A stretch of DNA of 58,442 bases, the filler included, from Dirinaria sp. TL-2023a (taxonomy: Eukaryota): the NCBI GenBank assembly GCA_051941275.1. It is 6 parts of 6 records of this genome, joined end to end, with 100 filler letters (N's around TTAATTAATTAA, not from the genome) between each part and the next. Parts side by side here need not be neighbours in the genome. Positions count along the whole stretch, not along the records: positions 1 to 9,675 come from JAVEBF010001019.1; 5 more parts are not named here. One strand, given 5' to 3'. The number at the start of each line of letters is the position of its first letter. Position 1 is the first letter of the stretch. Positions 1 to 58,442 of the stretch are shown here, in pieces. The notes beneath the pieces are model-generated. The model worked only from the letters and a program-made list of their open reading frames with translations, was not told the origin of the DNA and ran no database searches. A program made the translations under genes and the position numbers.

Positions 1-1468
1 CTGAGCATGCCGTGAAGTCTTTCTCAGATTCATCATCGCCAAAATCTTCTTCACCGTCATCATCTGGACTCTGCCTTTCTTCCGGCCCGGAATCGGAATG
101 GCTTTGCGCCCCCAACCAGCGAGCCTGAGAGGCCTCTGAAAGAGTTCGGCCAACGCCCGGCAGCGACTCCCTCACCTCCAAGATGCCTTTTTCGCGGCTT
201 CGGAGTTCCAGTCTCCGCTCAGAATTCTGTCGTGCAGTACCTACAATCTGTTCTAGCAGCGCAGACAATTTGCGGAGCACGTCTTGGCTGCGACTTTCCC
301 ACTCCTGAACCCTTTGACTGACGTCAATCTTTTGGACGTCGTCGAATAGGCCTGCTTCATGATAGGCTAGGATGAAGTTGTGTATCTGCGTCACCCACAG
401 ACGTGGCATCTCTTGGGCGACGACATCTTGATCTTTCTTTCGAAATGACCGAGTCTTGAGCTCCAAAATCGCTGACTGCGGGACTAGTACTCCGCCGTGT
501 TTGATGGCTAAGGAGCCTCTCGGACTGGGAAAGATATGAGAAACGCTGTTCGTTGCAAGCAAAGTTGACAGAGTATCGTAAGATGCGTTTGGCGCAGCAA
601 TATCTGGCAATTTACCCGCCTTGGGGCTCTCCACGCTCTTATCTTTGAGATAACCATCCGCACCAAACCGCACCAGACAGTTGAAGCCATCAAAGTTGTA
701 GTTGATAATCCGTTGATGAGAGACCGATCCTTTTACCTCAGCATCCCAGCTGGTATACGCCTCCGGAAAAGTGTGGCCAAACCCTCGAACGTTGGGAATG
801 AGCTCTGTTGGTGAGTTTTCCCTGCGTTCGAAGAAAACGCTGTCACCAATTGCTTCGACTAGGATCCGAAATTGCTTTTCCTCTCCGCTCACGAAACGGA
901 GAAGATTACTGATGGTACTACTGCACGCGAATATGTCGACAGACGTGGTGGGAAATTCGGGGCACTCTGCAAGGATCGCTCGCACGGCGGGCTCCATCGG
1001 ATGCGTAGGGTATCGCGCAGCATTGGGGTCACGGAAGTACTCGCCATTGTCTTCCTTGAGCTTCTCCGCGATTGTAGGAGGAGTCCAGGCTGGTGGCTGT
1101 CCTGAAGCAACTATTAGCGTCTCATGAGTTTAACTGCAGCACATGCTTTGGTTGATGGACGAGGCCTTGGATGGAACTATACCGGGTACTAGAATTGCCT
1201 TTCCCTCCTTGTCCAGCCAACTGTAGGATGCCAAGGCCTCGCAATCCGTTATGCAGGGAGCATCTTTTTCAGTCTCAGGGAGGGTCTCAAGGTCTTGTTC
1301 GCTGATGATCGTCTTCAGCGAGCCCAAAGGCGGTGACGGGACCCTCTCCGGGACGAAATTTGCTCTTCGGTACGAATTGGATGATTCTGTATTACCTCTC
1401 CACGATCTGGAAGGTCTGCTTCGATAGGCAGCATTCCGGCCTCGTAGAAGACCACGACCATTATACAT
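1..1468 (-). CDS. Rai1/DXO-like PD-(D/E)xK-fold putative nuclease (fungal family often labelled 'geranylgeranyl pyrophosphate synthetase'); 3' end runs off the window
   Basis: ATG at 1468 and a GT-AG intron at 1182-1102. Hand translation of exon 2 is open to position 1: ...VDIFACSSTISNLLRF...GFGHTFPEAYT...SHQRIINYNFDGFNCLVRFGADGY...AILELKTRS...MPRLWVTQIHNFILAYHEAGLF...DFTACS. The motif order resembles DXO/Rai1 motifs II-VI. Exon 2 is absent from the ORF track because it has no stop in the window. Confidence 0.75.
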
Positions 1469-2136
1469 TTTCAATGGGGAAGAGCGAAAATCTGGGTTGC
1501 TGGGTGAAGGCTGAGAAGAATGTGTCTGGAAGACCAGCTCACTTATGTGGCCGGCTATCCTAGAAGTGAAGCGGCACCACGCAGGACATGCAGCAAGGCT
1601 GCCGTGTAACCAGTATTCCGACACGTCAGAGCAACCCCTCTTTACTGACCGATGCTTACCATCACGATACTTGGTAGTCGAGGGAAAAACCGACGACGCA
1701 GTGCAAAGAGTGGAGGACCAAATATAGAGTCGCTATACGCTTGATCGGTAACCACTTGAAGCCGTGTGGCCTTCTTGGTTGTTAGTTTCGTTGCAGAGAG
1801 CTGAAGTCTGATAGCGTCTGTCGGTGAAGCAGGCTCTACATACGAGACCTAGGAGTTCCGGCATTCCTTTGAGGCATTTGTTTGCCTAGTCAAGTCTATG
1901 CTATCATCCGAAATATTTGGTAGGTCGCAGATGCACTACGGATCTGTGCTTGACCACTACAGCTCTCTTCAAGCTCCTATCATCATCTCTATTGAGCCGT
2001 CCAATCTCCGAGGAGTTTGGAAGTCGCCTACATTGACCTATTGAATCGGTACAGTACAGCTTTCTCAATCAATTCGACCAAGCTTCGCCGTACTGCCGCC
2101 TCAAGGAAGGCAGAAATACCTTCAAAACTTGCTACG

Positions 2137-5100
2137 ATGTCTTCCAGCTCCGCAGATGCCGCCCGACTGGCTAGGTTGAGCAAGTTCTATGGGCAAGTGT
2201 TGCCCGGGAGAAGGAGTATCAAAAATGCAGCGGATACAAACTTATTTCTAGAGGCGATCTGCAATGAAAAAGATCATCAGCGCTGCATTGAAAAGCTGGT
2301 GGGCAGCTCACATGCCCTGAATGCTCTTCAATCAGGTCTTAGATTCGATGTTTCGTTGGGCTTCGTCAATAAGAATCTTGCGCCCTTTCTTCATTATTTA
2401 TCGGATCCTGTCGTCAAGGAAGTGTGTAATGGGCAATTCCTGAGGAAGCTTTTGGATATCATTGTGGAGCCACCTACACTTTGGAAAATATTGGTTGCGT
2501 CCGCGAAAGGTAGACTATTAAGCGAAGGGGCCTTGTTGGGTTTTGCGTGGTTACTGTGCGAGCTTGTTCAGATACCTGGATCCACCAGTCCTGAAATTCT
2601 TGAGGACGCGCAACACGCCATAACCGACAAACTGCTGCTTGAGTCCGAATCTCACGCAATCCGCACTTACGGTCACAAGATCCAACACATTCTTCTTACT
2701 AGGTCTGTGGCAGTGCCCCATCAATACGGAATTACCCCTGGCGGTCGCCACGACAACGATTTCGAAGATTTCAGACAGATTGCCATCTTTCCGACAGCGG
2801 ATGAGTTTTTATCTACCGAAAAACCATTCTATCGACGCGCAGATGCAATTAGCGAGGCCGAGCTGGATAATCGCACTGCAATGCATCTTGACAATCAATT
2901 TAGACTCTTGCGTGAAGATATGCTTGCAGAGCTAAGAGAGGACCTTCAGGTGGCGACCGGGAAAAAGAAAGGCAAACGCCCTGCTTCAATTTTAGCGGAC
3001 CTATCTGTGGTAGGGTTATTTCTTGGTGAAGAAAAAAAGCGCCGGCCCGTAGCTCTGGCCGTTACATGCAATTCTGGGCTCGAGCCACTCGTACTTCGCC
3101 CACCAGGCCAACGAAAAATTTTCCTTGGAGACAATCGAAACTTCCTGAAACATCAATCCTTTGGGTGCATTGTCCACGGAGACACAATTGTGGCTTTTGC
3201 GACGTTGGACAGGAATGAAAATGCGTTGCTTAACGATCCGCCGGTTGTTATGCTGCAAATCGCCGGCGATGAGGCACTGAAGCCGGTGCTCTTCGCCTTG
3301 AAGTCGAAAGCCCATCTGCGATTCATACTTGTAGATACAGCCACATTCGCATACGAGCCAATTTTGAAGTGTCTGCAAGAGCGAGTAGATTTACCACTTG
3401 CCAATGAGCTATTGGCGTATGGCTCTATAGGACCAGAGCAAGAAGATTCTTTGATACCTGACTACGTCATGAGGGCCTTTGAACAAAATTGTGACGGAAG
3501 CGTACAGAATGTCTTAGAAACCCCAAAGGCTATAAAGCTCGACCAATCGCAGATGCAGTCTCTCATTGCGGGACTGACTCATTCGCTTAGTCTGATTCAA
3601 GGGCCTCCTGGTGAGTTCTGGGCATTCATGGCTTATAGAGTGACGTGTAACGATTCTAGGCACCGGCAAATCTTTCATCGGCGCATTACTAGCCAAAGCA
3701 TTCCATGATTACACAAAGCAGACTATTCTTGTAATCACCTATACGAACCATGCTCTCGACCAATTCCTTGAAGATTTCCTGGACATTGGCATTCCAGCGA
3801 ACAGTATTGTGCGGCTTGGGTCTAAGTCCACTCCCAGGACTGCCAGTCTTAACCTGTCCGAGCAGAAAGTGTCTCATAAACACTCACAATCTGTCTGGAG
3901 TGCGATTAATTTGCAAGAGTCGGAACTGAATGAACATCAGAATAGCTTAATGAAAGACTTCAATTCCTATAATTCCTTTTCTCCGCGATGGTACGATATA
4001 ATGGAATACCTTGAATTTTCTGAAGAGTACTGTTCTTTCGCGGAGGTCTTGAAAACTCCGGAAGCAGAAGAAGGAATGACCATGGTAGACAGCCGAGGTA
4101 AAAACGTTGGTCCTGGGTATCTTTACGGTCGATGGAGTTCGGGTCTCAATGCTGGCGTGTTTGCAAACAATGTTGCTCCAGAGCACCAGGAGTACTGGTT
4201 AATGAACAAACCTTCCCGCCAGACTTGCATTGATAAATGGACCCGGGAACTCCTTCAAGAAGAAATCGCAAACGTCTGTGGGTCAATACAGCGCTTCAAC
4301 AAGTGTCAGCGACAACTAGACGAAGCTCGAGGCGAAAGATCCCGGGCAATTCTCAAACAAAAAAGAGTAATTGGATGTACAACCACGGCGGCTGCTAAGT
4401 ATGTCAGGGATCTTCGGAGTTCCTCGCCGGGGGTAATCATAGTGGAGGAAGCTGGTGAGATCCTGGAATCCCATATACTCTCTGCATTGTCAGCAGAGAC
4501 CAAGAGACTAGTACTCATTGGTGACCACAAACAATTAAGGCCCAAGGTCAACAACTACGCCTTGACGGTGGAGAAAGGTGATGGTTATGATTTGAACAGA
4601 TCACTTTTCGAGCGGCTAGTCCTCGGAGGGCATCAGCACATGACTCTTAATAGGCAGCACCGCATGTCTCCTGAAATCTCATGTTTGGTGAGGCATCTCA
4701 CCTATCCTGATCTATTGGACGCCCCGAAAACCTTGGAGCGACTACAGCCCCGGGGTTTACAAAGCCGAGTCACATTTTTCAACCATGATCAACCGGAGGC
4801 GAATTTCGAGCGAATCGCTGATCGCCGCGACGAAGGCGCGAAAGCTAGCAAGCGAAATATATTCGAGGCTGATTTGGTCTTGAAGATAGTACGATATATG
4901 GCACAACAAGGATACGGAACAGACAAGCTAGTCGTACTCACCCCTTACCTGGGCCAACTGCACCTTCTTAGAGATCAATTGAGCAAGGACAACGATCCAA
5001 TCCTGAATGACCTTGATTCGTTCGATCTTGTCCGTGCCGGTCTACTCTCACAAGCCAGCGCAAAACTCTCTCAGCGTCCGCTACGATTATCTACCATTGG

Positions 5101-8100
5101 TAAGTAGGACGTTCGGCCTTTGCAACAGCAGCCTATCTCTGCATATTATATGCTCCGTTTCTACTTTAAACATGCTGACGCGCCGTAGATAATTATCAAG
5201 GCGAAGAGAGCGATATCGTGATTGCGTCCCTTACGCGCAGCAACAGCATTGGGGAGATTGGCTTCATGGCCGCCCCAGAGAGATTGAATGTTCTTCTGTC
5301 TAGGGCTCGCATAGCACTTATAATGATTGGAAATGCAGAGACCTTTATTAAGGGCCGAAGAGGCAAAGAGACTTGGACACCTCTGTTCAATAAGCTCAAA
5401 GAAAATCAGCAGCTCCATGACGGCCTACCAGTGAAATGCGAACAGCACCCACAAAAGCTAGCCCTCCTGCGAAAAGCGGAAGATTTTGACACAGAATGTC
5501 CAGATGGAGGTTGCGCCGAGCCTTGGTAAGTGTCCTTGTGCGAATTGTTTCTGACATAATTGTTGACCCGCGAAGTGGAGCAAAGCTTAGCTGTGGCATT
5601 CATGTTTGTCCGCAACGATGCCATCAACTTTTCGATCACTCGAAGATGGAATGCCATATCATGGTGGAGTCAACTTGCTCCAGGATGCATCGTTCGTCTC
5701 GACCTTGCTTTAAACAAGAACTGACCTGCCGAAAATGCGAAGCTGAGGACCGTGAAAAGGAAAGGAAGAAGCAGAGGGACCACCAGCTTGATATTGCACG
5801 TGAGATGAAACAGAAGCAGTATGCACAGGAGCTGCAAGACCTCCAAGACCAAATGGAGCAGGAGCGACGCGTTCTGCGGGAACGAGCCGAACAAACTGAC
5901 CAAGAAAATGTCCTTCGACAGCATCGGCAAGATCTTGAAAACATTAGGCGGTTAGCGCGGGGTTCGCAGAAAACACAGGATATCCAGGGACCCGTACCTG
6001 CCAGTGCAAAAGTCTCCAGCGCTAGCAACCCCCGTCCTGTGGGTCATACTCCGGGGCAACGGAAAGAACCCTCACAACAGGGTGCAGAGGACCTTGATCT
6101 ACAGAAGTCGGGTGCTCGTGAAGAGTGGTTGTACCAGAAAACGCTCGAGGGTACACAAAACGAGGAACTCGATAGTCTAATGGAGATGATCGGCCTTGAG
6201 GAGGTCAAATCAAAGTTTCTGACCATCAAATCAAAAATTGATACCGCTATCCGTCAAAATATCGACACGAAAGGTGAAAGGCTTGGCGCAACTCTGCTGG
6301 GCAACCCGGGCACAGGTACGCGAAAGTTCTCTTGAAGACAATCTCGCCTGTAGAGCTAACCTTCCATAGGCAAGACTACCGTTGCGCGAATATATGCGAA
6401 ATTCCTAACCTCGGTTGGTGCTCTACCTGGAAGTTTTTTCGTTGAGTCTACCGGATCGCGAATTGCGAATGACGGGATCGCTGGCTGCAAAAAGCACATA
6501 GAAAATATCTTGAACAATGGCGGAGGCGTTTTATTCATTGATGAGGCATATCAACTCACCTCTGCGCAAAACATTGGTGGTGGCCAGGTCCTCGATTTTC
6601 TCCTCGCAGAAGTAGAGAACTTAATCGGCAAAGTAGTCTTTGTCCTCGCCGGCTATAATAAGCAGATGGAGACATTCTTCGCCCACAATCCTGGTCTACC
6701 GAGCCGATTCCCTCATGAGATACAATTCAAAGATTATACTGATGATGAGTTACTTGAGATCTTGGTCCAAAAGATCAGCAAAAAGTACAGTGGAAGGATG
6801 GAGCTAGAAGACGGAATTAGGGGCTTGTATGCTCGCATCGTATCTCGTAGGGTCGGTTATAGCAGAGGTCGTGAAGGATTTGGCAATGCACGAGCTGTGG
6901 AGAACGTCTGCTCGCAAATCGCAGAGAGGCAAGCGAGCCGAATCCGACGTGAAAGGAGAGCCGGAATCGCGGCGAATGATATGCTCTTCACAAAAGAAGA
7001 CTTGATTGGCCCTGAACCTTCCGAAGCACTCAAAGGCTGCAAGCCTTGGACCGAGTTGAAGAATCTCATTGGTCTCAGCGCTGTGAAGGAGTCAGTACAA
7101 GCACTCGTCGCGAGTATTGAGTTCAATTATGAACGAGAGCTTGAAGAGCAACCTCTCGTAGAATATACACTCAACAAGGTATTCCTTGGTTCTCCGGGTA
7201 CCGGAAAGACCTCTGTTGCGAAGCTTTATGGACGTATACTCGCTCATATTGGTCTTCTTACTAACGGCGAAGGTTTGGAACTCGAGAATCCGCTCTGCAA
7301 AGAATGAAAGCTAATTCAATTAGTGGTAGTCAAGAATCCTGCAGACTTTGTTGGGAGTGTACTAGGTGCATCGGAGCAGAATACCAAAGGTATTCTGGCG
7401 GCCACAATGGGAAAGGTCCTTGTCATAGATGAAGCATATGGGCTTTTTGGCGGCGCGGGGGATGGAGGCGGCTCGCGATCAGATCCATACAAACAGGCAG
7501 TCATAGACACTATTGGTAAGTGACATTTTACTCTTTATTGTTATCTTCCATTCCGCTTGGATGCGCAAGATTGGATCTTGAGTGCTTTTCGACCAAAGAC
7601 GTTCCACGCTCGAGAAAGTATGCTGACTTGGTTATTTAAAAGTTGCCGAAGTACAAAGCACGCCTGGAGAAGATCGGTGTGTGCTCTTGCTGGGATACAA
7701 GGATCAAATGGAAGAAATGTTTCAAAAAGTGAATCCTGGACTGAGTCGCAGATTTCCACTCGACTCTGCATTCGTTTTCGAAGACTTTACAGACGAGGAG
7801 CTAGGAAAGATTCTGGACCTCAAATTGAAACAACAAGGATTTGAAACTACCGATCAAGGTAGAAAAGTGGCTCTTGAAGTCCTACGTCGAGCCCGCAACC
7901 GTCCGCATTTTGGTAACGCAGGCGAGATCGACATCATGCTCAATGCAGCGAAGGCCCGTCACCAGCAGCATAGAGGAAGAGCTGGTAAGGCCAGGAGCGC
8001 GGCCATCCTCGAAGCTCGACATTTTGACGAAGATTTCGACCGAGGGGAACGTGCTGAGACAAATATACGCGTTTTGTTCAAAGGCACGGTCGGCTGTGAG

Positions 8101-9599
8101 GAGATCATCTCCCAGCTTGAGGGCTACCAACACATAACAAAAAATATGAAAAGACTGGGCATCGATCCTCGAGAACAGTTACCTTTCAACTTTCTTTTCC
8201 GCGGGCCTCCAGGTAAGTGAAAGCTGATGTCTATTGTCGAAATTCGCTGATTGTTCAAGGGACCGGAAAAACCACTACGGCAAGGAAAATGGGCAAAGTG
8301 TACTATGACATGGGATTCCTAGCAACGGCAGAAGTGGTTGAAGGCTCTGCTACAGATCTGGTGGGCCAATACGTGGGTCAAACAGGCCCCAAGGCCCAAA
8401 AGCTCCTGGAGAAAGCCCTCGGAAAAGTACTTTTCATCGATGAAGCCTACCGACTTGCCGAGGGTTCTTTCGCGAAGGAGGCTATGGACGAAATAGTGGA
8501 CTGCATCACTAAACCCAGGTTCGATAAGAAGCTCATCATCATCCTTGCTGGCTATGAAGCGGACATAAACCGGCTCATGTCGATGAATCCGGGCCTCACG
8601 AGTCGGTTCCCAGAATCTGTACAATTTCGAGCGCTGAAACCGGAAGAGTGCAAGGATCTTCTGACTGAGCTATTTGAAGGGCACAAACGAAATTTACTTC
8701 GAAAGCGAAGTGACCTGGACATCACAGTGCTGCAGTCGCCTGATACCGAGTTCTCGGCGAAGCTGCAAGATCGCTTTCAAATGCTTTCCATGCTACCCAA
8801 TTGGGCCAATGCTCGCGACATTCAAACCATTGCCAAGAACATCTTCGGCAAACTACTCAAGTCGGCCACTGAGTCTTCAAACGAACTGCATCTCGAAGAA
8901 GCTACCATCCTAGCGCAACTGGACTCAATGATCGCCGAGAGAGCGAACAGGGGCAGTTCAGCCACTTCAGACCCCATAACCAGGCCAACTCCAAGACCCG
9001 AAGTATTTCCCCCTCAATTTGCCAATCCTCCAGCGCCATCCATAACAACAGCAGCGTCGTCGATAACTCACCAAAATCCTACCGAAGCTGAGCCGAGCCG
9101 TGATGAAACAAACGCTGCAGAACCCCCATGCAATGATGTGACCCGCGACGTCGGAGTGACGCAGGAGATATGGGAGCGCCTTCAACAAGATAAACTCGCC
9201 GCCGAGGCGAAAGAAAATGAATACCAGCGCCTGATGGAGGAAGAAGCCGCTCTCGCGAGAGCAATAGCAGACTCCGACGCCGCTGCCGCCGCCGTTCCAG
9301 AGCAGCAGCAGCAGAAAGCACCAGCCACCCAGACCGAGCAAGACCTAGAAGCGAAACGCCACCACGAAGAAGCGCGGCTGAAGCACGAATTCGAAAGACG
9401 GGTCTCCGAGAAGCGGCTTGAGATCCTGCGTCAGAAGAAGGCGCGCGAGGAAGCGCAGCGCCAAAAAGAACGGCAAGCCCAGACGAAGCTGAGAGAGATG
9501 GGAGTATGTGTCGCGGGTTTCAGGTGGATCAAGCAGGCGGGCGGGTATCGCTGTGCGGGGGGCTCGCATTATGTATCTGATGCGCAGCTTGGGATTTGA
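2137..9599 (+). CDS. ZNFX1/Hrr1-type SF1 (Upf1-like) helicase fused to a short NF-X1-like Cys region, a coiled coil, three CbbX/SpoVK-type AAA+ ATPase modules and a C-terminal Cys/His motif (~2300 aa)
   Basis: ATG 2137. Inferred introns 3611-3659, 5100-5188, 5526-5575, 6316-6369, 7273-7323, 7516-7642 and 8213-8259 restore one frame. Helicase motifs: GGRHDNDFEDFRQIAIFPT, QFRLLRED, GPPGTGKS, VEEAGE, GDHKQLRP, SLFERL, QHRM, IDNYQGEE, RLNVLLSRAR. Three AAA repeats each have GxPGTGKT, hhhDEAY, NPGLxxRF and (G/A)NA(R/G). The C-terminus is CVAGFRWIKQAGGYRCAGGSH. Confidence 0.9.
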
Positions 9600-9675
9600 T
9601 AGATGTAGGAAGCTAGTGGGGAGGGGGGGTTTTAGATGGGTTGCCTGGTTTTTTCGGGTGGGATATATATAATGT

Positions 9676-9775
9676 NNNNNNNNNNNNNNNNNNNNNNNNN
9701 NNNNNNNNNNNNNNNNNNNTTAATTAATTAANNNNNNNNNNNNNNNNNNNNNNNNNNNNNNNNNNNNNNNNNNNN
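9676..9775. other. Artificial contig-joining linker (N44-TTAATTAATTAA-N44)
   Basis: 100-bp N run with a six-frame stop 12-mer in the middle. Confidence 0.97.
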
Positions 9776-11428
9776 CCCACGCTCAAACCTCCCATGCACA
9801 AGGCGCCCAACCCACTCTCGCTTCTACGGTTGCTTAATCTGCGCCAATGGCTATTCTTTCTTGTCGCCTTCCTCGCTTGGTCGTGGGACGCATTTGATTT
9901 CTTCACGTAAGGCTCCGCGAAGCAAGCGAGCGAATTCTACTCACACTGCTAGCGTGTCTTTGACGACGGAGCAGCTTGCGGAGCAGTTTGATAAGTCGGT
10001 GGCGCAAATTACTTGGGGTATTACCTTGGTGCTCATGTTCCGATCAGTTGGCAGTGTCGTTTTTGGTATTGCTGCTGATCGCTGGGGTAAGTCAATGTTG
10101 GTCCTATAACATCAAAATAACGTTCATCTTTGCCTGTAGGACGTAAATGGCCATTCGTAGTCAACAACATACTTTTCATTGTCCTTGAGCTTGGCACCGG
10201 CTTTTGCAATACTTACAAACAGTTCCTAGCTTGCCGTGCACTCTTCGGCATTGCGATGGGTGGTCTTTATGGCAACGCTGCAGCCACTGCGCTCGAGGAC
10301 TGCCCCGAGCAGGCCAGAGGTATTATCAGCGGTATGCTTCAACAGGGTTATGCTTTTGGCTATCTTCTAGCTACCGTTTTTTCTCGTGGACTTGTCGACA
10401 CCACCTCTCATGGGTGGCGGCCTCTGTACTGGTTCGGTGCTTGCCCTCCTGTTTTGATCATAATTTTCCGTCTGTGTCTGCCAGAAACAAATTCGTATAT
10501 CGAGCGAGCAGCTGCACGCAGAGCGAAAGGAAATGTTGCCGGCACGTTCATTGCAGAGGGCAAAGTAGCGCTGAGAAGGCATTGGCTACTACTGATATAT
10601 TTGGTTCTCCTCATGGCTGGTTTCAATTTCATGGTCTGTCGGGACGCCGTGCATCGTATTCTCATCCGGCTGACACAAAAATAGTCCCACGGTTCTCAAG
10701 ATCTTTACCCTACAATGCTAAAGAACCAGTACAACTTCTCCGCGAACGCGGTCACTGTGACCCAAGTAGTTGCGAATCTCGGTGCCATGGCTGGTGGCAC
10801 AACTGTTGGCTACAGTAAGCAGGACAAAGTTCGACATGGTCGTATTCCCATTGACATCATCGCAGCCTCCCAGATATTCGGCCGACGCTTCTCGATCATT
10901 GTGACCTCTTTTATCGGCGGTGTCTTGCTCTACCCGTATTCGTTCACAAGTAGCCATTCCGTCATGGCTGCCGCATTCTTCGAGCAGTTCTGCGTTCAAG
11001 GAGCCTGGGGTGTTATTCCAATCCATCTGATGGAGCTCTCACCTGGGAGTTTCAGGACCTTTGTAGTAGGCACAAGCTATCAGCTTGGCAATCTTGCTTC
11101 TTCCGCTTCCTCGACTATTGAATCTACAATCGGAGAGCGTTTTCCGCTGCCGCCGAAGGGGAAAGTCAAGAGATATGGGTACGGCAAGGTCATTTGTATC
11201 TTCATGGCCTGCGTATTCGTGTACGTGATTATCCTTGCTTTGGTGGGGCCGGAGAGGCTGGGCCGGAAGTTCGATGTCGCACATGACAGTGATATGACTG
11301 AAGCGGCGGGGAGGGATGCGGTAGCTGCGGCAGCACATGAAAGAGGAGCATTGGGAAAGGCAGATAGGGACTCCTGCGAAGATGAGAAGGGGAATTCGAC
11401 AAGGACAGCGGTTGAGGTTCATGCTTGA
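9776..11428 (+). CDS. JEN1: MFS carboxylate transporter, Jen1/sialate:H+ symporter family; 5' end truncated by the contig edge
   Basis: Multi-exon ORF: WDAFDFFT...ITWGITLVLMFRSVG...ADRWGRKWP...GIAMGGLYGNAAATALED...SGMLQQGY...SHGSQDLYPT...QGAWGVIPIHLMELSP...YQLGNL. Confidence 0.88.
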
Positions 11429-12570
11429 GGCTAGTTTGGTAAAGTCTGCTTTGTTCGTCTTGGCTTTCCGGGACTTTCGGATGCACCAGCGTCTTTGATA
11501 TCAGAAAAAAAATTGATTACGATCGAGACTCGATATTTTCAAGATGTCAAGATATTTTTAAATGTGGTTTTAGTACGTTCTACTACCTTATACTGAGGAT
11601 GTTATCATACATAGGTACAGTACCTCCTACCGAAACATGGAGCAAATATCAGCTTCTTTTGAGTCAGTGGGTACCTTAGCATTCTTCCACCGAAAAGGAA
11701 CACGAAACCAAGCGCACAGCTGACCATCAAGGATACCTCACTATGAGGATGAAAATGATTAATGCCACCACAATTGGCACTCGCTCGTTCCGAAATCATC
11801 GTTTTGCATCCTGGACTAAGGTAGATAAATGAGAACACACGACAGTATTCGAGCATAATAAACAGAGGTAAGTAGGTTAAGTAGCAACATGCACATCCAA
11901 CATCCTATTCCACCAAAATCGGCTCCCCTCTCTTTTTCGGGAAAGATACTTTACTTCGCATCTCGATGTATATACATACATTAGTCAGCATACACCTGGG
12001 ATCAGTAGAGATATAAGGTATGACTTGACGGGCGTGAGAAGTCTTTGAGGAAGATGTCGATTATAGCCGCAATAAGAATAAGAGATATTCTCCAATCATC
12101 TTCCATCGGACATGTGAAAGTGCCGAGGAATAGGTACAATACACATTAATGGCGCGAGGTTTGCTGCTGTGGATTCTAATGTTGTGTTGAGTCGCTCTGT
12201 TTATGACTTCCCCTGCCTGCCGCACAGTACCCTATACCTGGCTACCTTATAACGCTTTGACGGTTGAGCGATTTGACGGTATGTACGTGTACCTTACCTA
12301 TACTGAGGCAGGCGAAGGGGAAACCCCAATCTTTGCTCACCTCAGTTAACAAGTGCCTTAGTAATAATATCATTTACCGCTAGCGATTGAAGAAGTACAA
12401 TATTACCAATTTTTATTACAGCCTCGGCATCTCGAAGATGCGAAACTCGTGAACATTGAGAGAACCCCCCTTCTGTCAGCTTCAGACTCAACTTCTTCTC
12501 CTTCTTTGCTACACTCACCTCCATTTTGCTCCTGTGAAAAACTATTACTGCACCAGTATTTTCGGACCTA

Positions 12571-13933
12571 ATGGCTACTGAACGACTGAATTCCATCCTC
12601 AACCACCTCACCCCGAGCAAGAGTGGGCTCTCCGCAATGTAAGATACATTTCTCCCCCCTGAGAGAGCTGGTAGCTAAAGCAGCGATCAATAAATAGCAC
12701 CCAGAAGAACCCGGACGATGTAGTTATCACGCTGGCGATACGTACGCCGCTGACCAAAGGCTTCAAAGGTGGTTTCAAAGATACAACGCTCGACTACATA
12801 CTCTACTCCCTCCTGAAGGAAGTCATTCAAAAGTCAAACATCGATCCTCAAATGGTCGAAGACATCTGCCTTGGCAATGTTGGAGTCCTTTAACCCTCCT
12901 ACGGCTTCTCCATGCTGATATTGTCAAGGTCTCCGATGCCAAAGCCGCCTACATGGTCCGCGCCGCTTCCCTCGCTGCCGGCTTCCCCAACACCACTGCC
13001 GCTAGCTCAGTAAATCGCTTCTGCTCCTCAGGCCTGAAAGCCGTACAGGATATCGCGAATCAGATTAGCAGTGGCAGCATCGATTGCGGACTCGCTGTAG
13101 GCGCAGAGCTAATGTCCGCGGCCAGTGATCGCCCTCAGCCCTTCCACCCAGATATCATGGCAAACCAGGAAGCTGCAGATTGCCTGCAGCCCATGGGTCA
13201 GACATCGGAGAATGTGGGCAAGGACTTTGACATTTCGAGAGAGGCTCAAGACCGATATGCAGCGGAGAGCTTCCGGCGAGCAGAAGTGGCGCAAAAGGCA
13301 GGGTGGTTCGATGACGAAATAATACCTATAACGACCAAAGTCAAGGATCCGAAGACAGGAGTGGAGAAGGAAGTCACGTTGACAAAGGACGAAGGACCGA
13401 GATGGGGAACAACCTTTGGGAGCCTTTCTAAAGTTCGACCAGCTTTCTCACAATACGGCGACCGGAGCACAGGAGGAAATTCAAGTCAGGTCACGGATGG
13501 AGCAGCTGCCGTATTACTCATGAAGCGCTCCAAGGCACTGGCCATGAATCAGCCTATCCTAGCGAAATTTTGCGGTGCCACTGTTGCAGGTGTCGCGCCC
13601 AGGATCATGGGCATAGGACCTTCGCTGGCAATCCCAAAGCTTCTCGGCAAATTCAATCTTAATCTTCAAAGCGACATTGACATCATTGAACTCAACGAGG
13701 CTTTTTCGTCAATGGCCGTATATTGCATAAATGTCCTCGGCATTGATCACGCTAAGATGAATGTCAGAGGCGGGGCAGTAGCGCTGGGGCATCCGCTCGG
13801 AGCCACTGGTGCGCGACAGATTTGTACGGGTCTGAGCGAGTGTAGGAGGCAGAAAAAAAAGATACTTCTGACGAGCATGTGCATTGGAACGGGACAGGGT
13901 ATGGCTGGTCTGTTTGTGAATGAAATGTTGTAG
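12571..13933 (+). CDS. POT1: Peroxisomal 3-ketoacyl-CoA thiolase
   Basis: N-terminus MATERLNSILNHL carries a PTS2 (RLx5HL). Introns 12639-12697 and 12879-12928. Motifs NRFCSSGL, ELNEAF, GHPLGATG and SMCIGTGQG. Confidence 0.92.
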
Positions 13934-14428
13934 CAAGAAATGAAGAATTGCGGTATAAACAAACACAAGCCTTGTAAAAAGCTGGGTATGTGCTTCTAGT
14001 TCATTCCCCTGAAAGCTAAAGCTACTTTCAAGCCATTCTAGGAGGAGAGCAAATCAGCAGCCGCATGGTTTGCTTCCAATACCCCTTGTGGTCTTGGTAT
14101 TGCCTTTGCCTGTGCTCAGCATCTTAAACAAAGATCGGTCCTGCTTCATCAAATACTCTCAACATTGTTCATTGTACAATTCTGCGAACTCACGCTTTCG
14201 CTATTACACTCCTCGTCGATTTCGACTAAAGGATAGCCCATCAGCTGGCAAAATGCAAGCAACACTAATGACCAGTGCAGCAAGTTTCATTTATTCATCT
14301 GTCTAAGCTCAAAACTGCTTGTGAGCCAGTGCTTGGTTTGCTGAGCGTTCCAAACCAAGGCTGCCTCTTAAAGCAAATCGGACGTACTTTTCGGCGCTCC
14401 TTGGATGGCTGATTACTTGAGGATCAAT

Positions 14429-15399
14429 TCATCGATTCTTTGCATCATTTGCACTGGCCTCGTCCAGCTTGGCAAGCTCGACAGTGAATAGTGCTCTGTT
14501 GCTCGTTGTGACATGGACAACTTCTCTCTTGATATGGTTACTGGTGCTGATTTGTCCGCCCAACTCCGTTGGCCATTGCGTAACGTCCCACTCCAGACCT
14601 TGAGTGGTGATAACCGATGGTCGCCCAATTGGGATAACGCCAACGGTCTCCGCTAGTAGCCCTGGTCCGACCGGAGTCCTTATCACATTGCATCCTTCCT
14701 CGAGTAGGAACATGATGCTTTTGGCCGTTGCAAGGTATGTCTTCCCAATATAGGGGGACTGAAGGTCGTTCGCAGCGTAAAGATGATGGATTTGCGAGAA
14801 AGCCTGGTCTGCTCTTCCATCAAGCCCGCCTAGGACGACAATATCAAGTTTGTGCCCGGGCGCATCGGATTCTCCACCGGGTCCTAATGCTTCCAGAAAT
14901 ATGGTTTTGGCCTTCACTGCAATGTGCTTCAGACATTTCATGAAATCTGTGGAATACTGGTCCGTATCCTTGACGAATTCCGTCGATCCTATTCGGCGGT
15001 AGAAATCCTCTACATCTGGTGGAAGTGAATCGAAATCCCCACAAATAGCATCTGGTATCTGATGTCCCGTTAGGTGCTGCCTATGTCATGGCGGCAATCC
15101 GAATAGAAGCGACAGGCAAGACTGACGTGGTTAGGCACAAGGTCATGGAGGTGCTTGGCTCCTCCATCAGCACAAACAACATATGTAGCTATCGAGTACG
15201 TCAAAATACGGACACCAAGGTGTCTTATCTAATCTTCTACTTGCACACCTGATGATAGGAGACTTCTCACGTACTCCCGCTCTGTCAGAGGGACGTTCAA
15301 AACAATGAGCACATGGCGATCGAGAGCCTTCTTAGATCTCCGCTCCTCTGAGAGAGCATAGTTGGCTGGCCACCACAAGGTGCCTGTGCTTGGATCCAT
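14429..15399 (-). CDS. THI80: Thiamine pyrophosphokinase
   Basis: Three exons: LIVLNVP / VVCADGGA / PDAICGDFDSL...DQYSTDFMKCL...LGGLDGRADQ...TQGLEWDV...QISTSNH. Confidence 0.9.
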
Positions 15400-15728
15400 T
15401 TCACCATGATCTTCCCTAGATATGGGACCTGTGCTGGTTTCGCAAGCCATTACGGGACACGGCCAATTGCTGGCTGTATCGGAACGTGAGGCATAGGCAT
15501 CATCAAGTTCGAAGCATGCAATATCGTAAGGTAGTCTAAACAATGACAGCTGCTAGACCAATCTATCTCCATGCCAAGAACTTAGCTACAGATCTAATGT
15601 ACCTTACGTCATACGAGTCGATATGCGAAGCTCCAAAATTACCAAAATTACAAAACATCGAATAAAGATTTTGCTGACCTCGCTGACAATCACCATATTT
15701 GTATCACTGATCCTTTTACCATTCAACT

Positions 15729-16845
15729 ATGTTAAGCTCATCTTCGCGGCTGATATGCCGCAGCTCTGTCCACTTACGATCTCTTCGCTCCGTTCCTACC
15801 CGGCGCCCTATCTCGACAGCGCCACCCGGACAAAAGTCTCGAAGTTGGAGAAGTAGCGCCGTGCGATGGGGTCTTGCTATCGGCGGACTATACTATTACA
15901 ACACCAGCAACGTCTTCGCAGAGGAGCCGCCTTGTATGCTGATCCCAACCTACCAGTATTCGCCATGTGCGCGCATTGACGCTGACCGCATAAAGTTTCT
16001 CCATCCCTCGCCCATCCAGCCCCTGAAGATGCCCCAATGCCAACACTCGACTCGCTCTCGCTCTCCAAACGGTCCAGATCGGATCTAACCTCTGCAGAGG
16101 TATCGCCGCAGACGACAATACCTGAATCGGGCGCGTTCGATGAGACAGAGGAACAAGCTTCGCACGAAGGCGCTTTCAATGAAGAAACGGGTGAAATAAA
16201 TTGGGACTGCCCCTGCTTAGGAGGCATGGCGCATGGACCTTGTGGAGAGCCATTCAGGGCCGCGTTCAGCTGTTTCGTGTATAGCACCGAGGAGCCAAAG
16301 GGAATGGATTGTATAGACCGGTTCAAGTAAGTTTCACCTTTTCAAGGAGATTTAGGCGGGTGACTTGCGGTCCGGAGAAGACAATACTAATTAAATGGTG
16401 TAGAGGTATGCAAGATTGCTTCCGCGAGCATCCGGATGTCTACGGCGACGAGCTCGCGGATTCTGGCTCTGACGACCCCAACGAGCCTGAAATCGCCGAG
16501 GCAGTCGATAGCGCAGTGGAGAGTGTTGCCGAAGACGTGCCTATCTCCATGACACCGTCGGCTGTGCCACCGCCGTCATCCTCACCCTTGATATCGACGT
16601 CTTCAGAAAGCCCGACACCGAGTCCACGCGCACCGCCACCTCCCTCTACGCTTTCCAACCCCGTGCCACAAGACGCAGATAGGCATCCAGCCCATACATC
16701 AGACGATGATGACGCCTCAAAGAGTCAGAGGGCAAAAGCCGCCACGAAGCAGGTATTCAAGGACCACAGTGACCTAGGCGAGGGTGGAGAGGAGTTGGTT
16801 CCCAAGGAGTGGCACGATACACGTAAAATGAATGAGGGCAATTGA
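15729..16845 (+). CDS. MIA40: Mitochondrial intermembrane space import oxidoreductase Mia40
   Basis: Presequence plus a TM segment; [36 protein letters not shown]...[16 protein letters not shown] (CPC plus twin Cx9C). Confidence 0.93.
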
Positions 16846-18298
16846 GACTATTAATCTTCTAGACTAGTCAAAAATAAGATGCAAGAGGCCGCCATGGCAC
16901 AAGATGATGAGAGATAAAAATGAGGAAATCTCAAACAGAAAGGAATAAATTGTACTATAAAGCATCCGCGGTTTCAAAAGGCATGCATCGAAGGAAGGCG
17001 GTGTTTAGCGTTGCATACGGTCGATGGGCCGGGCGGACGTCAATCATTATAAGCAAGTACTATAATCGCTACTCTCGGGAGTATGGCGGGACCAATGTAT
17101 AAAAGCTTGTGGGCGGAACACTGCAAATAGGAACAAACTTTGAGACTTGGAAACTTGAAGATTTTCAATGGTGAATCGCACTAGTGCTTACGATATTGAC
17201 GAGTGAGCAGGGTCAGTCAAACCGTCAACTTACCAAGCTTTCGCTCTCCTCTTTGAGCTAAAGTGAAATCCAAGGAGCCACGAATGCGCTCTCAATAAGG
17301 TGCGGAGAGATGAGCTCTAGTACAGCTTAAAAAGAGACTTTGCAAGAGCATAACCTTGGTCTCAAGGTCTAGGAGTATCAGACATCTTTTCCACAAGTCT
17401 ACACAGATCAAGATCCAGTACCAGACCCCATGTCGCCCTTTTAGGAAATCGATGATGGGAATCTGGGTAGTGAATACTTCGAACGACCCAGGGCGCAAGT
17501 CATATATGGACCATGCTATCATTTTCTTTACGGAATATGGACACAATTAGTGCCTGATTGAATATTTCTAATATGGCATGAATCACCTCAAGCCATCAGA
17601 TTCTCTCAATGAAGGAAGGTTGAAAAGGAAGCTTGATTCTTTAGGTCCAAGCACAATCTGAGCAAGAACCACATGTCACCTGTCTACTACCCTTCACCGA
17701 TCAAGCAGCTGACTCTTTGATCTAGGTTCATGTATTTCCTTCTAATGTTGAGGGTCGTCGCTGTTGACTTGTTTTACGCATTTGAAGCTGATATCATTGT
17801 GGCATGGAGGCAAACTATTCAACAACAAGACACATGGCACGATTCTCTTGAGCTTGTGATTCCTATGTTGGCGTGAGATAGGAGACACTAAATTCCACAA
17901 TATCACGTGCTTTTGGCTTACGTAATAAAATTCCATCCTCGTACGGGCCAAATCGAACATCCTGCCTGCTCTAGTTCTGAATTATTAGCCATGGACTCCC
18001 CTCTCAAGCCATCCAACCCACGAAAACCCCATATCTAGAACAAAATGCTTCTCCCCAACATCTTTGTCCTTATCAGTCCACTTCGTATCAATCAGATACG
18101 TATCTAATTCCACGCGCTCAGATTTCCTCAAGCGAACTTTTGTAGATGTCATCTACTGCGGCTTGTGGGGGGTTAAGATGTGAAAAAACAGCGCTCCTAT
18201 CACAGCGATGTCGGCATGCGCGTGTGCAACGCCTGTAGGGAATAGATACGGTTTTATGCTACATGCGAGAAGGGCCGGACGGCCGACAGGCCGGCGGG

Positions 18299-18305
18299 TA
18301 TAAAA
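18299..18305 (+). promoter_or_regulatory. TATA box of the downstream small secreted protein gene
   Basis: TATAAAA about 160 bp upstream of ATG 18463, preceded by a CCG/CGG-rich segment. Confidence 0.45.
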
Positions 18306-18462
18306 GGTCCCACGCATAAGATATCTACAGAGTGCTATGGTAGGTCAGATTCAAAGTATTTTACCCAGCGACGAGAACAGTACCACGTACACCTTTTCTT
18401 CTACAGCTTCTTTTATTTTGGTCATTGGTAAAGCTGCTTTGCATTTCCTATGTTCCCCAATC

Positions 18463-19140
18463 ATGGCGAATCTCACTGTTTCATCTATATATTTCTTTTT
18501 GCTGCATTTTATCATAAAGTCAAGCTATGCGGCTTCAGTCGCAATCCGAGCTTCTCCACCATCGTCTCCCGCTTCTCTTTCACTCACGGAACCGAGTGCA
18601 CAATTCAACTTTACTATCCAACCAGCTCTCGTCCAGTCCGGGTAATCCCTTCCCTTCCCCCTCTCTTTCCCAAGAAATCCCTTTCCCCCCAATCTTATTC
18701 CCAACCTATTCCTAACCACACACCCGTATAGCCACAGCAAAAACCTCACCATGCTCCCTGAAATCTACGAAATCCCCTACGCCGATCGTCCGACCTCGCT
18801 ACGGATAGCATGGCACTTCGGGGAGCTGCCGCGGGACGAATTCAGCGTGCTGGTGCTGCGAGGACTGAACAGCCTGATAAACACGGTCATCCGTAAGCCG
18901 GCGGGCGACCGTGCGGTCGACGGGGACCGGATCACCTGGCGCTCGCCGCACTGCTTCGTGCGTGCCGTGTCCGAAGAGCGTGATAGCCTGAGCTACGGCA
19001 CCCTGGCGACGGCGTTTCGGGGGGTTGGGGAACTCATGAACACGTGGGGAGCGATGCCGGCCGATATGCTGATTATGGCGGGGACGGTCAGGGTTGGTAG
19101 GATCTCGGTCGAGGTCAGATGGGATGCCGAGAATGATTGA
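18463..19140 (+). CDS. Small secreted protein of unknown function (~195 aa)
   Basis: Signal-peptide-like N-terminus MANLTVSSIYFFLLHFIIKSSYA. Intron 18642-18731 joins in frame to ORF 18751-19140 (LSYGTLATAFRGVGELM...GRISV). Confidence 0.7.
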
Positions 19141-19439
19141 TCACTGTCCCCTGTGAGATGAGTTCTCTGCGTTATAAGAAGCTGCGGATCTTCAGAGGGA
19201 AATGGTGCAACGGATAGAGTTTGTATATTGGCTGGCTTGGTGCGGCGAATATGGACGATTCCCCCGCCAATAGGTATGTTACTGATTCAAAAACTTTGCT
19301 ATTAATACGAACATCTTTATTAGTGAGGCTTCCGAACTCAACTTTAGGTAAAGGTAAAAGGGGGGGAACACTCATCCCTCTTGTTCCTTCCACCTACACA
19401 TAAAAGTCCACCTAATCAATTTTCCCAGTAGTTATCAAG

Positions 19440-19539
19440 NNNNNNNNNNNNNNNNNNNNNNNNNNNNNNNNNNNNNNNNNNNNTTAATTAATTAANNNNN
19501 NNNNNNNNNNNNNNNNNNNNNNNNNNNNNNNNNNNNNNN
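19440..19539. other. Artificial contig-joining linker
   Basis: N44-TTAATTAATTAA-N44. Confidence 0.97.
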
Positions 19540-19918
19540 CCCCCTTCCCCAACCCTCCACGCAGGAAACCTTTGGCAGCGCTTCGAACCGGTTGTCATGG
19601 GTATCATGAATGAATACTTAAAGTGGAGTGGTCAGGTGGAATTTCACCGCAAGGGCAGCATACCATCGGAGAGGATACAACATGTGTCGTACCGTTTGCG
19701 CAGACTGGGGTCTGTCTCCGCCTCCAACTATTCGAGCACGCAGTGTATGCTGTACCACTTCCGAAGGTTCAGGTAACAGTTATGTGATGCTCGTCCTCTC
19801 CCCAAGAAGCTCACAGGCATGAGCTCACCTCTTGCGCACGATACAGCGGAGGCTGTTGACTTCTGGTAGTGACAGTAGGAGCTGGCCATTTGCTACCTTC
19901 GGCATGATGAACTGGTGC

Positions 19919-21000
19919 TTAATGTGGACTATTGCGCGGAAGGCAATTGAACATCAGCCCACCATGGTGGTGGTGGTGGCCTAGCTCTTCTCTCAGTCCT
20001 CTTCTTGTCACAGTGGAACAGGCGAGGAGATAGACCCAGAAGTCACTTGAGAGTATCGTTGAGAAGGTGACTGCAAGATTCCCCACAGCAACACAAGAGA
20101 GATACATGAAGGCCGTCTCATGATCATCGTTGCCATCACTAAGCCCATAGTCGCAGGCTCCGGCGGATGGAATGGAGTCACCAGCTCCAAAGGTATAGTG
20201 GATCTTGTTTCCCAGATGCCGAACAGAAAGTTCCGGCAGCGGCTTCCCACGGTTGTCATAGCGGTCCAATGACCGGCTTTGTTATGGATTGGTTGTATTA
20301 GCTACCTATCTAACAAGGCGGAATAGCGTAGCAGTCCTAGACACGCTGCTAAGCTGCACTGATGGCTGTGGTGCTGCTCGTTGTGTGGTAGTTGGGGGGC
20401 TGCTCCAACCACTCAGCATTACTCTGAGCTTCGCACAGAATCGATAAACATACTTGTCTTCTTCTCAGAATAAGTTATGCTTGTCCAACTAACCAGGTCT
20501 CTTGCACTCGGCAGCAGGACATTCTAGGGGTGGACTGATGGTTCTGCTATAGCGAAGTCGACACTGTTTTCTTTCCGCACACGCCGCTCGCTTTTGTGGT
20601 GATTGAGGTTGCTGGTTCTGTGTTAGGTCCTCCCACACCAACGCCAGAGCGTCAACACGTCGGGCATTGGTACCCGATATATGCCTTCGATCCTGTTTCC
20701 CGGCTGTTGTGATACCGCAAGCGACTTTCCCATGCCAGCAGCCACCGGAAAGTTATGTGGGGACGCGGGGAAAGTTCTAGTGCCAATTGATGTGCTCTCA
20801 GCTCCAGCTTGCCCTTCACAGCTGATAGAGTGCTATGAGAGCATTCGAAGTCAATCGGCGGTGGAGGCGCACTATTACCGACCGGTTTCTGTGGTGCTGC
20901 TGGTATCTGATGACTGGGTCTGCTGGTTCTGTGTGGCGGCGTTCAGGTCTTGTGACACCAAGGCCAGGGTCTCTGAAGCCTCTAACTCGCACTTAGCAGT
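19919..21000 (-). pseudogene. Possible decayed gene for an S/T/Q-rich secreted protein
   Basis: Minus-strand fragments LVSQDLNAATQNQQTQSSDTSSTTETG, VWEDLTQNQQPQSPQ and PPTTTQRAAPQPS are interrupted by stops. They are followed by an ORF containing HYTFGAG..AGACDYG..CVAVG. Confidence 0.25.
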
Positions 21001-22410
21001 TGACAGAAGCAATTAATTGGGATCGACCTCTTACCTGGCACGATGGGAAACTGTTTCTCCAGCCGTGAACTAGAAACTCGATAGAGAATGGGATGGTCTT
21101 GCCGGTTGACGGTGTAGGCATGCTATCGTCGGCCAGTGTCCGTGGCACTGCCCGTGTTGTGGTCATTGGGGTTTCCGGTTCTTAAAAGGGGTAACCGCAA
21201 GCGCCGCCACCTATTGAACCCACCACAAGGCAGAAGTTCAAAGGAATTGAAGAGCAAAGCCTGGCTCTCAGCAGATGTGGATTCACTGCACGCTTTCGTG
21301 GTTATCTCTCGTCCATTACACTACTTAGGGTCAGCGTACGCAGGGAAATTTTCTGAAGAGCTTACCGTAAAACGAAAGCCCGATGTTGTTGTGGATATGT
21401 GAAGATAAAGATCTTGGTCCGGAAAGGAGTGGTCGGCTGATACCGCGATGCAGCACCAATGAATTCAGATCACCGAGTCTCGTTCCAGCGCTGGCAAAGG
21501 GAACAACAACGAGCCGATCAGTAGGGCCAACTTTAAGAATAAGCGTACCCGCTGCTGCTCTGTCCATGGCAAGGAGGAGATCATGCCTACTGCTAAAGAT
21601 CCCGTTGGCTGGATGTCTCTTTGTGTATTGTCCCGAATCACGAGCTCGAGCAAGTATTGTTCGTCGGCCTGGCTGCGTCCGACATTCATCTGGCGCTGTA
21701 AACTTTCAGAGCTATGGAAGATCCCGGCTTGCTGCCAATTCTGGGTCGTCCGCAGGATCATCTTCGTATGTTGTCGGCTCCATATTTGCCGTATTGAACA
21801 GTTCGGAGTCGTATTGAGTGGCAGGTAGGCCACCAAACTCGTCGTCGTCTGCGTTCAACAAAAATGGATCTACTTGAGTCTCCTCAAGTATCCTAAGAGT
21901 ATACTCCACAGATGATTCCCGTCGGGACATGCCGACTAGGGGAGAATGGGCGCCGTATGATTGGCCCGGCATTTGATGCTGTTGTACAAAGACATCTTCG
22001 GTGAAAGGATGTCCAAAGTTTTGACGTACACTAGTTTGATAGTAGTGTTCGTACATCTCCTCATGGCTCATTGGAGCCGGCAGAGGCTTCTCTGGGTGAG
22101 AGTTCGTTTCCCAGCTCAGACGACGCCCTTCGCTACCCGAGAAGACCTGATGGTTGTTCTGTAAGCACCAGACTTTCGTGCGTTCCGCGTATGCGGATCG
22201 GTATAGCATGAACGCTTAGCACTGCTGCTCCAGCTTTACTGGGCGAGGATTTGTACCCCGGGGGCGCCTTCTGATGATTATCTCTTTCTATCCTCGCGGA
22301 CTCTGTCTAAAAGTCGCGGATTTCCCTTGGTGTTTCCTTTGGCTCCGTCGGCCAGCTTTCTCCAGAAACGGAGTTCTATGGTCTATTTTTGTAAATTCCA
22401 GTGTATAATT

Positions 22411-22555
22411 CTGGCCTCTCCAACCGTCAACGGCCAGGAGGACCTCGGTAGTTGCTCAATTACCGGCTGGGCACTGAACTTTTTCTTCCCGAGCAGTTTG
22501 TTCCTCACTTGGTTCTGCGGAGTTTTCTCCAGTCATTGACGGTTGGAGAGACCAG
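22411..22555. repeat. 145-bp segment bounded by inverted repeats (MITE-like or foldback)
   Basis: CTGGCCTCTCCAACCGTCAA (22411-22430) and TTGACGGTTGGAGAGACCAG (22536-22555) are 19/20 complementary, with weaker complementarity continuing about 20 bp inward. Confidence 0.6.
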
Positions 22556-22573
22556 CTCTTAGAAAGGGAGATC

Positions 22574-23246
22574 CTGATGTTATTTCAAGTCGTCATCTCA
22601 TACTCCCAGGGACCGGTGTCTGCTAGCCAGCGCCCCCCCAGTCGCTTCGCTCTTACGAAGTGACTGAGGGGGCGCCGACGGTAGAGGGTATTGGTTAGCA
22701 GCTATCACGGCAACATGGATGGAAAGGAGCCCTCACCGTAATATGATCGTCTACTGGCTTCTAATATGCCGTCCATACAGGCTGCAGTTCGGTGTTCATT
22801 GCTTTATCCGACAAGAGTTTCGACATGACGCTCTGAGCGAGTGCTGAGAGATGAACGAGAACGCTGCGGACATTTGTGTTCAGTTAAATCGCGGCTTGAT
22901 GAAGCGGTCGATATTTTGTCCCGACTCTTCGAAGTTCCATACAGAATAGAGGATATGGGAGGCTAGTGAAGTTGTGATTATAGTTTTTCAAAAGAAAAAT
23001 CCGGATGTTATTTCAAGTCGTCATCTCATGGTCATCCCATGATCCCAAGGACCGGTGTCTGCTAGGTTGTGCGGTTTCGTTGGTCAGATTGAGAACCAGC
23101 TTTCGAATGAGCGAGGCGACCAGGGGGGAGCCGACATTAGAGAGTATTGGTCAGCAGCTGTCACGGCAGTATGCATGAGAGAGGGATGCTCACTGCGTTC
23201 TCATCTTCTAATAGTTTCTACAATCCAGATGGATGCCGTCATATGA
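22574..23246. repeat. Diverged ~200-240-bp direct repeat pair
   Basis: GATGTTATTTCAAGTCGTCATCTCAT...GGACCGGTGTCTGCTAG...GCCGAC...GTATTGGTyAGCAGCTrTCACGGCA occurs at ~22574-22780 and ~23002-23246. Confidence 0.8.
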
Positions 23247-23854
23247 AACGGGCAAAAAGGGACGGCACTGGAATGGATAGAGTGATGGTCTCCGAAGCCA
23301 GCTTTAGAAGATGGCGGCTCAAAGCCTTCGGCGATTATGATGGATAATCATGAGCCTAGAGAGACTGAACACCGATGATGGGTCAGTGGAAGGTTAGCTT
23401 GATGAGATCAGCCAGTACGTACTCACAGGAGTGCAGGCTCGGTGGCTACTTCGACCACTTGGTGTGGCAGTTGACCATCTGGTTGTCCCTTGCTAGAAGT
23501 ACTTGCAAGCTACGACAGTGGACTACGAGGTATCCAGCAGCAAGAAATAGCAACTGCAAGCTTCGGAAATCGTCGTTGCTATGGTGAACTCCCAAGCCAA
23601 AGCAAGTGATCGAGGAGCTCCAAGATCATCCAAGCGAACAGGCAAGGAGAGCAGGCTTTTGCCAAATCCGCAAGGCCGGGCAAAACCCTGCTTTCACCAG
23701 CACATTGATGGTGGCAAGACAGAAATCCCACATGTACTTGATGCAGAAGTGGTAGGTAAAGCACTGCTGATGCAGAGAGATGGTTGTGGTTTGAATAGGA
23801 GGAAGAGTGGAAAGTGGAAGGGAAGGGGTTTGGAAGAGCAGGATCAAGTGAAGG

Positions 23855-23896
23855 AGGCTAAGGTAGGAGAAGCGAAGGTAGGAGAGGCCAAGGTAA
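23855..23896. repeat. 15-bp tandem repeat, about 3 copies (GArGCnAAGGTAGGA)
   Basis: gaggctaaggtagga gaagcgaaggtagga gaggccaaggta. Confidence 0.7.
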
Positions 23897-25206
23897 TGTA
23901 GGAGAGGGCTTTTCGCTAGTCGGGTTGCACGATTGTGTCAAGAGTCTCTGGAAGGAAGCATCAGGCCGAGAGCCCTGGCGAAGCCGAATTTTCACAAGAT
24001 TTACGCAGATGTCTGATTATTGTGTCGTACAGCTGACGATTCTTCTTGTCTTCTCAAGGCATCCTATCTACGCCACAGTACTACGGCACAGTACTACGCT
24101 CTCTTCGCTTAGGTACTAACTGGAACAATGAATGCCCTTGAGATGTAGCAAACCGGGTTGGATGCATGATCTAGAGACCTTTTGAGTAATAAAGTGGAGT
24201 CGGAAGGGCCCGAATTCTAGCAGCTGGGGGACGACCGGTGTCCGCCAGTTCACTGCTTCTGCCTGTCTGTATGCTATGGCATCTGGATTCTGGTGAGGGC
24301 CCTTTGTGCACATATGAATAACTTACAGGTGGGTAAGATTGATGGGTGGGAGTTGAAAGTCAGCCACGGATGGAGCAGCATTACGGAAGTAAGTGGATCT
24401 GTATCCCAGTCACCAGTAGCATTGTCAACAGGCATCTATCAGCTCGGTTACAGCTTGAAGCATCGTGAGAGTGCTCTAAAAGAGTTAGGGAGGCGAACTG
24501 GTTTGGACAGAAGCATCGAGTGCAATGAGTCGACTTTCAGTGCCAATCTCTGGAGCATGGGCGACAGCATGATTTTATGCACGGAAAAGAATCGTGAACA
24601 CAGAATTCAAGTTCCAGTATGAATTTCTTTGACAAAGAGCAGTCAACAAAGATTTTTTCCAACAGACAAGACGCTATCTCATATTTAGGCCTAGGTTTTG
24701 GGGATGTATGCAGGCATCAAACTAACGATATATTTTGATCAGCCATGAGCTTTGGTGGTATGTCCAACATGACCACAGTCATCTGAAGGGATACTTCCAG
24801 TGCATTAAATTAACAGATGCGGGTTTGTGCGCAAGTTGATCCAGACCTGGAACTGGAGCACCCACCTGTCTACCCATTTATACAAATCCTTGGCAGATTT
24901 GTGTGGATCCACGATTGCATAAAATGCTCTGCATAGCACAAAAAGGACGGCCTATTGGTCCATCTGTTGCTTTTTCCCTATCAAGGGCATGTGGTTGATA
25001 AGGTTATACGATACAAGAAGGTAAAGACTTCTTATACCAACTGCACTACTGATCTGAATCCTTCGGAAACCTCACTGAGAAATCTACAAGACGATATCCT
25101 CAACAAGCAAACTCTCTGCTGTGGGAGTGTCGACTCGATCTGGATTTCTTTACATATATCCTTTGTAAATACAGCACTGCCTCACTGTCATAGAGTCTAT
25201 CTCCGC

Positions 25207-26113
25207 TCAAGATGCGCCTGCGTAGTTTCTCACAGCATCAACCACCTCTCCAAGTTCCCTGACGATCACTGATGGTCTTCCCTCATCGCTTTGCACAAGC
25301 TGGTCGACCCAGCCGTTACCTCCTCGATCTAACCAACAAGCTTGCATTCCCGCTATCCGAGCACCTATAACGTCGAATGGGTTCCCGCTTACAAGCCAGA
25401 TATCTGCCATCGACCCTGTACCTTTGCCCAATTTCTCTGCAAGATGTCGGTACACACGCGGATGGGGTTTGAATTGTTTGACCTCCTCCACAGTCACTAG
25501 AGCTCTGAAAACAGACGCATGAGGACCCAGATCCGGCGACCGCATTACAGAATTGCCAACCATGCTGTCAGTGCCATTCGAACTGTGCGGGATGAATTCG
25601 GTCAGCATCGATTCCCTCCCTCATCGCGATGGAGGACTTGACTGCTCGGTTTGGGCACAAGAGTAAAACTGTACAGAGACATGCCCGGCGGAGGAAGACC
25701 TACAAGACCACAGCAGTGACGGTGTCACTTTTCGCAATGGCATCCAGAGCAGGAGGTACGTCGGGGAAGGTGGACAATGAATCATAAGCGTTCATAAGCT
25801 TCCCAATTTCAAATTCATCCAACGATAGCCGCAGTTCTTCCAGCGCATGTTGCAACGAATTCCGAGTGACCACCGAAAATGCTTGATATTGCTCTGCAAC
25901 GCTGGTCAACGAGCGTATGAGCTACTGCTACAAGGAGGATCATCCACGCATGCTGTTCAACCGCCATGTATACTCGAGCTGTAGGCGCCTCCACAAGACA
26001 GCGAGATCTCCAGCTTTCTCGGCGCCAAAATAAGTCGCTAATTTTTCAGCGATAGATTCTGTAGATAGTAAGGTGCCGTATAGATCAAATGCTACCACGA
26101 TATCAGTTGCCAT
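25207..26113 (-). CDS. Haloacid dehalogenase type II (HAD superfamily)
   Basis: MATDIVVAFDLYGTLLS...WRRLQLEYTW...LSTFPDV...SNGT...FKPHPRVY...WLVSGNPFDVIGA; two introns. Confidence 0.9.
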
Positions 26114-26391
26114 GACGTCGAGGGACGCGTTGTTTTTTTATTTTTTCCTTCCAATTGTATCAGGCGATGTCAATTACCAGCCAGTGAACTAATTCTATGG
26201 TCCTAAAACACTATCTATCGACAGTATGTACTGCGTGTGCTTTAGAAGCCAGGATCTTCATGACGTTCATTCTCACGTGACCGGGTGTTCGTAGTGCCCG
26301 CTCGACTGGGCTGGATCAGCACAAGCTCTTCGTAGACTCCAAGTTCTTTACGCTCCGACATGTGCAGAACTTTATTATTCGGTCTAGTTAC

Positions 26392-27216
26392 ATGATCTTA
26401 GAAGACGAGCAGCATAACTTGAGTCTGTTCAGAGAATGTCTGGCAGGGACCCTCATTGAAAATTTAGCGGCCAAAAATCCTTCTAAATCGAAGAAAAGGG
26501 CGGCCAAAAACCGAGACTCTCACAACGCCGTCGAGGTGCCAGAACAAAAGTGGGAGGAAGACAATGATCATGTCGAGGATCTTGCTGAATTTTTCGATGT
26601 ACATGCCAGAACCTCGAGCTTTTCCTGACCATGGCCGCTCACGATGCTCCAGTACATAGCGACCGAACTTTTTACATCCTTCCCAGCCGATCTTCGTACA
26701 CTGTCCTATTCGAGGACTCAGCAGGATTGCAAGCTCTCCGAAGCGTATGATGATCCTTTGCCGATATCCACAGCGGATGCATTGCTCCAAATCATTCCAC
26801 CATCCGTCAGCGATTCCCTCGAGGCTTACGCCCTTCTCCCCTCCTTGACCGATTTACCTCGTCTCCTGCTCGCCATCATACAAGAGTACGTCAACGTGGC
26901 TCGCAGTCCACCTCAGGCCTTGTCTGCTCCGCGTGCCTCAGCATGCGAAATATGCGACCGGAGCTGGATACCCTTGACCTACCATCACCTTATTCCGAAG
27001 CAAATGCACGCGAAAGCAATCAAGAGAGGCTGGCATGAGCAGTGGAGACTGAATAGCGTTGCCTGGCTATGCAGGGCTTGCCACAGCTTTGTGCATAGGA
27101 TGGCAAGTAATGAAGAGCTGGCGAAAGAACTGTGGACTGTGGAACGCCTAATGGAAAGAGAGGATTCACAGGCTTGGGCCAAATGGATAGGACGCGTCAG
27201 ATGGAAATCCAGATGA
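26392..27216 (+). CDS. Conserved fungal HNH-like (YisB-type) zinc-binding protein
   Basis: Two exons; CEICDRSWIPLTYHHLIPK...LNSVAWLCRACHSFVH. Confidence 0.8.
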
Positions 27217-28239
27217 AGAAATTGATGCTAGACGCCTTCTCTCGTTGGAAGTTTGAGAAAGTAAAACTATAGGACATTAACCATCGGTTGGCCGGAAACC
27301 CGGTGATTCACAATCTCTGGCACCGGAAAGAGCTCTACCTGTGTACCCAGGCTTGTACTCTTTTAAAAAGAAAACAAAAAAGCCCTCAAGTTCTGACAAG
27401 TCCAGTAACAAGTCCAGTACTAAACTACCATTAAAAAGCAGGACAACCGCCATGACTGTCGCTTTGTAGTGGCACTTGACAAAGCACAATAAGGAAGAGG
27501 GATGATCTTTCACACTGTGCTTACGACGGGCAATTGACCTGGCAGTCCAACTGTACAAGAGACGTATACGGCATGATACAGACGAGATTAAGATATGAGG
27601 TGTTACCGATTAGGAAATGATGCTACCGTTGGATCTGTCCCTTCCATGGCCTTTTCTCTTATTGCTGCGTTGCTGGCACGACGCCTCGTTGCACTTTTCC
27701 TTCCTCAGAACGGGAATTGCATAGCAGATTCCACCCTGCTGCATTGCGCAAGCAGCGTCAGTAAGCCTTTTCTATTGTATTAGTGTTAAGTTTGCTGGCT
27801 TGACTATAACCAATCACTTGCTGCGGTTACTGACAATAAGCATAGCATGGTGTACACTAGGACATTAAGGGATCGAGTTCTCCAAGTCATGGTGAAAATT
27901 GTTCAATGACAAACAAGTGATTTCTGGTATGTCGACTGCCTCAGTCAGCAGGCTTGCATGTAGAAGCCTTTCCTGCATAACGGATTCACAAAAACGGATT
28001 CACAAACGCGAATATATCAGATGCATGGTGTGAATGAGACCGGCGCGTCCTTTTTGATGCTACTAAGCGAGCATTGTTCACTACATGTACCTTTTCGTCT
28101 TCTGAATCCTTTTCCTATACCACCTACCTTCCTGTACACACAAGATCACCAGCCTTTCTGAAGTAGTCAAGCTAAACTTCTCAAATCCATACTTCAAATT
28201 TGCAACCACACTCTGTTGATCGAAATCACCTCCAGCAAC

Positions 28240-29200
28240 ATGCATCTTCCAGCTGTCCTTGTCGCGCTCTTCTTTGCTGCTGCCTTCGTCGGCACCGCGG
28301 ACGTTGACCTTGGCAAGCGTGCGACTTCGACTTCGGCTGCCTCTGCTTGCTCCACTGGCCAGATCGTCGTCAATCCAAGCTTTTATGGCCTCCCTCCAGT
28401 TTACGCTCCAGATATTGCGCCATGGACTATTCACCATGACATCGGCAATGCGGATCCAGCTTGCTTCTACGACGATGATTCATACAACGATGCCGCACGA
28501 GACGAATATTATGGAGACCCGCGCTCAATGTAAGTACATACATTCTCATGCACCTCATCAATCTTATCCCGAGTCACCAAAATGTTACATCCATGTTTGT
28601 TCGGCCAACCGACCATGAGTTCTACCTGTGGCATTATGTATGTCTGGTTGGTAGCCGTAAGACCACGGGATACCATTACAAGACACGTTAACATTAAGTT
28701 GATTACATCTCTTTGCTATTTATCTCCGCAGCAGAAAACAAAATGTTGGCAACACTAACAGCTCACTGGCAGCCAATGTGCTTTTGATTCTGCCGGCGGT
28801 GTAGATGAGATTAGTCAAAACATCACCACGTTTTGTCCTGGTGTTAACTACACACTCACGTAAGTCATAATTCTTCCAGGTCTTCCTCGCGTTAGTAAAT
28901 ACTCATTGATCCTCTCGCCAGGTTCCACGTGGGCTGCCTCTACCCCTTCAATAGCAATATCAACGCAGTAACCTTCCAGGTGTTCTTGGACGGCCGCGGA
29001 ATCATGCCCGACCAGCCTGCGTGTACGGATTGCAACCCGGAGCTTACCTCATGCTATACCCCCAATTACCAGGTTCTCGGTACAACGATCACTGGGCCGG
29101 CGTCTGGCACGGGGACTCTGACATTCCTTATACGCCAGTATCCACTCAACAATACCTTGAGTCGACCGCTTATGTTGGATCTGGTATATCTGGAAGGACA
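28240..29200 (+). CDS. Secreted protein with a CBM/galactose-binding-like beta-sandwich domain; 3' end at the contig edge
   Basis: Signal peptide MHLPAVLVALFFAAAFVGTA and a KR site. Spliced product reads CSTGQIVVNPSF...ISQNITTFCPGVNYTLTF...LMLDLV, with introns at ~28530-28773 and ~28860-28921. Confidence 0.7.
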
Positions 29201-29300
29201 NNNNNNNNNNNNNNNNNNNNNNNNNNNNNNNNNNNNNNNNNNNNTTAATTAATTAANNNNNNNNNNNNNNNNNNNNNNNNNNNNNNNNNNNNNNNNNNNN
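29201..29300. other. Artificial contig-joining linker
   Basis: N44-TTAATTAATTAA-N44. Confidence 0.97.
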
Positions 29301-29687
29301 CCCTCCAACGACGACGACCCTCCCTACCCAATCTGCTTCACGTTCTACCCACCCCCTTACCAACTGCCGGCCATACGCGTCAGCGACGCAGATGCGCTGC
29401 TCACCTCCTTGACCGCCTCCTTCGAATACCCGCCGGTGATCTGGAACGATCCCGAACATCCAATGCCGCAGGTCTGGACCCGGGAATCGGCGATGATGAC
29501 CGTGTCGCGCTTGAGCGCCGATAGCTGGGATGTGTTCAGCGAATTGGAGGTTGCGAAGGCGTTGGCAGAGGTGGTTGTGGAGTGTGCGACGCCGGAGCGG
29601 GCGTTTTTGGGCGGCAAGATCGTTTTGGGGCCCAGGCGCAAGTTCATTGCTACTGTGCTGGGCAAGGGGGCGGATGGGCGAGGGTGA
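29301..29687 (+). CDS. 3' part of a small, probably secreted protein (5' end truncated)
   Basis: Open from the contig start: PSNDDDPPYPICFTFYPPPYQLPAIRVSDADALL...PQVWTRESAMMTV...DVFSELEVAKALAEVVVECATPERAFLGGKIVLGPRRKFIATV. Confidence 0.6.
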   Translation, partial: PSNDDDPPYPICFTFYPPPYQLPAIRVSDADALLTSLTASFEYPPVIWNDPEHPMPQVWTRESAMMTVSRLSADSWDVFSELEVAKALAEVVVECATPERAFLGGKIVLGPRRKFIATVLGKGADGRG

Positions 29688-30099
29688 GGAAGATCTGTTT
29701 GTATTGAACGTGCGGGTGAGAAGGGTACGAGGTCAATGAGATTATCGGTGATAGAGAAAGAGGTCATCTCCCACCATAACACGAGTACGAGTACCTTGAG
29801 AAGATATCAGCTCCCAGACTATTTTCCTAAACTACAAAATAGGCAACCGAAATATATCCATCCTTCCTCATGACAAAAGCTCAGCTCAGCCCAGATCGTA
29901 CCGTACCGTTCCGCACCCACCAGGCCTCGCATCCACTGCCTGCAGCAGAACCAATACAAAAGGTCTCTCAAAACCCCCTCCAACCATTCCCAACATCGAG
30001 ATTTCTCTTTCATGAGATATTTTATCTGTATCACCTCATAGCCATACTCGAAGATTTAAAACCCGAATCTCAATTGAGATAGAGCATACATCCAATATA

Positions 30100-30133
30100 C
30101 AAAAAAAAAAAGAAAAAAAAAAAAAAAAAAAAA
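30100..30133 (+). repeat. Poly(A) tract (~33 nt, one G interruption)
   Basis: Seen directly in the sequence. Confidence 0.9.
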
Positions 30134-30564
30134 CCCAAATCTTCTCATGCATCTAAATCAAATACCCCCCATACTAAAGTGATAAAATATCCTCTATCAT
30201 GAATTGAGTTTCCTAGCAGTCGCGTTTCGCTACAATCTCATTCGACGTGTGCCCTGTACCACTCATTCTCTAACACGTCTCGAAATTTCATTTTCCTCAT
30301 CTGTATGAGTAGTCACAAACGCATATCCGATCCGGCGATCAGTGTCCACAATCCGTTTCCATCTACCGAAATCTTTCAATTCTTTGCTCCCTCAGAATTC
30401 AATACATTCGCTTCCCTTCAGCTCTATCTCTAGCTCAAGAATATATTCAAACAAAAATAACATCTCTCACAAAACATCGATGGATTAATTCTCCATCTCC
30501 AGTGTCATGATTAAATCGATTAAACGTTGAATGTTGAAGGCACGCTAAGGAAAAAAGATGATCT

Positions 30565-31735
30565 TTGACAAAGTACTCCCGGGAAGTCAGCGAAGCGAAC
30601 TTGGAGATGTCCAAGATCATTGGATCAGGAATTGGGTAGGTGGAGTATTTAGCTGCGTTTTGATAAGGCGGATATTTGTTTTTTGAGGAGTGGGGAAGAA
30701 AGGACATCTGTGTGAATATCAATGCACGAGTTACGAAGATGGAAGATCAGATGGTATCTGCTGGACAAGGCCACGCAACGACTGTCACGAATGAAAGACG
30801 TATGGAGGACGCCATTAGGGACATTGGCGCTCTTCAACAGTAGCAACTTATTAAGTACTGTCGAGAAGTGAGCAAAGCAAATATAGAGATGCCCAAGATA
30901 ATTGGATCAGTAACTGGGTAGTTGGAGTATTTAGCTGCGTCTCGACAAGACTCATATTCGTCTGTTGAGCCTGAAGGACTTCGAACGAGCGCCTGAATCA
31001 GGCGCATATGCGTCTTTTGAGTCTGAAGGATATCTGTGTCAACGACTGCCACGAATGAAAGACGCCATTCAGGACATTGGCGCTCTGAAGCAGCAGCAAC
31101 AGCTCACAAAGTACTCTCGGGAAGAACTCATCAGAATGAGAAAAGACTCAGAGACAACGTTGACGCTCTTAAACAGCGGAAGCAGTAGCAACATATCAAA
31201 TATCCTCGGGAAGTGAACAAAGTTCAACTTAGAGACGTCCAAAAAAATAAAATCACTCAACGACTGTCACGAATGAAAAATAAAATTAAAAACATTTGCG
31301 GTCATAAAACAGCAGCAACAACTGACAAAGTATTCTCGAGAAGACTGCTCAGAACGGAAAACGGAATTAAAGACGTTTGCGCCCTAAACATCAGCAACAA
31401 CTGACAAAGTACTCCCGGGAAGACTTCTCAGAATGGGATGGACTCAGAGACATTTTCGTCATCAAACGGCAATTGATCAAGTACTCGGAAATCTGGTCGC
31501 CTAGAGATGTTCAAAATCATTGGACCAAAGAATGAGTAGTTAGAATATTTAGCTACCTTAGTACTAAGGTGTCAAGGCTATCATTTACCTCTACTCGTAC
31601 GAGTACTCGGAAATCTGGTCACCTAGAGATGTCCAAGATAAGATTTTCGGATCGAAACATGAGTGATTAGGAGTAGTTAGCTAGTACCACCAACGCTATC
31701 AAATACCGACTCGTACTCGGAAATCTTGTCACCAG
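30565..31735. repeat. Degenerate mosaic repeat array built from shuffled modules
   Basis: An AAGTACTC(y)(y)GGgAA core or variant occurs about 9 times. CAACGACTGyCACGAATGAAA occurs 3 times, AGAGAyGyyCAArAT 5 times, GTAGTTrGArTAkTTAGCT 4 times and GTACTCGGAAATCTkGTCrCC 3 times. Confidence 0.85.
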
Positions 31736-31857
31736 GCCCGCTCGCTCATCGTGTCTTTCATGCTCTGATGATGACCCCTTTTTTAAAGACTTCGGATTTG
31801 CTGTCTGGAATTTCATTCGTATCCTGAATCATCGCTGCTACAATCTTCCCATCTCGA

Positions 31858-34800
31858 TTACCTCCCAAACCCGGCTTCGAGATCAGCTGCCCTCGTCACG
31901 CCCGCCGCAGGCTGATGATGGGTCCCACCCACCGTGGCCCCGCATTGTGGACACCTGGATGTCTCCATCGGCATGCCGCATTCGCCCACCGTGAAAGGAT
32001 GTCCGTTGGCGCAGTAGTACCAGTGCCCTGTACCTTGGAAGCTCTGCGCCATGGCGGCGTACACGGCCGCCTTCTCGGCGTTCGTCACCGGTTCGTAAAA
32101 CGTGGCGTCGCGCAGCATTTTCTCTGCTTCCGACACTTCCGCTAGGAGGCCTTTTGTTTGACCGGGATGGGCTTGGCAAATACTCCGTGCGAGCTGGAGC
32201 TGGTTACGGGCACGGTCGACGAGGTCGGTCATATCTGCGTCGGAGCGACTGGCTGAGACGCCTCGCTCCAAGGCGACGAAGCGAGCGTAGTATAGGAGGC
32301 CTTCCACCTCCTGCGCGGGTTGCTGTTGAGATCGGGAGCCATGGATTAGGTTCTCGCAGTCTTTGCGATTAAGCTCCAGGTTGAGGCGACAATCTCGGAG
32401 ATTTCCTTTCGAAGCCGTCCCACACGCATGAGCGACGAAGTTGAATAGGATGGCGTAGTCGCAGCGGAAGAGTAGCACTGTCGCTAGCAGCCGATTGCGG
32501 ACTTGCAGTACGGAGGGTATGTCAGTGATATCCGTGTCGATACCACGATGATTGCGGGCGTCTTGCACCAGAGCGTGTATGCGGCTTATGGGTTGTTCTG
32601 CTTCGTCGACTTCATGCAGAAACTTCACAATGTGGATGCGGAGCGAGAAGATATCTTTGTATCTAGCATTTGCTTTTTCGGCCTTGAGAATAGCTTTTAT
32701 TTGTTCATCACGCGATCCCATGAGCCGAATCGGTTCGAGGGAAAGCTTATCAAGCGCCTGAGAAATTGCTGCACGTCCAGACAGCGCAGACTTGACGGCC
32801 TCCTTTTGGACGGCAGGCTCTCGAAGCTGAGCTTCGGCTTGCTCTAGCCTCGAGGCCAACGGAAGGAACTGCGCATTTGCCCAAACAATGAATTTCTTGG
32901 TTGCTTCGTCGATCCACGCTCGTCGAACTATGCGGCCATACCGATTGATATTACGAAGAGGTTTCCGGCATAAAGGACAATTCTTCAAATCCGCGGTCGA
33001 GAATGGAACTGAATTTGTTTTCAATGCAGTGATCGGGTTCTCAATAGTTTCACTAGACATGGTGTAGTATTTAGACATGTCCATATGGCCATCCATACTT
33101 TCTAAGGTGAGAATGTGACCACAAGACGGTATGATGCACGGAGACTCGTCCAGATCAAACTCGCCATAAGATGATCCCATAATGTAATCTACCATCATAT
33201 CTTTGACCGACTTAGTGGCGCATTTCTGACAATAATGGACGTCCGGACATATTTCTCCACAGACGGAAGGGCACTGATGGCCACAATTGAGGACTACAGA
33301 ACAGCGTTTAGAGCATGGAAGCAGGTCACACGGAACTGCACATGGGAGTTTGCACGCGCCTCGATGTGGGCAGGACCAGGAGCAGTCCTCGACGCAAGGG
33401 ATACATGGCTCGTGGCACTTCTTATTGCAGCGCGAGTGACTGCATCGAACTTCGCACGGCTCCATGCAAGGACGACATGGCTTTTCGCCGTGGCAAGTCT
33501 CTGAGCAAGCGTGGCTGCAAGTGGTATATTGCCTACCACACGGATTCTTGCAGACACCATGACCAGCCATCGAAATGTGGCCATCTTCAGCTCTTGGATG
33601 GCACATTTTGCAAGGTCGTTTGCAGTTGTGGCCACATTCCAGGGCAGCACCGCACGAAGCGCTGCACGGGTAGTTCGCTGGAAGGGGAAGATGATTGCAA
33701 AAAACCTTTACAGTATGTAAACAGCCTGGCATAACGGTCTCCACCAATACTTGACATTGAACTGCTTCTGGATTTTGTGCAAGATGACATGCCAGCTTCC
33801 TACGAACATGTCCACAAGGTAGGGTAATATTCGACATCTGGATTTGACATTTCGGATCGCAAGGGTCTCCGCAGTATTTCGGGCACGCGTGGTCACAGCC
33901 TTTTTTAACCCTCTGGCAGCGCTCTAGGCACCTAACTGCGTCATGTAATGGCTCCGAATGACACTTATTGATACACGCATGTCCGCATCTGAGTCGTGAA
34001 ATACACTTTTTGTCGCAGCCGCCTTCAGGCGAGAGAATGGAGAAGTCATCAGGCTCGGACACTTCCATAGATGTCTCTTTGTGTCGGGGGCAGCAGAGAG
34101 CCAGGCTCTGGCCTATATTTCCATCATTCTCTAGGATGGTGATAACCTGATCCCACATCGGAACACAACGTGCAGTATCTGCGTTGCCGATGACGTACAT
34201 TCCGTGGCGAGCGCGACTGAGCAAGACATTGATGCGGTTCGACGTTTTGAGGAACCCGCATCTCCTCTCATCATTACTTCGGACCAATGAGACAATGATG
34301 ACTTTTGCTTCTTCTCCCTGGAAGTTGTCTACAGTGGCGATCCTCAGTGCATTCAGTAAAGTTGTCTTTCGCACGTGGCTTGTAGTTGAACTTGTCTCTT
34401 CTCCATCGCCGTCCTCCAATCCCTTTGCTTCCAAATCTTCCAAATCTCGATCCCCAACTACTATTGCGAAGGAGGATCTTAAGCGGTGTTTAAGCTTCTG
34501 CAATTGCCCCAAATAAGGAGTTAAGACTGCGATATCTTCATTCCCGTAGATACCTTGGCGGACAAGATGTGAGACTAGAGCAGCCGTCATCTCTACTTCC
34601 CAGGTATTAGTCTTGGAGAACGACTGCGCTGTGTCCGAGGTCGGAGCGTCTTCCTTCTTGTTGTGATCGAGCCAGAAGAGACGTCTCCGCATCCCGTTGA
34701 CTTCTGGATACTTCGACACAGATGAATGATCTTGCAGATCAGGATACAGTGTTGACCTAATCAGCTCCGCAATCGATGGATGCATCCGACGCTGCACCTC

Positions 34801-37800
34801 TAGCGAACTGTAAGGTAGCTTCAGATATCCTGTTTGGGGATGGATAAGTCGTTCGAAAAGCGAAATATCCAAAGAGAACTGGGCACCCCGGGGATTTTCG
34901 TGCTGGAACTCGTAGTTGTTGATTTGGGGCCTTAGCTGCTCGTGATCTCCAATGAGTATGGCATGTTCGACCGAAGGCAGGAATGCCGTAAGAGTATGTG
35001 CTTCTAAGACCTCGCCCGCCTCTTCCATCACAAGTACTTTTGCCCGTACGCGGCGGAGGACATCTAGATTTCGTGCCAGGCCGGTGGTGGTGACACCAAT
35101 GACATGTGCACGTAGAAGGCACCGTAAGTCCAGCTCCTGATGGCATTTTTTGAGCTTATCTTTGATGTTGCCATATGATTCAAGAACATGTAGAAAACGG
35201 CGATTGAGCTCCATATTGCTCTGCTGCACCCAATATTTATGCAATGCTGATCGCTCGAAGCCGGACATATCCTTTAGATTGGCATTGAGGAGTTCCGAGA
35301 CTGCGCGAGTGGAAGTGATCCGTTTCGGTGCTCCCCTAATCCAGCTGTTCAAAACATTGAATTTCCTACCCTTGACCTCCTGAAAGCCGTTTTCATCGAC
35401 TCCTCGTCCGAAGAGTTGCTGAAAGTGGTTATATTGATGGGTTTCGAGATAATCTTTGACATTACTCCAGTGAGCTGGATCTCTTAGGCCCAGCATGATC
35501 TCCTTGATCTCGTCAAGCACAACATCCAAGCTTTCATAAAGCTGATATTTGTCATAGCCTTCGGTCTTTGTGGGCCTCATTCCATTCGATACGTGGTGGA
35601 GGGTTAAGTCCTGGAGGAGTTCTGATTTCGACCTCGATCCCAAGCGGATTAGCTGTTCCACACCGTCCTTGACCAGATGCTCAAGAAGTTGGTCCAGAGC
35701 ATGATTTGTGTAGCATACGCAGATAATAGGGCCAAGTTTAGCGGCGTCGCGATTTTTCAGTAATGCTTTGATGATAGCGACACCGGTGTAGCTCTTGCCG
35801 GTGCCTGGGGGACCTTGAATTAGCGCAATACAGCTCCGCAAAGCATGGACTGTAGAAAATCGCTGCGCATCATCGAGCTCAGATCTCTCGCGGAACGTCT
35901 TATCGTCAAAAGATTGTCCGGGTGCTAGTCGCAAGTGCTCTCCACCGGTCAAGGTCTCCAGATTGAAGGCGAAACCACGCTTGCGAGAGTAGGCAGGGGC
36001 AGGTAAGTCGACATCCGCTGCATGCTGGTTCTCTGGAGCGATGAATTGAGGGAAGGGAAGATCGAGGGTGCGGCTCATTTTCTGGATTGCTTGCAAAGTC
36101 GGTTGAAACGATGGCAGCAGGATTCCTGGGAATTCCACAAGCGACTGTTGTAGCTTGCAAGCCTTTCCCAAGTGACCGTTGATCCATGTGATATCTTCCG
36201 GATGATCCTCCACCAGGCCCAGCATTACACTTGCTCGGTTGGTATGCTGAAATAGGTTGGGTCGCTCATCGGAGGCTCCTCCATATCTCGCCAATCGATC
36301 CTCACCTTCATTACCTCTTTTGCTATTTGGAGGGGGCGTCGGAGCAGGATCACAAATTGAGAAGAAGATCGCACGACCGGTGGAAGAGACGAGGCATACG
36401 AAAGAATCGATCTGCAGTTGTTTAGAATTCTTCCACCATTCTTCTCGCTCCCTAGCTCCCTTCTTCGCCAGTGCGGGAGGTTGGTCAAACTCAGCCACGA
36501 CCTGAAGTCCTCTCCTCCGATCGAATTCAAGTCGAAGCAGAGCAACATTCTGATGGATGATATTCCGAACGCCATTTTTCTGTCGCTTCGGTCGCGATTG
36601 GGTGTTGGCGGGTCTCGTGAGCCGCTTACATTCCATCTGCACCGCATCCCTGAACTGACCGACGGTATCCTCACGCAGAAGCCTGAATTGTCGGTCGAGT
36701 AATCCCGCCAAGCCAGGAAGATGTTGCTTCCCTGGATCACTCGAAGGGAGATATTCCGATCGTTGGGATCGGATTTCGTCGGTAGTTGGCAGGATCTTGA
36801 TGTCGAAAATATCTGCGTGATCGTTATCGTGGCGTGGACCCATTTCAGATAAGGCGCCAGGGAGGTCTAGGGCTACTTCGAAAACCGGCCGATGGCTCTT
36901 TTGCTGTGGAGGGCAGTCCCCTAAAAATGGCATTGCAGATCCAACACCAAGTCTTTGGCGTATACGGAGCAAGCTTCGGCTTCCGACCTGGATGAGCTGT
37001 TCCGGGATAGTAGTTGTCAAGTCATTCAAAATTACCTTGAACTCGGGAATGACCTGGGCGCTCTGATTTAACTCCACGATCCTTTCTAGCACTGCTAAGC
37101 TCGCTGTTGCCGCGATCGAGGTCCACTCCTCATCTTTGCCGGCTTTTTCAACCAAAGCAAGGGCACCGAGAGCCGAAGTCGTAGCTTGAAATAGTTTGAT
37201 AGCACGACGACCATTTGGGCCAAAAAGAAACGTGCAAATCGTATCGAGTGGTGTCTCCAGTATGAGGGACGAAAGAATGTCCGGGTGAGAGATAGTCTGG
37301 AAAAAGGGAAGCGTTCCATCCTTGTATTTACGCAACTTTGCTTTTTGCTCGACGCCATAGGTCTGCTCATATACAAGGGTCTTGATCATAGCCAGCCCAT
37401 CTTCAGTCGCCAGTTTCTTGATGATTTGTTGCCCAGTCTCTGTATGTTCTTTGCGGACCAGGTCCCAACCCAATTTGAAGAATTTGTCCGTCTCTACAGC
37501 TTGATACCGCGAACTCTGCTTCGGTATGAGGAACGTCCATTCGCGGAAGCCCGTTTCGAGATCAGTCCTTGGTCCTGACTTAGCCGTAGTCTGCGAGGAC
37601 TGTGTCCTGGCACCGCTACCTGCCACGGTTTCGTGCGAGAACTTGCATTGCTTCCCTTTGAAGCAACCCTTCGCTGTCCCTAGATAAGGGCATTGTTCGC
37701 GCGGAGATGCTTTAGACGTGGGTTTGAAGTCGTGAGAGAACTTGCATCTATTTCCATACCTGCATTTCCCACGGAGGAAATCGAAGCAGGGTTTGCTGTT

Positions 37801-37873
37801 AGACAAGCAGTGTCAGGTACCAATTCCTCGTATATCGGTAGTATGGGTCTAATTACGCATGAATTTCTGTCAT
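31858..37873 (-). CDS. ZNFX1-like protein: two CCCH zinc fingers, SF1 helicase, NF-X1-type zinc-finger array, RING-like region and C-terminal RZ-type zinc finger (~1985 aa)
   Basis: The true start is probably ATG 37873: a 17-nt exon (MTEIHA) and intron 37856-37796 (GTAATT...CTGAC...CTAACAG) join in frame to the 1982-aa ORF. Motifs: CFDFLRGKCRYGNRCKFSH, GPPGTGKS, MEEAGE, GDHEQLRP, VDNFQGEE, RINVLLSRAR, many CGHxC repeats, SCGH...CPLCRKPL, and HWYYCANGHPFTVGECGMPMETSRCPQCGATVGGTHH. Confidence 0.93.
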
Positions 37874-38951
37874 GTCGGTTCAGAAGAGCTCGGCTTCGGA
37901 TTGCTGGAAGTTTGCTACCAGAGGTAGAATGATGGCAGAGCTTTGTTGTAGCGCGTGAGGCTGTCACAAGGCTAGCGCCTTCGTACGCTGTAGAGGCTCC
38001 AATCAACAATCCGTCCTGCTTCGAAGTCGGCTCTGGGAGCTTCGAGCTGTCGGAGAGGTTGGCAAATCCAGCAGATGGAAGTCTGAGCAGAAGCAAACAA
38101 GCTGCTCCTCCGTCCCTCACCGACATGATGGTTTTCGTCTTCCATCCGGTTCGATGCTGCGTGGGGCAGCTGGAACCCGGTAACACACATCTAGGCATCC
38201 AACGAAACAGATGTAAGTACCCAAGCCTTAGACAGGGATTATCAACCAATCACAACATGAAGGTCGCTCTACAAAGCACTGCGAAACCTGTCACGGCTGA
38301 TGATTATCTCGTGTGATAACCCGCAACCTCATCAGCACGAGCATTCCAGGGTTGGAAAACACATGTTGCAATTTGAGGCTGTGAGGTCTCAGGAAAATAC
38401 AAGTGAAGTTGAAGAGATAACTATAATGTCTGAACCAACAGCCCGCTGAGATTTTTTGGAATTTGACACATATCAGCTAGCATATCCTCTCTCTAAAAGT
38501 GTTTGTCCTTGTGTGATGAAAGCAGGTTTGCTAAGGTTCTGTAATGTTTATCGTTGATTTGAACAGCCTTTCGAAGAGCTCCTTAAAGGTGAGGCGAGCG
38601 AGCGGACCGATGATGCTGTTTCGGATAAATAATACAGATGACGGCTCCCGACTCCCGAGGCTCCGAAGCGCAAGATAATAATGGAAGATAGGTACATTCG
38701 AAATCGATAAATGCATGCATGATATTTGATTCGATAATACTTCATACTCAGAATCACAAAACTCATCCTCCATCCAGCGTCATTTCTCCACCCCACAATT
38801 CCCAACTTACCAATGCCACGTCCCTACCAACCCCTCCATCCATCCATCGTTCAAACGTAATTTTACAAAAACACCCTGTTCTTTTCGCTCAAGAGCAGCC
38901 GAAACTACATTGCATACTCCTGATTCCTAAGACAGCAATGAAATATCGAAG

Positions 38952-39051
38952 NNNNNNNNNNNNNNNNNNNNNNNNNNNNNNNNNNNNNNNNNNNNTTAAT
39001 TAATTAANNNNNNNNNNNNNNNNNNNNNNNNNNNNNNNNNNNNNNNNNNNN
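38952..39051. other. Artificial contig-joining linker
   Basis: N44-TTAATTAATTAA-N44. Confidence 0.97.
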
Positions 39052-39395
39052 TGGTGATGGTGGTGGTGATGGTGGTAGTGCAGGGGGCATCGGGGGCGTG
39101 TTTCAAGTCTGCAGAGTGCTGAGCAGCAACAGCAGCTATGACTTGCGCTAGATCGACAGTAGCACGGGGTCCGTAACCGTCGAGAGCCTCGAATGAGCTC
39201 GAGAACGGATGTGCGTGGCGCGTGCCGGATCGCCCGATGTAGGGTTTTTGAAGCATGAGAGGAGGTAGAGGCCAAAAGTGGACAGCATGACCGATTGGGT
39301 AAAGCACTACTGACTGTGGCACGGACCATGATGGACAAGAACGGGGTGTACCTGACATGCCTAAACCGATTTCGCAGAGAGTGGCGGAACTCACC

Positions 39396-39632
39396 GTATA
39401 TCTCTTGCTCATCGATGGGCTCCACCGTATCATCGTCGTCTGAAATCTCCGAGTCCGAGGATCCTGGGGATAAAAACGGATCAGGCGCATAGGCCGAGGC
39501 GGGAACCGTGCTCGAGAACAACCCGAGGGAAGTCTTTGTCGATGATGAGGATGATGGCGAGGGTTGCCGTCGACGGCTGGGGAGGTCAGAGGCATTGCGG
39601 ATGGTAGGGTTCGCGTTGAGTATTTCGGACAT
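39396..39632 (-). CDS. CIA2: CIA2/FAM96B (MIP18 family) cytosolic Fe-S assembly protein, first exon only
   Basis: MSEILNANPTI...EPIDEQEIY followed by a GTGAGT donor; the rest of the gene lies beyond the contig end. Confidence 0.75.
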
Positions 39633-42600
39633 ATTACCGGATTCGACACGCTGGATATGGCAGATGCAGGAACGGCGAAGAATAATCTCTTCTACGTATG
39701 CATTATTTACAAGTACGCAGGAGGCGAAAAAGTTTGAAGCTTGGATGTTGAAAGTGAAGATAGGCGCGCTTGTGGCGGAAAAGGACGATATCGCAGTGTG
39801 TCTATTTTCGATGATGCGGTGGCTCGCTTATGATACCCAATCGATAAGCGTGGCTTTAAATCTCCCGAGGCTCAATTGACAAGCTTCAACCCTTCCTTCC
39901 TTAAGACACTTACCGTGCCTACGGTACCTTCGGTTTGATGTTGATAGTTACCGAGTCTACCTTACCATTGCGTGAGTTGAAGGACTTCGGAATCTATTTT
40001 GATCACCATTTTTCCATCCTTTCCGTTGTCCTCGTCATCGCCATTCGTTTGACAGCCACGCAATCAAAGGAAAAAAAAAAAATGCAGCACCGCCTCATCG
40101 CGGAGCCTGCCGGTTATGCAGTTATGCAGCCGTGTGCAATTCTGTGCTCTTGGGCTGACTGGTAACGCGACTTACGGCTGATTGCTTTTCGATCGTACCT
40201 TGCGACAGCATCAGGCATACCTTATGGCCAACCTGGCTGCACTAACTTAGCAGTGTCATTGGAGCACAAAAATCTAAGTATTCTGCAGGGTGTTCGAGGC
40301 TGACGTCAGATGCGACAAGAGCTTTAAGGTGCTTTACCTTATAAGCCTTGGAATAAAGTTTCATTTTTCCAGAAAGGTGCGAAAAACGGGGGGAATTTTT
40401 CGCCTTCTGGCCCAATTCCCAGGTCAGGACTTTTCCAAAATGCTGAGAGATAAGAGCCTATCGATCAAAAGATAAAAAAATGACTGAGGATTTCGTCATG
40501 CAGTGGCCGGTCGGCGGTCTGACAAGGCTTCGGGAAATGTGCGATTGTTGGTGGCTTGCATGAAAGTGGTGCAAACCGCCCCTTTTTGCTCTTCTGCAGG
40601 CTTCCTCTGGCCTTCTAGAAGCCACCCCCTTGCTTTTTCCCGAGCATGAAGGAAGCTCGTGTGGGCTTTTCCCCGGTCCGCTTGCGCCATTCCAGAATCC
40701 CAATCGACGATTAGACTAGACGTTGACCGCTTTTATGTTCCTCCCGTTCAGTATGTAGTTGTATGCATAAAGTAGGTCAATACTATCATAACCTACCTTA
40801 AAATATGTACTTATATAGTCATCCTCGGTTGAAATGCACTTCGCGGGCTATTGCCGCACTACCATTAGTTATCCTTCGCCGTTTTGCTGATCCATGATCA
40901 TCACATCGCAGCAGTTGTCTCAGCAGCGACCCGAGGCTCAACGGAGCGGGCCACCAAGCGAGATTGGAGTGCAGGGAACAATAATATGCTTCTACTTTTA
41001 TCCTCTCGAACAAGTGCGTAAAAGTAGTTTAGTTTGCGTATCTTCCCGGCCGAGAGGGTTCCCAGAACCAATTAACGAGTCCTGGAGAAATCTTCCAATT
41101 GGTAAGGTATCATGCTGGTCTCCCGGGATGCCTCACAGTACCGTAGCCGCACACGGCAAGATGATCACCGGGCATGGATGTCCCAGTTCGTCCCCACTTG
41201 GGCTTGTGCACGCTGATTTGACGGCTTGCTATTGCAGGCTTTGCAGCTGGACTCAAAAAGAGCGTGTGCACAGGCATTATTCTTTTAAGTTGATAGTCTG
41301 GGAGCCTGGCAGGTGGGATTCCCAGTTCCCACGCCACTTCGCACGCTATTAAACGTTACCAAGAATGTTCGCCTGATACGCCAAAACGTCTCCTGAATGC
41401 CAATCGCCGCATCCAACATCCACTCGTCAGGAGGTATAAGACTGTCGCGCATGCCCGGGACCCGCGCGCGCTGAAGGATCTGAAGGAGGGAAACAATAAT
41501 CACGCCCCCATTTTTTTCTCTCGCCTGCAGTGACGAGACGAAACGAAACGAAGCGACTATCAAGCGAGCAGGCAGCCGTCGCAGCTTCTCTCCAGCGGTG
41601 TGTCTTACGTAATCGGTCACTCAGTCAATTCCGGCCCAGAGCACAAGACACGAGCCAAGAGGAACAGCGAGCAGGTCCTGTAATAATAATTAAGGTACGA
41701 GGGGTAATAAGGTAATTATCTGACCACACACTCGAGACACTCGACTGGGACACTGGAAAAAATTCCGCCAGTCTGCCTTGAGCTGCAAGACTTTCCCCAT
41801 CTCTTTGCAATAAATTTTCGAAACCGTTTAAGCAACCCGGCCTTTTAACTCTCTGCTTGTGTGCTCCCCTCACATTTGTAACGACACATCTCTCGCACCG
41901 AACGACGCCATCAGTGGGCACATTGGGCACATTTCAGCTAATATTGTCATTTGTCAAGCGACCACCACCGGAGTACCACCACTTACGACTACCCCGCCTT
42001 GGGCGAATGCAACCATCCGCAACTGGTCCAACCTTCAACCACTCTAACCTCGGGACCATCTGGGTGCGGCGGCTTTTTGACTTTACTGTGCAGGGCACTT
42101 CTCTTGGTGATCTCATCGCCGTTCTCATCTGCGTTTTGCGCATCGGACCTGGTGCTGGTGCTGGTGGCCAACAAGCTGTGGAAGTCGCAGAATCCTGCCA
42201 CTTCGTGCACCCTGCGCCTATCACAGCCTCGTTAGGAGCACAGGGCTCCTGTACAGCCACGAATCCATCCACACCGCCAACTCCCCCTTCGAAATTTGTT
42301 CGCGAGCTATGTGGTGAGACCCGGGTGGTGAATAAGAGAGATTGAGGAATCGCGCATACAGGAGGGCGGGAGCCACCATTCATATATGCTGGCTCTGCCT
42401 TGTCGTCGGACCACTTCCCAACTAAGACGTTCATCCGCCATCTTTACCTGTTCCTGAATTTATTGCTGCTATTTGCGTTAGGCTTGGAATATCGATCTCG
42501 CCCATCGCTGTCGCAGATGATCCAGCATTCCACAACTTCATACTTACACACGCCTTGTCGCCATTAAAGATTATCTTCAGCACCTGGTGTCTGCCTTGGG

Positions 42601-42916
42601 CTATCTGTCCTCTTCGCTTTTAATTTGACGTATCCACTCAAAAGTCTGCTTCGCAGTTGGAAATTCCCTTGGAAATTTTAATGAACTCAACGACTATTGC
42701 GCTACACACCACTGAGCAGCGCATAGCCCATCATTCTGCTTACTGCACTGCTGGACCATTACTCGAACTCAGTATCGGACAAGATCTATCTCATTCTCCG
42801 AGGCCAACTTGTCTGCTCTTGAATTTTTGAGGAAAGCGGTTAAGGAAGTACTCTAGGGCCATTCTGTATTTGGGGAGTGATTGACACCAGCTTCTGAGGC
42901 AGCGCAAGCCTTTTGA

Positions 42917-45900
42917 ATGACAACTGGAACCGAGATCCGGCCCTTGTTGCCGCACAAAATTCCTATGCAGAAATATTCGTTCGCCCCGCCCAATTTTGGG
43001 CTCGGCGACAATAAGAAGAGTATGTGGCAGCTTTGACAGACGCTGATAGCAGAAAAGACAATGTTGACAATTTTCTAGACTATGTTTTTGTTGATGAACA
43101 TAACCGTCACAAGCGCCTCAAAGGTAGGTCAGCTATAACACGGCAATCGGACGAGAGTGCTAAATTATTTTAGTCATGAGAGCCTGTGAAGGCTGCCGGA
43201 GAAGAAAAATTAAATGTGATGCTGCCACGACAAACCAATGGCCTTGCGCTTCCTGCGTCCGGCTTAAGCTCCATTGCGTACCGCCAACTATGAACTACGA
43301 CCGCAACCAAGCCATCGGAGGTCACCTTTCTGGTTTGGAACGAGTACTTGACTTTGATACTGTCAACGACAGCGGCGATGATGATTTCCACAACCCCTCA
43401 GATATCCCCCAATTCTACGATTTACCGAACCCACACGATCAGCTTCAAGCCAACCAAGGATCGTATAGTGACAACATAGGCGCTTTTCAAACCCCACCAT
43501 ACTCGGAACGAGCCCCAAGCCTTAACGAATACTCTACTTATGATGATATGTCTGGCATACAGATCCGATCAGAACCATTCCATGACACAACAAATTTGGG
43601 TCTGCCGAATAGCCAGACCATACCCGCCCAAAATGGACCTTCTTGGTCAAACGATCAATTTAACGTTGCAGAATTGACTGAAGTTTTGGGAGAGCTCAAA
43701 ATACCCGAGAATGGAGAAGGTAGGCATAAATCTGGTTCAGTCAACTGTATCCTTGATTTAACCATCATATAGCTCTATACATCTCACAGCAAAAGAAAAG
43801 CCTAGCAGAAGCACCGGCTCTCGAAGAATTCGAAGTCAAATTGCCCACCATGTCTACCGGCTCAGGATCTACTGTTCGGATACCTCCAGAGCTCATGCCC
43901 TCGGAAGATCAGTGCATGGAGTGGTTCGATATTTTCTTCAGAGATATCCACCCTTACGTTCCTGTTATAAGCAAACCATACTTCTACAAGCAGTGGCGTA
44001 CCAACCGCAGGTTGATATCGCCCTTGATATTAGAAGCTATCTTTGCTTGTGCGGGACGATTGTCGGACGACCCAGCCCAGGGAGCGCAGTGGCTGGCACT
44101 AGCTTCCAGTGAATCTTCACCCTTCCCCGTCCTATTCCGGAGAGACTAACATGTATGATAGAACACGAAGATTGTTTCATGGATGTACCTCGACTAAGCA
44201 CGATCCAAGCTCTGTTGCTGCTACTGAAAGCGCGAGAAGCCGCTCCAAAGAGAGGCTATTATTATAGATCTTGGATGACAATCAAGACAGTAATCGCGCT
44301 TGCCCAAGACCTTGAGCTCCACGAGCACTATCAAAACCATCAGGCCGGCCGTGACTGCGGGGCGGATCCTACCGAGTGTCTGATCAAGACGAGGATATGG
44401 CAAAACATATTTGTCTGCGAGATGATGATCGGTGGCCCGCAAGGTACAATACACCACAAGTCCCTGGAGCGGCTGTAGTGCAACTTCTAACAATACTTAG
44501 GGCGACGTGACATGGGCGTTGAAATCGATTCCGTGGACTTCAATGTGCCAAGACCTACGCCTAGCATTGATTCGTCCGACTACCAGGTGTCACGCCAATT
44601 CACGTATCTGGTGCGCATGGTCCGCAATGTGCGGTCTATGAGTGAAATCTACGCCAAGGTCAAGAGGCAAAAGGATTGGGGTAGCAACCCTCAATTCGCA
44701 AATCTCACTCCCGAGTTGGACAGATGGCATGCCGACTTACCAAGAGACCTCCAGCTTCACCTATCCGAGGATGGCACTCCCCCCTGGATCCCATCGCATT
44801 TTGTGGGCAATATGCATTGCTACTACCATCTCACAAATCTCATGCTTGAGCGACCGCAGCTTATGAAGTCTGATTCCTTTTCGGCTGGTGGAAGCTGGAA
44901 GCAGCATATGGCTTCTTGCTACTCGTCAGCTAAAGCCATGTGCCGGTTGCAGGAGGGAACCATGCAAGCCTTTGGGCTCCCTGGATTACTTTGCATGCAA
45001 CGCGGCATTAATTTTGTCATTTACTGTGTCCTCAGCTGCACCATGATTCATCTTGTAAGCAGAAGTCGTACACCTTACTGATCCCATCTTTCTCTGACAG
45101 CTCCGCAGGTTGCCATCACATCCCCAGATCCGGATTTCTATACAGACGCCAAAGACTATTTCACACGCCACATGCGCATTCTTGAGTTTTGCACATCAGC
45201 CTGGCCTATGCCAGAGATGCAAACACAGATCGACGCTTTAAGGGAAGCGTTCTCAGCTGACACTAGCAAACCTTTTCAACTGAGGGCAAGCTTTCCCCAC
45301 GGCAGCCCAGCAAGTACACTACGAGGGAGCCCTCCTGCGGATCTGAAATACCAAAATCTAAGTCGTCAGACGTCACATGACATCCCATATCAGGTCCAGC
45401 CGATGACGCCCCCTATTTCTGCTGGACTTGACGAGAGTAAAGATCGGTCCATGTCGATGCCGATAAATGTCGGCCCCCAGCAACAGCCGCTGCCTATGCC
45501 CACTACCCCAATGAGCAATGGCCACATGGGCTGGAATCCTACGAAGATCTTCGAGTATGTCTAGTCCTTTTCATAGTTTAACAGAGTCTGTACTGATGAC
45601 GCCAGTCAATGGACCACCGCATTTGGCACTCCCACCAGTACAGCTACCAGCTCCGTCCCTCAACCATCGCCACCTCTCTTTCCACCCACTTCAACGATGT
45701 CTCACGATATCTCGAATTACCAGGATACAATGCAACAGCAACAGCAGTACGGCATTCCGTCCAGCGTGGCATCAGTGCCGCAAGTACAGCCTGTTTCGCA
45801 GATGCCCAGCTACAACGCCATGGCGCCGAACTTCGTAACATCCAGCATGTGGCGAGATACTGTTGCAAGCACCTATGATACGGGTGGAAACAAGAGAAGT

Positions 45901-45960
45901 TGGGACACTGAGCCCCCCTACCTGGTCGACTCTGGCCATCCTACTAAGCGACCAAGATAA
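42917..45960 (+). CDS. Zn(II)2Cys6 transcription factor with a fungal-specific TF domain (Prf/Ebr1-like)
   Basis: Multi-exon (first introns 43020-43078 and 43124-43173). YVFVDEHNRHKRLKVMRACEGCRRRKIKCDAATTNQWPCASCVRLKLHC, then FFRDIHPYVPVI, PRLSTIQALLLL and RIWQNIFVCE. Confidence 0.9.
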
Positions 45961-46621
45961 GCAGGCTTTATCTACTGTTTATCTACTGTAACACCACCTT
46001 GTCTTTCTGCTTTTGACGTTCGCAATCGATTCAAGCACGGGCTTGACGCACGAAGATCATGTAAACGATGTAATGTACCAGGGATCTATTCGCTTTTCCG
46101 GTGTTTGATGGTGTGCTACGCCCCTCTGGATGTGCGGATTTGGGGCATCGATTTGGTCTATTGGAGAACGCATGATGTACGTTATAGGAGAATTGGGAGA
46201 AATTCATATTTCGAATTAGCCAGCAATTGAGGACCCAGGATGGTCACAGAAGAATTGCGTATTCGAAATGGCCAAGGCATGAAGCAAGTACTGTGGTCGA
46301 TTGAACGCTATTGCAGGGTTGGATCTCATATTTGCGTCAGGCATGATCCTGTCCTCCAGACCGAGCACTAGACTGTAAGTCCCGGCTTCGAGTGGCACTG
46401 ACCGATCACTTGCATTGATACCTAAGGGCATCAAAACTGCCAAAGCCACCGTCATCGCCCTTCCCCATCAGCTGGATATCCATCAGCCAGGCGAGCCATG
46501 CACCTTCTGTTAGTAGCTAGCCTCTTCGCACCCACTGCCGTTTTCTACGTGCTTCGCCTCCTGTTCGTCTCGTGCTGCTGTACTTCGCACGATGCACAAG
46601 TGTTGATATCATTGCTGCGAA

Positions 46622-47142
46622 CTACCCTCGATCTCCGCCAATCCTTTCCAAAGCTTCGAGCATGACGACCGAATTGCCTCTTATGACCTATATGTTGCTC
46701 CAACGAAGTTGTCAGTATAGGTCGCTGATATAGACCCACTACTTCTAGTCCAATTGCTCTGACAGTTGACGGGGTCTTCATCACGTACGACCATCCCGAT
46801 CCGAACCTTCTCCCCACCTGCTTTCTCCTCGACCGCCTCATCGAGCACGATGTTGAGGAAGACCTAGGTAATGTGTCCCGGTATTAGCCCCTGCCTACGT
46901 TCTAGAAGTGACATCGCGGCCCCCGTCGAATAGTGCAATCAGACTCTGAGATACACGTGAGGTCGCTATACGTACATCGTAGCCCCGTAGTACACCGATG
47001 ACTTTACGGCTGCCGTTCAGTTGCACGAAGAGCCGCTTGTCGAGGTACTGTCAGGACAACCAGTCAGTCAAGGGTGGTAGAAAAAGGAGGGAAATAGGGA
47101 TGGAAGGAGAACCTTTTTAAGCTCGGGCTGAGCTTGAGGCAT
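46622..47142 (-). CDS. SMX2: Small nuclear ribonucleoprotein Sm G
   Basis: Four exons give [80 protein letters not shown]. Confidence 0.92.
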
Positions 47143-47396
47143 TGTGGGCGGTTGCTGTGGGATTGGTCGAGGGAAAGGATATTCCTTGATGAGTTTTCTG
47201 TGAATGTTTCGGCGGCTTGGCTGCGACGCTAGTGGATGCGGCTCTGAGAAGTTCCCCTACCACCTCGACCTTAGCCCAGCAGAGTTTCGATTTATTGAAC
47301 AGCATTGAGGGCTTCGGACTATTTCACCGCCTTCTCGTTGCCATTCCAATAGGAGCGCGCATCGAAATTGCCACTTGATCTATCACATCAGTTCCC

Positions 47397-48697
47397 ATGC
47401 GGTCTTCTCTGAACGCTCGGCGCAAAGCCCGCATTATCGGGCAAGACGATGCTCCCAGCCATGATAGCACAGCTCAGCCAGAGCTCTCCGGCCCGGACCA
47501 AGGTAAGCTTCGATCATCCTGTCAACCTCAAAACAATCTCTGACAATGATCCACGAAGCACCAGGCTGACAGCCTCCGTAGACCCTGACCCCATCCCTGC
47601 CGTGATCCGTCCCACAACCAGCCGCTCGAGCTCAAAAAAACGCTCCTCCCTCCGCGTCTCATTCGGGCCCGGCGGGACATCTATGACAGGTGATGGCGAC
47701 CCCGAGAATACCTCTGCAGTGTTCACACCCAAGAAATCCAACCTCAGCCGCGCCGCCATCGCGAACAACGCCCTTCGCAAATCCCAACTATCATCCGAGC
47801 ATGGCCTCCTCCGAAGCACAGACGAGCGGCCTCGCTATACCGCCGAAAGCCTACACGAACTGAAAAACTCCACCCCCTCCACTCCAAAAAAAGACCTCGA
47901 TGCAAAAGAAGGAGAAGAAGAAGAAGAAGAAGGCCCAGAAACACAAGCGCTGGACCTAGCCGCGAAATTCGGCACCGATCTCGCCTTACGCACAGGCGAC
48001 GGTCTAATCCCCACAGAAGCCGAGATCGCGGAGAAAAAAGCGCGGCGGAGAAGGCTGGCCCAAGAACAGGAATATATTTCCCTGCACCAAACCTCGAACT
48101 CCTCCCCGTCCCCCTCCAATTCTTCTTCTTCTGAAGAAGAAAACGAAACCCGAATCTCCCTTCTCAACCCCAACAACAACAACCACAACAAAAGGAAACC
48201 CCAGAAATACCCCTCCACCCGCCTCGTGCCGGACGACGAGGATATAGCCGAAGGCTTCGACTCCTTCGTCGAAGACGAAGGCCGCGTGGCCCTCGGCCGC
48301 ACGCAGGCACGGGAGCAGCGCCGGCGCGAAAAAGAACGCATCCGGGCCCTCATCTCGGAAGCCGAACACGGCCATTCTCCTCGATCCGCTTCTTCATCTT
48401 CTTCTTCCGCCAATGAAGAAAACGAAGAAGACGACAGCGAAGCCGAGCGGCGCGCCGCCTACGAAGCTTCGCAGACGCGCGCCGGCTTGGATGGCCTTCT
48501 TCTTGCTTCTTCTTCTTCTTCCCAACAGCAACAGCGTCCACGCACCCCACCCAAAATCACCCCGCTGCCATCTCTATCCGGCGTGCTGGGGAAATTATCC
48601 CAGAGAAGGGTCTTGCTTGAGACGCAGCGACGGGTTAGAGTTAAGCGGATGGAGGAGATTGCACGGGAGAAGGAGGAGGTTAAGGGTAGGGAAGCGG
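47397..48697 (+). CDS. NTR2-like (NTC-related) spliceosome disassembly protein; 3' end truncated
   Basis: MRSSLNARRKARIIGQDD, then an intron, then LHELKNSTPSTP...IPTEAEIAEKKARRRRLA...TRLVPDDEDIAEGFDSFVED...AYEASQTRAG...PPKITPLPSL. Confidence 0.75.
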
Positions 48698-48797
48698 NNN
48701 NNNNNNNNNNNNNNNNNNNNNNNNNNNNNNNNNNNNNNNNNTTAATTAATTAANNNNNNNNNNNNNNNNNNNNNNNNNNNNNNNNNNNNNNNNNNNN
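48698..48797. other. Artificial contig-joining linker
   Basis: N44-TTAATTAATTAA-N44. Confidence 0.97.
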
Positions 48798-48818
48798 GTG
48801 ATTTAGTTTATTTATTAG

Positions 48819-49691
48819 TTAATTCGTCATCAACCCGCCCAACCGCTCCTTCTTCTCCTTCGCCGCTCGCCGAGCCTCCCTCTCGACTTTCCTCGCCTCC
48901 CTCAGATCCGGCGGGCGCTCGATGCCCAATTCCCGCCTCAGCTCATCGACATCCCTCTCCAGCTGCTCTTCCCAATACACATTCAGCACGTCCGCGCACT
49001 TCCACCCATTCCCAATCGCCCAGGGGAGGTACGTGGTCCAAAACCGGGCGCGCTCGGCTTTCTTGAGTCGCGCGACGGCGAACAGGCTCAGCCCCGTCAT
49101 GGGGAGGAGGGTATTTGCGAACTCGAACGCCTTGAGCGCCACCTCCCCCTCGACAACGACGGGGAGGCCCGTGAGGGCGTGGTAGAAATCGTGGCTCTCG
49201 CGGTACCGCTGCATCACGTACGCGCATTCCTCGTCGTCCACGTACCGCACCGCGTCGCGCGTGTCCGGGCTCACGCCCTCGCGGTCCAGCCACGCCGCGT
49301 ACGTGCGTCCCACGCTGTGCGGTTTCAGGGTGCGCAGGTACGGCAGCGACATGGTTTGGGAGGTGATGCGGGGTCGGTCGCGGAGGATCCGTCGCCCCGT
49401 CGGGGATGATAGCATCGCGTCCCGCAGCCGGTAGATGAAGTACGGGGTTGCGGTCGTTTCGCCCAGCGTCGCGATCAGGTCCCCGCGTCTGGGGTTGAGC
49501 AGGGACATGATTGCGGACCCGGCGGCGAGGGCGCCCCGCTCCAGGTTGGTGAGCGGCACATGGCCTGGGTAGTTGGGAGGGGGCCGGTTCAGGACTGAGA
49601 ATGGTCGCGGGGAGTTGAGGACCGCGAGACGGAGATGAGGGGGGAGTAGGATGAGGTTCTGTGAGAGACTGCGGGTTATTGTGCAGTTCAT
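48819..49691 (-). CDS. COQ4: Ubiquinone biosynthesis protein Coq4
   Basis: ATG 49691; [27 protein letters not shown], and [15 protein letters not shown]...[10 protein letters not shown] (HDxxHx11E). Confidence 0.95.
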
Positions 49692-49963
49692 GATCGAAGA
49701 GTGCTGCTTGTTCGGAAAGGCAGAGTTGTAGGGGGTTTCGCAGTGATGGGATGAAGTCCGCAGAAGCGAGCCGTGATTGGTCAATTTCGACTGCTAGCTC
49801 CGCAATGTCATATCACATCTAGCTCCCTCCAATGAACATTTTGACTCTTCCCTCAGACTCAAACCATAATGCACCTACACATACTATTTTCGTCGTTGGG
49901 TGAAGATTCTTGAGGCTCCAAGATAGCGGCGTTTGTCACGGCTACGTGATATCTCAAGCGGTC

Positions 49964-51507
49964 ATGGCTCCCAGAACCCGGAGCGCGGGTTTCCACCCAG
50001 CCGGTCCTCAGCACGAAGCTTTTACCCAATGGTCCAAAGACCGCGGTGTCGAGATCAACAAGGTGTCTCCAGCTCGGATCCCCGGCCGCGGCTTGGGGAT
50101 GATAGCTCGGCGGCGGATTGAGGTACACTGCTAAGGGTTCAAACACCCCACACTCTGGACCGCGGAACGCTGAGGGCAGAAGTATATAGGCCGGCGAGGA
50201 GCTCATGAATGTCCCTGCCTCGGCACTCCTGACCGAGAAGTCCATCCCCGAGAGCTTCAGGAAGAGACATGGGGATATCACCGTGCATGGTTTATTGGCC
50301 TCTTTCCTGGCTTTTGGTGGAACGGACGTCCAACCCTATGCGCCTTGGCAAGCTACTTGGCCGTCTTTCGCCGACTTCCAGGCCTGTATGCCACTGCTGT
50401 GGCCTGACATACTGCGGAATCGGTTTGACAGCGGCAGGCGTGACGTTGAGAAGAGACCTTCTGTGCTACCACCCGCTATTGACGCTGACCACCGGTTGGA
50501 ACTCAGTACTGATGGTTTGGGCACAAGTCCTGGTCTTCTGCTGAAACAGGAAAGAAACTTCAAGAGAGATTGGTCGATAGTGGGGAGAGTCGTTCCTGAT
50601 GCTTGTAAAGACACGTTCTTGTATTATTGGCTTGTCGTCAATACGAGGACCTTCTACTACGAGTTACCAGGCTTGAACGGCAAAAGGCCAAAAGAAGATC
50701 GCATGGTCATGTGCCCCTTCGTAGATTACTTCAATCATGCAGATCAGGGGGTGAGTCAAACGATCCGCGTGCCGTAGACCGAACGGCTGAGTATCAGTGT
50801 GATGTTGCGTTTGATGAGAATGGCTACACGGTGACTGCAGATAAGAATTACGGTGTGGCTCAAAGATCAATCAATTGCGAGCATGCATGTTAACGTGGGT
50901 CAGATGCCGGTCAAGAGATCTATGTCTCGTATGGAAGCCACAGCAATGACTTTTTGCTCGTTGAATGTGAGATCATGTCATTTCTGTCCAGTATTCAGGA
51001 CGGCGTGCTGAGACCTGTGCAAGATGGCTTTATTCTTGACAAGAACAAGTGGGATTATCTACCATTGGATGACTTGTTACTCCCTGGTATACTACGGCAA
51101 AGACATCGCAGAGATAAGCTTGAAAGAGAGGGTTATTTAGGGTATAGAACCTTTGGGAGGAGAATAGAGTGGTGCTAACTGGCCGAAGGAATTACATACT
51201 TACCGCTGAAGGAGTTTGCCATCGTACGGAGGTCGCGATCCGGACATTGACCCTCAATAATCATGATTGGCAGAGGTATGTGGAAGGGTTGAGTGTGAGT
51301 AAGGAAGCTTGTGACGAGCCTCGGACGAATACTATCATTGAGACGAACATCCTCTCAGTTTACCATGAAGCAGTACAAAAGACTCTGAAAGCCCTGGATG
51401 AGATAGATAACGAAAGCGTCAAGCTCCAGAAGGAGACTCTTACTAGACGATGGCTGCAGATAGAAGTCACGGTGGAACGGGCAAGGCGTGGATTTAGGAG
51501 GTTCTGA
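49964..51507 (+). CDS. SET-domain protein lysine methyltransferase (Rkm2/Set11-like)
   Basis: [29 protein letters not shown] and [20 protein letters not shown] across several introns. Confidence 0.85.
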
Positions 51508-51591
51508 TTCACTTAAGGATGGCATACTAGCGTGAGGCCGCATGCGTTGAACCAAGCCGTAAAAGGGACAATAAAAGAAATCTTCTCTTCT

Positions 51592-53415
51592 CTAAGTTTC
51601 TGATTCTCCGGCCTGAGATGATGATGGCGGGTGGGGCAACTGACCACTATCTGAGAGTCGCTGTGAATTCAAGCTCCGTAATGTCAGGCTATCTGGCAAA
51701 TCTTCAGGCAGCTGTGCATCAGCTGCCCTCCGCGACATCGATGACCTAGCCTTGACTAGTTGCATCACTACGTAGTTTGTGATGGATTTGATGCCCATCT
51801 CCTCTCCCCGTCTGACGATATAGCCATTGATATAGTCAATTTCGGTCTTTTTATGAGCTCGAACATTTTGAAGCATGGAGCTTACATTCTGAGCTGTCCT
51901 AGTAGCAGTTCTTATCATGACGAATTCCAAACGACGGGGATCGTATCGAGTATTGACATTCGGAACGCCCTTTAATTCTGGCAGCGACCTGATAACTAGA
52001 GACGTCTCTGCTAAAAGCAGCTTAAAAACCCTGCTAAAGAAAGGATTATGTAGAAGCTCGCCATTCGTGCAATTAGCCAGCGCGGTCAGTGGATTAATGA
52101 CACTGTTGATGGCAAGCTTATCAAGCTGCTGCTCTTGAAGTGCCGTCGGTGCAAAGGGTACAGCTGCAAGCAGAGGTGTTCTAGTGATGGTTCGAATTAT
52201 GTAACGGGCTGTGGGCGGCAAGGGATCGATACTGCCCCTTATTCGAGGTTGAATACCAATAGAGATAGTACCAAAGCCGGCATGCCTGGCGGTATAAGGG
52301 CCGACCCGAGTAATACCGTGGCTTATCACTCCGATAACATAGTTTGGTCGTGTTTCAATGTCAGGAAACAATTGCTGATTGACTTCGTCAAGTTGCCCCA
52401 TGCCATTTTGCAAGAAAGTGATGGTCGAGTCTCGGCATAGCCGGTGAGCAACCCTTGACAGAGCTGTCACGGTATCGGGTGCTTTGACTGACACAATGAG
52501 GTTCCATATCATGGCGTCCTCTTGGCTCAGGGTGGATTTCCAGTTGCTTGACCCAGCCCCGTCCCTTGACCCTGAATGCAGCACCACAGGCTCGAAATCA
52601 AACCCACGCCGGACCACGGACATACCATCGGTGATCATTTCGACACACTCTCCTGCTTCTTGCCACCTCTGCGGACTTGTATATAGAGCACTTGATTGTA
52701 TACCGGATAAGAACGTGATAGGCGGCCGGTTAGGTATGCCTGCCAACGAATGCGCCATAAACAAGCCCACGCTGCCAGTTCCAAGGATATGTATCCTTCT
52801 CGGTATCTGGTGCTGCTTCGTTCCAGATCCCGGTGCGAATGGTGATTTCCATCCTGCACTTGCTTCTTCTTGGTTGTCCGTTGAGTCGCCACTGGCATTA
52901 GTATTTCTACCTTCAGAGTCTGGCCATTGTTTCCATTCTGCACTTGATTCTTCTTGGTTGGTAGTGAAGTCTCTGCTGGCATTAATTTTTCTGCCTTCAA
53001 GGTCTAGCCATTGTTTCCATTCTGCATCTGCTTCTTGGGTTTCTGCTGAGTCTCCGCTGGCATTGCTCGTTCTACCTTCAGACTCTGGCCATTGATTCCA
53101 TTTTGCGCTGGCTTCTTCTTGGGTTTCCATTAATTCTCCACTGGCATTACTTTTTCTGCCCTCAGATTCTAGCCCATTTTTCCATTCTGGACTTGCCTCT
53201 TGGTTTTCCGTTGAGTCTCTACTTGCATTACTTTTTCTACCTTCCGGGTCCGGCCATTGAGGACATGGGAATGAGGTGATAAAGTTGGCTCTTGTTGCCA
53301 CCCGGCCAGCGTTAATATCACCGTGGCTCCATGATAATGGTCTAGGCACTCTTTCGGCCAATGCCCGCAGGAGCGGCCGTGGCAAGTAGAGACGGGCCGA
53401 CAGAATGATGGTCAC
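51592..53415 (-). CDS. 2-dehydropantoate 2-reductase (ApbA/PanE)-like protein, probably mitochondrial, with N-terminal tandem repeats; start codon uncertain
   Basis: IHILGTGSVG, LIVSVKA, FLQNGMG, KLAINSVINPLTAL...NGEL, and NVSSMLQNVRAHKKTEIDYINGYIV. Confidence 0.88.
   Translation of the reverse strand: MTIILSARLYLPRPLLRALAERVPRPLSWSHGDINAGRVATRANFITSFPCPQWPDPEGRKSNASRDSTENQEASPEWKNGLESEGRKSNASGELMETQEEASAKWNQWPESEGRTSNASGDSAETQEADAEWKQWLDLEGRKINASRDFTTNQEESSAEWKQWPDSEGRNTNASGDSTDNQEEASAGWKSPFAPGSGTKQHQIPRRIHILGTGSVGLFMAHSLAGIPNRPPITFLSGIQSSALYTSPQRWQEAGECVEMITDGMSVVRRGFDFEPVVLHSGSRDGAGSSNWKSTLSQEDAMIWNLIVSVKAPDTVTALSRVAHRLCRDSTITFLQNGMGQLDEVNQQLFPDIETRPNYVIGVISHGITRVGPYTARHAGFGTISIGIQPRIRGSIDPLPPTARYIIRTITRTPLLAAVPFAPTALQEQQLDKLAINSVINPLTALANCTNGELLHNPFFSRVFKLLLAETSLVIRSLPELKGVPNVNTRYDPRRLEFVMIRTATRTAQNVSSMLQNVRAHKKTEIDYINGYIVRRGEEMGIKSITNYVVMQLVKARSSMSRRAADAQLPEDLPDSLTLRSLNSQRLSDSGQLPHPPSSSQAGESET
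52846..53259 (-). repeat. Five in-frame 81-84-bp (27-28 aa) coding tandem repeats
   Basis: Consensus QWPDSEGRKSNASGDSTENQEEASAEWK. Confidence 0.92.
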
Positions 53416-53796
53416 GAGCTAGATCGTAGACTTATTCCAATACTAGGACAGGTACAGCATAGAGTACATAGCATTGAAAAGTGTAGCAGTGAGATCGCAG
53501 CACGAGTATGTACGAGACTGAGATAGCGGAGGAATAATTGAGTTGTCGAGGCATTCGGGTGAGACAACCGCCTAGGCATTACTATTCGGCCCGCGGATGT
53601 GCGCTTAACCGAAACGGGTACCCGTACCTCAGGTTGGATCTCATGTCGCCCCGGGCAGGTCGAAAACTACCTGTTAACACGTGTAAGAGCATGCCAAGTC
53701 CTCCTGGAGCTTTTGACTGACAAGTGAGAGCGCAGTAAGTGGGACTAATAGCGTCCATAGTCCTATTCTGTGGAACTTGCCTATCAATAATACACG

Positions 53797-54614
53797 ATGG
53801 ACCCCGTTGACATCGAGCCAATGATCGACGAGCTTGAGGAAAACATCGACGACCTGGAGATTGCTCTATCTACGCTCCTCAGTGGGGCATTATCGGATAC
53901 TGCGGGCAAACTCCCAGTTTTAGACAGAGCCCAGCTATATGTCACAGCTACATGGTCAATCGAGTCAATTTTATTTTGTGTGCACATCTCGATCTCCAAA
54001 TCGCCAAGTACTGACAATATCAGCGTATCTGAGGCTAAATGGCGTTGATGCCAAAACACACCCAGTCTTCCGTGAACTCACACGCGTCAAGCAATACTTT
54101 GATAAAATTAAAGATGCAGAAACTGGCGATAATCAAAGGCCGACGAGCCTAGACAAGCCCGCCGCGGGAAGATTCATCAAGCATGCCTTGGTATTTCACC
54201 TTCAACAAGGCTACGTGTAGAATCAAATGGAAACTGATTTGCTATGTTAAGGCTGGGAATGAAGAGTATGATCGGAGGCGTATACAGTTACAAGCAGGCG
54301 AAAAGGCGAGATCTCACATCAAATTTGAGGAAATTTCGAGGAAAAGAAAGCGAGACGAAGCTGGTAAGCCAGAATCAAGCCTAGATTCAAGGGCTTTTGG
54401 CGGTTCCCACCATTCCAACGATCCTGCCGTATATAGCTTAGCTTCAATATCAGCTCAAGAAAAGCCCAACGTCGATTCATCGCATGAAGACAGCTCGTCC
54501 AAATCATCGTCTGAGCAAGGAAAGCCGAAGAAAACACGCAGGCACAAGAAGGGGAGGCGCCGGAGGAACTCTGGTAAAGGCGAAGCCAAGTCGTCCCGAA
54601 ATGCCGGTAAGTGA
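53797..54614 (+). CDS. LRP1: Exosome cofactor Rrp47/Lrp1 (C1D family)
   Basis: LPVLDRAQLYVTATWSIESILF / AYLRLNGVDAKTHPVFRELTRVKQYFDKI...LDKPAAGRFIKHAL. Confidence 0.88.
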
Positions 54615-55323
54615 CCCATCAGAAATGATCTCTTCCTATTGATAGACATTGGATAGAGCCACATGTTCTGGCCGAAGATTCTCAAATACAATCAAGCAAT
54701 ACTAGTATGGACCAATCTCCAGTGACCGGCGCCGCAGCGCATATAGGTCACGAATCGGCCGTGCCAAGGATCAGTCGAGCCGAAAAGAAAAAGCTCGCGA
54801 AGAAGAATAAAAACCGGCAATGAGCCGTGAGTTCCTTTCAACGGGGTTTGTCACGCTTTCAATCAAATCGACGGTAATAGGAAAAGTTATGATCATGGGC
54901 ACAGCTGTCTATATTTTGCACGAGAACGGGTACAAGCCCGCTACTTGTGCTCAAAGGACATAGCAATAGAACTCATGGGCATGGTTCGCACAAACCCCTC
55001 GATGGGACAATGGCTCAATTCGCCATGAACGACCGATTGCATGGTAAGAAGGGTAGTTGTTAGACACGAGGACGCTCAATCAATCACGAAACCACAGGTC
55101 TATCCTAAGAAAATAGTATTTCCATGGGGCCTTGTGAACGACCAGTCTTGATGTACGGAGTAGGTGTCGTAAATTCGTAATGTACGTTAGCGCATGTAAG
55201 CTTGGCGGTCTAAGGTACTTGAATCCCATTCTGCAACCTCATTTCCTCAGTGTCATTTCACCTTTCCAATCCCAAAAACTTCCAACAAACCTATTTCAAA
55301 ACTCGAACTCTACATTTTCGAAG

Positions 55324-56044
55324 ATGCCTCGAAGCCGTGGCCGCGCCGCACCCGCACGCAGTGCACCATCACGCCCATCCACAACGCAAAACCGGCAAGT
55401 CACGCCACATCAGCAGCAACCGAACCGAGCAGCAAGCACCACGGCGGCACAGCCTCCAGCAGGCGCTGCAGCAGGAACACAGGGAGCTGCAGGTAAATCT
55501 CCAGGCCTCTTTGGACAGATGGCCTCGACCGCTGCGTAAGTAGAAGACCCTTCTCAAGTACTCGTTTGGGAGAAAAGCTGGAACCTTCCGGTCCCATTGC
55601 TTTACAAATGGAACGGGCCTCAAATTTGCCCAAAAGAAAATAAGACTAATTTTCCATACAGTGGTGTTGCAGTAGGTTCTTCCATCGGGCATGCCATCGG
55701 AGGCATGTTCGGAGGCAGTTCCAGCGGCAGTGGCGTCGAGGCCGAGGGCCAGCAGCAGCAGGATAACGCATTGGCGGCCCAGGCGCAGGACGGATACCAG
55801 AATAATAGCAACAGCTGGGCTCAGCAGAGCTGTGAACCGGCCGCGAAAGGCTTGACGAGTTGCTTGGACCAGAATAATGGTAATATGCAGATTTGCACTT
55901 GGTACTTGGAGCAACTGGTATGAACTTTTAATTTCCCACCCCCTCTCATTGTTCGATGTTCGGGTTCCTTGATGAGGTTGTGGAAACTAACATTTTGTGC
56001 GCGCTCTCTAGAAATCTTGCCAAGCTGCTGCGAGTCAATACTGA
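55324..56044 (+). CDS. MIX17: Mitochondrial CHCH-domain protein Mix17 (CHCHD2/10-like)
   Basis: MPRSRGR...PGLFGQMASTAAGVAVGSSIGHAIG...CEPAAKGLTSCLDQNNGNMQICTWYLEQLKSCQ (twin Cx9C); three exons. Confidence 0.92.
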
Positions 56045-56636
56045 GCAATGGGGGTGAGGCTCCAAAAAAGCGTAATGGGGGGAAGTTTTACGCTGCATGC
56101 TGGAGGACAGTAAAAGGCATTACATACTTGCGCGTAGCGACGTCGGCCGGCAACTATAGAATGTAAATTTGGCTCGGCCGATACGCTTTAGTCTACCTAG
56201 TTCAACTCAAGCTCTCTCCACTTTACAGCTGGGTCATCGCCGTCTCATTCATGATGCGCTGTTGAAGAAGCTTCCACGTAGCAAGTAAACATCTCCTTGC
56301 AACGGACCACGGAATTTGAGAAGGAGAGGCTGTGACCATGTCACCAAGCTGCTCATGGCTAAAACATTGCAAGGCAGATTGGCAGTTTACTTGGATTAAT
56401 ACAATTAGTAACTAATCGCTCACCTCCAGTGATTTTTTTAAGATCAGCTATTGAGATTCAGGAACCATGCAAAGCCATGGAACCAGAGACCAGAACCGAT
56501 TCCACCCTAGCTGCCGGTGCCCATGGTGGCAGAGGGATCCAAATTGAAAAGAAGCTGTGAGAGGCATCTGCATGTGAACCATTCTTAAGCCCCAAACGCC
56601 TCGCTAATCGTCCCGCAATCGCAAACCCTACCAAGC

Positions 56637-58339
56637 CTACTCTTCTTTCTCGTCTTGATCTTTCCTGGGCTCGAAGTTCAACTGGGAAATGGTTAGGTGT
56701 TGAGTCAATCCTTCTCAATATGACTGCAGCTTACCTGATTACCATTGTAAAGCTGGTGGTCATCTCTGTCCGAGCGTTGGTCCCGCAAGGTGCGGACGTT
56801 GATCTTCGACCCTGTTGTACTGGCTTGCGGTGACGATTGCTCGGGGGCAGTTGTTGCTTGCTCAGGATGAGGCGCCGTATGTCCGATGCCAAGGAAAGTT
56901 CCCAGAGCGCCGGTGATCATTCCCGCTCCCGCGGTCACGATGTTGTAGCAAGCAGAGACACCTCTAGATAGCAGACCTGAATCATCAGCGTAGGCCGAAG
57001 TATAGCCTTGCACAGGAACCATGACGAGAGTTGCACTCGGTGCAAGACCCAGGGACTGAAGGTTGTCTTCTTCGTCTGATATCGATAGTGTCCGGTTTGG
57101 CATTGGGGTTAGTATGTGCTTCAACGTAAATGGTGTGGCTCCGTCCGACCGTTGCTCTTCAATCCATGGCCGGACATGACTTCGCAAGGTCTGGTCGGAT
57201 GGAAACCTGTGCCGGATGGTGCTTCCGTCAAAGAGCCGTATTTGCAAGGCACAGTCGCTGCTGCTCTTCGACTTGGACTGTGCATCCTCACGTGCTAGCT
57301 GCTCATTGGCAAGGCCATCCGCTCCATCTGCAGCTTCAGCTTCTGCTTTGGCTAGGGCCTTTCGCTGCTCTTCCTTCTCACGTCGGGCAGCTTTGTCGTT
57401 CTCAATATCCCTCAGTATCCTCTCCCGCTCTGACTTCGCCTCTTGCTGCCGCTTTCGCTGTTGTTGTGCATAGCTTGCTTGTTTCGATTTCGCGGAGCCT
57501 GGCTCCGCTTGATTCGTATCCCTTCTAGCCTCAGCTATAGCTCTTCGCTCTGCCTTTGCTTTGGCGTCCTTCTCTCTCTTATCTCTCTCCAAGCGCTGCC
57601 GACGCTCTTCGAGGACACTCTGTACAGAGGATATCGGTCCTGAGGCGGCAGGTTCGGATGAAGACGGGCTTCGCAAATCAGCGGACGATATGTGACTTGG
57701 TGACGGTGACACTAGTGTGGTTTGAGAGGAATTTGGGTCTGAAGTCGGATTTGGATAAGAGGCGGCCCCCTCATCTCCTGCTGTGCCTTGCGGATTCGTA
57801 AGGAATTCTGTCCCTTCGTCTGAGGCGTTCAGGCTTTCAAAAGTCCGGAGGATGCCATTCCTAAATTGGTTTTGCTCTAGTCCAGCAGACAAGCAGAGGA
57901 CGACTCGACCATTGCTGAGACGCTGTTAGTTCTCAGTGAACATGTAATTCCAGAAGCACTTGTTCTTCGACTCACTGAAGAAGCAACAGAGTGGGTATCG
58001 TTGGGATAGGGAAGTAGGCTGATAGGTATCCTGCCTCCTTGGACCCAGCAGTCATGCGAAGTAAGACTACTCTTGCAGTCAAAACAGTAGCGACCTAATG
58101 AGTATGTTCACAACAGACCCTCCCAAAGCCCTTTATCAACGCGTACCTGATCATCAGTCAAGAATTGTGTCTCCCATAAATCACTTTCGTCAGAATCATC
58201 TTGCTTGCATCAATATGTAAGCTCAGGCGTTCTAAACTGGCGCCAGGGTGGGTGGCTCACTTCTCACGAAGCATCCCACAAGCTTGGATTCAGCCAAAGC
58301 GAGCGCAATGCCGGATTGCAGGTCGCCGTTATAGAACAT
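56637..58339 (-). CDS. UBX-domain Cdc48/p97 cofactor (Ubx7/UBXN4-like)
   Basis: MFYNGDLQSGIALA..., a coiled coil, UBX domain LQIRLFDGSTIRHRF...LGLAPSATLVMVP, and C-terminal SHP-like YNGNQ|LNFEP. Confidence 0.87.
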
Positions 58340-58442
58340 ATTGAGTTTGAATAGTTTGAATAGTAAGTCCCGGGTAGAAGGCAAGGGAGACTTGAGAAGT
58401 GCGGATGTATCAAACGGCACAGAATTATGATATTCCGTAATC

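Follow-up and report, generated by a model that had tools for sequence, protein, structure and literature searches.

We asked whether two divergently oriented genes of the fungus Dirinaria sp. TL-2023a form a unit that acts on RNA. An earlier note had proposed that a DXO/Rai1-like nuclease gene (hereafter gene A) and a gene for a ZNFX1-type helicase fused to three AAA+ modules (gene B) make up a head-to-head RNA-targeting defence module. The window analysed here, 58,442 nucleotides in length, consists of several contigs joined by N spacers; both genes lie on contig C1019, which is present in its entirety at positions 1-9675 and comes from an assembly (G000) of 27.7 Mb in 3105 contigs. The divergent arrangement was confirmed, with start codons (ATG) at 1468 on the minus strand and 2137 on the plus strand and 668 bp intervening. 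It is also correct that the two genes fill their contig, since positions 1-9675 are the whole of it, but this carries little weight alone, given an assembly split into 3105 contigs and a gene A that is cut off at the edge. Gene A comprises at least 462 codons and one 81-nt intron, and the contig edge truncates it about 12 codons short of its end, as judged from P0001, a relative 94% identical to A that extends into a Cys4 tail whose end the truncated copy lacks. Gene B has 8 exons and 7 GT..AG introns and encodes 2331 amino acids with no internal stops.

Features of the divergent gene pair, in positions of the window
Feature	Position	Strand	Evidence
A exon 1: N-terminus rich in Arg and Gly, then the first strands of DXO-type fold	1183..1468	-	gene model; splice seen in RNA contigs
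A intron, 81 nt, GT..AG	1102..1182	-	gene model; RNA contigs
A exon 2: putative DXO/Rai1-fold core (D244, E309-x-K311, Q334), acidic tail, start of Cys4 motif	1..1101	-	model, homolog alignment, predicted fold; cut by contig edge
Upstream region common to A and B, 668 bp	1469..2136	.	RNA contigs
8-mer, candidate regulatory site, enriched in the pair's intergenic regions	1594..1601	+	intergenic enrichment
B exon 1: N-terminal region up to helicase Walker A	2137..3610	+	gene model, Pfam, PDB sequence alignment
B exons 2-3: SF1 helicase core (EEAG Walker B, family-specific insertion), start of Cys/His zinc fingers	3660-5099, 5189-5525	+	
B exon 4: short stretch of zinc fingers, then a charged linker and the beginning of AAA+ module 1	5576..6315	+	
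B exons 5-7: CbbX-type AAA+ modules 1 and 2 and the opening part of module 3	6370-7272, 7324-7515, 7643-8212	+	
B exon 8: third AAA+ module with its aromatic pore loop, then a charged tail, a conserved Cys-Cys-His motif at the C-terminus and the stop codon	8260..9599	+	

Both genes were found to be transcribed in one RNA sample. The RNA runs, like the closest named homologs, indicate a lichen-forming ascomycete. In RNA contigs of a relative 93-95% identical to this locus, assembled from four runs of that sample in one study (a thallus without known infection), all eight modelled introns, one in A and seven in B, were spliced as modelled. The contigs of A extend to 1489-1515 and those of B start at 1682-1704, which places the core of a likely bidirectional promoter at about 1516-1681; contigs of this kind fit a short promoter of that type and cannot fix true transcript starts, strand or level. 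The G000 stretches scanned (108 kb) gave 5 matches to the intergenic 8-mer, none of them at the 5' end of an RNAi gene, and a regulon shared by the pair and the RNAi genes through this 8-mer is therefore unsupported.

The assignment of gene B to the ZNFX1 helicases and the fusion to three AAA+ modules stood in PDB and Pfam comparisons, but B is a ZNFX1-like paralog and not the canonical ZNFX1 of this genome, which carries an RZ finger and is encoded by a separate gene on contig C1022. Four Walker A motifs are present, at residues 489, 1326, 1604 and 1883, and the Pfam domains are AAA_11/AAA_12 plus AAA and AAA_lid_6. With the full-length homolog P0122 as query, the best PDB match of the helicase was ZNFX1 (9q9z, E 4.7e-75, versus 1.6e-28 for Upf1), and those of the AAA+ part were the AAA+ remodellers CbbX (E 4e-33) and EccA1 (E 3e-27). 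Among 89 full-length B homologs, conservation extends to the ATPase motifs of the helicase and of each of the three AAA+ modules. The CbbX-type features found comprise Walker A/B, the arginine finger region and AAA_lid_6; the pore loop is aromatic in module 3 (89/89 homologs), whereas modules 1 and 2 lack an aromatic pore residue. CbbX itself threads a protein tail through such an aromatic loop. B departs from CbbX and EccA1 in that a single chain carries three such modules and an RNA helicase.

B shares with the ZNFX1 family (human ZNFX1, C. elegans ZNFX-1 and S. pombe Hrr1, with N. crassa SAD-3 as a further member) an SF1 helicase with a 1B region and an EEA-type Walker B, followed by a zinc-finger region. 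The Walker B reads EEAG in 86-87 of the 89 homologs and resembles the deviant EEAA of human ZNFX1. B differs from that family in its short zinc-finger stalk, the three CbbX-type modules, a C-terminal Cys-Cys-His motif of its own (74/89), the fixed DXO-like neighbour gene and the lack of an RZ E3 finger. A search of the ESM Atlas with this C-terminal motif yielded no match. No RZ finger was seen by pattern in any of the 89 homologs, and PF20173 was absent from three full-length homologs and from the last exon of B; by comparison, this domain was detected in locus L022. Residues 1-200 of B gave no match in Pfam or PDB sequence searches, the alignment to ZNFX1 beginning at about residue 200. Additional B pieces lie on contigs C1805, C2576 and C3002 of the same assembly, with their 5' ends off their contigs. 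As the C1805 and C3002 pieces are only 43% identical to each other, the genome holds at least three copies of B, unless some derive from another fungus in the assembly. AN7246 of A. nidulans is also a B homolog.

The DXO/Rai1 label given to gene A could not be shown by sequence methods and was borne out by the predicted fold. Gene A had no Pfam match at cut-off; RAI1 (PF08652) was found in none of 26 family members and, at E 0.12, in one of 111. PDB sequence searches with A, and a profile comparison of its family with the genome's own Rai1 (a gene separate from A), failed to give the DXO link or gave it weakly, and a lead in the ESM Atlas (0.88, to a nematode cluster in which 49% of the members carry RAI1) was likewise a weak link. 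The AlphaFold2 model of P0001 (pLDDT 84.8) matched mouse DXO with a Foldseek E of 1e-14. Six DXO/Rai1 chains aligned to this model with Z 24.6-26.4, followed by Dxo1 (20.3) and eIF3d (15.0-16.5), all other matches being at or below 5.2; over 283-312 residues, the rmsd to the DXO/Rai1 chains was 3.3-3.6 Å at 8-14% identity. Gene A is thus predicted by modelling to have a DXO/Rai1 fold with a remodelled active site. Its frequent database name, geranylgeranyl pyrophosphate synthetase, was rejected, given that no such Pfam match occurs in the 26 and 111 members and that the predicted fold is that of DXO. The family comprises 2544 clusters (50% identity representatives) at E <=0.001 and 830 at 1e-30. 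A pattern-based scan of prokaryote genomes and viral contigs, which may miss distant relatives, gave none.

To describe the active site, we scored 313 A homologs against the six DXO/Rai1 motifs, as given in PMC4513879, their positions in A being placed by alignment and secondary structure rather than by residue-level superposition. The Arg of motif I is absent: 297 of 313 homologs have no Arg in residues 153-160, with Gly or Ser at the helix start. Motif II (G-h-x-h-E) reads GHTFPE, with Pro at the Glu position in 297 and Glu/Asp one residue later in 295. In motif III (EhD), D244 is kept in 310 homologs and E242 in 246, but the latter is Gly in gene A here. Motif IV (EhK) retains D/E309 (306/313) and K311 (310/313), and motif V retains Q334 (306/313), its Lys not being evident. 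Motif VI (GhR) is replaced by A-[YF]-H, His standing for Arg in 309 homologs, and its alignment to the GFR of the genome's Rai1 has a single-pair E of 0.027. All six scored residues are kept in 221 of the 311 homologs with no gaps at these sites, and 58 lack the motif III Glu only. By these counts, A keeps the greater part of the metal site within its predicted DXO fold but differs in its 5'-end pocket. P0001 has Ala at the acid position of motif II and has lost the motif III Glu as well, so that two acidic ligands are missing. With the motif I Arg gone, the motif III Glu lost in the present copy and the motif II Glu also lost in P0001, catalysis by A may be dispensable. Compared with the DXO, Rai1 and Dxo1 decapping and exonuclease enzymes, A would thus share the fold, the motif III Asp, the acid and Lys of motif IV and the Gln of motif V; apart from its low identity, the missing Pfam match and the changes in motifs I, II and VI, it differs in having an acidic tail with a Cys4 motif and in its linkage to a helicase gene.

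Head-to-head adjacency, which the earlier note had suggested looking for in other genomes, was found in 37 of 42 informative metagenome clusters; among named species, A and B lie on a common contig in 32 of 35. The metagenome contigs were scanned with A as the anchor, using the best 80 of 145 A relatives; B lay upstream of A on the opposite strand in 56 of these 80 loci, with 336-1208 bp between match ends. Clustering at 85% nucleotide identity gave 51 clusters, of which 37 were paired, 5 had no B despite at least 1.4 kb upstream of A and 9 were too short, leaving the 42 that are informative. The outer flanks change from locus to locus, and no flanking gene recurs widely. Ankyrin-repeat frames, the sole recurring flank feature, were observed in 5 clusters. 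For the named species, printed contig sizes, locus tags and accessions were compared by eye, which on megabase contigs is only a proxy for adjacency. In lists of the best 120 matches, A and B were assigned to the same contig in the 32 species, 10 with consecutive locus tags or accessions; 27 of the 31 species found in both the A and the B lists have the two genes on one contig, two of the four exceptions proved to have consecutive accessions, and three of four further species also carry A and B together. The species left unpaired among these matches are A. sclerotiicarbonarius, A. carbonarius and P. glandicola. The pair is very widely spread in Pezizomycotina, including distantly related moulds and lichen fungi.

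The trees of the two genes also agree. Across 27 named pairs plus the present locus, tree distances for A and B were correlated with r 0.96 (0/2000 permutations), and 14 of 25 splits were common to both trees. Since linkage alone is expected to produce correlated trees, groupings that break taxonomy are more telling. Teloschistes (Lecanoromycetes) and Glonium (Dothideomycetes) were grouped at full support in both gene trees, and on an 18-row subset the AU test rejected a Lecanoromycete clade for A (p 5e-6) and for the AAA+ region of B (p 2e-13), for a group picked after the trees had been seen and with a Teloschistes record that is metagenome-assembled. In a 90-row tree of B, Orbilia and Arthrobotrys were nested among Dothideomycete sequences, and Tothia lay beside Amylocarpus on short branches. 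Cassette transfer, hidden paralogy or contamination could each explain these gene-tree groupings.

Genes of RNA silencing were found beside the pair at a few loci. At locus L051, about 460 bp lie between the end of a Dicer gene and that of B; at L058, RdRP and Argonaute genes follow A, and L066, which belongs to the L058 cluster, carries the Argonaute but no RdRP. Most "AGO" rows of this neighbour scan were traced to a B-paralog frame in the query set and dropped. Dicer, RdRP or Argonaute thus adjoin the pair in 2 of 51 clusters versus 0.11-0.20 expected (P 0.005-0.017), a rough estimate made from 368 kb of flank and 8-15 RNAi genes per genome. On C1805 of the present assembly, a B paralog ends about 220 bp from an Argonaute gene. 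By genomic neighbourhood, these cases modestly suggest a link between the pair and RNA-silencing genes. A related situation is known from worms: ZNFX-1, like Hrr1 of S. pombe, acts with RdRPs (PMC9276528), and the DXO protein EOL-1 is needed for DRH-1-mediated RNAi, with six DXO paralogs adjoining the RdRP gene rrf-2 (PMC7735679). In the DRH-1/EOL-1 antiviral arm, a silencing response thus relies on both an RNA helicase and a protein of the DXO family, as the pair may do, and its DXO cluster recalls the RNAi neighbours seen here; however, DRH-1 is of the RIG-I type without an AAA+ fusion, and a head-to-head arrangement with EOL-1 is not described in the part of PMC7735679 available. Term searches had no matches in the virus-response supplements of PMC4890784, PMC7379330, PMC11194562 and PMC5133918, nor did the names of the pair in that of PMC7648066, and expression data under infection did not come to light in these sources; tables giving gene ids only, such as the genome-wide one of PMC4071046, may include such data.

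From the architecture, splicing, pairing and co-phylogeny described above, we infer how the pair might work. We give about an even chance to A and B being a conserved, co-transcribed module in which the two products cooperate on foreign or aberrant RNA, in an accessory role within RNA silencing or surveillance. B would load on single-stranded RNA through its ZNFX1-type helicase and travel along it; its three AAA+ modules would close into a ring, for example of six modules from two copies, which would strip bound protein through the single canonical pore loop, that of module 3. At the RNA 5' end, A would act as a reader or trimmer; since motif I is remodelled, as are parts of motifs II, V and VI, its specificity would not be that of Rai1. 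Decay of the RNA, or its transfer to RdRP, Dicer and Argonaute, would follow, and the shared promoter would keep the two proteins produced together. Against such a silencing module stand the few RNAi neighbours (2/51 clusters, with a rough chance estimate), the occurrence of A without B upstream in 5/42 informative clusters and 3/35 named species, the single A match in G000 versus at least three B copies, the active-site losses by which catalysis in A may be dispensable, the presence there of canonical Rai1 and RZ-finger ZNFX1, and the expression of both genes in a thallus without known infection. A bolder form of the module appears doubtful to us: a mobile two-gene antiviral machine in which a ZNFX1-type RNA sensor, its ubiquitin ligase replaced by a triple AAA+ unfoldase, and a DXO-fold 5'-end reader would dismantle viral ribonucleoproteins, feed the RNA to Dicer, RdRP and Argonaute, and spread between fungal classes as one cassette, like helicase-nuclease defence systems of prokaryotes.

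The same module could also operate with the AAA+ motor as effector and with A as a sensor of 5' ends, or a regulator of B, that has little or no catalytic activity. The lack of the motif I Arg, the loss of the motif III Glu in about a fifth of homologs including gene A here, the two acidic ligands lost in P0001 and the rank of eIF3d as next fold match would all fit, eIF3d being a protein that uses a DXO-type fold to bind caps. We nevertheless hold this to be unlikely, as D244, D/E309, K311 and Q334 each persist in 306-310 of the 313 homologs and such a set of Asp, acid, Lys and Gln is the usual signature of an active PD-(D/E)xK site. Rather unlikely, too, is a housekeeping role in RNA quality control, as a decay unit for uncapped or stalled cellular ribonucleoproteins unrelated to silencing or viruses; an Upf1-class helicase together with a DXO fold, expression without a known trigger and the very wide spread in Pezizomycotina speak for it, whereas the variable flanks, the paralogs, the taxonomy-breaking trees, the RNAi neighbours and the existence of canonical Rai1 and ZNFX1 as separate genes do not. 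The tight divergent pairing and joint taxonomic discordance could instead reflect a toxin-guard or cell-death pair, in which the RNA sensor B would set A free to destroy host RNA, as in abortive defence or incompatibility and independently of RNAi. Ankyrin-repeat genes flank 5 clusters, as might suit such a pair, but they are common in fungi anyway, and A without B in 5 clusters and the weakened active sites make this explanation improbable. Finally, linked genes are expected to be co-phylogenetic even without shared function, and some copies are unpaired, so that the two could be neighbours through inheritance only; we give this almost no credence, because orientation and spacing are kept across several classes with the outer flanks turning over.

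Returning to the conserved module, the parts of A and B belong to known folds, and their combination and linkage are undescribed: the literature searched, which lies mostly outside subscription journals, described neither the fusion nor the pair, nor did it treat the A family as DXO-like. The pair may well form a hitherto undescribed unit of RNA silencing or antiviral defence, a proposal open to testing in Aspergillus or Penicillium. The predicted fold also corrects a misannotation, as a large family often named geranylgeranyl pyrophosphate synthetase would be a hidden DXO-fold branch with an altered 5'-end pocket. To our knowledge, antiviral defence in fungi has been described almost wholly as Dicer, Argonaute and RdRP; if our reading is true, a widespread pair of a helicase-AAA+ fusion and a DXO-fold protein would add a new arm to it.

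An 8-mer lying between the divergent genes A (DXO/Rai1-like) and B (ZNFX1-type helicase with CbbX-type modules) was present in 17 of the 37 A-B intergenic regions scored (the window and 36 metagenome clusters), against 1.1 expected from shuffled sequences. About eight of the matches belong to a single related group with context in common. Its density was likewise biased, with 17 occurrences in 20 kb of A-B intergenic sequence versus 29 in the remaining 486 kb. The 8-mer is a candidate regulatory site of the pair. The multi-exon gene opening the next contig, presumably a major-facilitator carboxylate transporter, is situated beyond the N spacer and is therefore unrelated to the pair.

Coordinates of the features discussed
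Feature	Location	Strand	Basis
8-mer, candidate regulatory site	window 1594-1601	+	enrichment in intergenic regions of the pair
Multi-exon gene at start of next contig	window 9776-11428		read by eye
Argonaute gene and gene B paralog, tail-to-tail	L021 (G000:C1805) 3-4630		
RdRP-related difference, L058 versus L066	L058:11652-14677		
Gene B homolog	L099:5331-9073		

The gene B homolog at L099 spans only 3.7 kb, yet both protein ends were matched, which suggests a large internal deletion. In Venturia effusa, where the B record is a 939-aa piece, a pair of A-family genes lies within three accession numbers after B (P0211, P0367, P0333), and one member of this pair is 798 aa long. The window's own genome (G000) encodes two further ZNFX1-like helicases, on C1022 (L022), with CCCH and RZ fingers, and on C310 (L023), for which the scanned frames gave no match to RZ. 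On C1805 of this genome, a gene B paralog adjoins an Argonaute gene.

The metagenome loci L058 and L066 are 94-99% identical and differ by an insertion of ~3.5 kb. The inserted segment, sited between gene A and Argonaute, contains an RdRP gene. This difference is presence/absence variation within an RNAi cluster.
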